Of a DNA stretch of 64,000 nucleotides, positions 1 through 64,000 are shown one piece after another. The position numbers and the translations under genes are program-made. Origin of the DNA: Acidobacteriota bacterium (GTDB taxonomy: Bacteria > Acidobacteriota > Vicinamibacteria > Vicinamibacterales > 2-12-FULL-66-21). A model generated the notes under the pieces. It was not told the DNA's origin. It saw only the letters and a program-made list of their open reading frames with translations, and searched no databases. The stretch is from the NCBI GenBank assembly GCA_046735335.1, contig JBKPTE010000015.1:16183-80182 (forward strand). Reading direction: 5' to 3'. How positions within the stretch are numbered: position 1 is the stretch's first letter; each line of letters starts with the position of its first letter.

Positions 1-2
1 TC

Positions 3-281
3 ACGGCGATTACCGTCGACGAGGAGATCATCAAGCTGCGCGATCTGGAGAACGTCAGCTCCGTCCTGGTGACGCACCAGCTTCGCGACGCGTTCTACGT
101 CGCGGAACACACCGCCATGCGCAACGGCGACGACGTCCGCTTCGAGCGCGCGCAGGCGGCGAAAGCGGACGAGGCGGAGTTCATCATGCTGCGCGACGGC
201 GGGATCGCGTTCGAAGGCAACGCTGCCGAGCTGCGCGCGCATGCCGCGGTCGATCCCTACATTGCCGCGTTTCTGTCGTAG
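3..281 (+). CDS. ABC transporter ATP-binding protein, MlaF/Mkl-like (5' truncated by window)
   Basis: Open frame from base 3 (TAITVDEEIIKLRDLENVSSVLVTHQL) with H-loop VTH; directly upstream of an MCE gene. Confidence 0.75.
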   Translation, partial: TAITVDEEIIKLRDLENVSSVLVTHQLRDAFYVAEHTAMRNGDDVRFERAQAAKADEAEFIMLRDGGIAFEGNAAELRAHAAVDPYIAAFLS

Positions 282-332
282 GTCTTCCTTCCGGTTGGAG
301 CCGGAAGCACGAATTGTCTCGAGGAGAGTGTC

Positions 333-1373
333 ATGCCGCGGACGCGTTCGCTGGCCTGGTCGGAGCTGAAGATTGGGATCCTCGCCGTCGTCGCGATCGT
401 GTTGACCGCGATGATCATCATCGCCGTGGGCGGGCAGACCGGCTTCGCGTGGGAGCGCTACGAGCTGAAGACGACGTTCGACAACGTGCAGGGGCTCAAG
501 AGCGGCGCGATCGTGCGCGTGGCGGGCGTCGAGGTAGGAAAGGTCACCGACGTCGACTTTGCCGGCGCGGCCGTGCAGGTCACGCTGTCGGTGCGCAAGG
601 ACATGCGATCCCGGATCACGACCGACTCGCGCGCGTCGATCGGATCGTTGAGCCTGCTGGGGGAGCCGGTCATCGACATCACGCCGTCGGCGACCGGCAC
701 GCCGCTCAACAGCGGTGACTTCATCCAGGCGGGACGCGCGCAGGGCCAGATCTCCGACGTCGCGGCGAGCGCGAGCGCGGGGCTCGAACAGGCCACGGCG
801 CTCCTGAAAGATCTCAGGGCGGGCAAGGGAACGATGGGCAAGCTGTTCACGGATCAACAGCTCTACACGGACATCGACGCGTTCGTGTCGTCCGCACAGG
901 TCGTTGCGGGCTATCTCTCGAAGGGGCAGGGCACGCTCGGCATGCTGGTGCGGGATCCCGCGGCCTACCGGCAGCTGAATGGTGCGCTCACGAACCTGCA
1001 GCAGATGACCCAACGCATCAACGCGGGCGAGGGGAGCCTCGGGCAGTTCCTCAAGGACGACAAGCTGGCGCGTTCGCTCAGCTCCGCGTCGGGTAACATC
1101 GATCAGATCACCGGACGCTTGAACAAGGGGGAAGGGACGGCAGGGAAGCTGCTGACGGAAAAGGAGCTGTACGACCGGCTGAACGCCACCGCGGCGCGCG
1201 TCGAGACGCTGACCACGAATCTGAATCAGGGGCAGGGGACGGCGGGACAGCTGCTGCGGGACAAGCAGTTGTATGACAATATGAATGCGGCCGCGAGCGA
1301 GCTTCGCGGGCTCATTGCGGACATTCGAAAAGACCCGAAGAAGTACTTGAACGTGCGAGTGAGCATTTTCTAG
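333..1373 (+). CDS. MlaD/MCE family lipid transport protein with long helical repeats
   Basis: N-terminal TM, MCE signature GLKSGAIVRVAGVEVGKV and LLGE, repeated GxGTxGxL segments; GAGGAG RBS. Confidence 0.9.
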   Translation: MPRTRSLAWSELKIGILAVVAIVLTAMIIIAVGGQTGFAWERYELKTTFDNVQGLKSGAIVRVAGVEVGKVTDVDFAGAAVQVTLSVRKDMRSRITTDSRASIGSLSLLGEPVIDITPSATGTPLNSGDFIQAGRAQGQISDVAASASAGLEQATALLKDLRAGKGTMGKLFTDQQLYTDIDAFVSSAQVVAGYLSKGQGTLGMLVRDPAAYRQLNGALTNLQQMTQRINAGEGSLGQFLKDDKLARSLSSASGNIDQITGRLNKGEGTAGKLLTEKELYDRLNATAARVETLTTNLNQGQGTAGQLLRDKQLYDNMNAAASELRGLIADIRKDPKKYLNVRVSIF

Positions 1374-1416
1374 CGAGGGCCGCGCCGCGAGCGAGGCGCG
1401 CAGCGGGGAACTGCAT

Positions 1417-1713
1417 ATGGCACGCGATGACAACGGAGCGGGAACCGTCATTCTGGCCTTCGTCCTGGGCGCCGTGACCGGCGCGGCCGTCGCGCTCCTG
1501 CTCGCGCCGGCATCAGGCGAGGAAGTGCGGCGGCTGCTCGGCGAGAAGGCGCGCGAAGGGCGGGACCGGGCAGGCGAGGCGGCGCGGCAGGGACGCGAGG
1601 TGTGGAACCGCCAGCGCGAGACGATCACGAATGCGTTCGAGCGCGGCCGCGAGGCTTACGAGCAGGCGCGCCGCGCGCAGCCACCGGGCTCCCCCTCCGG
1701 GGAGGAGATGTGA
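1417..1713 (+). CDS. YtxH domain-containing protein
   Basis: FVLGAVTGAAVALLLAPASGEEVRR signature. Confidence 0.85.
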   Translation: MARDDNGAGTVILAFVLGAVTGAAVALLLAPASGEEVRRLLGEKAREGRDRAGEAARQGREVWNRQRETITNAFERGREAYEQARRAQPPGSPSGEEM

Positions 1714-2135
1714 GCGACTGGAGTCCCATCTTCCTCGGCGTCATCGCCATGGCGACGCTCGTGATGGCCGTGATCCAGGTCGGCGCGATCGTGTTTGCCG
1801 CGCGCCTCGGCCGCCAGTTGCAGCAGCTCGCCGCGAGCGTGCAGCAGGACATCCGTCCGCTCATCGCGCGCGTGAACACGATCGCCGAGGAAGCAACCAC
1901 GACCGCGGCCCTCGCGACCGCGCAGGCGCAGAAGATCGATCGGCTCGTGACCGATCTCACTCGCCGCGTCGACGAGACGAGCGCGATCGTGCAGGAAGCG
2001 ATCATCGTGCCGGCGCGCGAGGGCATGGCGCTCGTCGCCGCGCTCAAGGCCGGGCTCGGCGTGCTGCGCACTATCCGCTTTCAACGCCGACGCGCTGGAC
2101 GCGTCGAAGACGAGGACGCGCTCTTCATCGGATGA
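1710..2135 (+). CDS. Membrane-anchored coiled-coil protein (DUF948-like)
   Basis: GTG at 1710 overlaps the YtxH stop (GTGA); TM followed by helical region. Confidence 0.65.
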   Translation: MSDWSPIFLGVIAMATLVMAVIQVGAIVFAARLGRQLQQLAASVQQDIRPLIARVNTIAEEATTTAALATAQAQKIDRLVTDLTRRVDETSAIVQEAIIVPAREGMALVAALKAGLGVLRTIRFQRRRAGRVEDEDALFIG

Positions 2136-2255
2136 GGGCGGGTTGGAGGTTGGTGGCTGCCGGTTGGAGGATGGAGGTTCCGCGTTTGACCTCTGCCGCT
2201 GGCGGTGATAGAAACGAGCACACCACATCGCGGTTATACTCTGGGGGGAGTACTT

Positions 2256-2810
2256 ATGGCGACCGTTCTTGCCCGATTTGTCCCGGCGGCCGCGTGCGTC
2301 GTGGCTGCCGCGTTTCTCGCTCCGTCCGGCGCCGCGGCGCAGGATGCGAAATCCCCGGAGGCCGTCAAGCAACTCACGCAGCTGCTCGATCAGCAGAAGC
2401 TCGATAGCATCGCCGCGCCCGATCCGCAGAACCCCGGCACCTATAGCGCTGCGCTCTACTTCCCCGGCACGCAGCTCCTCGTCGTCTCCGCCAAGTACGC
2501 GGCGCCGCCGCTGATGAACGAGAAGATCGGCAAGAAAGATTATCGCGACGTGTACATCGATCTCAGCTCCGCCTCGGTGGCCGGATCGAAGCTGTTCGTG
2601 ATGGACACCGGCGCGGACGGATTGAAGGCCAAGCCCGGCGACGATCAGCCGTTCGATTCGGTCGAACGCGCCGGCTCGCAGATCGCGCTCGACGGCGACT
2701 GGAAGAAAGCGAAGATGAGCGAGACCGATTACATGAAGGCGTTTTCGGACGTCGACGGCGCATACACGCACGCCGTCGAGCTGCTGATCAACCAATTGAA
2801 AGGCTCGTAG
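2256..2810 (+). CDS. Secreted hypothetical protein
   Basis: GGAG RBS, ATG 2256, signal peptide ending AAAQ, natural composition. Confidence 0.75.
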   Translation: MATVLARFVPAAACVVAAAFLAPSGAAAQDAKSPEAVKQLTQLLDQQKLDSIAAPDPQNPGTYSAALYFPGTQLLVVSAKYAAPPLMNEKIGKKDYRDVYIDLSSASVAGSKLFVMDTGADGLKAKPGDDQPFDSVERAGSQIALDGDWKKAKMSETDYMKAFSDVDGAYTHAVELLINQLKGS

Positions 2811-2863
2811 CGCGTTGCCGCATCCGGACGGATGCGGTACACTCATCGTCTCTCCTTTGGCCC

Positions 2864-2938
2864 GGGCGCTTGGCTCAGCGGTAGAGCATCGCCTTCACAC
2901 GGCGGGGGTCAGTGGTTCGAATCCACTAGCGCCCACCA
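2864..2938 (+). tRNA. tRNA-Val(CAC)
   Basis: GGGCGCT acceptor pairing with AGCGCCC, anticodon loop TT-CAC-AC, GGTTCGAATCC T arm, encoded CCA. Confidence 0.96.
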
Positions 2939-2969
2939 CCCTCCGCTCGCAATTTCAGGCGGAGGTTGC

Positions 2970-2998
2970 CCACCGAAGCGCTTCGCGCGAAGGTGGGC
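2970..2998. repeat. Imperfect hairpin repeat CCACCGAAGC...GAAGGTGG downstream of tRNA
   Basis: Stem-loop similar to the copies at 38901-38935 and 39853-39888. Confidence 0.5.
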
Positions 2999-3062
2999 CC
3001 GGCCTCCTCGCGTTCTCCTCGAGCCGCCACACCCACACCGCTGCTCCCTGTAGGATGTCACC

Positions 3063-4400
3063 ATGCCGGACTCACGCGGATCCAGAGTGTCGCGCGAATC
3101 CCGACTGCTGCTGCTCACCGTCGCCGTGTGCGCGATGGTGCTGCTGCTGTTGGCGCGCCTGCGATTTCCAAACGCTCCTCCCGTCGTCGAGGCTCCGGCA
3201 CCCGCGCCGCTGGAACGACTGGCGGCGCGTGCGTCGTACGATGCGCTTGCGAGCGACATCGAGAAGGTCGAGCCGCGGATCGCGCCGAATCTCATCGTGC
3301 TGCGCGTCACGCCTCGGGCACCCGCCGACCCGCGCGGGATCCGCGACGCGCTCGCACCGTCCGGTGCCGCGCCAGGCGTGCGCCACGTCGCCGCGCTGCG
3401 CATCGGCGAGGAAACGGCGGTCGCAGCGCTCGATGCCGGGACCCGCATCGACGGCATCATCGGCGGGGACGAGGCGGGCACTGCCGCCGTCCTTGCCACG
3501 AATCCGTTCCGGCGGCTGGCGCGCCTGCGCGTGCCGAAAGCAGCGGCGCGGCAGCTCTCGCAGCTGCCGTTGAGTTCGCTCGAGACGCCCTCGTACGTCG
3601 TTGCCGTAGAGGGAACGCAGGCCGGTGTGACGTTGAGGCCCGTGTTTCTCGGGCGGGGCGATCGCTTCGGATCGCGCCGATGGACGCAGCCCCTTCTTCC
3701 GCTGGGCGGTGTTGCCGTGACCCCTGGCGCACTGATCTTCTCGCTGGCGGGCGATTTCATCGGCACGGTCGTGACGGAAGACGGAGCGGCCGCGATTGCC
3801 GGCGCGCGTGACGTGCTCGACACGGCGGCCGCGCTGACGACTGGCGTCCCATCCCCGCCGGCGGATCTCGGCATCAGCGTTCAGCCGTTGACATCCCGAC
3901 TCATGACCGCCCTTGGAGTGCAGCGGGGTGTAGTGATTTCTGACGTCGCCGCGGGAGCACCCGCCGATGGCAAGCTCCAGCCGGCGGACGTGATCACGGG
4001 GGTCGACGACTGGTCTACGAACGATCCCGACGAGCTCCTGATGCGTTTCTCAGCGCAGCGTCCTGGCGTTACGGTGACGATCGCGTTCGTCCGCAACCAC
4101 CAGCCGCGGACGGTCGCCATCACGCTGCCCGGAGACAACACCTCGCGCGCGGCGCAATCGTTGCGGCTTTCCATCGAGCCAGGCATCGGCACGCGCATCG
4201 ACGCGAGCGGGGAGGCCGAAGACGCGCTGGCCGCGGGGGATGTCATCACGCGCGCGGGATCGATTGACGCTCCGACACCGCGTCAGGTGCGCGCCATCCT
4301 GTCGCAGCCGGGGTTCGCCATCCTCGTGGTCCGCCGTGATTGGCGCCAGCGGGTGGTGGCCGTTCCGGTGACCGCAGCGGTCGATGCCGCGATCAGGTGA
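3063..4400 (+). CDS. Membrane-anchored PDZ protein with degenerate HtrA-like protease domain
   Basis: TM; HtrA-like layout (GALIFSLAGDFIG), PDZ motifs LGISVQ and GKLQPADVITGVD; no GNSGG catalytic motif. Confidence 0.65.
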   Translation: MPDSRGSRVSRESRLLLLTVAVCAMVLLLLARLRFPNAPPVVEAPAPAPLERLAARASYDALASDIEKVEPRIAPNLIVLRVTPRAPADPRGIRDALAPSGAAPGVRHVAALRIGEETAVAALDAGTRIDGIIGGDEAGTAAVLATNPFRRLARLRVPKAAARQLSQLPLSSLETPSYVVAVEGTQAGVTLRPVFLGRGDRFGSRRWTQPLLPLGGVAVTPGALIFSLAGDFIGTVVTEDGAAAIAGARDVLDTAAALTTGVPSPPADLGISVQPLTSRLMTALGVQRGVVISDVAAGAPADGKLQPADVITGVDDWSTNDPDELLMRFSAQRPGVTVTIAFVRNHQPRTVAITLPGDNTSRAAQSLRLSIEPGIGTRIDASGEAEDALAAGDVITRAGSIDAPTPRQVRAILSQPGFAILVVRRDWRQRVVAVPVTAAVDAAIR

Positions 4401-5538
4401 ATGGCCCGAGCTGGGCGTCGACGCGCTGGATGCGGCGGTCGGCCCGCCGGCCAGACGCTGGCCCTGGCGCTGGCCGCCTCGCCGGCGTCCTGCGCTCGGC
4501 ATTCAGGCGACGGCCGCGCCGTCGTTCCTTTACGTGGCCGCCGGCGTACTGCTCGGTCCTGCCGGGCTCGACGTTCTCACCCCGGTCGTGCTCGACCAGA
4601 CGCAAGTACTTCCGTGGATCAGCCTCGCGGTCATCGGCGTGTACATCGGCCTTGGCCTCTCGGGTGAAGACGATTCGCGACGCGAGACGCTGATCGGCGC
4701 AGCGATCGTCTCCGCCATCACCATCGCCGTGGTGGGCTTCGGTCTGTTCGTGCTGGCTCGTCGCGCGAACATCCACCTGACGGGACATCTTCCTACCGCG
4801 GCGTTCCTGGTGGGGCTGTGCGCATCGGTTTCAGCGGCGGCTCCGGCGATGGAGCATCGCGGCCGTCAGGTGCGGCGCGCCGCACGCTTCGCAGATCTGG
4901 ACGATTTGCCCCTCGTGTTGCTCGGCGCGGCGGTGATCGCGGCGCTTGCAGGCCCTCCCGTGTCATTGCGCGTGATCGCGACCTTCCTTGGAGGCGGCAC
5001 GATCGGGCTCGCGGGCTGGCTGCTTCTCGAGCGCGCGGATCAATCCGAGCGCGGCCTCTTCGTGGCGGGTGCGGTGCTGCTGCTGGCGGGGATCGCCGCG
5101 TACCTGGGCACATCACCGCTGCTGAGCGGAATCGCGGCGGCGATCGTGTGGGTCCGGGCTCCCGGCGCCGCCGATCGCATCACCGCCCGTGACTTGCGCG
5201 TGCTGCAGCATCCGCTCGTTGCGCTCCTGCTCGTGTACGCCGGCGCGATGGTTCGCTGGCACGTCGCCACGATCTGGGTGGCAGCGTGCATTCTGATCCT
5301 GCGGATCGCCGCAAAGCTCCTCGCGAGCGTGGCGGCCGCGCGTATGGCCGATGTTTCGCCTGCGCTGCTGGCGACCGTGCTGCTGCCGCCGGGCATCATG
5401 GGCATCGCCCTCGCCGTCAACGTCGTGCTCGTCGCGCCCGGGGCGTTCCACTGGGTGCTCTCGTCGATCACCGTGGCCGCGGTCGTGGCCGACGTTCTGG
5501 CGGCGTTTCTTCCGGATGTCCACGAGGACCCCGCGTGA
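4384..5538 (+). CDS. Cation/H+ antiporter-like (CPA family) membrane protein A
   Basis: Multi-TM; GVLLGPAGL, LDD and SPLL motifs. Confidence 0.7.
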   Translation: MPRSGEWPELGVDALDAAVGPPARRWPWRWPPRRRPALGIQATAAPSFLYVAAGVLLGPAGLDVLTPVVLDQTQVLPWISLAVIGVYIGLGLSGEDDSRRETLIGAAIVSAITIAVVGFGLFVLARRANIHLTGHLPTAAFLVGLCASVSAAAPAMEHRGRQVRRAARFADLDDLPLVLLGAAVIAALAGPPVSLRVIATFLGGGTIGLAGWLLLERADQSERGLFVAGAVLLLAGIAAYLGTSPLLSGIAAAIVWVRAPGAADRITARDLRVLQHPLVALLLVYAGAMVRWHVATIWVAACILILRIAAKLLASVAAARMADVSPALLATVLLPPGIMGIALAVNVVLVAPGAFHWVLSSITVAAVVADVLAAFLPDVHEDPA

Positions 5539-6812
5539 TCGCGAGGGTCGGCGCGCTGCTGCTCATCGTCGCGACGATGACGCTCGTCCAACGCGTCGGT
5601 CCGCCTGCCGCCGCATCGACGGTCTCCCTCCCATTGGGGTTCGCGGTAATCGCCGCGTACCTTCTCGGTCTCGGCGTCGAGCGCATCAACCTGCCTCGCC
5701 TCAGCGGGTACTTGCTCTTCGGGCTGTTGTGCGGACCCGATTTGCTGAACCTGATCACGTCTACGATGGCCCGTGACCTGCAGATCGTGAACGGCCTCGC
5801 CCTCGCGCTGATTGCGCTGGTCGCAGGCCTCGAGCTGAACGTTCGCGCCATACGCGCGCAGCTGCGCAACGTGCTGGTCATCGGCAGCGTCGTCATGCTC
5901 GGTACCGTCTTCGTCCTGACGATCGTCCTCTGGGCTGCATGGCCGATCCTGCCGTTCGGGGGCGCGACCTCGGGGTACGAACGGATCGTGGCGGCCACGA
6001 TCACGGCGGGGCTCGTCGCGAGCTTCTCGCCGACCGTGACGATCGCGGTCATCGCGGAAACACGATCGCGTGGCCCGCTGACGCAGCTCGTGATGGCCGT
6101 CGTCATCATGGCGGATCTGCTGCTGATCTTCATGTTCGCGCTGACGACGCAATTTGCGCGATGGACCGGCGGCGCGGCGCCGGCCACCGTCGGCGTGGGG
6201 CCGCAGCTCTCGTGGGACATTCTGGGATCGCTCGCGTTCGGGGGCATCGTCGGCGCAGCATTCGCGGCATACCTGCGGCTCGTGAGACGAGAGATCACGC
6301 TGGCGCTGCTGGCCGTCTGTGCGCTGCTCGCGCTCCTCGCGCCGGTGCTCCACCTCGAGCTCATTCTCACCGCGCTTGCGGCAGGGCTCGTCGTCGAGAA
6401 CGTCGCGCCGCCGGAAGGGGACGAGCTGCGGACGGCCATCGAACGGGGTGCGCTGCCGGTCCTGGTGGCGTTCTTCGCTGCCGCCGGCGCATCGCTGCGG
6501 CTCGACGTGCTGGCCGCGCTCGGCGGCATCGCGCTGTTCCTCGCGCTGCTGAGACTCGGACTGATCTGGGGACTTTCAGAATGGTCTGTCCGGCGGCGAT
6601 CGGGGGAGGGACCGCTGCGTCTCGTCTGGATGGGCCTCATCTCGCAGGCCGGCGTGACGCTCGGTCTCGCGACGCTCGTAGCGGCGGAATTCCCGGCGTG
6701 GGGTTCCCCGGTGCGCACGCTCGTCATCGCGCTGACCGGCCTTCACATTCTGATCGGTCCCATCCTGTTCAAGGCTGCGCTGCAGCGCGCCGGAGAGCTC
6801 GATCGGGCGTGA
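5535..6812 (+). CDS. Cation:proton antiporter (CPA2-like) B
   Basis: GTG overlapping the upstream stop; LPRLSGYLLFGLLCGP, AGLEL, SPTVTIAVI, QAGVTLGL. Confidence 0.85.
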   Translation: MIARVGALLLIVATMTLVQRVGPPAAASTVSLPLGFAVIAAYLLGLGVERINLPRLSGYLLFGLLCGPDLLNLITSTMARDLQIVNGLALALIALVAGLELNVRAIRAQLRNVLVIGSVVMLGTVFVLTIVLWAAWPILPFGGATSGYERIVAATITAGLVASFSPTVTIAVIAETRSRGPLTQLVMAVVIMADLLLIFMFALTTQFARWTGGAAPATVGVGPQLSWDILGSLAFGGIVGAAFAAYLRLVRREITLALLAVCALLALLAPVLHLELILTALAAGLVVENVAPPEGDELRTAIERGALPVLVAFFAAAGASLRLDVLAALGGIALFLALLRLGLIWGLSEWSVRRRSGEGPLRLVWMGLISQAGVTLGLATLVAAEFPAWGSPVRTLVIALTGLHILIGPILFKAALQRAGELDRA

Positions 6813-6818
6813 TCGGCG

Positions 6819-7670
6819 CTACCGCCGCTTCTCAGGTACGCGCCGCTGGCCGGCGCCGTCGTAGCTGTGATCCTTCGGGTCGATCTGACGCATGGGGCGC
6901 TCGCGTTGGCGCTCTTCCTGCGCGTGCGCGGTGATGCCGGGCACGCGCGAGACGATGAACAGCGCGTTGGCGATTTCGGGCGGAATGCCGATGTCCCCGC
7001 AGACAGCGGCAATCGCGCCGTCGATGTTCACCGGGACGCGCTGGCCCTCGGGCAGTTCGGCGGCGACCAGCTCCACGGCGCGAATCATCTGGATGTGCGC
7101 CCCCTCGGCCTCGAGCTCCAGCGCCATCTGGAACAGCCGCGCCGCGCGCGGGTCGCGCGTGTGGAACCGGTGCCCGAACCCGGGGATCTGTTCACCGGCT
7201 TCGAGGCACTTCTGGACGATCGTGCGGGCGGCGTCCTTGTACGAGCTGCCGCGCCGCACCAGCTCGAGGCCGGCGTCGAGGAACTGCATGCAGCTCTCGA
7301 TGTCGCCGCCGTGGAAGCGGCCGAAGCCGAGCACGCCCGCGGCCACGCACGCGCGCAGCGGCGCGCCGGTGGTGGCCGTGTTGCGGGCCGCAAGCGTCGA
7401 GGGCGGCGTCGCCCCGTGGTCGATGAAGGACACCAGCATCGCCTCCATCAGGCTGCCGATCGACGGGGACGGCACCTCGCCCATGAGCAGCAGATAGATG
7501 GCTTCGCCGAACGTCAGCCGGCCCATCATCTCGTCCAGCGGATAGCCGCGCACGAGGATCTTGTTCGGCTCGATGCACGTGAGCGCGGTGCGCCACTTCT
7601 CTTCGTGGCCGCCCGACGGCAGCGCGCCGACGGCGGTTGCAGAAGGGCCGGGTCGACGTGTCTTCGCCAT
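6819..7670 (-). CDS. Citryl-CoA lyase / citrate synthase-like protein
   Basis: ILVRGYPL, DHG, HGG, PGFGH...DPR and NIDG motifs; ATG 7670. Confidence 0.85.
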   Translation of the reverse strand: MAKTRRPGPSATAVGALPSGGHEEKWRTALTCIEPNKILVRGYPLDEMMGRLTFGEAIYLLLMGEVPSPSIGSLMEAMLVSFIDHGATPPSTLAARNTATTGAPLRACVAAGVLGFGRFHGGDIESCMQFLDAGLELVRRGSSYKDAARTIVQKCLEAGEQIPGFGHRFHTRDPRAARLFQMALELEAEGAHIQMIRAVELVAAELPEGQRVPVNIDGAIAAVCGDIGIPPEIANALFIVSRVPGITAHAQEERQRERPMRQIDPKDHSYDGAGQRRVPEKRR

Positions 7671-7672
7671 GA

Positions 7673-8296
7673 CTACACCGTCCCGTACAGCCGATCGCCG
7701 AAATCTCCGAGCCCGGGCACGATGAACTTGTGCGCGTTCAGCTCCCGATCGATTGCTGGGGTGTAGATGCGCACGCGCGGATGGCAACGCTCGACCAGCG
7801 CGACGCCTTCGGGCGCGGCCACGATGCAGATCAGTCGGATGTCGCGGGCGCCAGCGTTCTTCAACAATCCCAGCGCCGCGACGGCGCTTCCACCCGTCGC
7901 CAGCATCGGATCGATCATCAGTACCACGCTTTCCTCCAGCGCGCGCGGCAGCTTCGCATAGTACTGCGACGCGATGGCGGTAATCTCGTCGCGCTGCAGG
8001 CCGATGTGCCCCACACGTGCGCCGGGGATCAGCTCCAGCACGGCGTCGAGCATGCCGAGGCCCGCGCGCAGCACGGGGACGACGACGACGTCCGCCGCCA
8101 GGCGCCGTCCGTCCGCGGATGCCAGCGGCGTCTGCACGGCGACCGCTTCCGACGGCAGATCGCGCGTGGCTTCGGCTGCGAGCAGGAGGCTGATGCGCAC
8201 CGCCATCCGACGGAACAGTTCCGGCGCCGTGGCCGCATCGCGCAGCGTCACGAGCGCATCGTGCACGAGCGGATGATCCACCAGATGCACGGGCAC
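7673..8296 (-). CDS. upp: Uracil phosphoribosyltransferase
   Basis: VLRAGLGM, DPMLATGGS, IVPGLGDFGDRLYGT. Confidence 0.97.
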   Translation of the reverse strand: MPVHLVDHPLVHDALVTLRDAATAPELFRRMAVRISLLLAAEATRDLPSEAVAVQTPLASADGRRLAADVVVVPVLRAGLGMLDAVLELIPGARVGHIGLQRDEITAIASQYYAKLPRALEESVVLMIDPMLATGGSAVAALGLLKNAGARDIRLICIVAAPEGVALVERCHPRVRIYTPAIDRELNAHKFIVPGLGDFGDRLYGTV

Positions 8297-8318
8297 GGGG
8301 GAACTATACAACACACTC

Positions 8319-8405
8319 GATTGCAGACTGCCGATTGCAGATTGCCGATTGAATTGACGATTGGGGATTGGGGATTGGGGAGTGGATTGGGGATTGGGGA
8401 TTGGC
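8319..8405. repeat. Heptamer tandem repeats (GATTGCM / GATTGGG)
   Basis: Repeated GATTGNN units between divergent genes. Confidence 0.85.
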
Positions 8406-8451
8406 GCAAACCGGGCGGAGCGCCGGCGCAGTATAGAATCGGCTGAACTCG

Positions 8452-9858
8452 ATGCAATTCTGGCGATGGCTCGTTCTCCTCTCGACTGTGGTGCTCGCCG
8501 CGGCGCAGACGCCCGTGCGGCGGCCGGTGTCGCTGATTGTGACGCACGGCACGGTCGTGACGGTCGATGCGAACCGGCGCGTCATCGAGAACGGCGCGGT
8601 GGCGATCGACGGGCGCGACATCGCGGCCGTCGACACGAGTGACGCGATCGACGCACGCTTCTCGGCGTCGGACACGATCGACGCGACCGGCGCGGTCGTC
8701 ATGCCAGGGCTGATCAACACGCACACGCACGCGCCGATGGTCCTCTATCGCGGGCTCGCCGACGACCTCGCCCTGATGGACTGGCTGCAGAAGTACATCT
8801 TTCCTGCGGAAGCGAAGACGGTTTCTCCGGAGTTCGTCCGTGCCGGCACACGGCTGGCCGCGCTGGAGATGATCGAGTCCGGCACGACGACCTACGCGGA
8901 CATGTATTACTTCGAGGAGGAAGTCGCCCGCGCCACGAAAGCCGCAGGGCTGCGCGGCGTGCTCGGAGAAACCATCATCCAGTTTCCCGTGCCCGACGCG
9001 AAAACGCCGGCGCAGGGGATCGCGCGCGCCGAGACGTTCGTCCGCGAGTTCCAGGGCGACGACCTGATCACGCCCGCGATCGCGCCGCACGCGATGTATA
9101 CCCTCGATACCGAGACGCTGAAGGCATGCCGGAGGTTTGCGGATTCGTTCGCTACGCCCGTCATCATTCACGTGGCGGAGACGGAGGCCGAGGTTCAGGC
9201 CTCGCAGGAGAAGTTTGGCAAGACGCCCGTCGCCTACCTCGAGTCGATCGGCTTCTGGGGACCGCGGACGCTCGCAGCCCACGGCGTGCACGTCACGCAG
9301 GCCGACATCGACGTGCTGGCCCGGCGGCGCGTCGCCGTCTCGCACAATCCCGAGAGCAACATGAAGCTGGCGAGCGGCACGGCGCCCGTGATCGCGATGC
9401 GCAAGGCCGGCGTGACGGTCGCGCTCGGCACCGACGGCGCGGCCAGCAACAACGACCTCGACATGTTCGAGGCCATGCGGCAGGCCGCATTCCTGCACAA
9501 GTTGGTCTCCGGAGACCCGCGCGCGATTCCGGCGCCCACGGCAGTAGAGATGGCGACGATCGACGGCGCCCGCGCGCTCGGAATGGATCGCGAAATCGGG
9601 TCGCTCGAGCCTGGCAAGCGCGCCGATGTGATCGTGGTTTCGATGCAGTCCGCGCGCCAGACGCCGATGTACGACCCCTTGTCCCACCTCGTCTACGTCA
9701 CCCGCGGCGACGACGTGCGCACGACGATCGTGAATGGCCGCGTCCTCATGCGCGACAGAAAGGTCCTGTCGCTCGACCGCGCACACGTCCTCTCCGACGC
9801 GCGTGGCTTCGCCGCCCGGGTGCGCGAGGCCGTCGGGCCCGAAGGCGTCAAGCGATGA
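8452..9858 (+). CDS. Amidohydrolase, MTA/SAH deaminase (MtaD)-like, with signal-peptide-like N-terminus
   Basis: PGLINTHTH, APH, HVAET, AHGV, HNPESNMKLASG, GTDGAASNN. Confidence 0.88.
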   Translation: MQFWRWLVLLSTVVLAAAQTPVRRPVSLIVTHGTVVTVDANRRVIENGAVAIDGRDIAAVDTSDAIDARFSASDTIDATGAVVMPGLINTHTHAPMVLYRGLADDLALMDWLQKYIFPAEAKTVSPEFVRAGTRLAALEMIESGTTTYADMYYFEEEVARATKAAGLRGVLGETIIQFPVPDAKTPAQGIARAETFVREFQGDDLITPAIAPHAMYTLDTETLKACRRFADSFATPVIIHVAETEAEVQASQEKFGKTPVAYLESIGFWGPRTLAAHGVHVTQADIDVLARRRVAVSHNPESNMKLASGTAPVIAMRKAGVTVALGTDGAASNNDLDMFEAMRQAAFLHKLVSGDPRAIPAPTAVEMATIDGARALGMDREIGSLEPGKRADVIVVSMQSARQTPMYDPLSHLVYVTRGDDVRTTIVNGRVLMRDRKVLSLDRAHVLSDARGFAARVREAVGPEGVKR

Positions 9859-10388
9859 CGACGAGCGTCACCGTCTTGATTTCAGAAAAGGAAATCCAGA
9901 ACCGCATTCGATCCCTGGCTGCCGAGATCGAGCGCGACTACCCGCCGGGCGAGGAGATCCACCTCGTTGCCGTGCTCAAGGGCGGATTCATGTTCATGGC
10001 GGATCTCGTCCGCGCCATGGGTCCTCACGTGACGATGGATTTCATGGCGGTGTCGAGCTACGGCAAGAGCACGAAGTCCTCGGGACAGGTGCGCGTCCTC
10101 AAGGATCTCGACAGCAGCCTGGAAGGACGCCACATCATCATCGTCGAGGACATCGTCGATACTGGGTTGACGCTGCACTATCTGCAGAACATCCTGCGTG
10201 CACGCGCGCCCAGGACGGTGCGGACGGCGTGCCTGCTCAGCAAGCCGACGCGGCGCCAGGTCGACGTCGCGGTTGATTACGTTGGATTCACGATCGACGA
10301 TTACTTCGTCGTGGGATACGGCCTCGATTACGCGGAGAAGTACCGCAACCTGCCGTACATCGCCGTGCTCGGTGACGGGGGCGAATGA
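9855..10388 (+). CDS. hpt: Hypoxanthine phosphoribosyltransferase
   Basis: VLKG, IVEDIVDTGLTL, FVVGYGLDY; ATGA overlap with upstream gene. Confidence 0.96.
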   Translation: MTTSVTVLISEKEIQNRIRSLAAEIERDYPPGEEIHLVAVLKGGFMFMADLVRAMGPHVTMDFMAVSSYGKSTKSSGQVRVLKDLDSSLEGRHIIIVEDIVDTGLTLHYLQNILRARAPRTVRTACLLSKPTRRQVDVAVDYVGFTIDDYFVVGYGLDYAEKYRNLPYIAVLGDGGE

Positions 10389-11032
10389 GCGTGGTCCGGC
10401 GGTTCGACATCATCACGGAAGCAGATGCGCGGCAGATCGAGCACGGTGCGACCGTCGAATTGTCGGCCGGCGGGCACGTCACGCCGCTTGCGCGCGACAC
10501 GCTGAACGCCCGCCGCGTGACGGTTGTGCCTGCAGGATCCATCGATGCGTCGCTTCCAGGCGATCTCGCGCCTCCCGCGGAGATTCGCAGGGTCGCGATC
10601 GCAAGCGACCATACGGGCGTCGCGCTGAGGACGGCGCTCGTCCAGCATCTCCGCAGCCGCGGGCTCGCCGTGCAGGATCTCGGCGTCGACGGGAAGGTGC
10701 CCGCGGACTATCCTGACACCGCCGCGGCCGTCGCCAGGACCGTCGCCCGCGGAGAAGCAGACGCGGGGATCGTGATCGACGGCGCCGGGATTGGATCGGC
10801 GATTGCGGGGAACAAGATCCGCGGCGTCCGGGCGGCGATGTGCACGAACGAAACGCTCGCGCGCTACTCGCGCGAACACAACGGCGCGAACGTGCTCGCG
10901 CTCGGATCGACGTTGCTCGACGGCACCGAAACGGCGATCCGCATCGTCGACGTCTTTCTTGGCACGCCCATGAAAGAAGCCAGGTACATCCGTCGGCTGC
11001 TGAAGATCCGGCGTTTGGAGGAGAGCTTCTGA
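10385..11032 (+). CDS. rpiB: RpiB/LacA/LacB sugar-phosphate isomerase with extra N-terminal domain
   Basis: ASDHTG, DYPD, DGAGIGS, NKIRGVRAA, REHNGANVL. Confidence 0.88.
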   Translation: MSVVRRFDIITEADARQIEHGATVELSAGGHVTPLARDTLNARRVTVVPAGSIDASLPGDLAPPAEIRRVAIASDHTGVALRTALVQHLRSRGLAVQDLGVDGKVPADYPDTAAAVARTVARGEADAGIVIDGAGIGSAIAGNKIRGVRAAMCTNETLARYSREHNGANVLALGSTLLDGTETAIRIVDVFLGTPMKEARYIRRLLKIRRLEESF

Positions 11033-11042
11033 GTGAGAGGGC

Positions 11043-11232
11043 GGTCACGGCGGGGCTCACGCAGAGGGCGCAGAGGAGCAGAGATCGGTCACGGCGGGGA
11101 GCTCACGCGGACGCCGCCGTCGGTGAATGGGCGCGTTCGCGCCGTTCGGCCGGCCAGGCGAACGCTCCCATTCACCAGCAGCGCCCGGCCTCTCGCGTCC
11201 TCTTGCTCTTTGCGTGCTCGGCGTGAGATCCG
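11043..11232. repeat. 9-mer-type repeats (CGCAGAG) with complementary downstream arm; GGTCACGGCGGGG duplicated
   Basis: cgcagagggcgcagaggagcagag upstream and ctctcgcgtcctcttgctctttgcgtg downstream. Confidence 0.6.
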
Positions 11233-11250
11233 CTGCTCGAATTGTGCAGC

Positions 11251-12132
11251 ATGCTCAACCCTAACGACCTGCGGCGACTCGTCGAGATCATCACGGAGGA
11301 AGTCGTCTCCGTTCAGCGGGGCGGGAGGGCGCCCTCGACGTGCCAGTGCCACGCGGTGCTGTACGAGTGCTGTCCCGATCGGCTGCGCGGCGTGCTGGAC
11401 GCGGGTGCCACGCGCATCGGCCTGCACGCGACCGGGGGATCGGCGGGGACGATCGCGGGCATGATCGATCACACGCTGCTCAAGCCCGACGCGACGCGCG
11501 CGGACATCGAGAAACTGTGTAGCGAAGCAGCCGAGTTCCGGTTCGCCACCGTCTGCGTGAATCCGACCTGGGTAGCCGTATCGGCATCGCGTCTCCGGGG
11601 AACCGGCGTGGGCGTCTGTTCGGTCGTCGGGTTTCCGCTCGGCGCGACGACGGCGGACGTCAAGCACTACGAGACGCGCCGCGCAATCTTCGACGGGGCA
11701 GCGGAAATCGACATGGTCATCAACATCGGCGCGCTGAAGTCGGGCGACCTGCGGCTCGTCGAGGGCGACATCGCTGCCGTCGTGTCACCCTGCCGCGAAG
11801 CGAACGTCGTCAGCAAGGTGATCATCGAGGCCGTACTGCTGACCGACGAAGAAAAGATCACGGCGTGCACCCTGGCGAAAGCGGCGGGCGCGGATTTCGT
11901 GAAGACGTCCACCGGTTTTGCCTCCGGAGGCGCGACGCCCGCCGACGTTGCGTTGATGCGGCGCGTCGTGGGCGCAGAGATGGGCGTGAAGGCGGCCGGA
12001 GGCGTTCGCGATTACGAAGGCCTGAAGGCCATGGTCGCGGCGGGTGCCACGCGGGTCGGCGCAAGCGCCGGAGTCCGGATCGTGCAGCAGTCGCGAGGTG
12101 ACAGCGCCCCCTCGGCTTCGTCGGGCTACTGA
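11251..12132 (+). CDS. deoC: Deoxyribose-phosphate aldolase with N-terminal extension
   Basis: [48 protein letters not shown]. Confidence 0.95.
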
Positions 12133-13244
12133 CTCGACCGAATCGTCGTCAACGCCACGGTGCGCTGCGGCGACCACATGTCGATCCCGCGCTCCTTCAG
12201 CGCCCTCAGGATGCGCCTGCGCAGCTCGCGCCCGACGAACCATTGCTTCAGCGGCGCCGTCTTGATGCGTAGCTTCAGCCGGACCGCGTTCTCCTCGAAC
12301 GCGTCGACCCCGATGATTTCGAGCGGTGCCAGGATGAACGGCTTGTAGGCGTCCTCCGCCTGCATTGCCGCGCCGATCTCGGTCAGCAGTGCCGTGACGC
12401 GGTGGACGTCCTCGCCGTAGGCGAGCGGCAGGTTGATCACGTAGTAGCTGAAGTCCTTGCTTCGATTCGCGAGCGTGTTGATGGCGCCGTTCGGGATCAC
12501 GTGGACCGTGCCTTCCTCGTCCCGCAGCACGATCGTCCGCAGGTTGATTGCTTCGACCAGCCCGCCGATGCCGTTGATCGCCGCGACGTCGCCGACGCGC
12601 ACCTGGTCCTCGAGAATGAGGAAGAAGCCTCCGATGAGGTCGCGAACGAGCGTCTGCGCGCCGAAGCCGAGCGCGACGCCCACGATGCCGGCGCCGGTCA
12701 CCGCGGGCGTGATGTCGACTCGGAACTCGCGCAGCACCATCAGGAACGCAATGACGATCACGAGGACCGTGGTGACGCTCGTGAGCACGCTCCCAAGCGT
12801 CCGCGCACGCTTCGCGCGCTCGAGCGCATCGAGTCCGGTCCCGAAGTTCACGTCGGTCTCGAACCGCTTGACGCCGATCGCGACCATGCGAATCAGCGCG
12901 TACGCGACCGCGACGATGAGCAGGACGCGAAGGCCGGAGTCGAAAAACCAGGCGCTCAGCGTGCGAAGGTGCACGCCGGCGCGGGGCCGGAGGCCGGTCA
13001 GCTCGAACGCGGGAAAGATGAAGACCCCGAACACGAGGACGAACACCGCAAAGCCGATGAGCCGAAGCGGCGTGCGAACCGGCGGGCTCGAGGTGGCGAC
13101 CGTGTCGGCGAGGAGATGCCGCATGATCGCCGTCAGGACGCGCCGCGCGGCCCGGGCCGCCACCCAGGCGACGAGTGCGGTCGGGATCACCGCCAGCGCC
13201 ACCAGGCGCCAGCTCACGGGGTCCAGGAAGAGCCTCGGAGGCAT
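12126..13244 (-). CDS. Small-conductance mechanosensitive channel (MscS/YbiO-like)
   Basis: [35 protein letters not shown]. Confidence 0.92.
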
Positions 13245-13275
13245 GAGGGGAGCATAACAAAGCGGGTGGAGGCAT

Positions 13276-13318
13276 CCTCGTCGCGCGCAACCTCGTCGCG
13301 CGCAACCTCAGTTGCGCG
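13276..13318. repeat. 15-bp tandem duplication plus REP-like hairpin CGCGCAAC-CTCA-GTTGCGCG
   Basis: 28 of 30 nt identical to 54544-54573. Confidence 0.75.
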
Positions 13319-13336
13319 GGTCACAACTTGCGCGAC

Positions 13337-14719
13337 TCAGAAATTGCTCGTGAGCGAGAGCGGCGCGGCCGCCTGCAGCGGCAGCCGCAGGCTCGCTCGG
13401 CAGCCCGGGCGATCGTCGCGGTTCTCCAGGAGGAGGCTCCCGCCGTGCGCCTCCGCGATCTGACGGCTCAACACGAGGCCGATCCCCGATCCGCCGGGCT
13501 TCGTCGTGAAGAACGGTACGAACAGGTTGCCGGTGTTCGACAGGCCCGGTCCTTCGTCCTCGACCCACAGCTCCATCGTTGCCGGCCAGGAGCCCGGGAG
13601 ACGCTGCCACCCGATGCTGACGCCGCCTCCGGTCTCGCGCACGGCATCCATGGCGTTCCGAAGCAGATTGATCAGGAGCTGTTCGAGCTGGTCGCTGTCG
13701 CCCTGAATCGTCAGGCGCGGTCCTCCTGCGTTCATGATGTTGTGCCCCTTCTCGAGCGTCACCACCCGGTCGATGACCGCACCGACGTCGAGCGGCGCAA
13801 ACTTGGGCGGCGGAAGCTTGGCGAGTCGGGCGTAGGCGTTCATGAACCTGCTGAGCGATTCCGATCGGCTCGCGATGACGCCGAGGCCGCGCTGCACATC
13901 CTGGCGCCAATCCGACGGCGGCGGATCGCGCTCCAGGATGGTCGCGAGGCTGCCGGCGATCGACTTGATGGGCGCGAGCGAGTTGTTCATCTCGTGCCCG
14001 ATGACGCGGATCAGCCGCTGCCAGGCCTGCCGCTCCTCTTCGCGCAGGGGCTGACTGAGGTCCGACAGGACCAGCAGTTCGTGAGGGCGTCCCCCCTGCC
14101 GGAACGAGCTGCGGCGGATCTCCCATCGGCCGACGCCGCCCGGGAACGCCGTGTTGATGACGCGCGGGGCCTCGCCGACGAGACAGTCTTCGAGGCCGAG
14201 CTCGTCGGCGCGCCGGCCGAGCAGCCGCTCCGCCGTCTGGCTGAGGAGCCGCGCGCCGGCGCGGTTGACGAACTTCAACTCTCGATCCTGATCGAACGTG
14301 AAGACGGCGACTTCGATCTCCGCCATCACCTTGCGGAGGAGCGTCGTCGCCTCCATCGCGTCGAGACGCTGGTGACGGAGCGTTTCGACGAGCGTGTTGA
14401 CCTCGATCATCACCTCGCCGAGCGGATCGCCGCCGCGCGCGCCCCGCGCGCGTATCGAGAAATCCCCCTCGCCGAGCGCCGCGAGCAGGTTGGACAGCGT
14501 CTGCAGTGGAAGGACGACGCGTTCACGGAGCGCGAAGGCGAAGCCGAGGCAGAAGGTGATGATGAGGACGGTCAGCGTCCACTGGACCTTGGGCGTGTAA
14601 TCGCCCGTCCACAGGAAGATGAGGGAGATGAGCGCGCCGGGCAGCGCCGACGCGAACGCCATGAGCAGGATCCGGCGGTCGTGACTGAGCCGCGGCTCGC
14701 GCGGACGAGTGGTCGCCAT
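13337..14719 (-). CDS. Sensor histidine kinase (HAMP-PAS-HK)
   Basis: HEMNNSLAPI H-box, N-box, DEGPG, FFTTKPGGSGIGL. Confidence 0.92.
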   Translation of the reverse strand: MATTRPREPRLSHDRRILLMAFASALPGALISLIFLWTGDYTPKVQWTLTVLIITFCLGFAFALRERVVLPLQTLSNLLAALGEGDFSIRARGARGGDPLGEVMIEVNTLVETLRHQRLDAMEATTLLRKVMAEIEVAVFTFDQDRELKFVNRAGARLLSQTAERLLGRRADELGLEDCLVGEAPRVINTAFPGGVGRWEIRRSSFRQGGRPHELLVLSDLSQPLREEERQAWQRLIRVIGHEMNNSLAPIKSIAGSLATILERDPPPSDWRQDVQRGLGVIASRSESLSRFMNAYARLAKLPPPKFAPLDVGAVIDRVVTLEKGHNIMNAGGPRLTIQGDSDQLEQLLINLLRNAMDAVRETGGGVSIGWQRLPGSWPATMELWVEDEGPGLSNTGNLFVPFFTTKPGGSGIGLVLSRQIAEAHGGSLLLENRDDRPGCRASLRLPLQAAAPLSLTSNF

Positions 14720-14723
14720 GTCA

Positions 14724-14888
14724 ATGTCGGACGACGAATGTCGAACGTCGAATTCTGGATGTCGAGTGAATGCCCCCATTTTGCCATCGGGGACCCATGT
14801 CAGCATTCAGCATTCAACATTCGGCATTCATTCGGCATTCAACATTCGGCATTTACCATTCGTCGTTCGTCATTCGTCGTTCGACATT
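14724..14888. repeat. Heptamer repeat cluster with inverted arms (GAATGTC vs CATTCGG / TTCGTCG)
   Basis: Multiple 7-mer units in the response regulator-kinase intergenic gap. Confidence 0.85.
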
Positions 14889-14897
14889 GGCAACGGA

Positions 14898-16328
14898 CTA
14901 CAAGCCATACCGCTGTAGGCGACGGTACAGTGCCGATCGGCTCAAGCCGAGCGCCTTCGCGGCCTGACTGACGTTGCCGTCGAAGCGGGTCATGGCCTTC
15001 TTGATCAGGAAGCACTCGACGTCCTCGAGGCTCATGTCCTCGAGGCGGCCCCCTCCGTCGCGCGTGCTCCGGAGGCCCAGATCCGCGGGCTTGACGAGCG
15101 GCCCCTGCGCCATCAGTACCGCGCGCTCGACCGCGTGATCCAGCTCGCGGACGTTGCCCGGCCAACTGTGTTCCAGCAGGATCTGCATCGCGCCGCTCTC
15201 GAACCCCGTCAAGCGCTTGCGGTACCGCTGCGCGTGCTGGCGGAGGAAGTGCTGCGCGAGGAGCGGCAGGTCCTCGCGGCGATCGCGCAGCGGCGGCAGG
15301 CGGATTTCTATCGTGTTCAGCCGGAAGAGCAGATCCTGGCGGAAGCGTCCGCTCGCGACCTCCTCGTTGAGCGTGGCGTTGGTCGCCGAGATGACGCGGA
15401 CGTCGACGCGCCGGGTCCGTGAGGAGCCGAGCCGCTCGAACTCGCCCGTCTCGATCACGCGCAGCAGCTTCGCCTGCTGGCTGAGCGGAACGTTGGCGAT
15501 CTCGTCGAGGAACAGCGTGCCCTGGTCCGCCAGCTCGAACCGGCCGACGCGGTCGCTCTTCGCGTCCGTGAACGCGCCGCGGACGTGGCCGAACAGCTCG
15601 CTTTCGAACACGCCTTCCGAGACGCCCCCCGAGTTCACGATCACCATCGGCCGCGACGCGCGGCTGGACACCGCGTGCAGCGCCCGTGCGACGACCCCCT
15701 TGCCCGTGCCGTTCTCTCCCAGCACGAGGACGTTTGCATCCGAGGGGCCGACGCGCGAGATCACCTGCAGCACGCCCTGCATCGACGGTGACTCGGCGAT
15801 GAGCTTCGGCATCCCCTCGCCGCGCAGCAGCGAGTTCTCCGCCTCGAGCCGCTGGCCCTTTCGAAGCGCCTGGCTCAGCTCGATCTGCGTGCGGATGATC
15901 GCGAGCAGCCGCGCGTTGTCCCACGGCTTCTGGATGAAATCCCGCGCGCCCCGGCGCATCGCTTCCACCGCGACTTCCACGCTGCCCCAGGCGGTCATGA
16001 CCACCACCGGCAGCGTCGGGTCGATGCCCTGAATGCGCGACAGGAGGTTCAGTCCCTCTTCGCCGGACGTCGTGTCGCGCGCGTAGTTCAGATCGATGAG
16101 CGCGACGTCGAACTCGCGTGCCTCTATGGCCGCGAGCACACCGGCGGGCGACGACGCGGTCTCGAGCTGAAACCCCTCCGCTTTCAGGAGGAGCCTCAAG
16201 GCCTCGAGCACGTCCGATTGGTCGTCGGCGATCAGGACGCGCGGCTCCGCGGCACGTGCGGGATGGCGTAGGTGCTCGGCCGAATCGCTGCGATGCTCTT
16301 TGAGGTGGTCGGTGATCAGCATAGACAT
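14898..16328 (-). CDS. Sigma-54-dependent response regulator (NtrC family)
   Basis: REC, GENGTGK, ESELFGH..GAFTDA, WPGNVREL, Fis-type HTH. Confidence 0.95.
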   Translation of the reverse strand: MSMLITDHLKEHRSDSAEHLRHPARAAEPRVLIADDQSDVLEALRLLLKAEGFQLETASSPAGVLAAIEAREFDVALIDLNYARDTTSGEEGLNLLSRIQGIDPTLPVVVMTAWGSVEVAVEAMRRGARDFIQKPWDNARLLAIIRTQIELSQALRKGQRLEAENSLLRGEGMPKLIAESPSMQGVLQVISRVGPSDANVLVLGENGTGKGVVARALHAVSSRASRPMVIVNSGGVSEGVFESELFGHVRGAFTDAKSDRVGRFELADQGTLFLDEIANVPLSQQAKLLRVIETGEFERLGSSRTRRVDVRVISATNATLNEEVASGRFRQDLLFRLNTIEIRLPPLRDRREDLPLLAQHFLRQHAQRYRKRLTGFESGAMQILLEHSWPGNVRELDHAVERAVLMAQGPLVKPADLGLRSTRDGGGRLEDMSLEDVECFLIKKAMTRFDGNVSQAAKALGLSRSALYRRLQRYGL

Positions 16329-16353
16329 GGCCCGATGGAATCGCAGGGTGCTC

Positions 16354-18807
16354 TCATTCGCTGCGCAGCGCGATCAGCGGATCGATCCGGGTGGCGCGCA
16401 GCGCGGGCAGATAGCTCGCCAGCAGCGCGACCGTCGCGAGGCCCGCCGCGGTTGCGGCAAAGGTGATCGGATCTCGCGGGTCGACGCCCACGAGAAGCGC
16501 GCGCATCAGCCCCGCGACGGGGTAGGCTGCCGCGAGCCCGAGGATCAGGCCCGCGCCAACGAGGATCATCGCGCGGCCGAGCACGAGCCCGAGGACGTTC
16601 GAGCGCGGCGCGCCGAGCGCCATGCGGACGCCGATCTCGCGCGTGCGCTGCGAGACCGAGTAGCTCGCGACGCCGTACAGGCCAATCGCAGCAAGCAGCA
16701 GCGCGAGCGTCCCGAAGATCGTGAGCAGCACGACGTTCATCTTCTGCGGCTGCAGGGAGAGGCCGACCTGCTCCTCCAGCGTACGGATGTTGAAGAGCGA
16801 GAGCGTCGGATCGATCTGCTGTACGTCCCGGCGGACGATCGCGGCGAGTCCGGCGGCGTCCGCCGTCGACGCGCGCACGTGCAACGCGGCGGCCGGCGTG
16901 TAGTTCTGCGCGAGCGGCTCGTAGATGAACGGCTGCGGATCCTCGCCGACCGCGTTGTACTTGCTATCCTTCGCGACGCCGATCACCGTCGTATACGCGT
17001 CGTCTCCAAAGAACTTGAAGCGCCTGCCGATGGGATCGCCGTTCTTCCAGAACTGCTGCGCCATCGTCTGGTTGATGACGACGACTTTCGGCGAGTCGGC
17101 GGTGTCGCTGCGCGCGAAATCGCGCCCGCGCTCGATTGGAATGCCGATGGCCTGGAAGTAGCCGGGGCCCACGACGTTCACCTGGACGAGCACGCGATCC
17201 TTCGTCGTCGTGTCCGCCCCTTCGGGAAAGACGCTGCGCAGGATTCCCCCCGCGAGCGGCGGCGTCTGGGCGACGGCCGCTCCTTTCACGCCGGGCAGCG
17301 CGGCCGCGCGCTCCGCGATCTGCTGGTAGAACACCTGACCGCGTTCTTCCGTATAGCCTTCACGTCCGAGATTGAAATTGACGACGAGCACGCCGCGGGT
17401 TTCGAAGCCGGGATCGATGTGCTGCGCGTGCTGCAAATCCCTGAGGAACAGACCGGCGGCAACGAGCGCGACGAGCGAGATCGCCACCTGCGCGACGACG
17501 AGGATCTGGCGGAAGTCCAGGAAGCCCAGAGCGCCGCGGCCTCCGGCGGCGGAGGGCACGAGCTCGTTCTTCAGCACGGGGACCACGTCAGCTCTCGACG
17601 CCTGAAGCGCGGGCGCGAGCCCGAACAGGATGCCTGTCAGCACGGCGAGCACGCCCGTGAACGCCAGCACCCTCGGATCGATCCCGAGCGCATCGTCGAT
17701 CGGGAAGGGAAGCGGCAGCTTCGCGGCGACGATGGCGTCGAGCGTCCATGACGCGAGAACGAACCCGGCGACCGCGCCCAGCGCGGAGAGGAGCAGGCTC
17801 TCCGTCAGGAGCTGCCGTACGAGACGCCCGCGGTTCGCGCCGAGCGCCAGCCGGATCGCCACCTCGCGGCGCCGCTTGGCCGCGCGCGCCAGCAGGAGAT
17901 TCGCGATGTTGATGCAGGCGATGAGCAGCACCGCGCCGACCACCATCATCAAGACGATCGACAACCGGAGGATCAGGTTGGGTCCGCGGCCGTTCGGGTT
18001 CAGCCGCGCGTCCAGCAGCGGGACAACGCTCGCGCTGCGGCCCTTGTTGTCGACGGGAAACTCTTTTTCGAGGTTGGCGAAGACCGCCTGAACGTTCGAG
18101 CGCGCCTGCTCGATCGTGACGCCTGGTTTCAGCCGTCCGACTCCGAACAGGAAGAGCCCGCGGCGCGTATCGTACCACTCGAAGCCCGGCTGCACGACCC
18201 GGTGCATCGACATGGGCACCCAGACGGCCGGACCGCCGCCCAGCAGCGTGCCGGAGAAGTTCTTCGGGGCGACGCCAATCACCGTGAACGGCGTCCGGTT
18301 CAGCACGATGGTCTTGCCGACGACGGCTGGATCGGATCCAAGCGAGCGTTCCCAGAAGCCGTGGCTCGCGATCGCGACCGGCGTGGCCTTCGCGTCTTCG
18401 TCGGGAAGGAACGCGCGTCCGAGCGCCGGCTGCGTGCCGAGAAGCGCAAAGTAGTTGGCGCTCACGACCTGCGCCGGGATCTGCTCTGAGCCGCCCTGCG
18501 CGCTGTAGTTCACCTGCGAAAAGGTGAAGGCGGCGATGTCGGTGAAGACGGCGTTGCCGCTCCGCAGGTCCTTGAAGTTGAGGTGCGAGAGCGGCAGGTT
18601 TCCGGGATTCCGCTGATCGGTCGTGGAAATCGAGGCGAGCGACGCGACGTCGGCAACTGGCAGCGGCCGCAGCAGGACGGCGTTGACCAGGCTGAAGATC
18701 GCGGTGTTCGCCCCGATGCCCAACGCGAGGGACAGAAGTGCGACAAGGCTGAATCCGGGGCTCTTGACGAGCATCCGGACGCCGTAGCGCAGGTCGTGCA
18801 GGAGCAT
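16354..18807 (-). CDS. ADOP/MacB-like duplicated ABC permease
   Basis: DLRYGVR..KSPGF..LALGIGANTAIFS, IACINIANLLLAR, RTREIGVRMALGA, DPLIALR. Confidence 0.93.
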   Translation of the reverse strand: MLLHDLRYGVRMLVKSPGFSLVALLSLALGIGANTAIFSLVNAVLLRPLPVADVASLASISTTDQRNPGNLPLSHLNFKDLRSGNAVFTDIAAFTFSQVNYSAQGGSEQIPAQVVSANYFALLGTQPALGRAFLPDEDAKATPVAIASHGFWERSLGSDPAVVGKTIVLNRTPFTVIGVAPKNFSGTLLGGGPAVWVPMSMHRVVQPGFEWYDTRRGLFLFGVGRLKPGVTIEQARSNVQAVFANLEKEFPVDNKGRSASVVPLLDARLNPNGRGPNLILRLSIVLMMVVGAVLLIACINIANLLLARAAKRRREVAIRLALGANRGRLVRQLLTESLLLSALGAVAGFVLASWTLDAIVAAKLPLPFPIDDALGIDPRVLAFTGVLAVLTGILFGLAPALQASRADVVPVLKNELVPSAAGGRGALGFLDFRQILVVAQVAISLVALVAAGLFLRDLQHAQHIDPGFETRGVLVVNFNLGREGYTEERGQVFYQQIAERAAALPGVKGAAVAQTPPLAGGILRSVFPEGADTTTKDRVLVQVNVVGPGYFQAIGIPIERGRDFARSDTADSPKVVVINQTMAQQFWKNGDPIGRRFKFFGDDAYTTVIGVAKDSKYNAVGEDPQPFIYEPLAQNYTPAAALHVRASTADAAGLAAIVRRDVQQIDPTLSLFNIRTLEEQVGLSLQPQKMNVVLLTIFGTLALLLAAIGLYGVASYSVSQRTREIGVRMALGAPRSNVLGLVLGRAMILVGAGLILGLAAAYPVAGLMRALLVGVDPRDPITFAATAAGLATVALLASYLPALRATRIDPLIALRSE

Positions 18808-18812
18808 GCGCC

Positions 18813-19556
18813 TCAGTGCGCGATGTCGAAGCCGCTCTCTTCGAGCTCCTTCTCAGCGCGCCGGCTGCCGTCCTCTTCCACCACGCGTCCGTCGAACAGG
18901 TGGATCGATCGATCGGCGTGGCGGGCGTAGCGCGGATCGTGCGTGACCATGCAGATGGTCGCGCCCTCGCGATGCAGCTCGCGGAGCAGTTCCATCACCG
19001 CCTCGCCGTTCTTCGAGTCGAGGTTTCCCGTCGGCTCGTCCGCGAGCAGGATCGACGGGGAGCCCGCGACCGCGCGAGCGACGGCGACGCGCTGCTGCTG
19101 ACCGCCGGAGAGCTGGCTGGGAAGGTGCTTGGCGCGGTGCGCCATGCCGACCTTCTCGAGCGCCGCCATCACGCGCTCCTTGCGCTCGGTCGATTTCATC
19201 CCGCGATACGTCAGCGGCAGCTCGACGTTCTCGTAGACGTTCAGATCGCCAATGAGGTTGAAGCTCTGGAAGATGAAGCCGATCTCGCGGTTGCGCACAC
19301 GCGCGCGCTCCGACAGCGGCAGGTCGGCCACCTCCTTCCCGTTCAGGATGTAGCGTCCTTCGGTCGGAGAGTCGAGCAGGCCGAGGATCGACAGCAGCGT
19401 CGACTTGCCGCATCCCGACGGGCCGGCGATGGCGATGTACTCGCCGCTCTTGATCTCGAGGTGAATCCCCGCGAGGGCGTGCGTCTCGACCTCGTCGGTG
19501 AAGAAGACTTTGGTGACACCATCGAGGTGGATCAGCGATTGCGCGGACGTGTTCAT
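18813..19556 (-). CDS. ABC transporter ATP-binding protein (MacB/LolD-like)
   Basis: [27 protein letters not shown]. Confidence 0.95.
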
Positions 19557-19570
19557 CGGCTCTCCTTTGC

Positions 19571-19642
19571 AGCGGTCAGCTCTCAGCGATCAGCTCTCAG
19601 CTTTCAGCTTTCGGGTGTGCTGAGAGCTGATGGCTGACAGCT
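19571..19642. repeat. Heptamer repeats TCAGCNN followed by inverted GCTGANR
   Basis: About 5 forward and 3 reverse units. Confidence 0.85.
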
Positions 19643-20922
19643 CACTTCAATTGCACGCGGTCGAACGAGTCGTACTGCGACATGTCGGACAGAATCACCT
19701 GGTCGCCCGGCTGCAGGCCCTCCACCACTTCGATGGTGTTGACCGAGGCGCGACCCAGCTTCACGTTGACGCGAACGGCTTCGGTGCAGCTCGAACCGGA
19801 GCACCCCGCGGGGAGCGCCTTGAAGATCCCCACCGTGCTGTTCTCCTGACCGAACGCCGGACGTCCGACGTAGATGATGTTGTCCAGCTTTTCGAGCTGA
19901 ATGGTGCCGTCCACGCTCAAATCGGGCCGAGAGCCTGGCGGCAGCGGTTCGTCCATGATGACGTCGACCCCGACGGTGCCGCCCGTCGCGGCGGGGTCGA
20001 TGCGTGAGACGTGTCCTTTGACGATTCCGTTGCGCGTATCGACCTCGGCGTACTGGCCGACGCGGATGTCCTTCGTCTGCGTTTCAGCGATGCGGAGTTC
20101 GGCCTTCAGGTTCGACGGGTTGGCGACGCGGGCCAGGTTGTCTCCGGCCTTCACCTGCGCGCCCACTTCCACCGGGACGACCTGTAGGATGCCGCTCATT
20201 CCGGCCTTGACCTTGAGATCCTCGAGCTGACGCCGACGCAGCTCCCAGACGGTCTTCTTCTGATTCACGTCCGCTTCCTGCGGCGCGAGCTGCGAGTTGA
20301 TCCCCTGGCGCGTGATCTCGAGCCGGCGCTGCGCGAGTGCCAGACGGTTCTTCAGTTCTTCCGCCAGGCCGCGCTTCTGCTTCAACTGCAGCTCCGACAC
20401 GAGGCCGTCCTTGGCGAGTTGCTCGTTTGCCTCGAGATCGAGCGCCGCCTGTTTGTAGGTGGCCTCGATGTTCGCGGTGTCGGCCTCCTGGCTCAGAAGC
20501 GCGCTCTGAAGCTCCGCCTTCTTGTTCACGAACGCGGCTTGCGCGGCTTGATAGGCGAGCTGCGCTTCGGTCACGGACTGCGTCAACTCGGGGTTGCTGA
20601 GCTCGAGGATCACCGTGTCGGGCGTCACGTGCGCATCGGCGGATGCGCGGAGGACGATGCGGTCGACCCGTCCGGACGTCTGCGCCGGAATCCACCGGAT
20701 GTCTTCTGGCACGAGCGTCCCGGAGCCGCGGACCTGGCGCAGCATGGACCCGCGCTTCACGCCGTCGATCCAGACGACCGCCCGATCGACCGTGGGCGCC
20801 GCGGGCTTGAGGCGGGAGACCCCGACCGAGATGAGCGCGATCACCGCGATCGCGACGGTGCCGTAGGCGATGCGGCGGATCCGCTTCTTTCGAGCCTGCG
20901 AAGGTCTTGCAATATCAACCAT
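19642..20922 (-). CDS. Efflux periplasmic adaptor (HlyD/MacA family)
   Basis: TM, coiled coil, lipoyl halves, RPDLSVDG, GLQPGDQVILS. Confidence 0.9.
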   Translation of the reverse strand: MVDIARPSQARKKRIRRIAYGTVAIAVIALISVGVSRLKPAAPTVDRAVVWIDGVKRGSMLRQVRGSGTLVPEDIRWIPAQTSGRVDRIVLRASADAHVTPDTVILELSNPELTQSVTEAQLAYQAAQAAFVNKKAELQSALLSQEADTANIEATYKQAALDLEANEQLAKDGLVSELQLKQKRGLAEELKNRLALAQRRLEITRQGINSQLAPQEADVNQKKTVWELRRRQLEDLKVKAGMSGILQVVPVEVGAQVKAGDNLARVANPSNLKAELRIAETQTKDIRVGQYAEVDTRNGIVKGHVSRIDPAATGGTVGVDVIMDEPLPPGSRPDLSVDGTIQLEKLDNIIYVGRPAFGQENSTVGIFKALPAGCSGSSCTEAVRVNVKLGRASVNTIEVVEGLQPGDQVILSDMSQYDSFDRVQLK

Positions 20923-20980
20923 TGAGCTGCCTCTGCTGTGGCGTGGACGCGATGTTCGAGGCGTCCGGCCAGAACAGATA

Positions 20981-20997
20981 AGCCAAAGCGCGTGCCA
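20981..20997 (-). promoter_or_regulatory. Putative sigma-54 promoter of the efflux operon
   Basis: TGGCACGCGCTTTGGCT (perfect -24, imperfect -12); operon ends in a sigma-54 regulator and kinase. Confidence 0.5.
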
Positions 20998-21209
20998 TGG
21001 CGGATGTTCCGTGAAATCGGCGTGTTTTCAGTTACTTACGTTATGTGCTGGGCGCGGGTTCCGGCGGCATCTGCCCGCTCCCGGAATCGCCGCGTCCCGA
21101 TTTCGAACACCTACTTGCTCCCCTTCGGCGGGCGCGCCTGCGGCGCGCGTCCGAGGTATTCACGGCCGCAAGCATTGGACGAAAGTGGGACGGGTGGGGT
21201 TTGCACTGT

Positions 21210-21283
21210 AATTGGTGAATTGGTGAATTGGTGAATTGGTGAATTGGATTCGCCAATCCACAAGTTCACTAATTCACCATTTA
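21210..21283. repeat. Octamer repeats (AATTGGTG)x4 plus inverted arm
   Basis: AT-rich tandem units followed by ttcactaattcaccattt. Confidence 0.9.
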
Positions 21284-22075
21284 CTCGGGGGACGACACCA
21301 ACACGACGTCCCCGCGCTGCTGACGCACCTCGTAAACGCCAATCCGCTCGCGCGCGGGGCCGCACTTCACCTGACCCGTGGTCGTATCGAACTGCGATCC
21401 GTGCCACAGGCACTGCACGACGCCGCCGACGCAGGCGCCGTCGGCAAGCGATCCGCCGCGGTGCGTGCAGCGATCGTCGAATGCCGTGAAGCCCCGGGCG
21501 GTCTTCGCGAGCACTATCCGCCGGCCGTTCACGATCAGCAGCTTCATCTGATCGTCGGAGAGCTCGTCGGCGGCGGCGACGACCAGGGGCTCACCAGGTT
21601 TGGCCGTGAAGCGCGCTTCCCGCCACTGCCCCTTGTTCGCGTGCCGGTGATCGACGCTCATCAGATTGCGGCTCACGAGCACGCCGCCGATCCAGCCCGA
21701 ATACATGAGGACCATGGCACCGAACAGTTCGAGCAGCAGCGCGCCGGGTGTGACGGTGCCGTGACGCCGAAACCACACGGCAATCGCGAAGAGCAGCAGC
21801 GCAACGACGTTCGCGATCCCGTGGCGCATCGCTCTGCGCTGGCCGGAGCTGCCGGGCGGTACCCGTTTCCAGAAGTCGAGGACGCCCGGGATCGCGGCGA
21901 CCAGACCGGCGGCGATTCCAAGCTGCAGCAGGTGGAAGCCGGTGATCGCCCACGCGGGCTGTCCGCCGAAGTACGCTCCGCCGTCGAACAGAAGAGCTCC
22001 CAGGAGAAAGGCAATCGGGAACGGAATGAGCGCAGGGTGAATCGGGTGCCCCTGGATGTTCGCGTAACTCTTCAT
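21281..22075 (-). CDS. DUF2231 membrane domain fused to a Rieske [2Fe-2S] domain
   Basis: GHPIHPALIPFP start, 4 TM, CTH(RGG) and CLWHGSQF Rieske ligands. Confidence 0.88.
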   Translation of the reverse strand: MKSYANIQGHPIHPALIPFPIAFLLGALLFDGGAYFGGQPAWAITGFHLLQLGIAAGLVAAIPGVLDFWKRVPPGSSGQRRAMRHGIANVVALLLFAIAVWFRRHGTVTPGALLLELFGAMVLMYSGWIGGVLVSRNLMSVDHRHANKGQWREARFTAKPGEPLVVAAADELSDDQMKLLIVNGRRIVLAKTARGFTAFDDRCTHRGGSLADGACVGGVVQCLWHGSQFDTTTGQVKCGPARERIGVYEVRQQRGDVVLVSSPE

Positions 22076-22113
22076 GCGCGGCCCCGTAAGGAATGAAATA
22101 ATCGTTGGCTGCT

Positions 22114-22749
22114 ATGAGCGACATCAGCGACCGCCTGCTCAACGATCTCGTCGATGCCGTCAAGGACATCATCCGCAAGGAGCAGTCGGACCGGCTTCGC
22201 GACGTCTACCTGATTGGCGACATCGACAAGGACAGCGCGCGCATCGCGATCGAGCGGCTGCGCGAGCTGGCGAACGATGGCAGGCGTCCCATCACGTTCT
22301 ACATCAACAGCGCGGGCGGCAACGTGACGGACGGACTCGCGATTCACGATGCGATCAGTTATCTCGTGCACACGGGCGTCGAGATCACCATCGTCGTGCA
22401 GGGCATGGCGTACTCGATGGGCAGCGTGGTGCTCCAGGCCGCCAGTCCGGGCCGCCGCCTCGCCTTCCCGCACTCATGGATCATGATTCACGAGCCCGCG
22501 AAATGGGCAGGCTGGCAATCGACGACCGCCGCCGCACAACACCTGGACCGTTTGAAGCAAATGCAGAGCCAGATCTACCGGATTCTATCCGACCGATCAG
22601 GAAAGCCTCTGCGCCAAATCATCCGCGACACGAAACGAACGGACTTCTACCTCGACGCCGCGAAGGCAAAGGAATACGGCCTGATCGACGAGGTGATGGG
22701 TGAAGCGGTCCCGCCGGTGACCGAAACCCCCCCCGCACCCGCTGTGTAA
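22114..22749 (+). CDS. clpP: ClpP-family protease subunit (divergent paralog)
   Basis: YINSAGG, AYSMG (Ser), IMIHEP (His), RTDFYL (Asp), YGLIDEV. Confidence 0.85.
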   Translation: MSDISDRLLNDLVDAVKDIIRKEQSDRLRDVYLIGDIDKDSARIAIERLRELANDGRRPITFYINSAGGNVTDGLAIHDAISYLVHTGVEITIVVQGMAYSMGSVVLQAASPGRRLAFPHSWIMIHEPAKWAGWQSTTAAAQHLDRLKQMQSQIYRILSDRSGKPLRQIIRDTKRTDFYLDAAKAKEYGLIDEVMGEAVPPVTETPPAPAV

Positions 22750-22792
22750 CGCCCGGCTCGTCTCGGCGTTTCTGCGTTCGTCGGCCGCCACG

Positions 22793-22808
22793 TGGCACGC
22801 GCGTTGCG
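22793..22808 (+). promoter_or_regulatory. Sigma-54 promoter (-24/-12)
   Basis: TGGCAC-GCGCG-TTGC, a consensus match about 50 bp upstream of the kinase-treZ run. Confidence 0.72.
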
Positions 22809-22856
22809 AGCCATGGCTGGGATTGCCGCGGCACGCGCGGCAGACCCGAGGCGAGC

Positions 22857-24392
22857 ATGACGAGCGGGACAGGTTCGTATTCATTTCCGACGCTTCCGGG
22901 TGCCGTGCGTCAGTTCGTTTCGTTCTCGGCCCTGCTGATCGTGATTCTGCTGGCGCGGACGTCGGCGGTCATCGACGAAGGGGGATTGCTCCTCCTGCTC
23001 AGCGTCACGGTGCTCGGCAGCGCCTGGCTCGCGGGCACCGGAACAGCGCTCGCGGTCACCGTGCTCGGCGCGATCTTCGGGGCGCTCGTCGCCGATGAGG
23101 CCACCTCGGCGGCCGTCGGGACGCACCTCGCGCTGTTTCTGGCGCAAGGGCTGCTGCTCATCGCGCTCGTTGCCGCGCTGCGGCGCACCACGCGGCAAGC
23201 GGAGCGCGAGGCGCGGATCGCGCACGCCGCGCGGCTCGAAGGCGAAGCCGCGAACCGGCTGAAAGACGAATTCCTCGCGACGATTTCGCACGAGCTGCGC
23301 ACCCCGCTCAACGCGGTGCTCGGGTGGGTGCATCTGATTCGCAACGGATCGCTCGACGGGCCGACGAGATCGCGCGCCTTCGAGTCGATCGAGCGCAACG
23401 TGCGCCTGCAGGCGCAGCTCACGTCCGACCTGCTCGACGTCTCGAAATCGCTCACCGGCAAGCTCAGGATCGATTCGCGTCCCGTCTCCCTCCACGCGAT
23501 CGTGCGCGAGGCAGCCGCCTCCGTGGCGAGCGCTGCCGATGCGAAGAGTGTGGAGGTGAACACGGTGCTTCCCGCGGAATCGGTCGTCGTGCGCGGCGAT
23601 GCGGACCGGCTCCGCCAGGTGGTCTGGCATCTGCTCGCGAACGCGATCAAGTTCACCCCGCGAAACGGCAGGATCCAGCTCTCGCTCGACGCCAACGAGA
23701 TGGCGTGCATCACCGTGGAGGATACGGGCCCTGGCATCGCGCCCGACTTCCTGCCGCGCGTGTTCGATCGATTCACGCAGGCCGATGCATCGCCGACGCG
23801 CGTGGCCGGCGGCCTCGGCGTCGGCCTCTCGCTCGTCCGCGACCTCGTCGAACGCCATGGCGGCGACATTCAGGCGCGCAATGCCGACGGCGACCGCGGT
23901 GCGGTGTTCACCGTACGATTGCCGCTCCATGCCAGCGATCAGGAGGCGCGCCCGGTCGACGGGACCCCCGTGCATCCGGGGACGTCGGCTCCGCTCGACG
24001 GCGTCCGCGTCCTGCTGCTCGATCGCGATCGCGACGCGCGCGAGCTGCTCGGGCTCGTCCTCGAGCAGCGCGGCGCGACCGTGAGGCTCGTCGGGTCCGT
24101 CGCCGAAGCGCTGGAGGTGCTCGAAGTCTGGCGTCCGGACGTCCTCGTCAGCGACAGCAGCTTCCCGGAGCGCGATTCGTACGCGCTCGTGGCGAAGGTC
24201 CCGTCGCTCGAGAGCGAGCGGGGCGGACGCATCCCCGCGCTGGCGCTCACGACGATGTCGAGGACGGACGAAAGCGTCCGCCGGCTGTTGTCGGACGCGC
24301 AGCGCGATCTGCCGAAGCCCGTCGAGCCCGCCGTGCTCACGGCGGAAATCGCGCGTTTGACCGGGCGCGAGCGCCGCCGGGCGCAGCGCTGA
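22857..24392 (+). CDS. Hybrid sensor histidine kinase with atypical receiver
   Basis: TM sensor, FLATISHELRTPL, NAIKFT, GGLGVGL, degenerate REC. Confidence 0.9.
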   Translation: MTSGTGSYSFPTLPGAVRQFVSFSALLIVILLARTSAVIDEGGLLLLLSVTVLGSAWLAGTGTALAVTVLGAIFGALVADEATSAAVGTHLALFLAQGLLLIALVAALRRTTRQAEREARIAHAARLEGEAANRLKDEFLATISHELRTPLNAVLGWVHLIRNGSLDGPTRSRAFESIERNVRLQAQLTSDLLDVSKSLTGKLRIDSRPVSLHAIVREAAASVASAADAKSVEVNTVLPAESVVVRGDADRLRQVVWHLLANAIKFTPRNGRIQLSLDANEMACITVEDTGPGIAPDFLPRVFDRFTQADASPTRVAGGLGVGLSLVRDLVERHGGDIQARNADGDRGAVFTVRLPLHASDQEARPVDGTPVHPGTSAPLDGVRVLLLDRDRDARELLGLVLEQRGATVRLVGSVAEALEVLEVWRPDVLVSDSSFPERDSYALVAKVPSLESERGGRIPALALTTMSRTDESVRRLLSDAQRDLPKPVEPAVLTAEIARLTGRERRRAQR

Positions 24393-26305
24393 TGGTGACG
24401 GTTCGGACCACCGGGATCCGGCGCCGGCTCAGTGTCGGCGCGGAGCTTCAGCCTGGAGGTGGTGCGCACGTTCGCGTCTGGGCGCCCGCGTGCAAGGCGG
24501 TGGACCTCGTCACCGGATTCGGCTCCGAGGCGCGCGTGCTTCCCATGGAGCGCGAGCCGACCGGACATTTCAACGCGTTCGACGGCGACGCGCGCGCGGG
24601 CAGGACGTACGCGTTCCGGCTCGACGGTGAACGCACGCGTCCCGATCCGGCCTCCCGCTCCCAGCCGCACGGTCCGCACGGCCCCTCCGAGTACGTGGAC
24701 CCGGATCTGTTTGGGTGGACGGATGCGGGTTGGCGCGGTGTAAAGCCGGACGGCCAGGTGATCTACGAGCTCCATACCGGTACGTTCACGCCGGAGGGGA
24801 CGTGGGCGGCGGCGATGGCGCAACTGCCGGAGCTCGCGAGCCTCGGCATCACGATCGTCGAGTTGATGCCCGTCGCCGAAGCGGCCGGCGCATTCGGTTG
24901 GGGCTACGACGGCGTGGATCTCTACGCACCCGCGCACATCTACGGCACGCCGGACGATCTCCGCCGGTTCGTCGACCGCGCGCACTCGGCCGGCCTCGCC
25001 GTCATTCTCGACGTCGTCTACAACCATCTCGGGCCCGACGGCAACTACCTCGACGAATTCTCGCCAGACTATTTCACCGACAAGTACACGAACGATTGGG
25101 GGCGCGCGATCAACTTCGAGGGATCGCCGCCGGCGCGCGAGTTCTTCGTCGAGAACGCAGGGTACTGGATCCACGAGTTTCATCTCGATGGACTACGCCT
25201 GGACGCGACGCAGGACATCAAGGACGCCTCGAGCGACCACGTGATCGCATCAATCGTCGCGCGCGCGCGCGCCGCCGCCGGATCCCGATCGATTCTGATC
25301 GTTGCGGAGAACGAGCCGCAACACACGGGGATCGCACGGCCGCAGCAGGAAGGGGGCTTCGGCGCCGATGCGCTCTGGAACGACGATGCGCATCACACCG
25401 CGGTGGTGGCGCTGACCGGGAGACGCGAAGCGTATTACTCGGATTACCAGGGGTCCGCGCAGGAGCTCGTCTCGTGCATGCGGTGGGGCTATCTCTATCA
25501 GGGGCAGCGGTACTCGTGGCAGAAGAAGCGCCGCGGCACGCCCGCGCTGGATCTCCCGCCGCGCGCATTCGTGTCGTACCTCGAGAACCACGATCAGGTG
25601 GCGAATTCCCCGTTTGGCAGACGGCTCCACGAATTGGCGTCGCCAGCCGCGTATCGCGCGATGACCGCGTGGCTCCTTCTGGGTCCCGAGACGCCAATGC
25701 TCTTTCAGGGCCAGGAGTTCGCCTCGTCGCGGCCGTATCTATACTTCGCGGATCACGCCGGTACGCTGGGCGCGTCCGTTCGCCAGGGGCGGCGCGAGTT
25801 CCTGCAGCAGTTTCCGAGCGTAAAGGACGCCGGCGTCCAGCGTGCGCTGCCGCCGCCCACGGCCGTCGAGACGTTCCTCGCCTGCAAGCTCGATTTGAGC
25901 GAACGCGAGCGGCACGCGTCGGCGTATGCGCTGCACCGGGATCTGCTCGCGCTGCGCCGCGGCGATCCGGTCCTCGCGCGCGCGGGAACGATCAGGCCGG
26001 AGGGCGCAGTGCTCGGGCCGGGCGCGTTCCTGTTGCGATTCATCGATCCGGAGGGCGATCGGTTGATCGTGATCAACCTGGGCTGCGACCTGGACTTCAC
26101 GCCCGCGCGGGAGCCGCTGCTGGCGCCGCCGGCGGGCGCGCGATGGACGTTGGCCTGGAGCAGCGAATCGCCGCGGTACGGAGGCCAGGGGACGCCGGAG
26201 CTCGACTCCGATACCCGCTGGCTGATGCCCGGTGGCTGCGCGCTGCTGTTCACGCCCGTTCGCAGGGAGCACGAGAGCGATGCAGAACCCGACGCGGACG
26301 ATTGA
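24392..26305 (+). CDS. treZ: Malto-oligosyltrehalose trehalohydrolase (GH13)
   Basis: PDPASRSQP, YELHTGTFT, WGYDGV, DVVYNHLGPDGNY, GLRLDA, NHDQVAN. Confidence 0.92.
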   Translation: MVTVRTTGIRRRLSVGAELQPGGGAHVRVWAPACKAVDLVTGFGSEARVLPMEREPTGHFNAFDGDARAGRTYAFRLDGERTRPDPASRSQPHGPHGPSEYVDPDLFGWTDAGWRGVKPDGQVIYELHTGTFTPEGTWAAAMAQLPELASLGITIVELMPVAEAAGAFGWGYDGVDLYAPAHIYGTPDDLRRFVDRAHSAGLAVILDVVYNHLGPDGNYLDEFSPDYFTDKYTNDWGRAINFEGSPPAREFFVENAGYWIHEFHLDGLRLDATQDIKDASSDHVIASIVARARAAAGSRSILIVAENEPQHTGIARPQQEGGFGADALWNDDAHHTAVVALTGRREAYYSDYQGSAQELVSCMRWGYLYQGQRYSWQKKRRGTPALDLPPRAFVSYLENHDQVANSPFGRRLHELASPAAYRAMTAWLLLGPETPMLFQGQEFASSRPYLYFADHAGTLGASVRQGRREFLQQFPSVKDAGVQRALPPPTAVETFLACKLDLSERERHASAYALHRDLLALRRGDPVLARAGTIRPEGAVLGPGAFLLRFIDPEGDRLIVINLGCDLDFTPAREPLLAPPAGARWTLAWSSESPRYGGQGTPELDSDTRWLMPGGCALLFTPVRREHESDAEPDADD

Positions 26306-28331
26306 GCGGCCGCGCGACCGCGAAGGCGAAGCGGCCGACGCCGGCGAGCGCCCGCCCCGCCGCGAATGGCTGGTGAGCAACGGTCTGGGCGGCTACGCGT
26401 CGGGCACCGTCGCGGGCGTCATGACGCGCCGGTACCACGGTCTCCTGATCGCCGCGCTGCCGGCGCCGCTCGGCCGGTTCGTGATGCTGAATCACGTCCT
26501 GGAACGCGTGCGGCTGCCGGATCGACGGGTGATCTGGCTCGGCGACGAGGACGAGGTCGCCGGGCCGAATGCGGCGGACCGCAACGAGCACCTCGCGGAG
26601 TTCCGCCTGGAACTGGGGCTCCCCATCTGGGTGTACCGCATCGAGGCCGTCACGATCGAAAAGCGCGTCCTGATGCCGCACGCGCAGAACACCGTTCATG
26701 TGACGTATCGAGTCGTCGATGGCGACGGCTCGCTGCGCTTCGCGCTGCGGCCGTCCGTGCACTTTCGGCCGCACGAGGCGCCGGTCGACGAGGCGACGCA
26801 TCGCACCTACACGATCTCGGCGACCGAACATCGTTACGAGCTCTCGGCCGGATCGGATTTGCCGGTGCTGCGCCTGGCGCTTCACGGCGGAAGCGCCGCC
26901 CTGACCCTCGATGAAAAGGGAGCGGCGGGCGTGCCGTACCGCATGGAGGAGAGCCGCGGGTATCAGTGGCAGGGGTCGCTCTGGAGCCCGGGATACTTCC
27001 GCGCGGATGCGTCGGCCGGAGAGGCGGTCACGCTGGTTGCCTCAACCGAGCGATGGGAGTCCGTCCAGGCCCTTTCGCCGGATGCCGCGCAAGAGGCCGA
27101 ACGCGAGCGTCGCCGGCGGTTGATCGATATTGCAGGCACGCCGGCGGAGGACGGGTTCGAAGCGGAACTGGTGCTTGCGGCGGATCAATTCATCGTTCGC
27201 CCGGCGGGTCGTGCCGAGGAAGCCGCGCGTGCGCGCGCCGCCGGCGAGGAAGTCCGCACCGTGATCGCCGGCTACCACTGGTTCACGGACTGGGGTCGCG
27301 ACACGATGATCAGCCTCGAAGGCCTGACGCTGACGACCGGCCGGTGGCGCGAGGCGGGCTACATCCTGCGCACGTTCGGCCAGTACGTCCGCGACGGTCT
27401 CATCCCGAACATGTTTCCGGAAGGCGATCGCGAAGGCCTGTACAACACCGCGGACGCGACGTTGTGGTTCTTCCACGCAATGGAACGCTACGTTCAGACG
27501 ACGGGCGACGAGAACGTGCTCCAGCGTCTCCTCCCGACCTTCATCGAGATCGTCCAGTGCCATCTTCGGGGCACCCGATTCGGCATCCACATCGATCCGG
27601 CGGACGGCCTGCTGACGCAGGGGGCGGAAGGCTATCAGCTCACGTGGATGGACGCGAAGGTCGGGGACTGGGTCGTGACGCCCCGGCGCGGAAAAGCGGT
27701 CGAACTGAGCGCGCTGTGGTACAACGCGGTCTGCCTCCTCGATTCGTGGACGCGGCGCTATGGCGGCGGAGAAGGGCTGAATCTGGCCGATCACGCGCGC
27801 CAGACGCGCGACTCGTTCAACAAGCGGTTCTGGTACGACAAGGGCGGTTACCTCTATGATGTCGTCGACGGCGAGCATGGGGATGATGCGTCCTGTCGTC
27901 CGAATCAGGTGTTCTCGATTTCGTTGCCGCACCCGGTGCTCGATCGCGCGCGCTGGCCGCGCGTCCTCGAGGTCGTCGAACAGAAGCTGCTCACGCCTGT
28001 TGGCCTGCGATCGCTGGCCCCCGGGAGCCCCGACTACAGGCCGCGCTACTACGGCGATCTCCGTTCGCGGGACGCGGCGTACCATCAAGGGACGGTCTGG
28101 GCGTGGCTGATCGGCCCGTTCGTCGACGCCTGGATGAAAGTGCACGCCGGCGATCGCGCCGGCGCGCGGCGGCTCCTGGAAGGCTTCGAGCAGCACCTGA
28201 ACGACGCGTGCGTTGGATCGATCAGCGAGATCTTCGACGCCGACGCGCCGTTCCTGCCGCGCGGCTGCATCGCCCAGGCGTGGAGCGTGGCCGAGGTCCT
28301 GCGGTCGTGGGCCCAGACGTCTGCGGACTGA
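26280..28331 (+). CDS. Glycogen debranching enzyme (amylo-alpha-1,6-glucosidase)
   Basis: EWLVSNGLGGYAS, AGYHWFTDWGRDTMISL, TWMDAK, YHQGTVW, QAWSVAE. Confidence 0.93.
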   Translation: MQNPTRTIERPRDREGEAADAGERPPRREWLVSNGLGGYASGTVAGVMTRRYHGLLIAALPAPLGRFVMLNHVLERVRLPDRRVIWLGDEDEVAGPNAADRNEHLAEFRLELGLPIWVYRIEAVTIEKRVLMPHAQNTVHVTYRVVDGDGSLRFALRPSVHFRPHEAPVDEATHRTYTISATEHRYELSAGSDLPVLRLALHGGSAALTLDEKGAAGVPYRMEESRGYQWQGSLWSPGYFRADASAGEAVTLVASTERWESVQALSPDAAQEAERERRRRLIDIAGTPAEDGFEAELVLAADQFIVRPAGRAEEAARARAAGEEVRTVIAGYHWFTDWGRDTMISLEGLTLTTGRWREAGYILRTFGQYVRDGLIPNMFPEGDREGLYNTADATLWFFHAMERYVQTTGDENVLQRLLPTFIEIVQCHLRGTRFGIHIDPADGLLTQGAEGYQLTWMDAKVGDWVVTPRRGKAVELSALWYNAVCLLDSWTRRYGGGEGLNLADHARQTRDSFNKRFWYDKGGYLYDVVDGEHGDDASCRPNQVFSISLPHPVLDRARWPRVLEVVEQKLLTPVGLRSLAPGSPDYRPRYYGDLRSRDAAYHQGTVWAWLIGPFVDAWMKVHAGDRAGARRLLEGFEQHLNDACVGSISEIFDADAPFLPRGCIAQAWSVAEVLRSWAQTSAD

Positions 28332-28353
28332 CGATTGACTACTGCCCATTGCC

Positions 28354-29430
28354 GTGACGCTCGAAGATCTCGGCTGGTCACCGCGGCTCGAGGAGGCGTT
28401 TGCGCAGCACCGCGGCCCGGACATCGTCGCGGCCCGCGTGAGCCGCGAGCATACGCACATCTATCGCGTGATTGGTTCCGATGGCGAGCGGCTTGCCCGC
28501 GTCTCGGGGCGGCTTCGCCACGGCGTCGCGGCGCGCGCGGATTTTCCGGCGGTTGGCGACTGGGTCGCTGTCGAGATCCCGCCCACCGGCGGGGATGCGC
28601 GCATTCGCGCGGTGCTTCCGCGCTCCAGCCGGTTTTCACGGCGTGCTGCCGGCGATCCCACGGAAGAGCAGGTGATCGCCGCGAACATCGACGTCGTGTT
28701 CCTCGTGTCCGGCCTCGACGGCGATTTCAATCCGCGGCGCATCGAAAGGTATCTCCTGACGGCCTGGGACAGCGGCGCCGCCGCCGTCATCGTCCTCAAC
28801 AAGGCGGATCTCGTCGACGATCCGGGCGTCTTCGTGCGCGAGGTGGACGCGATTGCGCAGGGGACGCCGGTTCTCGTCGTGTCAGCCGCGCAGCCGGCAT
28901 CTCTCGACGCGCTCCGTCGACATCTCGGTGCTGGGCGAACGGGCGCGCTCCTTGGATCGTCAGGGGTGGGAAAGTCGTCGATCGCGAACGCACTGGTGGG
29001 GGAGGAAGTGTTCGCGACGCGCGAGGTGCGCGAGAGCGACAGCCGCGGGCGTCACACCAGCACGCGGCGCGAGCTGATTCTTCTTCCCGGCGGTGGCATC
29101 CTGATCGACACACCAGGGATGCGCGAACTGCAGCTGTGGGACACCGGCGAGTCGCTGACCGGTGCGTTCGCGGACATCGAGGCGCTCGCGGCGTCGTGCC
29201 GGTTTCGAGATTGCCGCCACGCGGGCGAACCGGGATGTGCCGTCGTCGAAGCGGTCGAGGACGGCAGGCTCGGCGCCGGACGCCTCGAGAGCTATCACAA
29301 GCTGCGCCTCGAGCAGGAACATCAGAGCCGCCAGCAGGACGTCCGCGCGCAGCTCGAACAGAAGCGCCGGTTCAAGATACTGACGAAGGCTGCGAACAAG
29401 CGGATACGGGAGAAGCGTCACGACTCGTGA
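28354..29430 (+). CDS. rsgA: Ribosome small subunit-dependent GTPase A
   Basis: NKADL, GSSGVGKSS, GRHTS, DTPGMRE, CRFRDCRH..EPGC. Confidence 0.96.
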   Translation: MTLEDLGWSPRLEEAFAQHRGPDIVAARVSREHTHIYRVIGSDGERLARVSGRLRHGVAARADFPAVGDWVAVEIPPTGGDARIRAVLPRSSRFSRRAAGDPTEEQVIAANIDVVFLVSGLDGDFNPRRIERYLLTAWDSGAAAVIVLNKADLVDDPGVFVREVDAIAQGTPVLVVSAAQPASLDALRRHLGAGRTGALLGSSGVGKSSIANALVGEEVFATREVRESDSRGRHTSTRRELILLPGGGILIDTPGMRELQLWDTGESLTGAFADIEALAASCRFRDCRHAGEPGCAVVEAVEDGRLGAGRLESYHKLRLEQEHQSRQQDVRAQLEQKRRFKILTKAANKRIREKRHDS

Positions 29431-30817
29431 CGCGCGACAGGACCGCCTCGAGCAGCGGCGTCATCATCGCGAGCCGCCGCGCGCGAATGACGAGGTTCCA
29501 CGCACGCTCGAACTTCTTCCATCCGGCCGCGTAGAAGAAGTGCTTCGTCTGGTGCTTGAGCGAGCCGTGCGTGAACGACGCGCGCGCAATGGAGGACCAC
29601 CGGTAGAACTCGTCGTACCCCCAGTGATATCCGTCCTCGAGCTGCGTCGGCGTCATGCGGGCGGGGCGGTAGACCACGTGACGCGTGTCGTAGAGGTCCC
29701 AGTCGCTCGTCGTGATGCGTCCTTCGCGTTCCATCCGGGCGTGGAGCCCCGTGCCGGGATACGGCGTCTGAATGTGGAACGTGGCGGTCGTGATGCCCTG
29801 TTCGATCGCCCAGTCGACCGTGCGCTTGAACACATCGGGTCCATCGTCGTCCATACCGAACACGAAGCTGCCATTGATCATGACGCCGAGCGCGTGGAGC
29901 CGCGCCGTGACGGCGGAGTAGTCCCGATTGAGATTCTGGCGCTTCCCGCTGCGGCGCAGGTTGTCGGGCGTGAGCGTCTCGAACCCGACGAAAAGGCTGC
30001 GCAGCCCGGCTTCGGCGGCGCGCTCGATCAGATCGCCGCGAAGGACGGAATCGACGGTTGCGGCTCCCTGGAACAGCCTGTTCATCCCGCGCATGCCGTC
30101 GAACAGCGCGCGCGAGAAGCGCGGGTCGCCGAGCAGATGGTCGTCGAGAAAGTACAGGTGACGTCCGGGCAGCCTGGCGATCTCCCCCAGCGCTTCGTCG
30201 ACGCGCTGCGTATAGAACGAGCGTCCGCCCGCGAAGAAAGCGTCCTTGTAGCAGAAGTCGCAGTGCTGCGGGCATCCGCGTGTCACCACGATCGAGTTGG
30301 GAACGAGATAGAGGCCCCGCTTGATCAGATCGCGGCGGACCGGCGGAAGACCCAGGATGGTGCGGCCGTCCGACGAGCGGTAGACCCGTTCGGGACGTCG
30401 CCCGCGGAAGTCGGCGAGAAAGCGCGGAAACGTCTGCTCGCCCGGACCGAGGAAGATCGCGTCTGCGTGGGCGGCCGCCTCGTCGGGCAGGGCCGTGACG
30501 TGCAGGCCGCCGAGCGCGACGAACACGCCGCGCGCGCGGTAGCGGTCGGCGATGCGATAGGCTCGATAGGCGTTCGTGATGTACACCTGGATGACGACCA
30601 GGTCCGGCGTATCATCCGTTCGCAGACGCTCGACGTGCTCGTCCACGATCGTCGCCTCGTCGTCGGGGGAGAGATAGGCGGCGAGGGTGGCGAGGCCGAG
30701 CGGCGGAAAGAGGGAGTACTTGATCGGGCGCCAGTAAGGGCTGGTGGCTTCGGTCAGGGCGGGAAGGATGAATTTGATGCGCAGCGACGAACGACTTTGC
30801 AGTGCCAAGTTACGCAT
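29372..30817 (-). CDS. B12-binding domain radical SAM protein
   Basis: PPLGLATLA, GGLHVT, TRGCPQHCDFC, VGFE; ATG 30817. Confidence 0.9.
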   Translation of the reverse strand: MRNLALQSRSSLRIKFILPALTEATSPYWRPIKYSLFPPLGLATLAAYLSPDDEATIVDEHVERLRTDDTPDLVVIQVYITNAYRAYRIADRYRARGVFVALGGLHVTALPDEAAAHADAIFLGPGEQTFPRFLADFRGRRPERVYRSSDGRTILGLPPVRRDLIKRGLYLVPNSIVVTRGCPQHCDFCYKDAFFAGGRSFYTQRVDEALGEIARLPGRHLYFLDDHLLGDPRFSRALFDGMRGMNRLFQGAATVDSVLRGDLIERAAEAGLRSLFVGFETLTPDNLRRSGKRQNLNRDYSAVTARLHALGVMINGSFVFGMDDDGPDVFKRTVDWAIEQGITTATFHIQTPYPGTGLHARMEREGRITTSDWDLYDTRHVVYRPARMTPTQLEDGYHWGYDEFYRWSSIARASFTHGSLKHQTKHFFYAAGWKKFERAWNLVIRARRLAMMTPLLEAVLSRVTSRDASPVSACSQPSSVS

Positions 30818-30871
30818 ACTTGGCAGTATAAAGTAAGTCCGCCGTGCGTGCCTGTCGTTTTTCGAGGACCC

Positions 30872-31111
30872 ATGATTGACCTGTACAACAACGACACGAA
30901 CGAGCTGATTGGCTCGATTACGGACGCGGACCTGAAGGTGCTGGCGGACCACCTCGAGGAAGAGTCGCTCGAGGATCGGGACTACTACATCGATCGCGCC
31001 ACCATCGATCTGATCGCCGACGGCGCGGCGACGGAGCACCTGCTCGGCCTGTTGCGGAAGGCGGTGGGCACGTCTGACGGAATCGAAATCCGCTGGCAGC
31101 GGCGCCAATGA
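30872..31111 (+). CDS. Small acidic conserved hypothetical protein (79 aa)
   Basis: GAGG RBS; MIDLYNNDTNELIGSI...LEEESLEDRDYYI. Confidence 0.75.
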   Translation: MIDLYNNDTNELIGSITDADLKVLADHLEEESLEDRDYYIDRATIDLIADGAATEHLLGLLRKAVGTSDGIEIRWQRRQ

Positions 31112-31144
31112 GCGGGAGGGCGGAATCCCTCGCGCTGCTGCCGC

Positions 31145-31576
31145 TCACGCATACATCGGACGCCGGTTGCTGAGGGCCATCCAGCCCCTGACGACACGAT
31201 AGATGAACCAGACCCCGGTCAGGAGGATCGGGAACCATGCGACGATGATGCCGATCCCGAGCGTGAAGAGCACGAACAGCACGCAAAGCGACACCCAGAG
31301 CAGGCCGAACCAGAAGGTGCGGATCTGCCACCGGAAGTGGGAGTCGAGCCAGGTGCCGCGCACGTCCCCACGCTTTACGTAGTTCAGAATGACCGCGATG
31401 ATCGACGGCCAGCCGGTCAGGAACGCGCCCACGACTGTCGCGGCGCCGAGGATTCCCGTCAGCAGGCTGAACGCGTGCAGCCCATAGATCAGCTGCGTCC
31501 ATCCAATCAATGAGCGTTCCGTTGCCGGCGCCGGGACGAGTGCAGGCTGTTGCCGCGGAGCGTCGTTCATATGCAC
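31145..31576 (-). CDS. DUF4870-like membrane protein
   Basis: IAVILNYVKR..WLDSHFRWQIRTFW motif. Confidence 0.8.
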   Translation of the reverse strand: MHMNDAPRQQPALVPAPATERSLIGWTQLIYGLHAFSLLTGILGAATVVGAFLTGWPSIIAVILNYVKRGDVRGTWLDSHFRWQIRTFWFGLLWVSLCVLFVLFTLGIGIIVAWFPILLTGVWFIYRVVRGWMALSNRRPMYA

Positions 31577-31625
31577 ATCGTCTCACGAGTGTGCCGAGGC
31601 GATCGAAGCTTCGCGACATCTTCAC

Positions 31626-31713
31626 CGCGGCACCCCTGAAGGGCGACCCTACATTCGCGATCTTCGGCATTCGTCGTTCGTAACTCGTTGTTCGTCATTC
31701 GTCGTTCGTCGTT
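31626..31713. repeat. GTAG-type REP (minus strand) followed by TTCGTCG heptamers
   Basis: GCACCCCTGAAGGGCGACCCTAC, then about 6 TTCGTNN units. Confidence 0.7.
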
Positions 31714-31792
31714 GACGCATCCACCGCTTCCGGACCACCGTTCGCCGGATCCCTCCAACCCCCGTGCCGCAAATCCGTATGCTTTCATCGAC

Positions 31793-32718
31793 ATGCCCGC
31801 ACAACCCGACGTCCTGACCATCAGCAATGCGCGCAAGCGGTTCGGCAGCGTCGTCGCGCTCGAGGGGCCACGCTCGCGCTGCGCGAGGGGGAACTGCTGG
31901 CCCTTGTCGGCCCGAACGGCGCCGGCAAGACGACGCTCATCCGCGCCATCGCCGGCCGCGTGCGCCTCGACGGCGGCGAGATCCTGATGTTCGGCAGGCC
32001 GATGGCGGGAAGCCGGACGCCGCCGGAGCTCGGGATCGTGCCGCAGGAGCTGGCCGTGTATCCGCTCCTGACCGCGCGGGAGAACCTGGAGGCGTTCGGC
32101 CGCCTTCAGGGCCTGAGCGGCCGTGACCTCGACGGGCAGGTGAGATGGGCGTTGAAGGCAACGGCGCTCGAGGACCGCGCGAACGAGCCGGTGAAGCGGT
32201 TTTCGGGCGGCATGAAGCGGCGCCTCAACATCGCGTGCGGCGTCCTGCACCGGCCGCGCATCGTGCTGCTCGACGAGCCGACGGTCGGCGTGGACCCGCA
32301 GAGCCGCGAGCGTATCTACGACATGCTCGGCGAGCTGATGAGAGCGGGGGTGTCGCTGCTGCTGACGACGCATCATCTCGAAGAAGCCGAGGCGCGCTGC
32401 TCGCGGACGGTCATCATCGATCACGGACGCGTCATCGCAGCCGGTACGCTGCCGGAGCTCGTGGACCAGACGGTCGGACGCTACCGCCTGGTCACGCTGC
32501 GCGTGAGCACGCCGGTCACGAATGCGCCGAATGGAATCGAGGTCGCGCCGGACGATGCACGGCTGTTGCGAGCTCGGGTTTCGGATGTGGCGCAGGATCT
32601 CCCCGTGCTGCTGACGGCGGTAGGCGCGCGCGGGACGGAGATCGAGGACGTCGACGTCCGCGGCCCGAGCCTCCAGGCCGTGTTCATTCATCTGACCGGA
32701 AGGGAGCTGCGGGAATGA
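31793..32718 (+). pseudogene. ABC-2 type ATP-binding protein with a frameshift near 31864-31867 (or a sequencing error)
   Basis: MPAQPDVLTISNARKRFGSVVALEG is in one frame; Walker A GPNGAGKTT and the rest are in another; one extra G restores the frame. Confidence 0.8.
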
Positions 32719-33989
32719 TCGCGACCCTGCTGAAGATCAACTGGACGAACCTGAAGCGCGACCGCGTGGCGCAGATGATGGCATTCCTGTTGCCGGTGAT
32801 CTTCTTCTCGATCTTTGCCACCGTGTTCGGCAATCAGAGCAACAGGTCGACGGCCCGGATTCGCGTCGCCGTCGTCGACGAGGACGGCAGCGAGTTGAGC
32901 CGACGGATCGTCGCGGGACTTCGCGCAGAGAAGGGGCTCCGCGCCAGAACGACCATCGATCCGGATGAGAAGGGCGCGAGCCTCGACCGCGAGCGCGCAC
33001 GCGGGCTCGTTCGTGATGGCGATGTGCCCGTTGCGATCGTCCTTCCGCGCGGGCTCGGTGCGGCCGCAGCGGCGTTCGGTGCAGCGCGCGACGCGCGGAT
33101 TCAGCTGCTCGCCGATGTCTCCGATCCGATCGCGCCGCAGATGGTCTATGGCCTGCTGCAGAAGGTCTCGATGACGTCCGCTCCGGACATCCTGATGCAG
33201 GGAGGCATCTCGCAATTCGAGCATTACGCGGGGACGCTCACGCCCCAGCAGCGCGCCGCCGTGAACGGGTGGCTGCCGCAGCTGCGGCCCTCGGGGCCGG
33301 ATGCCTCGCGCGCCTCGTCGAATACGGCAGAAGGCTTCTTCGGGTTGGGCATCGACACGGTCGACGTGATGCGCGACGGCAATCGCGAGAGCCTGATCTC
33401 GTTCTACGCCGCGGGGATCGGCGTCATGTTCCTGCTCTTCTCGGTGTCGGGCGCGAGCGGCACGCTGCTCGACGAAGTCGACTCGGGCACCTTCGACCGC
33501 GTGCTCTCCACGCGCGTCGGCATGAACGGACTGCTGGCGGGGAAGTGGCTGTACCTCACCCTGATGGGCATCGCGCAGTTGTCGATCATGTTCCTGTGGG
33601 GCCGCGTCGCGTTCCAGCTCGATCTCTTCAGGCGCGTGCCCGGGTTCCTCGTCATGACCGCGTTCACCGCGATGGCAGCCGCGGGCTTCGGCCTGCTCCT
33701 CGCGACCATCGCGCGCACGCGCGCGCAGCTCTCCGGGATGGCGACGATCATCATCCTGATCATGTCGTCGCTCGGCGGCAGCATGTTCCCGCGCTTCCTC
33801 ATGAGCGAGACGATGCAGAGGATGGGGCTGCTCACGTTCAACGCGTGGGCGCTCGACGGCTATCTGAAGGTGTTCTGGCGGAACGCGCCGATCGTTGCGC
33901 TCTGGCCGCAACTGCTCGTGCTCACACTCTTGACGATCGTGTTCCTCTCGCTGGCGCGGACATTTGCCCGCCGATGGGAGGCAGCCTAG
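32715..33989 (+). CDS. ABC-2 transporter permease
   Basis: ATGA overlap; VAVVDEDGS, GIGVMFLLF, LGGSMFP. Confidence 0.9.
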   Translation: MIATLLKINWTNLKRDRVAQMMAFLLPVIFFSIFATVFGNQSNRSTARIRVAVVDEDGSELSRRIVAGLRAEKGLRARTTIDPDEKGASLDRERARGLVRDGDVPVAIVLPRGLGAAAAAFGAARDARIQLLADVSDPIAPQMVYGLLQKVSMTSAPDILMQGGISQFEHYAGTLTPQQRAAVNGWLPQLRPSGPDASRASSNTAEGFFGLGIDTVDVMRDGNRESLISFYAAGIGVMFLLFSVSGASGTLLDEVDSGTFDRVLSTRVGMNGLLAGKWLYLTLMGIAQLSIMFLWGRVAFQLDLFRRVPGFLVMTAFTAMAAAGFGLLLATIARTRAQLSGMATIIILIMSSLGGSMFPRFLMSETMQRMGLLTFNAWALDGYLKVFWRNAPIVALWPQLLVLTLLTIVFLSLARTFARRWEAA

Positions 33990-34022
33990 GACTCCGGACG
34001 CCCAGGATCCCGGCTCCGGATT

Positions 34023-35369
34023 TCACGTCTTCTCTTCGGACAGATCGATGCCGAACCGTTCGGCCATCCTGTAGAGCGTGCGGCGATCGATCCCGAGCAC
34101 TTCGGCTGCCCTCGTACGATTGCCGCCAACCTGCTCGATGACGTGGACGAGATAGCGCCGCTCGATTTCGTCGAGCGACGGAAGATCCACGAACAGCCGT
34201 TCGTGGAGGTCCGGTTCTGATGCGGCCCGAAACGGCAGATCGGCAACGTCGATCGTCGAGCCGCGGCTGAACACCACGAGACGCTCGATCGTGTTCTCCA
34301 GCTCGCGCACGTTGCCGGGCCAGCGATACGCCGCCAGAGCCGCGATGGCCGCCGGCGTCAGCGCCACGGTCCGGCCGGCGCGGCTGCAGGCATTCTGCAG
34401 GAACGTCTCGATCAGGAGTGGGATGTCCTCGCGCCGTTCGCGGAGCGCGGGCATGTGAATGACGATCACGCTCAAGCGGTAGAACACGTCCTGTCTGAAA
34501 CGCTGCTGCGCCACTTCGCGTTCGAGGTCGACGTTCGTGGCGGCGACGACGCGGACGTCCACCTTCACGATCCGGCTGGCGCCAACCGGACGCACCTCGC
34601 CTTCCTGCAGCACGCGAAGGAGTTTCACCTGCAGTGCGGCCGAGGTCTCGCTGATCTCGTCGAGGAAAACCGTCCCGCCGTTCGCCTGCTCGAAGATGCC
34701 CTTCGTATCCGTCACGGCGCCGGTGAACGCGCCGCGCGTGTGGCCGAACAGCTCCGATTCGAGAACGCTCTCGGTCAGCGCGCCGCAGTTGATCGGCACG
34801 AATGGCCGCGACGCGCGCCGTCCGTTCGCATGGATGGCGCGTGCGACCAGCTCCTTGCCCGTTCCGCTCTCGCCGACAATGAGGACGGAAGCGGTCGCGT
34901 TCGCGGCGTGCGCGATCTGCTTGTAGACGGCCAGCATGCCGGCCGTCCGTCCGATCAGGCCCGGCGGCGCGACATCCAGATGCGGACGCTCGTTCGCCGC
35001 TGGCGCAGCCGGCTCCGCCAGCGCGCGTTCGACCGTCGCCTTCACCTCGGTGATGTTGAACGGCTTGCTGATGTAGTCGTACGCGCCCGCGCGGACCGCC
35101 TCGATCGCGGTCTGGAGCGTGCCGAACCCGCTGATCAAGACGACGTGGCCGGACGGATTCCCGGACTTGAACGCGCGAAGCACATCCATCCCGTTCTGCG
35201 GCGCATCGAGGTTGATGTCCGAAATCAGGAGATCGAACGGCTCGCGGGCGAGGCGGACCGCCTCCTCCGCGCGCTGCGTCGTACGAATCTCCCGGTCCGG
35301 CTGCTCGAGCAGCTCCGCCATGAACCGGCACGTTTCGCCATCGTCATCGACGATCAGAATTTTCGCCAT
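34023..35369 (-). CDS. Sigma-54-dependent response regulator (AtoC/NtrC family)
   Basis: REC, GESGTGKE, GAFTGA, WPGNVREL, HTH. Confidence 0.95.
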   Translation of the reverse strand: MAKILIVDDDGETCRFMAELLEQPDREIRTTQRAEEAVRLAREPFDLLISDINLDAPQNGMDVLRAFKSGNPSGHVVLISGFGTLQTAIEAVRAGAYDYISKPFNITEVKATVERALAEPAAPAANERPHLDVAPPGLIGRTAGMLAVYKQIAHAANATASVLIVGESGTGKELVARAIHANGRRASRPFVPINCGALTESVLESELFGHTRGAFTGAVTDTKGIFEQANGGTVFLDEISETSAALQVKLLRVLQEGEVRPVGASRIVKVDVRVVAATNVDLEREVAQQRFRQDVFYRLSVIVIHMPALRERREDIPLLIETFLQNACSRAGRTVALTPAAIAALAAYRWPGNVRELENTIERLVVFSRGSTIDVADLPFRAASEPDLHERLFVDLPSLDEIERRYLVHVIEQVGGNRTRAAEVLGIDRRTLYRMAERFGIDLSEEKT

Positions 35370-36945
35370 GCGCCTCGGTGGACGGAGTGTCTGGAGTGGA
35401 AAGGACGATCGTGAAGGTCGTCCGTCCTGGTGTGCTCTCGGCGGAAATGGTGCCGCCGTGGCGCGCGATCACGTCGCGCGTGATGCTGAGGCCGAGCCCG
35501 GTGCCCTTGCCGGCCGGCTTCGTCGTGACCCAGGGCTCGAAGATCCGCGGCAGCAGCTCCGGGTCGATGCCGGATCCGGAATCGGTGATGGCAATCCGAG
35601 CGCGGCCGTCCACCGCGGACGCGGCGAGCGTCAAGGATCCGCCGCCCGGCATCGCGTCGAGGCTGTTGTTGATGAGATTCAGCAGCGCCAGCTCGAGCTC
35701 CTCGGCGTCCGCGTCGATCGACGGCAGGTCGGGAACGAGGTCGAGCGTCAGCGCGATTCGTGACGCATCGAGCTTCGGGCGCGCGACGTCCGCGACGCGC
35801 GTGAGCAGCGTGCGCAGGGAGGTCGGCCATCGGGTATCCGGCCGGCGCGCGTGGTCGAGCATCGTTCGGACGACCGCGTCCACCTTCGCGATCTGCTCCT
35901 GCACGATCGTGAGGCGGCGCGCCGTCTTCGCATCGATCGCGGCGTCCTGCTGCAGCATCTGCACGTAGCCGGAAATCAGGTTCAGGGGCGTCCCGACCTG
36001 ATGCGCCACACTCGCAGCGGTCTGGCCGACGGCCGCCATCTGTTCTGCGCGCCCGAGCGCTTCGCGCAGCGCGACCGAGCGGCGGTAGCTCTCCACGAGC
36101 TCCTCGTTTCGCAGCCGGAGCTCCGCGGTCGCTTCCGCCACCTTGTCCTGGAGCGCCACGTTGAAGTCCTGCAGGCGCGCCAGCATCTCGTTCAGGCCGG
36201 CCGCCACCTCGCCGATCTCGTCCGGACGGACGATCGATGCGCGGGCGGAGAAATCGCCCGCACCGGCCCTCTGCATGGCGTCATGAATGCGCGCGACCGG
36301 GCGGTGGATCAGGCGGCGTGCGAACCAGTCGATCAAGAGCGTCAGCAGGACGACGACGATTGGTGCGAACCACAGCGTGACGCGGCGTCCCTTCGTCCGA
36401 AGCTGCGCAACGGATCCCAGCGAGACGGTCACGACGGCTGCCGCCGAGGGCCGTCCGTCGCGCAGCGCGGGCGCCGCGACGATGGACATCCCGGGAGGAC
36501 CATCGAGCGTGATCGTGTCGCGCTGCGCGACTGCTCGCTGCGCCGCCTGCAAGGCTTCCGGACGCTCGACCGACGAGGTGCTGGCGACGACCTCGGCGCC
36601 GTCGCCCGAGACGTCGACGACCGAAATCGCTCGAATCGCTGGTGCGCTCACCGCGAACTCGTGGAGCATCGCGGCGAGGCTGTCGGCGTCGACGGGTTCG
36701 CGGCGCAGCTCGAAGTCGTCGGCCACGGCCGTCGCGCTGAGCCGGGCGTTCTCGAGCAGATCGCGCCGAACCGTCCGCTCGAAGATGCCGATCTCGATGA
36801 TGGCCTGCACGCTGATGGTGAGACCCACGGCGAGCGTGACGAGGAGCGCAAGACGCGTGCGGAGCGAAAGCGACGGGCGCAGTTTTGCCACGCTGGGGCG
36901 CGCCTGCGCGGTTGAGGCCGCTGCTGCGGCCTGGCTGAAATTCAT
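35344..36945 (-). CDS. Membrane sensor histidine kinase (HAMP)
   Basis: 2 TM, DEIGEV, AHQVGTPL, TTKPAGKGTGLGL; start uncertain (36945 or GTG 36891). Confidence 0.88.
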   Translation of the reverse strand: MNFSQAAAAASTAQARPSVAKLRPSLSLRTRLALLVTLAVGLTISVQAIIEIGIFERTVRRDLLENARLSATAVADDFELRREPVDADSLAAMLHEFAVSAPAIRAISVVDVSGDGAEVVASTSSVERPEALQAAQRAVAQRDTITLDGPPGMSIVAAPALRDGRPSAAAVVTVSLGSVAQLRTKGRRVTLWFAPIVVVLLTLLIDWFARRLIHRPVARIHDAMQRAGAGDFSARASIVRPDEIGEVAAGLNEMLARLQDFNVALQDKVAEATAELRLRNEELVESYRRSVALREALGRAEQMAAVGQTAASVAHQVGTPLNLISGYVQMLQQDAAIDAKTARRLTIVQEQIAKVDAVVRTMLDHARRPDTRWPTSLRTLLTRVADVARPKLDASRIALTLDLVPDLPSIDADAEELELALLNLINNSLDAMPGGGSLTLAASAVDGRARIAITDSGSGIDPELLPRIFEPWVTTKPAGKGTGLGLSITRDVIARHGGTISAESTPGRTTFTIVLSTPDTPSTEAHGENSDRR

Positions 36946-37100
36946 CGAAGTCGTTGTACGGGCTCGTCTTGGCTCATTGTACCGGGCTACGAAAATGGTG
37001 GCACCCGGATTGTGTTCACACCGGATGCCCACCGGCTGAGCGGCGAACGGCTGGATCTTCCGGTCAACTCCTCCCGACTGCCGGTCGGTGGGCGCTCCCG

Positions 37101-37475
37101 ATGCGTATCCCTGGTCCGTTTCGTCTGGTCGCCTCGCTGCTGGTGCTTGCGATCGCAGCTCCGCCTGCGATCGCATCCGCCGGCCAGACCCTATCGTCGA
37201 CGACGGCGGCGGCGCCGGCCGCCACCGAGGCGTCGCTCATCGGCGTCATCGAGCACTTCGAGGAAGCGGCACGGCGCCTGGTGCTGCAGACCAAGGACGC
37301 GCGCGTCGCGTTCATCCTCGCGTCCGACGCGGTGGTGCGGCTCGGGTCCCGCACGCTGCCGGCCAGCGCGCTTGCCGCGCATCGGGGCCGCCGGGCCAAG
37401 GTGCGCTACACGCAAGACGGCAACCGCCGGACGGCGCACTGGGTCGTCATCTCTTCCGAGGCCCCGCGGTATTGA
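37101..37475 (+). CDS. Small secreted beta-barrel (OB-fold-like) protein
   Basis: Signal peptide, low-complexity linker, beta-rich domain. Confidence 0.6.
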   Translation: MRIPGPFRLVASLLVLAIAAPPAIASAGQTLSSTTAAAPAATEASLIGVIEHFEEAARRLVLQTKDARVAFILASDAVVRLGSRTLPASALAAHRGRRAKVRYTQDGNRRTAHWVVISSEAPRY

Positions 37476-37531
37476 CCGCGGGCTTCGCCCGCTCGAGCAT
37501 CTCAGTCGTTTGTCTCGGCTAAGATCGCAGC

Positions 37532-38419
37532 GTGAAGCTCGCGATCCGTGCAGGCGGCGGACTGTGCGCGCTGGCGCTGGCGCTAACCGTTGCCTCGCGC
37601 CCTGCCGCCGGCGCTTCCCGCGCGGACGATCTCGCGACCATCATTCGGCGCATCGGCGAGTACGTCGCCGCGTGGGGTGACCGCGCGTCCCTGCTCGTTG
37701 GCGTGGAGGATTACCTTCAGACATACACGCCCGCCAACCTCGGCCAGCCCCCCTCGCGGCATCTGATCTCGGAGTTCGCGATCGTTCGCACCACGGATTT
37801 GACGGGATGGATCGGGCTGCGCGACGTGGGTGAAGTCGACGGCCACCCCGTCATCGATCGGCGCGATCGCCTCGAGCGGCTGTTTCTCGACGGCGCTCCC
37901 GACGAGGGACGCGCACGGGCGATCGTCGAGGAGAGCGCCAGGTTCAATCTGGGTTCGATCGTGCGGACCGTCAACGTTCCGACGGTCGCGTTGTTCTTCT
38001 TCACGCCCGGGAACCTCGATCGATTCGCGTTCAGCCGCAAGGGGGAGACGCTCGTGGACGGGGTGCGCGCGCTGGAGATTGCGTTCCGCGAGAAGGCCGC
38101 GCCCACGTTGATCCGCCGCCTCGACGGCGGCAGCGTCCGGTCGCGCGGGACGTTGTGGGTGATTCCGTCCGAGGGGACGGTGGTTCGCACGCACCTCGTG
38201 GTGTCGGGCTTCACCGGCGCCTCCAGCTCCGCCGAGGTCGACGTCCAGTACCGCCGCGATCCCAGGCTCGACACGTGGGTTCCGGCGGCAATGTCCGAAT
38301 TCTACGAGGCAACCGTCCGGAATCCCCGGATGCGCAACGAGCAGGCGCGCGCGACCGCGACGGCGACCTATTCGCAGTTCCGCCGGTTCGAGACATCCGC
38401 GAGGATTTCACACCGTTGA
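37532..38419 (+). CDS. Secreted hypothetical protein
   Basis: Signal peptide; RDVGEVDG, ESARFNLG, ATYSQFRRF. Confidence 0.75.
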   Translation: MKLAIRAGGGLCALALALTVASRPAAGASRADDLATIIRRIGEYVAAWGDRASLLVGVEDYLQTYTPANLGQPPSRHLISEFAIVRTTDLTGWIGLRDVGEVDGHPVIDRRDRLERLFLDGAPDEGRARAIVEESARFNLGSIVRTVNVPTVALFFFTPGNLDRFAFSRKGETLVDGVRALEIAFREKAAPTLIRRLDGGSVRSRGTLWVIPSEGTVVRTHLVVSGFTGASSSAEVDVQYRRDPRLDTWVPAAMSEFYEATVRNPRMRNEQARATATATYSQFRRFETSARISHR

Positions 38420-38889
38420 CCCCTTCGCGTTCCGGACGTACCCGGAGATCCCCGCTGCGGCGCGCGGGTCTGCTGCTGATCGGCGCCGTCGCGTGGGCGT
38501 GCGCGGACACGTACGTCGGCGTCTACGCAACGCTGGACGAGGCGCGCCAGGCCGGAGCGATCGCGCGAGGCTGGGTGCCGCAGGGCCTGCCCCCGTCCAC
38601 GACGGACATCCGCGAGGGACACGATGTCGACACGAATGCGCGGTGGGGGACGTTCACGTTCCCGATTTCGGAGACGGCTCGCGTTCAAGCCCTGATGGGA
38701 GAGGAGCTGTCGACGGCGCCGTACTGCCATCCGCCGGGCCGCTTCGAGTGGTGGCCGCTCGCGCTCCGGGAGCCGATTGACGTCTCGCGCCTCCACGCGG
38801 CAGGTGTTCGCCTCTACCGCGCGCGCGACGGCGATCTCACCTACGCGATCAACTGGCCGACCGGGCGGGCGTTCTACTGGCGACAGTGA
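38416..38889 (+). CDS. Putative lipoprotein (YbbD-like)
   Basis: TTG overlapping the upstream stop; AWAC lipobox-like; YATLDEA..AIARGWVP..HDVDTN. Confidence 0.6.
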   Translation: MTPSRSGRTRRSPLRRAGLLLIGAVAWACADTYVGVYATLDEARQAGAIARGWVPQGLPPSTTDIREGHDVDTNARWGTFTFPISETARVQALMGEELSTAPYCHPPGRFEWWPLALREPIDVSRLHAAGVRLYRARDGDLTYAINWPTGRAFYWRQ

Positions 38890-38950
38890 CGGGAGGTTGG
38901 CTTGCCCGCCGTAGCCGCGCAGCGGCGGAGGCGGGAGGTTGGCGTTGGCT

Positions 38951-39284
38951 TGTCAACCCGTAGCTCGCGCGCCAATTCAGGCGAGTGCCCTTCTTGAGCC
39001 AGGGGTGACGTTTTATTCCGGACGCATGGGTGACACTTGGCCCCCGAGGAGGGGGCATGCCTTGGAAGGCGTGTCACATCATGGACGAGCGGCTGCGATT
39101 CGTCGCGCGCCTGCTGGACGGCGAGCGGATGACGACGCTCTGCACGGAGTTCGGCATCTCGCGGAAGACCGGCTACAAGATCTACGACCGCTACAAGGCC
39201 TTTGGCCTGCACGGCCTTAGTGACCGAAGTCGGCGGGCCGAGCGCCCGGAATAAAACGTTACCGATGCGCCCGGAATAGACCCA
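38951..39284 (+). mobile_element. Internally deleted IS481-family remnant
   Basis: TGT left end; GGTGACGTTTTATTCCGG is inverted to CCGGAATAAAACGTTACC at the right end; truncated transposase. Confidence 0.78.
39057..39254 (+). pseudogene. Truncated IS481 transposase (HTH only)
   Basis: MPWKACHIMDERLRFV..LCTEFGISRKTGYKIYDRY..GLSDRSRR, then stop. Confidence 0.85.
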
Positions 39285-39292
39285 GCGAAGGG

Positions 39293-39368
<76 letters not shown>

Positions 39369-39517
39369 CCTGCAGCGAACCCTGATCATAACAAAGCCGC
39401 TCGACCGGCCACAACGGCGGCCGCGCTCGGCGCACGCGCTCCGCACTTTCTGCTTGTACTTTGATCCCGCTTCAGTTACACTCGCATTCATTCCGAATGA
39501 GGAGAGCGACACGTCAG

Positions 39518-39841
39518 ATGCAGTCCGACGTCGACGATCTCCGCGTGCCACGCCCTGCGCCGCGCCGCTTCTGGTGGCACGCGATCCTGTTCGCCGGATG
39601 CGTGCTGCTCGCCAACGGCCTCGTCGGCGAGCGCGGCCTGCTCGAACGTGTCCGCGCACGCCGCAGTTACGCCGAAGCGGCTGAAGATCTCGGGCGGCTG
39701 CGGCAACAGAACGTCCGCCTTCGCGAGACCGTCCACAACCTCCGCACCGATCCGGCAACCATCGAAGCCGTCGCCCGCGAGGAACTGGGACTGATCCGCC
39801 GCGGCGAAATTCTGGTCAGCGTTCGGAACCTGAAGCGCTGA
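39518..39841 (+). CDS. ftsB: Septum formation initiator (FtsB/DivIC)
   Basis: TM, GERGL, coiled coil, [16 protein letters not shown]. Confidence 0.85.
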
Positions 39842-40100
39842 TCAACTCCCAACCTTCCGCCTTCGTCCTCCGGGCTACGGCGGGCAAGCACAATCCTGTG
39901 GGCTCTTGACGCACACCTGTGCGTGCGCGTGTGCGGTTGCGCCCGCACACACGCCGGATCTCGCTGATTTCGCGCGGCCACCCGCGGCAGTGTTGTTGCA
40001 CAGTACCCGCACACTCCCCGAGCCGACCCCAGACGATGAACCCCCGTTCCACAGCGCTTCGCGCCGGCCGCGCCCGTCCGTGACCCACCCCTTTGCGAAG

Positions 40101-42775
<2,675 letters not shown>

Positions 42776-42788
<13 letters not shown>

Positions 42789-43372
42789 TGGCAGACGATG
42801 ATGCGATGCTGCGGCACGGGCTCGGCGTCCAGCTGCGCAAGTGGGGATACGACCCGGTCGTCTGCGCGAACGGCGACGAAGCCCGGCGGGTGCTCCGGAG
42901 CGGCGAACCGCCGCTCGTCGCCATTCTCGATCGGAGCATGCCGGGCGCCGACGGCCTGACGCTCTGCGCGGAGATTCGCGCCACCCCGCACCTCCGCGCC
43001 ACCTACGTCGTCCTCCTCACCGCGCACGACACGCGCGACGACATGCTGAGCGGGTTCGACGGCGGCGCGGACGAATACATCACGAAGCCGTTCGACTGGG
43101 AGATGCTGCGCGCGCGATTGAAGACGGGCGTCCGCATCGCCACGCTGCAGCGCGACCTGGCGCAGAAGGTGACGGAGCTCGAACGCGCGCTGGCGAACGT
43201 GAAGCAGCTGTCAGGCCTGCTGCCGATCTGCTCGTACTGCAAGCGGATCCGCGACGACGGCGACTATTGGCAACAGCTCGAAACCTACCTGGGGGACCAT
43301 TCGGAGGCGGAGTTCAGCCACGGCGTGTGCCCCGAATGCCTGGAGCACGCGACGCGCGACTTCCTGCAGTGA
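42776..43372 (+). CDS. Response regulator with C-terminal Cys-rich putative Zn-binding domain
   Basis: REC followed by [14 protein letters not shown]...FSHGVCPEC. Confidence 0.88.
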
Positions 43373-43453
43373 TCACAGGATCACAGGAGGATTCCGAGCA
43401 GTCCAGGAGACCAGGAGATCCTGCTCATCTCCCGATCTCCTGATCTGCGATCA
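43371..43453. repeat. 8/9-mer repeats (CAGGAGAY / ATCTCCYG) with inverted arms between convergent genes
   Basis: caggagaccaggagatc ... atctcccgatctcctgatc. Confidence 0.7.
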
Positions 43454-44485
43454 GACGGCCGCGACTTCCGGTTCGCGCACGAGACCCAGCTCCTTGCGGA
43501 CCTTCTCCTCGATCAATTTGAACGTGGCGGGGTTGTCTTTCAGGAACTGCTTGACGTTCTCGCGGCCCTGACCGAGGCGTTCGCCGCTGAACGCGAACCA
43601 CGTGCCGCTCTTCTCCACGATGCGGCGATCGACGGCGAGGTCGAGCAGATCGCCTTCGCGTGAGATGCCCTCGCCGTACATGACGTCGAATTCGGCCTCG
43701 CGGAAGGGAGGCGCCACCTTGTTCTTGACGACCTTCACGCGCGTGCGGCCGCCGACGACCGAGTCGCCGTCCTTGATCGCGCCGATGCGGCGGATGTCGA
43801 TGCGGACGGAGGCATAGAACTTCAGCGCGCGGCCGCCGGTCGTCGTCTCCGGGTTGCCGAACATGACGCCGATCTTCTCGCGGAGCTGGTTGATGAAGAT
43901 CAGGCAGGTCTTCGACTTCGACACGATGCCGGTCAGCTTCCGGAGCGCCTGCGACATGAGGCGCGCCTGCAGACCCATCTGCGCTTCGCCCATCTCGCCT
44001 TCGATTTCCGCGCGCGGCACGAGCGCCGCGACCGAGTCGACCACGACGACGTCGACGCCGCCGGAGCGGACGAGCACCTCGACGATCTCGAGCGCCTGTT
44101 CGCCGTTGTCGGGCTGCGAGACCAGCAGATTGTCGAGATCGACGCCGAGCTTGCGGGCGTACTGTGCGTCCAGCGCGTGCTCCGCGTCGACGAACGCCGC
44201 CATGCCGCCAGTCTTCTGCGCTTCCGCGATCACCTGCAGCGCGAGGGTGGTCTTGCCCGAGGACTCCGGCCCGAAGATCTCGATGACGCGGCCGCGCGGC
44301 ACGCCGCCGATGCCGAGCGCGTAATCGAGGCTCACGGCGCCCGTCGAGATCGCCGGGATCTGGGCGATGGCGTCCTTCTGGCCGAGGCGCATGATGGAGC
44401 CCTTGCCGAACTGCTTTTCGATCTGGCCGACGGCCATCTCGATGGCCTTCAAGCGCTCACGGTCGTTGCGGTCGTCTGCTGCCAT
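43451..44485 (-). CDS. recA: Recombinase RecA
   Basis: [41 protein letters not shown]. Confidence 0.99.
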
Positions 44486-44520
44486 AACTCTCCTTCGCGT
44501 GTGGGGTCGCGGCGGTGCCC

Positions 44521-44549
44521 ATTCTAGATTCGTGCCCCCGGGGTGTCAA
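44521..44549 (-). promoter_or_regulatory. Sigma-70 promoter of recA
   Basis: TTGACA-17 bp-TAGAAT. Confidence 0.8.
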
Positions 44550-44701
44550 GCGAAAACGGGGCGCCGATATGCCGCTAGGATCCTCTGATCCAGTGACTTG
44601 CGGGGATGCATCACTTTCGCCCCCAATGCAGAACTGTGCAGATCCTGCCCGCCGTCCGGATCGTCGATCGATCGCATTCTGCAGCGTAGCCGGAACCCGT
44701 G

Positions 44702-44848
44702 ACAGACAGGGTCAGCCGCGGACAACGCGGACACGCGGAATACGGCCACAGACAGGGTCAAGGCCGGGGACAACGCGGACTCACCCAGGATACGGCCACA
44801 GACAGGGTCAAGGGCGGCGGACAACGCGCACTCGCGCGGAATACGATC
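44702..44848 (+). repeat. Three tandem 46-51 bp repeats
   Basis: ACAGACAGGGTCA...GGACAACGCG...ATACG, starting at 44702, 44748 and 44798. Confidence 0.88.
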
Positions 44849-44853
44849 GCCAT

Positions 44854-45351
44854 ATGCCGTCACCGATCGGCCACGCGCTCGGGGGAATTGCCGCGGCATG
44901 GCGCATCCTGCCGCCTCGCGAGCGGATCGCGCACCGGTGGGGGACGATCGGGATCGTCGCCGCCATCGCCGCGGCGCCGGATTTCGATCTGCTCGTCAAC
45001 GATCACCGCGGTCCGGCACACAGCCTCGGCGCAGCGGTGATCGCCGGCACGGTCGCGCTGCTCTGGACGCGATCGCCGCGATGGGGCCTGGCGGCCGCAT
45101 TCGCGTGGGCTTCGCACGTGCTGCTGGATTGGCTGGGTACGGATACGCGCCCGCCTGTCGGCGTCATGGCCTTGTGGCCGTGGTCGCACCTCTATTACGA
45201 GTCGCCGCTGCACCTCTTTCCCGCGGTGTCGCGGCGCTACTGGCTCGCGGAGTTCTGGGTGTACAACCTCGAAGCGCTGTTCGTCGAGCTGCTGCTGCTG
45301 CTGCCTTTGTCGCTGCTCGTGCTGAGGCAGGCGTTCCGGCGCAAGGGGTGA
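44854..45351 (+). CDS. Membrane metal-dependent hydrolase (YdjM/DUF457-like)
   Basis: MPSPIGH, PDFD, HRGPAHS, SHVLLD. Confidence 0.85.
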   Translation: MPSPIGHALGGIAAAWRILPPRERIAHRWGTIGIVAAIAAAPDFDLLVNDHRGPAHSLGAAVIAGTVALLWTRSPRWGLAAAFAWASHVLLDWLGTDTRPPVGVMALWPWSHLYYESPLHLFPAVSRRYWLAEFWVYNLEALFVELLLLLPLSLLVLRQAFRRKG

Positions 45352-45354
45352 CCG

Positions 45355-46095
45355 ATGCTGGCGCGCTTTCTCGCCATGCACCTCGACGCGGATGCCGCAT
45401 CGGCGCGTCTCAACGCGGAGGAAGCGCATCACCTCACGCACGTCCTGCGGCTGCGGATCGGCGACGAGGTGGCGGTCTTCGACGGCGCGGGACGGGAGTT
45501 CCGCGCGCGCATCGATCGCGCGGGACGCGGCGGCGCCGACCTGACGCTGCTGGAAGAGATTCCTGCGCCGGCCGAACCGCGCGTCCGCATCACGCTGGGG
45601 CAGGCGGTGCTCAAAGGAGACGGCATGGACGCCGTCGTGCGCGATGCGACGATGATGGGCGTTGCGGCGATTCAGCCGCTCATCACGATGCATGCGGCAG
45701 CGCCCCGACGGGCGATTTCTCGTGACGGCGCCGTGACGCGATGGCAGCGCATCGCGATCGCGTCGAGCAAGCAGTGCCGCCGGGCGGTCGTCCCGTCGAT
45801 CGAGCCGGTGCACGGATTACCCGAGTGGGTCCGTTCGCATGCCGCGGATCAGCGTTTGATGCTGGTCGAGCCGAGCGCAGGCGCGACGGTGACCAGCGTC
45901 GCGGTCATCGCGCGGGATGCGCCCTCGTCCGCTGCGCTGATGGTGGGTCCAGAAGGAGGCTGGGCGGCCGAGGAGATCGCGTCCGCTGCCGATGCGGGCT
46001 GGACGCTGCTCACGTTCGGGCGCCGCACGCTGCGCGCCGATGCGGCTGCCGCGATTGCGATTGGGATTCTGCAGTACGTCTGGGAGGATCTGTGA
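45355..46095 (+). CDS. rsmE: 16S rRNA m3U1498 methyltransferase
   Basis: HHLTHVLR, QCRR, VGPEGGW, LRAD. Confidence 0.93.
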   Translation: MLARFLAMHLDADAASARLNAEEAHHLTHVLRLRIGDEVAVFDGAGREFRARIDRAGRGGADLTLLEEIPAPAEPRVRITLGQAVLKGDGMDAVVRDATMMGVAAIQPLITMHAAAPRRAISRDGAVTRWQRIAIASSKQCRRAVVPSIEPVHGLPEWVRSHAADQRLMLVEPSAGATVTSVAVIARDAPSSAALMVGPEGGWAAEEIASAADAGWTLLTFGRRTLRADAAAAIAIGILQYVWEDL

Positions 46096-46126
46096 CGTCG
46101 GCCTCCCACACGAATCAGCGGGCATG

Positions 46127-47011
46127 TCAACGGACGGCACGGGCCAGCAGCGCCGCCGTCCAGCCGTCTTCGGATGATTCCTCCGTCACGTCGAAATCCG
46201 GAAACGCCGGACGAATATCGACCTCGAGGTGATCCCACGCGAACCCGCTCAGGATGAGAGAACCGTCCGGCCGCGCGAGCGAGGCGAGCGAGCTTGCGTG
46301 GCGCACGAGCGCCGCCGCGGTCAGGTTCGCGAGCAGGACGTCCGCGGCCGCCAGGCGCAGCTCGCCCAGATCGTCGCAGATGATCTCGATCGCGCCGCCC
46401 GCGCCGTTCCTCGCGCAGTTCGCGCGCGCGTTGTCCAGCGCGTCAGGATCGTTGTCAACCGCCACGACATCGGCCGCGCCCAGCTTCCACGCCGCCAGCG
46501 CGAGCACGCCGGAGCCTGTTCCGATGTCGATGACGCGCGCGTTCCGCAGATCGAGCCCCTGCAGAAGCCGCAGGCAGAGCCGCGTGGTCGCGTGATGGCC
46601 CGTGCCGAAGCCGGTCGACGGCTCGATCACGATGACGGGAACGTCGGGCTGCAGACGAACGGCCGGCGAGCGGCGCGCCTGACCCGGGACATCCCACGGA
46701 GGGGCGACGATCAGCCGTCCGACCTCGATCGCGTGGAGATTTTCCTGCGAGCGCCTCGCCCAGTCCTCGTCCGGAACATCGAGCGCGGACGTCGTGAGGA
46801 GACGATCGGAAACAGCCGTCGCGAGATGCGCCGCGGCCGCGTCGCGCAGCGCGGCGGTTCGGAAGAATACGCGCCAGCGGTCGCCGCTCTCGTCCTCGTG
46901 GATCGCCGAGGGCTCGAAGTCGTCGAGGACGGCGTAAACGCGTTCGCGCAGATGGGGGTCCGGTCCGGGGGAGTCGAGGAATTGAAGGTCGACGGCCGGA
47001 TATTCAGCCAA
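46127..47011 (-). CDS. prmA: Ribosomal protein L11 methyltransferase
   Basis: EDW, APPW, GFGTGHHATT, DIGTGSGVLA, LILSG. Confidence 0.93.
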   Translation of the reverse strand: MAEYPAVDLQFLDSPGPDPHLRERVYAVLDDFEPSAIHEDESGDRWRVFFRTAALRDAAAAHLATAVSDRLLTTSALDVPDEDWARRSQENLHAIEVGRLIVAPPWDVPGQARRSPAVRLQPDVPVIVIEPSTGFGTGHHATTRLCLRLLQGLDLRNARVIDIGTGSGVLALAAWKLGAADVVAVDNDPDALDNARANCARNGAGGAIEIICDDLGELRLAAADVLLANLTAAALVRHASSLASLARPDGSLILSGFAWDHLEVDIRPAFPDFDVTEESSEDGWTAALLARAVR

Positions 47012-48149
47012 AGATGTCTTTCACCTTCTCGAAGAACGGCTTCTCCGGCGACTCGCCGCTGCGATCCGTCACCTCCTGCGGCATCGTCTTTGCCAGTTCC
47101 TCGAGCAGGTGCTTCTGGTCGCGCGTCAGCTTCTTCGGCACCTGCGCGCGGACCACGACGTAGAGGTCTCCGTGGCCGCGGCCCGACACGTTGGGCATGC
47201 CCTTCCCGCGCAGCTTGAACCGCGCGCCGGTCTGGGTGCCGGAGGGAAGCGTGACCGTGTCCTCGTCCTTCACCGTCGGCACGCGCAGCTCTCCGCCGAG
47301 CGCGAGGAGCGGGAAGGTGACGGGGATCTCGCAATACAGATCGTCCCCTTCACGGTGGAAAAGCGAATGCTCCTGCACGTGGACGACGACGTAGAGGTCT
47401 CCTGGAGGGCCTCCGGCGGTGCCGTGCTCTCCTTCGCTGTAGAGACGAAGCCGCTGCCCGGTCGCGATTCCGGGCGGGATCTTGACGGTGATTTTCCGAT
47501 CGCGGGCGATGCGGCCGGCCCCGCGGCAATCCTGACACGGCTTGCTGATGATTCGCCCCGTTCCGCGGCACGTGCCGCACGGGCGCGCGACGGTGAGGAA
47601 TCCCTGCTGGTATCGGAGCTGGCCGGTGCCGCGGCACTGCGGGCACGTCTCCGGCGAGGAACCTGCCGCGGCCCCGGATCCCTTGCACGACTCGCACGTT
47701 TCCTCACGAGGGATCTGGATCGACGTTTCGGTGCCGTCGTACGACTCGTCGAACGAGATCTCGAGGTCGTAGCGGAGGTCCGCGCCGCGCTGAGGTCCGC
47801 CGCGCCGGCGCCGTCCGCCGAAGACGTCGCCGAACCCGAACATGTCGCCGAGGCCGGAGAAGATGTCGCCGAAGTCCGCGAAGATCGTCGGGTCGAAGCC
47901 GGCCCCGGCGCCCGCCGCGGCGCCGCTCACGCCGGCGTGGCCGAACCGATCGTAGAGCCCGCGCTTCTCGGCGTCCGCGAGGATCGCGTACGCTTCGGCC
48001 GCTTCCTTGAACCGCTCCTCCGCCTGGTGATCGCCGGGGTTGCGGTCCGGATGGTACTTGAGCGCGAGCTTGCGATACGCGCTCTTGATCTCCTGATCCG
48101 ACGCCTGGCGGTCGATCCCGAGGACTTCGTAGTAATCCCGCTTGCTCAC
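47004..48149 (-). CDS. dnaJ: Chaperone DnaJ
   Basis: HPD J-domain, G/F region, four CxxCxGxG repeats. Confidence 0.98.
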   Translation of the reverse strand: MSKRDYYEVLGIDRQASDQEIKSAYRKLALKYHPDRNPGDHQAEERFKEAAEAYAILADAEKRGLYDRFGHAGVSGAAAGAGAGFDPTIFADFGDIFSGLGDMFGFGDVFGGRRRRGGPQRGADLRYDLEISFDESYDGTETSIQIPREETCESCKGSGAAAGSSPETCPQCRGTGQLRYQQGFLTVARPCGTCRGTGRIISKPCQDCRGAGRIARDRKITVKIPPGIATGQRLRLYSEGEHGTAGGPPGDLYVVVHVQEHSLFHREGDDLYCEIPVTFPLLALGGELRVPTVKDEDTVTLPSGTQTGARFKLRGKGMPNVSGRGHGDLYVVVRAQVPKKLTRDQKHLLEELAKTMPQEVTDRSGESPEKPFFEKVKDIFG

Positions 48150-48673
48150 CCTTTCGCCACCTTGACCATAGCCGGACGGAGCAGCCGATCGCCCAGCATG
48201 TACCCGCGCCGCAGCTCCTCGACGACCTCGCCGTCGCGGCGTCCGGCCGCCGGCTCGGTGGCGACCGCCTGGTGATAGTACGGATCGAACTCCGTCCCGA
48301 CGGTGTCGAGCGCGCGGACGCCGCGCTTCCTCAGCAGCTCCAGGAGCTGCCGGTGGATCAGCTCGACGCCGCGCCGGTACGCGTCCGCAGCGTGCTCGCC
48401 CGGCTCGGCGGCCAGGGCGCGCTCGAAGTTGTCGATGAGCGGCAGCAGCTCTTCGATCAGATCCGCGGCGGCGGATTCGGTCACCTGCTGGCGTTCGCGC
48501 TCGATCCGCTTGCGGTAGTTGTCGAATTCCGCCGTCTGCCGCAGCAGACGATCGTAGTAGTCGTCGCGCTGGCGCTGCAGCTCCGAGGCGTCGGGCGGCG
48601 CTTCGACCGCCTGAGCGGCCGTCTCGCGCGCTGACTCCGATGAGCCGTTCTCTTCATCGTGAATGGGGGTCAT
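48146..48673 (-). CDS. grpE: Nucleotide exchange factor GrpE
   Basis: AEFDNYRKR, FDPYYHQAV, GYMLGDRLLRPAMVKV. Confidence 0.97.
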   Translation of the reverse strand: MTPIHDEENGSSESARETAAQAVEAPPDASELQRQRDDYYDRLLRQTAEFDNYRKRIERERQQVTESAAADLIEELLPLIDNFERALAAEPGEHAADAYRRGVELIHRQLLELLRKRGVRALDTVGTEFDPYYHQAVATEPAAGRRDGEVVEELRRGYMLGDRLLRPAMVKVAKG

Positions 48674-48730
48674 CGTTCTTCTGCTTCCCCTGTCTGCGTT
48701 TGGATGCGTCCGCGGGGCGTCGCGGCCGCG

Positions 48731-49771
48731 TTATGAGTGTTCCAGAACCCTGCTGATGGCGCGCGACAGGCAGTCGACCGCGTTGATCGCGCGGGAGTAG
48801 CGCATCCGCGTCGGACCGATGACGCCGATCGCGCCGATGCGGCCCCCGTCGGTATAGGTCGAGGCGACGACGCTGAACGACTGGAGATCGGGATCGGCGT
48901 GCTCCGATCCGATCACCACGTTCAGGCCGCTGCCGCCGATGCACGCGTCGAGCAGCGTCACGAGCCGCGTCTTCTCTTCCATCATTCGTACCAGCATCTT
49001 CATCATCGCCAGCGTCGTTTCCGGATCCTCGGAACCGGCGATTTCGAAGAGCAGCGACGTCCCCTGGATGAATACGGCGGGCTGCGGCTCGAGGCCGTCG
49101 AACGTGGTGCTGGCCAGCCGCAGCGCGCGCGCGAGCAGCTCGTCGTACAGCGTGCGCTCCTCGCTCAGCCTCTCGATGATGCCCTGCCGCACCTCGCTGA
49201 GCGACCGTCCGCGAAATTCACTGTTGAGGTAGTTCGCCGCATGGTGCAGCTCGTCCGCCGTGTACCGCCCGGGCGGTTCGATGACCTTGTGCGAGATCCG
49301 GCCCCCGGCGGAAATGAGGATGACGAGCACCTTGCCCGCGTCCAGCGGGACGAAGTCGAGCTGCTGGAACGTGACGTCCGCAGCGGGCGCGACCGCAAAT
49401 CCGAGCTGGTGCGAGGCCCGCGAGATCTCGTGCGACGCGTGCGACAGCACATCGTCCACCGTGCCCGCGCGCCGCAGCCGTTCCTCGACGTGCGCCGAGA
49501 GTCGCGTGCCGCGGCGTTCGCTCAGGATTTGATCGACGTAGCTGCGGTAGCCGAGGTCCGTGGGCACGCGTCCCGCGGAGGTGTGCGGCTGGCGCACGAA
49601 GCCCAACTGCTCGAGCTGCGCCAGCACACTCCGAAGCGTGGCTGACGACACCCCGAACCCTCGCCCGGCCAGCCATAAGGACGAGACAGGTTCCCCCTGT
49701 TCGATATAGGCCTGAACCAGGGCGCCGAGGATCCGCTTATGTCGTTCGGGGAGCTCAGGATGTGACGTCAT
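48731..49771 (-). CDS. hrcA: Heat-inducible transcription repressor HrcA
   Basis: EPVSS, SSATLR, HTSAGRVPT, GVIGPTRMRY; ATG 49771. Confidence 0.96.
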   Translation of the reverse strand: MTSHPELPERHKRILGALVQAYIEQGEPVSSLWLAGRGFGVSSATLRSVLAQLEQLGFVRQPHTSAGRVPTDLGYRSYVDQILSERRGTRLSAHVEERLRRAGTVDDVLSHASHEISRASHQLGFAVAPAADVTFQQLDFVPLDAGKVLVILISAGGRISHKVIEPPGRYTADELHHAANYLNSEFRGRSLSEVRQGIIERLSEERTLYDELLARALRLASTTFDGLEPQPAVFIQGTSLLFEIAGSEDPETTLAMMKMLVRMMEEKTRLVTLLDACIGGSGLNVVIGSEHADPDLQSFSVVASTYTDGGRIGAIGVIGPTRMRYSRAINAVDCLSRAISRVLEHS

Positions 49772-49777
49772 CGCCGT

Positions 49778-49813
49778 TTGGCAGTCGTGAGTGGGGACTG
49801 CTAAACCATTATA
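49778..49813 (-). promoter_or_regulatory. CIRCE-like operator with adjacent -10 box
   Basis: TTAGCAGTC-N9-GACTGCCAA (49778-49804); TATAAT at 49808-49813. Confidence 0.88.
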
Positions 49814-49823
49814 CACGGCGCGC

Positions 49824-49954
49824 GCCGGGCCCAAGACACCCGACCTTACAGGTCGCTGCGCCGGCTCGCCAAGAGACCCGGCTACAGGTCGCTGCGCCGG
49901 CTCTCAGAGAGGCGCTACAGGTCGCTGCGCCAAGGTCTAAGGGACCCGGCCTAC
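49824..49954. repeat. Array of four GTAG-type REP-like units with constant linker TACAGGTCGCTGCGCC
   Basis: 16-bp linker repeated 3 times; units end in CTAC/TTAC and mostly form imperfect hairpins. Confidence 0.8.
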
Positions 49955-50782
49955 GTCGTTGCGCCGGACCGTGCGCCGGGCGGACGACATCGACAGGGAA
50001 GAGGCGTCCTTGCCGTGCCGCACCGCGATCAGCTCCGCGAGGATGCTAATCGCGATCTCCGCTGGGGTGATGGCCCCAATGTCCAGGCCGATGGGGGCAT
50101 GTACGCGCTCGAGGCATTCCGGCGGCATGCCTTCGGCCAGAAGCGCATCGAACACCCGGACGACCTTGGCGCGGCTCCCGATGAGGCCCAGATATCTGAG
50201 ATCGCGTGCCGCGAGGGCGCGCAGTGCATCGAAGTCGTGGGTGTGGCCGCGCGTCACCACCACGACGTAGGCGCTCGACGGGACCTCGGCTCGGTGCAGC
50301 CATGCGGCAATGTCGTCCACGGCGATTGCCTCGGCGGACGGGAAGCGCTCGCGGTTCGCGAACTTCTCCCGATCGTCCACGACGTGGATTCGGAACCCGG
50401 CGTCCGCGGCGGCGCGGGCGAGGTGAAACCCGACGTGGCCGGCTCCGACGATGTACAGGCGGGGCGCGGGCGAGATGGGATCGATGTAGACGTCCATCTG
50501 TCCGCCGCAGATGAGGCCGGACTCCTGGACGAAGTCGTCGTTGAGGTCGTACTTGACGAGCGCCGGTTTGCCGGACGCGATGACCTCGCGCGCGCGGCCG
50601 ATGGCGTCGTTCTCGTAGCAGCCGCCGCCAATCGTTCCGACCGTGCGGCCGTCGGCGAAGACGAGGAGCTTGGCGCCCGTGCGCTGCGGCGTCGAACCGT
50701 TGGCGCGGACGATCGTCACCAGCGCGGCCGGTTCGCCGCGCGCGAGCGCCGCGGCCGCCGCGGGAAGGACGTCCTCGTTCAG
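49937..50782 (-). CDS. XdhC/CoxI family molybdoenzyme accessory protein (probable CTG start)
   Basis: GSTPQRTGAK, GTIGGGCYE, CGG, GAGHVG, YLGLIGS, PIGLDIGA..PAEIA. Confidence 0.9.
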   Translation of the reverse strand: MNEDVLPAAAAALARGEPAALVTIVRANGSTPQRTGAKLLVFADGRTVGTIGGGCYENDAIGRAREVIASGKPALVKYDLNDDFVQESGLICGGQMDVYIDPISPAPRLYIVGAGHVGFHLARAAADAGFRIHVVDDREKFANRERFPSAEAIAVDDIAAWLHRAEVPSSAYVVVVTRGHTHDFDALRALAARDLRYLGLIGSRAKVVRVFDALLAEGMPPECLERVHAPIGLDIGAITPAEIAISILAELIAVRHGKDASSLSMSSARRTVRRNDVGRVP

Positions 50783-51828
50783 ATCAGCACCTCGATCTTC
50801 GATTTCTTCTTCAGCCCTGCGATGAACGTGTCCGCGTGCTGCTGCTTCTTCTGCTCGGTCAGGAACTGCTTGATCTGCGCGCTCGCTTCCTCGTACGGCA
50901 CCGCGCGCGCCGGCTTGCGATCGGTGACCTTGATGATGTGGTATCCGAACTGCGTCTGGACGACACTGCTGATTTGTCCCGGCTTCAGCTCGAACGCCAC
51001 CTTGTCGAACTCGGGCACCATCTGGCCGCGCGGAAAGTAGTTGAGATCGCCGCCCTGTGCCGCGCTTCCGTCCTGCGAGTGCTCCTGCGCGAGCTTCGCG
51101 AAGTCCGCGCCGGACTTCGCCTGCTTCAACACGCTGTCGATCTCCGCACGCGCCTTCTTGCGCGTGGCGGCGTCGGCCTTCTCATCGACGCGCACCAGAA
51201 TGTGGCTCGCGCGGACGGTTTCCGGCTGCTGGAACCTGTCCGGGTTCTTGGCGTAGAACTCTCTCGCCTCCGCGTCCGTGGCGGTCGCTTCGCCGCCCAT
51301 CTCGGCGTCCATCAGCTTCGTGACGCTCAGGTCCACGCGCGCGTCGTGCTTCAACGCGTCGAGCGTCAGGCCGCGTTCCTTGAGGGCCGCGTCGAACGCC
51401 TGCTGCGTGGGAAACTGCGACCGGAGCTGCTGCACCTTCTGGTCGATCTCCGATTCATCGATCTTGATCTGCCGTGCCTTGCTCTCCTGCGACAACAGCG
51501 TGTAGATGACGAGCTGGTCGAGCGCGCCGCGCATGATTTCGTCCCGGCGCTCGGGTGGCATCGGCTGTCCGGCGCGCGCCTCGATTGTCTTGATCATCCG
51601 CTCGAAGTCGGCCTTCTTCACGTCCTCGCCGTTGACGCGCGCGACGACGTCCGGCAGCTGTTGGGGGACCGGCTTCACGGGCGCTGGCGCCTCGGCGGGG
51701 ACGGCGACTGACGGCTGGGCAGCAGGTTGCGTCGTCTGGGTCGTCGAGTGCGCCGCGGGACCCTTGCGGCAGCCGGCACCCGCAACGGTTCCCGCAAGCA
51801 ATACACAGATCAGAGCTTTCAGTTTCAC
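50779..51828 (-). CDS. Parvulin-type PPIase lipoprotein (PrsA/SurA-like)
   Basis: GAGC lipobox-like, VARVNGE, ASHIL, GGDL, FGYHIIKV. Confidence 0.92.
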   Translation of the reverse strand: MKLKALICVLLAGTVAGAGCRKGPAAHSTTQTTQPAAQPSVAVPAEAPAPVKPVPQQLPDVVARVNGEDVKKADFERMIKTIEARAGQPMPPERRDEIMRGALDQLVIYTLLSQESKARQIKIDESEIDQKVQQLRSQFPTQQAFDAALKERGLTLDALKHDARVDLSVTKLMDAEMGGEATATDAEAREFYAKNPDRFQQPETVRASHILVRVDEKADAATRKKARAEIDSVLKQAKSGADFAKLAQEHSQDGSAAQGGDLNYFPRGQMVPEFDKVAFELKPGQISSVVQTQFGYHIIKVTDRKPARAVPYEEASAQIKQFLTEQKKQQHADTFIAGLKKKSKIEVLI

Positions 51829-51883
51829 GAATGACCTCGGGTTGCGTGGAACTTTAGTGTAGCACTCGGCGCTTCGCGCCTCG

Positions 51884-52056
51884 CGGGTTCGGGGGGTTCA
51901 CGCGGTTCACGGGGTTCACATGGATGGGTTCTTGGTTCTGGGTTCTAGAGAGGTTCTCCGTTCGCGGTTCCTGGTGCGGTTTGAACCAACCGGAACCGCG
52001 AACCCCGAACCCAGCCTTGCGAACCACTGAACCCTGTGAACCCCGTGAACCCAGGA
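51884..52056. repeat. Nested 9-mer/7-mer GGTTC repeats with inverted GAACC arm
   Basis: About 10 GGTTC cores followed by about 8 GAACC cores. Confidence 0.88.
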
Positions 52057-54399
52057 TCAGAAGGAGTGCACCGAACACGTTTCCGTCGGCTCTGATCCCG
52101 TCAGGAACGCCTCGTGGAAGACGCGCGGACAGGAGGGAGTTGCGAGCTTGCCGGTGTCGCGATCGATATCGACGAACGTGATCCCGTCGGGGACCTGGAA
52201 GGCGGTGCTCTGATGGCCCGCAAGCGCGCGGATCATGAACTGCGTCCAGATGGGCAGCGCGGCCTGGCTGCCGCTGAGCCCCAGCGCTTGATTGTCGTCG
52301 AGGCCCACCCACACGACCGTCATCAGCTCGGGCGTGAAGCCGACGAACCACGCGTCGCGCAGATCGTTGGTCGTCCCTGATTTGCCCGCGCCGTCGAGGG
52401 CGAATCCGGCCGCGCGCGCCGAGGCGCCCGTGCCCTCGTTGAGCACGCTCCGCATCATGTTCGTCACGAGAAACGTCGTGTCGGGCCGTGCGACGGTGCG
52501 CGGCACCTGCGCGTCGATCGCGACGCTCTGGCCGCCGCTGACGATCCGCGTGACGGCCCGAAGCGGCCGGAGCGTCCCGCCGTTCGGGAACAGGGTGTAC
52601 GCAGACGCGATTTCGTACGGCGACGCTTCGAAGACGCCGAGCGCGATGGACGGATAGGGGCGCGGGGGCGTGCCGGCGCCGATACGCTTCCACAGGGCCG
52701 CCACGTTGTCGTAGCCGGTCGATTCCGCCACCTTGATCGTCGCGACGTTGCGCGACAGCGCGAGCGCGCGCCGGAGGGTGATCGGGCCGTCGTATTCGTT
52801 GTCGTAGTTGCTCGGCGTCCACGTCTGCTGGTTGAACGTGAACGCAGTCGGTTCGTCGAGCACCACGGTGGCGGGCGTGATGTCGGTGCGCCCCTCGGCC
52901 TGCGCCCGCTCGAACGCGGCGAGATACACGAACGGCTTGAACACCGATCCGGGCTGACGCCGTGCATTGACCGCGCGGTTGTACTGCGACTGGTTGTACG
53001 AGCGGCCGCCGACCATCGCGAGGACGTCGCCGGTACGCGGATCGATCGCAATGAGGGCCGCTTGCGCCGGCTGCCGCTTCCGGCGCGACAGGATCTGATC
53101 GACGCGCACGAGCCCGTCGCGCACGGCATCCTGCGCCAGCCGCTGCAGCTGCAGATCGAGGGTCGTGTAGACATCCACTGCGCCAGTCGCCTTCGAACGC
53201 TCCTGCAGTTCCTGGCTGACGTAGTCGACGAAGTACGGCGCTTCGGATTCGAGCGCGCGTGCGACGACCTGCAGCGGTTCGTGCGTGGCGCGCTCCGCCG
53301 CGTCGGCACTGATGAATCCCGTCTCCTCCATCGCGTGGAGGACGACGTTGCGGCGCTCCTTCGACTTGTCGGGATTGTTGAACGGCGAGTAGCGGGGCGG
53401 CGCCTGGATGACCCCGGCAATCGTGGCGGCTTCCGTCAGGCTGACGTTGCTGATGTCCTTCCCGAAAAAGAGACGCGCGGCTTCGGGGACGCCGTGGATC
53501 GCGAACGATCCGCGCTGGCCGAGGTACACGTCGTTCAGGTACAGCTCCAGGATCTGATCTTTCGACAAGCGGCGTTCGAGCGCGAAGGACATCAGCCATT
53601 CGGCGATCTTGCGCCGTGGATCCTTTTCGCGCGCGCGCTCGAGCCCCCAATACGCGCTCAGGAATGTGTTCCGGATGAGCTGCTGCGTGATCGTGCTGCC
53701 GCCGCTCAGGTACTTGCGGGTGCCGAAAATATTCGTCAGCACCGCACGCGTCGTCCCGATGGGGTCTACGCCGGCGTGATCATAGAAGCGGCGGTCCTCG
53801 ATAGCGACGACCGCCTGCAGCATGCGCGGCGGAATCGCCGTGAGGGGGACGTCGCGGCGCTTCTCGCGTCCGCCCGTGACGAGCGCCGTGATGAGCGGCG
53901 CATCGAACGCCACCGAATCGAGCGGCTGGCGGCGGCCGCCGGCCAGTTCGATGCCGATCAGGCCGCCCGCGGCGCCGGGACGCGGCGCGAACATGAAGCG
54001 CACCGTCTGTCCGGAGCGATCGCCGGCGCGCGGGATGACGGCCAGCGCATCGCGGCCGATCGCGAACTCGCCGGGCCCTTCGGCGCGCGGACGCTGCGCG
54101 TAGCCGAGATCGTTCAGGCGGTCGATCATCTGCGCCTCGGTGAGACGCTGGCCGCGGCGCACCGTGAACGGACGCGCGAAGATGCGCGGGTCGGTCCGCT
54201 GCAGCTCGCCGTGAAGCCGCGCGTCGATCATGCGCGAGAAGGTGACGTAGTAGTACGCCGTCAGGGCGGAGACGAGCAGCGCGGGGATGGCGAGCGCGAG
54301 GAAGACGTAGAACTTCCAGCCCTGCTTCCGCCACCGAATCAGGGTACGCGGACGCGTGGCGGACTTTCCCGCGGTGGGGGAAGTACGGGCCGTCGGCAC
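52057..54399 (-). CDS. Class A penicillin-binding protein (PBP1B-like, with UB2H-like region)
   Basis: EDRRFY, GGSTITQQL, GSVFKPF, SRN, GKSGT. Confidence 0.93.
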   Translation of the reverse strand: MPTARTSPTAGKSATRPRTLIRWRKQGWKFYVFLALAIPALLVSALTAYYYVTFSRMIDARLHGELQRTDPRIFARPFTVRRGQRLTEAQMIDRLNDLGYAQRPRAEGPGEFAIGRDALAVIPRAGDRSGQTVRFMFAPRPGAAGGLIGIELAGGRRQPLDSVAFDAPLITALVTGGREKRRDVPLTAIPPRMLQAVVAIEDRRFYDHAGVDPIGTTRAVLTNIFGTRKYLSGGSTITQQLIRNTFLSAYWGLERAREKDPRRKIAEWLMSFALERRLSKDQILELYLNDVYLGQRGSFAIHGVPEAARLFFGKDISNVSLTEAATIAGVIQAPPRYSPFNNPDKSKERRNVVLHAMEETGFISADAAERATHEPLQVVARALESEAPYFVDYVSQELQERSKATGAVDVYTTLDLQLQRLAQDAVRDGLVRVDQILSRRKRQPAQAALIAIDPRTGDVLAMVGGRSYNQSQYNRAVNARRQPGSVFKPFVYLAAFERAQAEGRTDITPATVVLDEPTAFTFNQQTWTPSNYDNEYDGPITLRRALALSRNVATIKVAESTGYDNVAALWKRIGAGTPPRPYPSIALGVFEASPYEIASAYTLFPNGGTLRPLRAVTRIVSGGQSVAIDAQVPRTVARPDTTFLVTNMMRSVLNEGTGASARAAGFALDGAGKSGTTNDLRDAWFVGFTPELMTVVWVGLDDNQALGLSGSQAALPIWTQFMIRALAGHQSTAFQVPDGITFVDIDRDTGKLATPSCPRVFHEAFLTGSEPTETCSVHSF

Positions 54400-54510
54400 A
54401 AATGGGCTGCAACGCGCATTGTACTATGCGCGTCTTATCTTAACCGGGGCCTTCGCCCCGCCGGACCCCCCAGCGCCCGTGGTGCGCGGGGGAATCGAAG
54501 GAGGCATCGT

Positions 54511-57453
54511 TTGGCACGGGAGTATTTCGTAGCGCGGAAGTGGAACCTCGCCGCGCGCAACTTCAGTTGCGCGATTTTGCACGCCGCGGCAATTGCCGCG
54601 CTCATCATTGGTCTGGCGCGGCCGGCAGCCGCGCAGTCGCAGGCGATCAACGGAACCATCGAAGGGACGATTCACGACAACAGCGGGGCCATCCTGCCAG
54701 GCGTGACGGTCACCGTTACGAACACGGACACCGGCGCCGAGCGCGTCGTCATCACGAACGAGGAGGGCGTGTATCGCGCCCCGCTGCTGCCGCTCGGCAC
54801 GTATACGGTTGGGGCGGAGCTCCAGGGGTTCCGCAAGTTCGAACAGAAGGGCATCACGCTCTCGGCGGGCCAGGTTGCTCTCATCAACATCACGCTGAAC
54901 GTCGGTAACGTGTCAGAGACCGTTACCGTCACCGGCGAGTCTCCCGTGGCGGAGCCAGGGAAAATCGACCTCGGCCGGACGATAGGGGAGAACGAGGTCC
55001 GCAATCTCCCGCTCGTCTCGCGGAACCCGTACAACTTCGCGTTCCTGCAGGCGAACGTGACGGGCTTCGAGAACAACGAGTTCGGCGTGCCGCGCATCAA
55101 CGCGAACGGCAGCCAGATGCGCACGAACTATCAGCTCGACGGCAACACGAACACCGAGAAGGACCGCGCCGGCCTCCGGCTGCTGCCGATCTCGGAAGTG
55201 CTCGTCCGCGAGGTGAAGGTGATCACCAATGGCTTCGCGCCGGAGTTCGGACAGACGACGGGTATGGTCTACAACGCGATCACGCCGTCGGGGACAAACG
55301 CGGTGCACGGCTCCGCGAGCTTCCGGTTCAAGCGCAATCCGTTTTCGGCGCGGCCGTTCTTCCTGAGTCCAAGCGCGCGCAAGCCGGACACGGAGGCCAA
55401 CGACTTCACGGCGACGCTCGGTGGACCGATTCAGAAGGACCGCTGGCAGTACTATGGCGCGTACGAGTACGTCGACCGCAGCCTGATCACGGGCGGCCAG
55501 GTGATCACCGTGACGCCGGCCGACGCACAGGCGCTCGGCATCTCCCTGCCGCCGAGCGGCGTGATTCCGGCGCACCAGAAAGTCAATTTCGCGTTCGGCA
55601 AGACCGACTACCAGGTCAACCCTGCGAATCATCTGGCCGTGCGCTACTTCCTCTTCAAGAACTTCTCGCCGTCGAACATCGGCGCCGGCTTGACGACGAC
55701 GGACCGAGCGACGGATTTCACGGACCGCATGGATTCGGCGTCCGCGCAGCTCATCTCGCAGATCGGCCGCAGCTCGCTGAACGAGCTGCGCGTGCAATAC
55801 GCGCGGCGGCACCAGTTCCGCACGCAGGGCACCTCCGTTGACGGGCCGGCGATCACCGTGACGGGCGCGGCGCAGTTCGGCGGGGCGCGCCTCGGCGACG
55901 GGAACTCCGTCGGCTTCGACTTCAACCAGGGCATCACGCAGGTCATCGACAACTACAGCTGGATCCGCGGCCGCCACGCCTTCAAGGGAGGCATCGACGC
56001 GCAGTTCATCGCGGACAAGCGCTTGCGCGGCGAGCAGTTCATCTATACCTTCCCGAACGTCGCGGCGTATCTCGACGCGAAGAACGGCGCGAATCCCTAC
56101 AGCTACACGACGCTGCAGCAGCTCTTCGGGAGTCGATCGGCGAACTACGATTCGGCGTTCTACGGGCTCTTCGTGCAGGACGACTGGCAGCTCACGCCGC
56201 AGGTGAAGCTGCTGTACGGCGTCCGGTACGATCTGTTCGACGTCCCATCGGCGCGCACGTTCGCGGCGAACCCGTACTCGAACGATTTCACGATCGACAA
56301 GAACAACTTGGCCCCGCGGGTCGGCGTGTCGTGGGCGGTGGATTCATCAGCGCGCACCGTGGTGCGCGCATCGGTGGGCCTGATGTACGAGCCGCCGCTG
56401 ATCGACTTCTACGACAACGCAATCCTCAACAATGGCGATCCCGCGAGCTACACCGTGCAGGTGCGCGGGACCGATCCCGGCGCGCCCGCCTTCCCGACGA
56501 ACCTGGCCGACGTGCCCGCCAGCTTCGTGCTGCCGAAGCAGACGATCACCGTCGTCGACCCGGACTTCCGCACGCAATCCGCGTGGCTCAGCAACGTGCA
56601 GGTCGAGCGCGCGCTGCGGAACGACGTCGCCGTCAGCGTCGGGTACGTCAATTCGATCGGCCGCAACATGCCGGTGCTGATTGACGTCAACCTGGTTCCA
56701 TCGGGACAGACGCTGCCCGATGGCCGTCCCGTCTACTCGACGGCGCGGGTGAACTCGACCTTCGATCACATCAACATGTTCAAGTCGATCGGCGAGTCCA
56801 CCTACAACGCCCTCACGGCGACGTTGACGAAGCGCATGACGCACGGGTGGCAGGCGGAGGCCACGTATACGCTCGCACGCGGTGTCGACAACGCGCCGCT
56901 CACGGGGACCTACGTCGTCGGCAGCAATGACGACCGCGCGTCGGATCCGTCGAATTTGGATCGCGACAAGGGCGTGACGCCGTTCAACCAGACGCACACG
57001 TTCTCGATCGCGACCGTGTTTGCGCCCGAGGTGCCGGAGACGCACGCCGGCGCGGCGATCCTGAACAACAACCAGCTCGGGGTCATCGTGCAGGCGAACA
57101 GCGGGCTGCCGTTCAACATCCGCGCCCGCGACGATCTCAACGCGGACGGCGTGACCAACGATCGCCCGAACGGCATCGAGCGCAACGCCGGACGATTGGG
57201 GCGCGTGTTCAACGTCGATCTGCGCTACTCGCGCTTCGTGCCCGTGCGCACGGGGCAGCGCGTCGAGGTGTTCTTCGAAGCGAAGAACCTGTTCAACACG
57301 GAGAACCTCGCCGGCGTCAACCGCGTGGTCACGACGGACGCGCTGGGGAATCCGACCTCCGCGCTCTTGTTCAACGGCTCGGAATATCCGCTCAGCGGCA
57401 AGAGCGGCTACGATCAGCGGCTGATCCAGCTCGGCCTGAAGTTCGCGTTCTGA
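54511..57453 (+). CDS. TonB-dependent receptor (Oar-like, N-terminal carboxypeptidase-regulatory domain)
   Basis: GGAGG RBS and TTG 54511, signal peptide, LPGVTVTV, NLPLVSRN, FVQDDW, NLAPRVG, C-terminal QLGLKFAF. Confidence 0.92.
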   Translation: MAREYFVARKWNLAARNFSCAILHAAAIAALIIGLARPAAAQSQAINGTIEGTIHDNSGAILPGVTVTVTNTDTGAERVVITNEEGVYRAPLLPLGTYTVGAELQGFRKFEQKGITLSAGQVALINITLNVGNVSETVTVTGESPVAEPGKIDLGRTIGENEVRNLPLVSRNPYNFAFLQANVTGFENNEFGVPRINANGSQMRTNYQLDGNTNTEKDRAGLRLLPISEVLVREVKVITNGFAPEFGQTTGMVYNAITPSGTNAVHGSASFRFKRNPFSARPFFLSPSARKPDTEANDFTATLGGPIQKDRWQYYGAYEYVDRSLITGGQVITVTPADAQALGISLPPSGVIPAHQKVNFAFGKTDYQVNPANHLAVRYFLFKNFSPSNIGAGLTTTDRATDFTDRMDSASAQLISQIGRSSLNELRVQYARRHQFRTQGTSVDGPAITVTGAAQFGGARLGDGNSVGFDFNQGITQVIDNYSWIRGRHAFKGGIDAQFIADKRLRGEQFIYTFPNVAAYLDAKNGANPYSYTTLQQLFGSRSANYDSAFYGLFVQDDWQLTPQVKLLYGVRYDLFDVPSARTFAANPYSNDFTIDKNNLAPRVGVSWAVDSSARTVVRASVGLMYEPPLIDFYDNAILNNGDPASYTVQVRGTDPGAPAFPTNLADVPASFVLPKQTITVVDPDFRTQSAWLSNVQVERALRNDVAVSVGYVNSIGRNMPVLIDVNLVPSGQTLPDGRPVYSTARVNSTFDHINMFKSIGESTYNALTATLTKRMTHGWQAEATYTLARGVDNAPLTGTYVVGSNDDRASDPSNLDRDKGVTPFNQTHTFSIATVFAPEVPETHAGAAILNNNQLGVIVQANSGLPFNIRARDDLNADGVTNDRPNGIERNAGRLGRVFNVDLRYSRFVPVRTGQRVEVFFEAKNLFNTENLAGVNRVVTTDALGNPTSALLFNGSEYPLSGKSGYDQRLIQLGLKFAF

Positions 57454-57462
57454 CGACCGGTT

Positions 57463-57540
57463 GGGCCCGGGGGTCGGGATCCGCGAGGTGGATCGATCCC
57501 GGACCTCGAGGCCCGGACCCCGAGCCCCGGATCCCGACCG
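57463..57540. repeat. Heptamer-type repeats with inverted arms (GTCGGGATCC / GGATCCCGAC)
   Basis: Flanking complementary arms downstream of the receptor gene. Confidence 0.6.
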
Positions 57541-57555
57541 GATATAGTCAATAGA

Positions 57556-60192
57556 ATGCTTCGCCGTTCGATACTCGCCTTTCTCATCGCTCTCATCGTT
57601 ATCGCCAGTCCCTCTGCCCAGCTTCGCGTCGCGCCCGTAGGCGAGCGGCCGGGCGAGGTCTCGCTCGCGTTGCTGCTGCGCAAGCTCGCGTCGACCGGGA
57701 CGTTCATGGAAACGACGGCGCATCCCGACGACGAAGACAACGCGCTGTTGTCCATGCTCGGCCACGGCCGCGGGATGCACACCGTGCTGGTGACGGCGAC
57801 ACGCGGGAACGGCGGGCAGAACGAGATCGGGCCCGAGCTCTTCGAACCGCTGGGCGTGCTGCGGACGGAGGAACTGCTCGCCGTGCATCGATTCGACGGC
57901 GCCGAGCAGTACTTCACGCGCGCGATCGACTTCGGCTTTTCCTTCAGCGTCGAGGAATCGATCCAGAAGTGGGGCCACGACGAGATCGTCGGCGACTACG
58001 TCCATCACATTCGCGCGACGAGGCCTGACGTGATTGCCGGTTTCCTGTGCGGCGGGACCGGCGGCGGCCAGCACCATCAGGCATCGGCACAGCTCACGAT
58101 CGAAGCGTTTCGAGCCGCAGCCGATCCCGCGAAGTTCCCCGAGCAGATCAACGAAGGTCTCCACCCGTGGCAGGCAAAGCGCGTGTTCTGCACCGACACG
58201 ACCAGCTTCGGGCCGCAGGCGCGGCAGCCGCCCACGCCCGATCTTCTGAAGACCGATGTCTCCGCGTTCGATGCCGCCCTTGGCCGCACGTACGCGGAGC
58301 TTGGGCTCGAAGCGCGATCGATGCACAAATGTCAGGGCACGTCGCAGCTGCTCTTGCTGCCGGGCCAGGGGCAGGGCAGGACCTACCGGCTCCGCGATAC
58401 GGTCCTGGATCAAACCGGCGTTGCCCCGAAGGATCTGTTCGATGGCATCGACGTGTCGCTCCATGGGCTCATGGGCGTCCACGGGCCGAATCCGCCCGAC
58501 GGGCTGTCGTCGGGGCTCGACGCACTGTCGCGCCACGTCAGCGACGCCACGCAGGCGCTCGCCTCCGGTGGACCGAAGGCCGCGATCGAGCCGCTCGCAG
58601 CCGGGTTGCGATCGGTTCGCGACCTGCGCAAGCTGGTCCACGAGAAGGACACGAACAAGGATGGCGCCTTCGAAGTGGACTTCCGCCTGAAACAGAAGGA
58701 GCAGGAGTTCGAAGACGCGCTGCGCGTTGCGGCCGGTGTCACCGTCGAAGCGCTCGCGGACGATGGGGTCGTGACGCGGGGAGAGACGCTGAACGTGACG
58801 CTGTACGCGACGGCGAGGGAAGCGGAGTCGGCCGCGCTGAAGAGCGTCGCGTTGAGCGGTTTCGACGGAACCGCCACGACGACGTGCCAGGGCCCGCTGG
58901 AAGCGCGGACCGCGATCACCTGCAAAGCGACCGTGACAGTCCCGGCGACCACACACTTTTCGACGCCTTACTGGAAGCCCCGGACCGATTCGGCTCGATA
59001 CGACTTCGAGCCCGATGTTCCCTTCGGCGTGCCCTTCCGCCCGTCGCCGTTCCACGCCACCTACGAGCTGACCATCGGGGGCGAACCAGTCACGCTCGGT
59101 CGCGTCGTCCAGTACCGGTACGACGAGGTGTTCGCCGGTGAGAAGCGCACCGAGTTGAAGGTGGCGCCGATGTTCAACGTTCGCGTGACGCCGGACATCA
59201 CGGTCGTGCCGTCAGGGACGCCGGCGCCGCGTGAAGTGCGTGTGACGGTCTCGAACAACGAGCGTCACGCGGCGAACGGCACGGTTTCGCTGAAGCTGCC
59301 GGGCGGGTGGACGGCGGATCCGGCGACGGCGCCGGCGAAGTTCGCGCGAGAAGACGAACAGGCGAGCGTGCGGTTTCGCGTGACGCCTCCTGCCAGGCCT
59401 GCACCAGGGGAGGCGTCCATCACCGCGACGTTCACGGCGGACGACGGGACGGCCTCGGACGTCGGCTACGACGTCATCGAGTATCCGCACATCCATCGCC
59501 GTCATTACATCGAGGCCGCGGCCACGCGCCTGAAGGTGATCGACGTGGCGATCGCGCCGAACCTGCGCGTCGGCTACATCATGGGTGTCGGGGATCAGGT
59601 CCCGCAGGCCATCGCGCAGCTTGGCGCATCCGTCGAGATGATCGATCCCGACATGCTGTCGTTCGGCGATCTCTCCAGATACGACGTCATCGTCACGGGC
59701 GTGCGGGCGTACGAGCGGCGCGCGGACCTGCGCGCGAACAACCAGCGACTGCTCGACTACGCGGCGAACGGCGGCACGGTGCTCGTGCAGTACAACAAGT
59801 TCGAGTTCAACCAGGCGCAGTACGGACCGTATCCGGCAAAGGTCAGCTCGAACCGCGTGACCGACGAGAACGCGCCGATAGAAATTCTCGTCCCGGATGA
59901 TCCGGTGTTCAATCGCCCGAACAAGATCGGCCCGGAGTCCTGGGCGAACTGGGTCCAGGAGCGCGGCCTGTATTTTCTCGGGGAACGCGATCCCCGCTAC
60001 GTGGACCTCGTCCGTTCGGAGGATCCGTTTCCGTACAACGCCGGCCCGAAGACGGGGGCGCTCGTCGAGGCACGGGTCGGAAAGGGCCGGTGGATTTACA
60101 TCGGCCTGGGTCTCTGGCGCGAGCTGCCGGCGGGCGTCGACGGCGCATACCGCCTGATGGCCAATCTCCTGAGCCTCGGAAAATCGCAGTGA
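57556..60192 (+). CDS. Secreted PIG-L/LmbE-family deacetylase with NEW3-like and GATase-like C-terminal domains
   Basis: Signal peptide, AHPDDE, TRGNGGQN, RTEEL, DFGFS, WVQERGLYF. Confidence 0.9.
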   Translation: MLRRSILAFLIALIVIASPSAQLRVAPVGERPGEVSLALLLRKLASTGTFMETTAHPDDEDNALLSMLGHGRGMHTVLVTATRGNGGQNEIGPELFEPLGVLRTEELLAVHRFDGAEQYFTRAIDFGFSFSVEESIQKWGHDEIVGDYVHHIRATRPDVIAGFLCGGTGGGQHHQASAQLTIEAFRAAADPAKFPEQINEGLHPWQAKRVFCTDTTSFGPQARQPPTPDLLKTDVSAFDAALGRTYAELGLEARSMHKCQGTSQLLLLPGQGQGRTYRLRDTVLDQTGVAPKDLFDGIDVSLHGLMGVHGPNPPDGLSSGLDALSRHVSDATQALASGGPKAAIEPLAAGLRSVRDLRKLVHEKDTNKDGAFEVDFRLKQKEQEFEDALRVAAGVTVEALADDGVVTRGETLNVTLYATAREAESAALKSVALSGFDGTATTTCQGPLEARTAITCKATVTVPATTHFSTPYWKPRTDSARYDFEPDVPFGVPFRPSPFHATYELTIGGEPVTLGRVVQYRYDEVFAGEKRTELKVAPMFNVRVTPDITVVPSGTPAPREVRVTVSNNERHAANGTVSLKLPGGWTADPATAPAKFAREDEQASVRFRVTPPARPAPGEASITATFTADDGTASDVGYDVIEYPHIHRRHYIEAAATRLKVIDVAIAPNLRVGYIMGVGDQVPQAIAQLGASVEMIDPDMLSFGDLSRYDVIVTGVRAYERRADLRANNQRLLDYAANGGTVLVQYNKFEFNQAQYGPYPAKVSSNRVTDENAPIEILVPDDPVFNRPNKIGPESWANWVQERGLYFLGERDPRYVDLVRSEDPFPYNAGPKTGALVEARVGKGRWIYIGLGLWRELPAGVDGAYRLMANLLSLGKSQ

Positions 60193-61643
60193 AGTTCTCG
60201 CCCGAGTACGTGCGGCTCGTGCTCAACGAGAACTTCGAGGACGCGAAGGCGCACTTCCTCGCGCCGCTCATTGCGATTCATTACGCCCACCTGGTCATGC
60301 TGGTGGAGCGCGGCATCATCCCGGCCTCCGCGGGACATGCGATTCGCGCGGCGCTCGACGATCTACCGCTCGATGATCTCCGCCGGACCCTCTACGACGG
60401 CACGTACGAGGATCTCTTCTTCCTCGTCGAACGCCTGATCGCAGCACGCTGCGGCGACGAGCCGGCCGGATATCTCCACACCGCCCGCTCGCGCAACGAC
60501 ATCGACATGACGATGTACCGGATGCGGCAGCGGGATCTGATCCTCGATCTCCTGGACGGATCGATTGCGCTGCGCCGCGTGCTCCTGACGCTCGCGGATC
60601 GGCACCGCTCCGACGTCTTTCCGGCGCTGACGCACACGCAGCCGGCGCAGCCGACCACCATCGCGCACTACCTGCTCGCGGTGATCGAGCAGCTCGAGCG
60701 CGACGGCGTCAGGCTCCGCGCCGCGTACGCCAGCACGAATCGCAATCCGCTGGGCGCGTGCGCGATTACCGGGACAGGATTTCCCATCGACCGCGAGCGG
60801 ACGTCCGTTCTTCTTGGATTCGACGGTCCGACCGGAAACACCTACGGCAGCATTGCGACCGCCGACTACCTGCTGGAGAGCGTCAGCGCCGCGGCGGTGC
60901 TGAACGCCGGCGTCGGGCGCGTCGTGCAGGACTTCCTGTTCTGGTGTACCAGCGAAGTGGGCTACCTGAGGCTCGCGGATCCCTTCGTGCAGTGCAGCAG
61001 CATCATGCCGCAGAAGCGCAATCCCGTGGCGCTCGAGCACGCGCGCGCGATCGGCAGCAAGGCGCTCGGCCAGGCGTCGGCGATCGTCCTCGCCGTCCAC
61101 AACACGCCGTTCGGCGACATCGTGGATACGGAGGACGATCTGCAGCCGCTCGTCGTCCAGATGTTTCGCGACGCGGCGCGCGCGGTGTCGCTCGTCGCGG
61201 CGGCGATGGAGACGGCGGAGTTCGATGTCTCCAGAATGGCGCAGCGCGCCGAGCAGGGCTGGATTACGGTGACGGAGCTCGCCGATACGCTTGCGCGAGA
61301 CCACGGCGTGCCGTTTCGATCGGGCCATGCGGTCGCGTCGGCGTTCATCGGGGCGGCGCGGTCGGGACCGAAGCGTCCGCTCTGCGCCATGCTGCGCGAT
61401 GCCTCACGGGAGGTCCTTGGACGGGAGATTCTCTACGACGAGGCGGCCCTCACAGAGGTACTGAGTCCGGGGCATTTCGTGGAGGTGCGGAAGACGCTCG
61501 GCGGTCCCGCGTCAGCGGAGACGGCGCGCGCGTGCCGCGCATCGCATGATCTGCTGAACCGCGATACCGACTGGATTGCCGCGCGCCGCGCCGCGGTCGA
61601 GCGGGCAGCGGAGGAGTTGAAACGCGCCGCAGCGGCGATCTGA
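60189..61643 (+). CDS. argH: Argininosuccinate lyase-like C-N lyase
   Basis: LHTARSRND, THTQPAQP, SSIMPQKRNP; GTGA overlap. Confidence 0.8.
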   Translation: MKFSPEYVRLVLNENFEDAKAHFLAPLIAIHYAHLVMLVERGIIPASAGHAIRAALDDLPLDDLRRTLYDGTYEDLFFLVERLIAARCGDEPAGYLHTARSRNDIDMTMYRMRQRDLILDLLDGSIALRRVLLTLADRHRSDVFPALTHTQPAQPTTIAHYLLAVIEQLERDGVRLRAAYASTNRNPLGACAITGTGFPIDRERTSVLLGFDGPTGNTYGSIATADYLLESVSAAAVLNAGVGRVVQDFLFWCTSEVGYLRLADPFVQCSSIMPQKRNPVALEHARAIGSKALGQASAIVLAVHNTPFGDIVDTEDDLQPLVVQMFRDAARAVSLVAAAMETAEFDVSRMAQRAEQGWITVTELADTLARDHGVPFRSGHAVASAFIGAARSGPKRPLCAMLRDASREVLGREILYDEAALTEVLSPGHFVEVRKTLGGPASAETARACRASHDLLNRDTDWIAARRAAVERAAEELKRAAAAI

Positions 61644-61644
61644 T

Positions 61645-61697
61645 GGCGGGTCCAAGAGACCTGCCCTCCACGTGTAGGCCGCTCTCTTAGACGCGGC
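61645..61697. repeat. Inverted REP-like pair between convergent genes
   Basis: GGCGGGTCCAAGAGACCTGCC and GTAGGCCGCTCTCTTAGACGCGGC. Confidence 0.6.
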
Positions 61698-61704
61698 AAA
61701 CCCG

Positions 61705-63378
61705 CTAAATCGTAATCACCCAGTGATGCCCCATGTCGAGGGGCAGGGACTCGCACAGGCGATCCACCAGGCCCGGTCCGTACTTCGCGACGAAATAGAT
61801 CATGCCCAGCGTCCGCTCCTGCGGATGACCCTGCGGGAACGCCTGCGCCTGCGCGCGCACGAACTGGCGCCGCAGCGTGTCGTGACGGCGCTTCGACGCC
61901 TGGATCACCTTGTTGTGCAGCGCGCGGAGCTCGTGGTCCATCTTGGACCGCGTGGTTTTCGCCGCTCCTCCGAGCGTCGGATCGACGGCAGGGACCGCGG
62001 CGGTCACCTGTGCCATTGCCTCCTCGATGCGATCCGCGGCATCCCTCAGCGCGCGCTCGACGCTCGCGGGCAACTGCGACTCGAGCAGCCGGTTCAGGAC
62101 GGACTCGCCCTGCGGCTGCAGATCTTCGAGCGCCAGATCGTACTTGCGGAGGAAGCGTGCGGACGCCGAATCGAGCAGGGTCGCCGTGGTGCGCGGGAAC
62201 ATCAACGGCATCGGAACGCCGAAGTGCTCGTACACGCCGCGCAACTGCCCGAGATAGGCGAGCTCGCTGGGCCCGGCCACGTAGCAGATCGTCGGAAAGA
62301 GCGTGTCCTGGACGATGGGACGGAGCAGGACGTTGGGGCTGAAGCTGTCGGGCCGCGTGGCAGCCTGCGCCGCGAGCGCCGCGAGCGTCTCGGACCGATC
62401 GCCAACGAGATAGTGATCGTCCTGACGGCGAATCTGATGGCGGCCGCCGTCGAGGCTGAAGAGCGAGAGGCTCTCGCGCTGCGGCTCGACCTGCGGCGCG
62501 TGCCCGCGCGCGGCGAGCACCTGACCCGCGTCCGCCGCAAGTGTGGACGTCCGTCCGGGATCCGACAGCTCGCGGGTGAACACGCCCGCCGCGATCGGCT
62601 TTGCCGCCGGATCCGAGGACTCGTACACGACCAGGCCGTGAGGGCCCAGCAGCGTCTCGAGCCACGTCGCGAACGCCCGCGCCATGCCCGCGCCAGGCCG
62701 CCACGCGCGCCGGACGCCCTCGAGCACCTCGTCCTTGAACTCCGTCGCCGGGAGGATGGACGACAGCTCCTGAATGGTTTGCTCGACGCGTTCGTCCAGT
62801 CGCAGTGCCGCGATGGGCAGCTCGCCGGCGCCTTCGAGATCGGCGAGCGTCACCGTGCGGGTCTGGTACCCGGCGTCGAGCACCGTACAGCTCCGGACCT
62901 CTTCCCAGTCGTGATCCTCGGCGTCGACCCAGAAGATCGCGACGGCCGGCACGTGGTCCCGCTCCCGCGCGCGCTGCGCGAGTTGCAGCGCCGTGAGCGC
63001 TTTCAGGAGCGTGAAGAGAGGTCCGCCGAAGACGCCGGCCTGCTGACCAGTCACGACAGCTACGCTCGAGGGATCCGCGAGCCGTGCCGCCGCTTCACGC
63101 GCTGCCGGGGGCGCGCCGCGCTCCCGCTGCTGGCGCTGGAGCAGATCCGAGAGTGACCGCCGATCGCGGGGATGCCGCTGCGCGCGCGCGATCGCGCTGC
63201 GCCACGCCTCCGGGTCCGCGGGGTTCCCCGCGTACAGGTCCTCGATCTGCGTGAAGTTGAAGGCGTATGCGCCGGCGAGCGGCCGGATCCACGGGAATCG
63301 CCGCACGTCGATTGCGGCGGCGTTGAGACCGCCGGACTCACTTACGCTGGGGGCTGACGCGGCGGGCTCGGCTGACAC
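61705..63378 (-). CDS. bshC: Bacillithiol biosynthesis cysteine-adding enzyme BshC
   Basis: VTGQQAGVFGGPL, EDHDWEE, FSPNVLLRP, YVAGPSELAY, PQER; start approximate. Confidence 0.93.
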   Translation of the reverse strand: MSAEPAASAPSVSESGGLNAAAIDVRRFPWIRPLAGAYAFNFTQIEDLYAGNPADPEAWRSAIARAQRHPRDRRSLSDLLQRQQRERGAPPAAREAAARLADPSSVAVVTGQQAGVFGGPLFTLLKALTALQLAQRARERDHVPAVAIFWVDAEDHDWEEVRSCTVLDAGYQTRTVTLADLEGAGELPIAALRLDERVEQTIQELSSILPATEFKDEVLEGVRRAWRPGAGMARAFATWLETLLGPHGLVVYESSDPAAKPIAAGVFTRELSDPGRTSTLAADAGQVLAARGHAPQVEPQRESLSLFSLDGGRHQIRRQDDHYLVGDRSETLAALAAQAATRPDSFSPNVLLRPIVQDTLFPTICYVAGPSELAYLGQLRGVYEHFGVPMPLMFPRTTATLLDSASARFLRKYDLALEDLQPQGESVLNRLLESQLPASVERALRDAADRIEEAMAQVTAAVPAVDPTLGGAAKTTRSKMDHELRALHNKVIQASKRRHDTLRRQFVRAQAQAFPQGHPQERTLGMIYFVAKYGPGLVDRLCESLPLDMGHHWVITI

Positions 63379-63468
63379 CGTGCCGTACTCTGTCAAAGGG
63401 CTCGGAAATCTGTCAAGGCAGCCGGACATGTGGCCTCTGACGCGCGCCGATCGTTGGAGGATCCCGTG

Positions 63469-63519
63469 GCGGCCCTGAAAGGGCCGCCCACGACCGTGGG
63501 GCGGCCCTTTCAGGGCCGC
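63469..63519. repeat. Inverted REP pair
   Basis: GCGGCCCTGAAAGGGCCGCCCAC and GTGGGGCGGCCCTTTCAGGGCCGC. Confidence 0.85.
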
Positions 63520-63564
63520 GGTCATCATGTTACAGTTCAACGATCTGCCCCAGGAGCTCCGTCG

Positions 63565-64000
63565 CTGACCAGAGAGGACCCCAGCGCTTTCTCCCCGCCG
63601 CCCGCGTTCGGCCCGTTTCGCGTGCTGCATCAGATTGGCGTGGGCGCGCTCGGCCCGGTCTTTCGCACGTACGAGCCGAGCCGTGATCGCCTCGTCGCCG
63701 TCAAAGTATTCCGCCTCGACATCGTCCCCGAGGAGGCGCAGGCGCTTGCGGACGAGCTGAACCGCCCGGCCGAGGCCGGACTCTTTCACCCCTCGATCGT
63801 CGAACCGATTGCGGCGGGGGTGGAGGGGACGGTTGCGTACCGCGCGGAGGAATACGTTGCGGCCGAGTCGCTCGATGTCGCCATGCGCCACTACGCGCCG
63901 GCGCCGATCGAGCGCGTCCTGCCGTTCATCACGCAGCTCGCGGGCGCCATCGATTTCGCGCGCGCCGTGGGGGTGGGGCATGGCGCGCTGCATCCGCGGG
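63565..64000 (+). CDS. Ser/Thr kinase-like protein, probable pseudokinase (3' truncated by window)
   Basis: FGPFRVLHQIGVGALGPVF, VAVK, HPSIV, HGALHPR; not in the ORF track. Confidence 0.8.
   Translation, partial: MTREDPSAFSPPPAFGPFRVLHQIGVGALGPVFRTYEPSRDRLVAVKVFRLDIVPEEAQALADELNRPAEAGLFHPSIVEPIAAGVEGTVAYRAEEYVAAESLDVAMRHYAPAPIERVLPFITQLAGAIDFARAVGVGHGALHPR

Follow-up and report, generated by a model that had tools for sequence, protein, structure and literature searches.

In the classical enterobacterial deo operon, deoC is found together with deoA, deoB and deoD. Deoxyribose-5-phosphate aldolase (DERA) is stated to be unique to the loci of the sugar-phosphate-utilizing (SPU) bacterial microcompartments (BMC), of which SPU6 is found in Chloroflexota (Sutter et al., 2021, PMC8217296; Dwyer, Sutter and Kerfeld, 2024, PMC11585597). 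All SPU DERAs carry an N-terminal extension of ~70 residues that is absent from non-BMC DERAs and that renders SPU6 DERA insoluble if it is produced on its own; the catalytic residues are D165, K229 and K258. In all SPU RPIs the catalytic Cys is replaced by Asp, a DERA-RPI complex has been shown, and BMC-T is present in all described SPU types (Dwyer et al., 2024, PMC11585597).

ACI is a major microcompartment type with 125 members from soil Acidobacteria, with the locus placed in subdivisions 4 and 6, and it has no assigned substrate. The ACI description names neither DERA nor RPI, the type is grouped with those in which, the aldolase aside, no signature enzyme obviously generates an aldehyde, and its aldehyde dehydrogenase (AldDH) is phylogenetically close only to that of MIC3 (Sutter et al., 2021, PMC8217296). 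The same survey defines a satellite locus as a distal locus with shell proteins alone or shell proteins plus enzymes, and its gene collection reached no further than 12 ORFs from a shell gene.

The locus described here is located in a window of 64,000 nucleotides, which is the whole stretch of DNA that was analysed (Table 1). A first-pass annotation of the window had identified upp as divergent from a run of deaminase, hpt, rpiB and deoC genes, in agreement with the profile matches and their coordinates. The ATGA overlaps that it noted among the first three genes of the run can be read in the sequence between the amidohydrolase gene and hpt (9855-9858) and between hpt and rpiB (10385-10388). 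The deoC gene, for which TTG at position 11242 is an alternative start, does not overlap with rpiB, but is separated from it by a gap of 218 nt. A hairpin in this gap (11100-11200; -57.7 kcal/mol, z -3.66) has flanks that recur on >25 contigs, and the gap is not kept in relatives, being ~38 nt in locus L010 and ~115 nt in locus L011. Copies of the GATTGGG-type repeats upstream of the amidohydrolase gene, 74-90% identical by blastn, were found on contigs C109, C19, C153, C21, C131 and others, and this region is thus not locus-specific. The amidohydrolase has a hydrophobic stretch at its N-terminus; its best NCBIfam models all stayed below their cut-offs, with 504 bits against 540 for TRZ/ATZ hydrolase and, in the 5'-deoxyadenosine/MTA deaminase group, 380 bits against 522 for 5'-deoxyadenosine deaminase.

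Table 1. Features of the upp-amidohydrolase-hpt-rpiB-deoC locus, with positions in the window.
Feature	Position	Strand	Evidence
upp, uracil phosphoribosyltransferase	7673-8314	-	PF14681 (UPRTase) 1.2e-67; TIGR01091 240.6 bits vs cut-off 208.35
Divergent intergenic region, GATTGGG-type heptamer repeats	8315-8451		Sequence inspection and blastn
Amidohydrolase, TRZ/ATZ / MtaD-like nucleoside deaminase group	8452-9858	+	PF01979 (Amidohydro_1) 1.5e-79
hpt, hypoxanthine phosphoribosyltransferase	9855-10388	+	TIGR01203 228.8 bits, cut-off 150
rpiB, SPU-type paralogue (probable pseudo-isomerase) with N-terminal module	10385-11032	+	PF02502 at residues 70-208
Predicted RpiB N-terminal mini-domain, residues 5-49	10397-10531	+	AlphaFold2 model, hhalign, BLASTP
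rpiB-deoC gap with dispersed palindromic repeat inside	11033-11250		Hairpin folding and repeat search
deoC, deoxyribose-phosphate aldolase with SPU-type N-extension	11251-12132	+	TIGR00126 269.3 bits vs cut-off 117.3
Predicted amphipathic helix of DeoC extension, residues 4-23, encapsulation-peptide-like	11260-11319	+	Model and hydrophobic moment
Cys-rich stretch of DeoC extension (C31, C33, H34, C40, C41)	11341-11373	+	Alignments
AGAxR motif closing the DeoC extension	11401-11415	+	Conservation in 101 sequences

The window had been described as devoid of BMC and aldehyde dehydrogenase genes, which was borne out by the searches. PF00936 and PF03319 gave no match in the window, and tblastn with the AldDH, class II aldolase, BMC-H and BMC-P proteins of the genome gave 0 matches at E<=1e-3. 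A Pfam scan that covered 70 out of 97 ORFs of at least 230 aa in the window showed neither Aldedh nor BMC domains; 5 of the other 27 were covered by a separate scan, the remaining 22 being ORFs that overlap others or run antisense. Since it consists of enzymes only, the locus falls outside the satellite definition of Sutter et al. (2021) and outside shell-anchored surveys. Their collection, limited to 12 ORFs around shell genes, would have missed it.

The first-pass annotation had suggested that the shell is encoded elsewhere or that the locus is a shell-less relic, and a whole-genome profile search recovered BMC-H, BMC-P and AldDH genes on contigs C19, C30 and C93, which hold the only PF00936 and PF03319 matches of the genome. 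Contig C19 (9230-12500) contains, contiguously, genes for a class II aldolase, a BMC-H, three tandem BMC-P (PF03319) and a hydroxyacid dehydrogenase (PF00389/PF02826). The aldolase domain (PF00596, 5.2e-49) covers residues 19-194 of 292; the C-terminal 18 residues have a hydrophobic moment of 0.51, with the top windows of the protein at 272-274, and are predicted to form an amphipathic helix that is a putative encapsulation peptide. C30 encodes a BMC-H and an acetylating AldDH (609.9 bits on TIGR02518, an acetylating acetaldehyde dehydrogenase model), the helix of which is not clearly amphipathic (hydrophobic moment 0.26, vs a shuffle mean of 0.29), and C93 a lone BMC-H, which brings the genome totals to three BMC-H and three BMC-P. 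The AldDH gene was located directly 3' of the BMC-H gene in 28/30 loci of the order. Searching the genome with PF00936 at E<=10 yielded the three single-domain BMC-H proteins and one chance-level match, and thus no BMC-T; PduL (PTAC) was looked for in the genome and not found, so that of the shell, AldDH and PduL that were to be sought genome-wide, only the first two were recovered.

We compared this arrangement to the ACI loci. The class II aldolase (PF00596) with its predicted C-terminal helix, the hydroxyacid dehydrogenase (PF00389/PF02826), the BMC-P triplet and the BMC-H on C19, the pairing of the AldDH with a BMC-H at another locus and the Acidobacteriota host, whose closest relatives are named Vicinamibacterales, all agree with ACI, and the shell layout in the genome is the published ACI layout. 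Unlike ACI as described, the genome encodes elsewhere a DERA/RPI pair with cargo hallmarks. The BMC-P triplet and the acetaldehyde-type acylating AldDH are also in line with SPU loci; the AldDH is 47-54% identical to the AldDH, and the C30 BMC-H 77-84% identical to the BMC-H, of Anaerolineae-type loci in which rpiB and deoC accompany shell genes. The genome differs from the SPU types in that DERA and RPI are encoded outside the shell locus and joined to base-salvage genes, in that the main shell locus has a class II aldolase and a hydroxyacid dehydrogenase, and in that neither BMC-T nor PTAC was recovered in the searches. The SPU signature proposed earlier is seen in the DERA extension and the RPI Asp, whereas the shell locus is ACI-type and corresponds to no described SPU type.

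Both sugar-phosphate enzymes carry extra N-terminal modules, as had been noted: the Pfam match begins at residue 70 in RpiB (215 residues) and at residue 74 in DeoC (296 residues). The DeoC extension of 71 residues resembles the SPU extensions, with a helix followed by a less ordered part. The helix was modelled at residues 4-23 (pLDDT about 80-84), where the hydrophobic-moment windows are the highest of the whole protein (0.60-0.63), and the Cys-rich stretch was modelled at low confidence (pLDDT 55-69). Across 101 sequences, G52 of the AGAxR motif is invariant and A53 and R55 are at least 90% conserved; the mean pairwise identity is 0.73 for residues 45-58 and, within the order, 0.53 for the extension vs 0.77 for the DeoC core. 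The catalytic D/K/K set is intact: D154, K218 and K247 are invariant in the 101 sequences and lie 64 and 29 residues apart, just as D165, K229 and K258 do in Dwyer et al. (2024).

In total, 3857 proteins matched the extension at E<=1e-3, of which the best 120 were at least 76% identical. The extension aligns with DERA extensions encoded beside shell genes, and BMC-H or BMC-P was identified within 10 kb in 39/59 genome loci with an alignable DERA extension. It is missing from the aligned DERAs of Planococcus (L066) and Lysinibacillus (L080).

These results bear on whether the locus is an ordinary deo-like operon in which lineage-specific N-terminal domains have nothing to do with microcompartments and co-occur with shell genes by shared ancestry only. 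Such a reading is already disfavoured, and we consider it very improbable. Deaminase, hpt, upp and deoC are a gene content like that of nucleoside catabolism and salvage clusters, DERA is tied to nucleoside breakdown as in the deo operon, and deoB and two PNP-family phosphorylases are encoded in the genome. Unlike the deo operon, deoC is placed with the salvage genes hpt and upp and the deaminase gene, apart from the phosphorylases and the mutase, and DeoC and RpiB have extensions that are missing from non-BMC DERAs. Moreover, DERAs with the same extension are encoded immediately beside BMC-H, BMC-P and AldDH genes in Chloroflexota, Bacteroidota, Acidimicrobiia and other phyla.

RpiB also argues against a deo-like operon. 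Its gene adjoins that of DERA, as in SPU loci, and in an alignment with the solved RpiB structures 3ph3, 1o1x and 1nn4 Asp132 stands where these have the catalytic Cys, a substitution that is a published SPU hallmark (Dwyer et al., 2024, PMC11585597); the His is kept, and neither D132 nor H165 varies across 71 sequences. A second, higher-scoring RpiB is encoded on contig C85 and is available for normal metabolism. The RpiB extension that had been noted is present, but it is predicted to be a folded mini-domain of 45 residues rather than a helical peptide, and it differs in this from the helix plus linker of SPU6. The AlphaFold2 model gives a beta-alpha-beta-alpha-beta fold, with pLDDT 84-97 across residues 1-50.

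The module recurs at the C-terminus of the distal AldDH, the gene that lies 3' of BMC-H, which also speaks against domains unrelated to microcompartments. Comparison of the RpiB N-terminal and AldDH C-terminal modules by hhalign gave a probability of 96.8% and E 2.7e-10 over 40 columns, and BLASTP gave E 1e-6; HMM-to-sequence support was weak (E 0.031 and 0.15), with the profile-profile comparison alone strong. On this sequence evidence the two modules are judged to be homologous. PDU_like (PF15953) matched 9/27 AldDH C-termini with a best E of 0.0043, and the first member reached 11.8 bits vs a gathering cut-off of 27; kinship with PDU_like, for which the Pfam gathering score is not reached, is a lead only. 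The Atlas look-alike of the module was at rank 2 with a score of 0.80.

We also examined the distribution of the DeoC extension in the phylum. It was identified in 94/401 genomes, and as many as 92 of the 94 also contain BMC-P; the two others are 75% and 55% complete. Neither the extension nor BMC-P was found in 191/401 genomes, and 116/208 BMC-P-positive genomes had no extension match, including 13/37 genomes of the order to which the window belongs. Some of the extension-negative genomes may be misses because the scoring covered just 14 of ~100 first-look candidates per genome. Kinship among genomes inflates the co-occurrence, as a deo-like operon would have it, and the two-by-two table of extension and BMC-P overstates significance because related genomes are not independent. 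Among the extended-deoC loci of the phylum, 78/86 have no shell gene within the stretch examined of about 10 kb, which makes the shell-less arrangement the rule. The hpt gene adjoins extended deoC in 48/86 loci, every one of them shell-less, and in 0/8 of the shell-linked loci; upp adjoins it in 23/86 loci. All five genes are found together in 20 loci, all within the order.

The proximity to hpt might instead indicate relic or repurposed cargo, with DeoC and RpiB of SPU-type descent now cytosolic in an ordinary nucleoside-catabolism operon, their extensions kept for oligomerisation, stability or redox/metal sensing via the Cys cluster, and the ACI-type shell serving the class II aldolase pathway only. 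The locus is indeed placed among cytosolic salvage genes and translationally coupled to hpt, and DeoC, a single genomic copy by tblastn with no other true DERA found in the genome, must meet any cytosolic need. Relatives with a shell manage without DeoC: in family f4, shell and AldDH occur in four complete genomes that contain no DeoC at all, so the organelle can do without DERA. One relative (G399) has a broken deoC without the extension beside hpt and upp, and DERA is missing from the published ACI description. However, a useless targeting helix should decay, whereas two classes have kept both helix and AGAxR motif, the extension was found in just 2/193 genomes without BMC-P, both incomplete, and insolubility of the kind that the extension causes in lone SPU6 DERA (Dwyer et al., 2024, PMC11585597) would be a cost in the cytosol. 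We therefore regard cytosolic repurposing as unlikely.

The satellite cargo reading of the first-pass annotation is supported by the shell and AldDH genes on other contigs, the SPU hallmarks and the co-occurrence of extension and BMC-P, and the operon is probably a distal locus, made up of enzyme genes only, for cargo of a fragmented microcompartment. As 13/37 genomes of the order have the shell but not this DeoC, DERA/RPI would be accessory cargo. One shell would be assembled from three sources, the ACI-type main locus, the satellite with BMC-H and acetylating AldDH, and the lone BMC-H, and the operon would provide it with a second aldehyde-producing module. The amidohydrolase would deaminate nucleosides, which nucleoside phosphorylases encoded elsewhere would split; Hpt and Upp would salvage the freed bases, and DeoB, also encoded elsewhere, would turn deoxyribose-1-P into deoxyribose-5-P. 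Inside the shell, extended DeoC, targeted by its predicted N-terminal amphipathic helix, would cleave deoxyribose-5-P to glyceraldehyde-3-P and acetaldehyde, and the encapsulated AldDH would convert acetaldehyde to acetyl-CoA. The presence of deoB and two genes for PNP-family phosphorylases in the genome agrees with this route. By analogy to the SPU6 pair, the RpiB paralogue, which is without the catalytic Cys, is probably a non-catalytic partner of DeoC, and its module may tie DERA/RPI to the AldDH core because the AldDH C-terminus carries the same module. Encapsulation, the substrate and the adaptor role of RpiB are inferred, while the gene identities, the extensions and their homology to those of shell-linked DERAs, the shell and AldDH genes on other contigs, the nested distribution and the module homology are shown by the data.

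More tentatively, and with considerable doubt, the ACI-type organelle of many soil Acidobacteriota might be a two-input metabolosome, with the SPU-type DERA as its second signature enzyme, always encoded away from the shell in a purine/pyrimidine salvage operon, and DNA and nucleoside scavenging hence one of its main jobs. The dead RPI would then be an adaptor, its core holding DERA and its folded module of 40-45 residues joining the AldDH core, as a cargo-assembly domain of a new type that differs from the amphipathic helices of encapsulation peptides, and the DERA extension would bind metal via four Cys/His residues.

The link to hpt, upp and the deaminase gene suggests that the work is divided, with the sugar burnt in the organelle and the bases salvaged. 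The module common to RPI and AldDH offers a new handle on cargo targeting and engineering. If DERA/RPI cargo sits in shell-less operons, shell-anchored surveys overlook signature enzymes, and it becomes possible to test directly what a common soil organelle does. The distal DERA/RPI locus hints at what this organelle of soil bacteria may burn.

The gene order and coordinates of the nucleoside-salvage cluster proposed by the first-pass annotation agreed exactly with those recovered here from the window (G+C content ~67%), and the ATGA overlaps between the amidohydrolase gene and hpt and between hpt and rpiB were both read in the sequence. The rpiB and deoC genes do not overlap and are separated by a gap of 218 nt, and the earliest possible start of deoC is a TTG at 11242. 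Since the Pfam domains begin at residue 70 of RpiB and at residue 74 of the 296-residue DeoC ORF, both proteins carry the N-terminal extensions that had been noted, each of ~70 residues. Profile searches, a Pfam scan and tblastn identified no shell or aldehyde dehydrogenase (AldDH) gene in the window, again in line with the first-pass annotation, and no class II aldolase gene was found in these 64 kb. The amidohydrolase is TRZ/ATZ or MtaD-like, but because all NCBIfam models scored below their own cut-offs its substrate was left without assignment. By eye, its N-terminus (8452-8550) is hydrophobic and resembles a signal peptide, which would be surprising in a deaminase whose translation is coupled to that of the cytosolic hpt. 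The citrate-synthase-like ORF next to upp matches only the C-terminal part of PF00285, and if its longest start is used it runs ~115 nt into the 3' end of upp; the actual start probably lies further inside the ORF.

Features of the cluster and of related loci (positions without a contig refer to the window)
Feature	Position	Strand	Remarks
Citrate-synthase-like ORF	6819-7787	-	
upp	7673-8314	-	divergent from the remaining cluster genes
upp/amidohydrolase intergenic region	8315-8451		tandem GATTGGG-type heptamers
Amidohydrolase	8452-9858	+	
hpt	9855-10388	+	
rpiB	10385-11032	+	
rpiB-deoC gap	11033-11250		long palindromic element
deoC	11251-12132	+	
Shell locus	contig C19		class II aldolase, BMC-H, three BMC-P and 2-hydroxyacid dehydrogenase, contiguous
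AldDH locus	contig C30		BMC-H immediately upstream of 583-residue AldDH
Solitary third BMC-H (L009)	G000:C93:9192-9476		between DUF1501/DUF1800 genes and pterin-4a-carbinolamine dehydratase
Shell cluster of family f40 (L123)	G149:C8:992000-1010000		BMC-H and three BMC-P; 626-aa unassigned ORF upstream
deoC remnant (L212)	G399:C2:2325173-2328679		beside hpt and upp

The palindromic element (-124 kcal/mol) has the appearance of a dispersed repeat of the REP/MITE type, because its arms recur on over 25 contigs genome-wide, and it is missing from the same site in relatives. A riboswitch or attenuator in the gap was thereby ruled out. An Rfam scan of 6500-13500 yielded only chance-level matches, which were due to the palindromic repeat, and a promoter and terminator scan of 7500-12400 gave nothing exceeding the expectation from shuffled sequences. 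Copies of the heptamer region with 74-90% identity are present in many other intergenic regions, including those on contigs C109, C19, C153, C21 and C131, and a similar pattern was seen upstream of a second rpiB gene on contig C85 and near 14700-14970.

DeoC and RpiB (DERA and RPI) both carry hallmarks of microcompartment cargo. All DERAs associated with sugar-phosphate-utilising (SPU) microcompartments are reported to have an N-terminal extension of ~70 residues, absent from non-microcompartment DERAs, in which an amphipathic helix precedes a part that is poorly modelled (Dwyer, Sutter and Kerfeld, 2024, PMC11585597). The extension of the window DeoC is 71 residues long, aligns with DERAs from loci with shell genes, and is modelled as a helix at residues 4-23 (pLDDT ~80-84) followed by a low-confidence stretch, with the highest hydrophobic-moment windows of the whole protein falling in this helix. 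Residues D154, K218 and K247 are invariant among 101 sequences and have the same spacing as the published catalytic residues (Dwyer et al., 2024), and the protein is the sole true DERA found in the genome. No Pfam family matched the extensions of DeoC or RpiB at E<=10. Residues 31-41 of DeoC (11341-11373) contain a cluster of four Cys (or Cys/His) residues, also observed at loci L132-L150, L019, L025, L041 and L084, with a lineage-dependent spacing and a reduced form in some Blastocatellia-like sequences. The cluster may bind metal or act as a redox site; in their main text, Dwyer et al. (2024) mention neither Cys nor metal for the extension.

In all SPU-associated RPIs the catalytic Cys is described as replaced by Asp and the His as retained; the SPU6 enzyme showed no activity on ribose-5-phosphate, and complex formation between DERA and RPI was reported (Dwyer et al., 2024). 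Asp132 of the window RpiB aligns to the Cys of three solved RpiB structures and is invariant in 71 relatives, and this protein would be a non-catalytic partner. The RpiB encoded on C85, which scores better, has Gly at this position and Glu a few residues further on, which in our reading corresponds to the Glu variant from M. tuberculosis mentioned in the Discussion of Dwyer et al. (2024). No RpiA was found in the genome.

The first-pass annotation had suggested that the shell is encoded elsewhere or that the locus is a shell-less relic. Whole-genome searches located BMC-H, BMC-P and AldDH genes on contigs C19, C30 and C93, and thus supported the former, while BMC-T and PduL, the latter a search that the annotation had proposed, were found nowhere in the genome. 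No enzyme partner was recognised among the neighbours of the BMC-H on C93. The layout of shell and AldDH genes is exactly that of the ACI type described by Sutter et al. (2021, PMC8217296), which is reported from Acidobacteria only, chiefly subdivisions 4 and 6, with a locus encoding a class II aldolase that bears a C-terminal encapsulation peptide, along with a hydroxyacid dehydrogenase, a triplet of BMC-P and one or more BMC-H, and with the AldDH always on a satellite locus. The aldolase on C19 ends in an amphipathic helix, and the AldDH on C30 scored 609.9 bits against a model for acetylating acetaldehyde dehydrogenase with a cut-off of 620.1. The survey places ACI with those types in which no signature enzyme that generates an aldehyde is obvious, and it covers genes at most 12 ORFs from a shell gene, so that it would miss a locus made up of enzymes only (Sutter et al., 2021). 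Literature searches on microcompartments combined with Acidobacteria, ACI, aldolase or Vicinamibacter retrieved no paper tying ACI to DERA.

Sequence comparisons indicate that RpiB and the AldDH share a homologous module. In the RpiB model, residues 1-49 form a compact mini-domain with a beta-alpha-beta-alpha-beta fold (pLDDT 84-97) and not a helical peptide. The AldDH has a C-terminal extension that combines a helix, a Pro-rich linker and a ~40-residue module, an architecture kept across the order. The two modules matched in a single BLASTP comparison (E 1e-6) and in an hhalign alignment (96.8% probability, E 2.7e-10, 40 columns). An HMM built without AldDH found a single other ORF among 46,958, the AldDH (E 0.031). 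In the reverse search the window RpiB was the best non-self match (E 0.15), and RpiBs of three further loci gave E values of 1e-4 to 4e-3. The AldDH module is retained in genomes without DeoC and RpiB, so RpiB cannot be its only partner; complex prediction for the two modules gave no answer (score 0.00) and counts neither way. The module profile matched 1905 clusters among 1.84 billion representatives at E<=1e-3, and the best 150 comprised 80 with an AldDH core or linker, 68 with the module only (mostly short fragments, median 89 aa), one RpiB and one unrelated protein. When 44 of these 150 (mostly >=140 aa) were scanned with Pfam, most had no match, RpiB turned up once and Aldedh twice, and the remaining domains were scattered; no further cargo class carrying the module was established among the best 150 of the 1905 clusters. 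A representative RpiB, P0121 (405 aa), has two copies of the module before the isomerase domain. Searched as a profile against the PDB, the AldDH module gave only chance-level matches to designed proteins; weak leads point to a relationship with the Pfam family PDU_like, and a literature search on PF15953/PduM found nothing on family PF15953.

The DeoC extension was matched by 3857 proteins at E<=1e-3, the best 120 of which are at least 76% identical and include one labelled Vicinamibacterales. Shell genes lie within 10 kb in 46 of 80 genome loci, mostly from Chloroflexota with the order rpiB-deoC-BMC-P-AldDH-BMC-H-BMC-P-BMC-P; the extension was alignable in 59 of the 80, of which 39 are shell-linked. 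In six loci from Vicinamibacterales/Acidobacteriota, upp, hpt, rpiB and deoC are retained and shell genes are absent; five of the six also have the amidohydrolase. A seventh (L014) lacks upp but has the other four genes, amidohydrolase, hpt, rpiB and deoC.

The extension is nested within the distribution of shell genes in the phylum. Among 401 genomes, including the window's own (G000) and an unpublished one, G152, which was used for these counts only, BMC-P was present in 208 and the extension profile in 94, with BMC-P but no extension in 116 and neither in 191, related genomes not being independent. Relatives sharing the extension support the proposed link to shells, with BMC-P in 92 of the 94; the two exceptions are 75% and 55% complete. 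Since only 14 first-look candidates were scored per genome, some extension-negative genomes may be misses. For each of the 86 strong matches outside G000, the surrounding sequence was examined over at most 19.9 kb; 78 of these stretches contained no shell gene (57 full-length, 21 ended by contig ends), and eight are consolidated SPU-like loci with AldDH. The extended deoC is adjoined by rpiB in 64 of the 86 loci and by hpt in 48, all of them shell-less (0/8 shell-linked), and all five genes occur together in 20, every one from the window's order. Where contigs are long, the deoC and shell loci lie far from each other, at ~500 kb in G149 and 1.3 Mb in G002. No class II aldolase or hydroxyacid dehydrogenase was detected by tblastn within ~8 kb of the f40 shell cluster in G149, which therefore may not be ACI; the distal hpt-rpiB-deoC arrangement is present in this genome, as in the window.

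A shell without an extended DeoC was found in 13 of 37 genomes of the window's order, and four complete genomes of family f4 have no DeoC whatever. In G399, whose genome encodes a shell and an AldDH, the deoC remnant is interrupted by an internal stop or frameshift and lacks both the extension and a neighbouring rpiB; it is apparently an intermediate in the loss of the cargo module. These patterns are the reason why we consider DERA/RPI to be probable accessory cargo, as these genomes manage the shell without it; a role in the cytosol is a less likely alternative. Hpt, Upp and the deaminase would recycle the bases. The window locus is SPU-like by its candidate cargo, the shell locus of the same genome is ACI, and by locus definition the window locus fits neither the main nor the "satellite" type. 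We file it as an enzyme-only, distal candidate-cargo operon joined to base salvage, which links two published microcompartment types.
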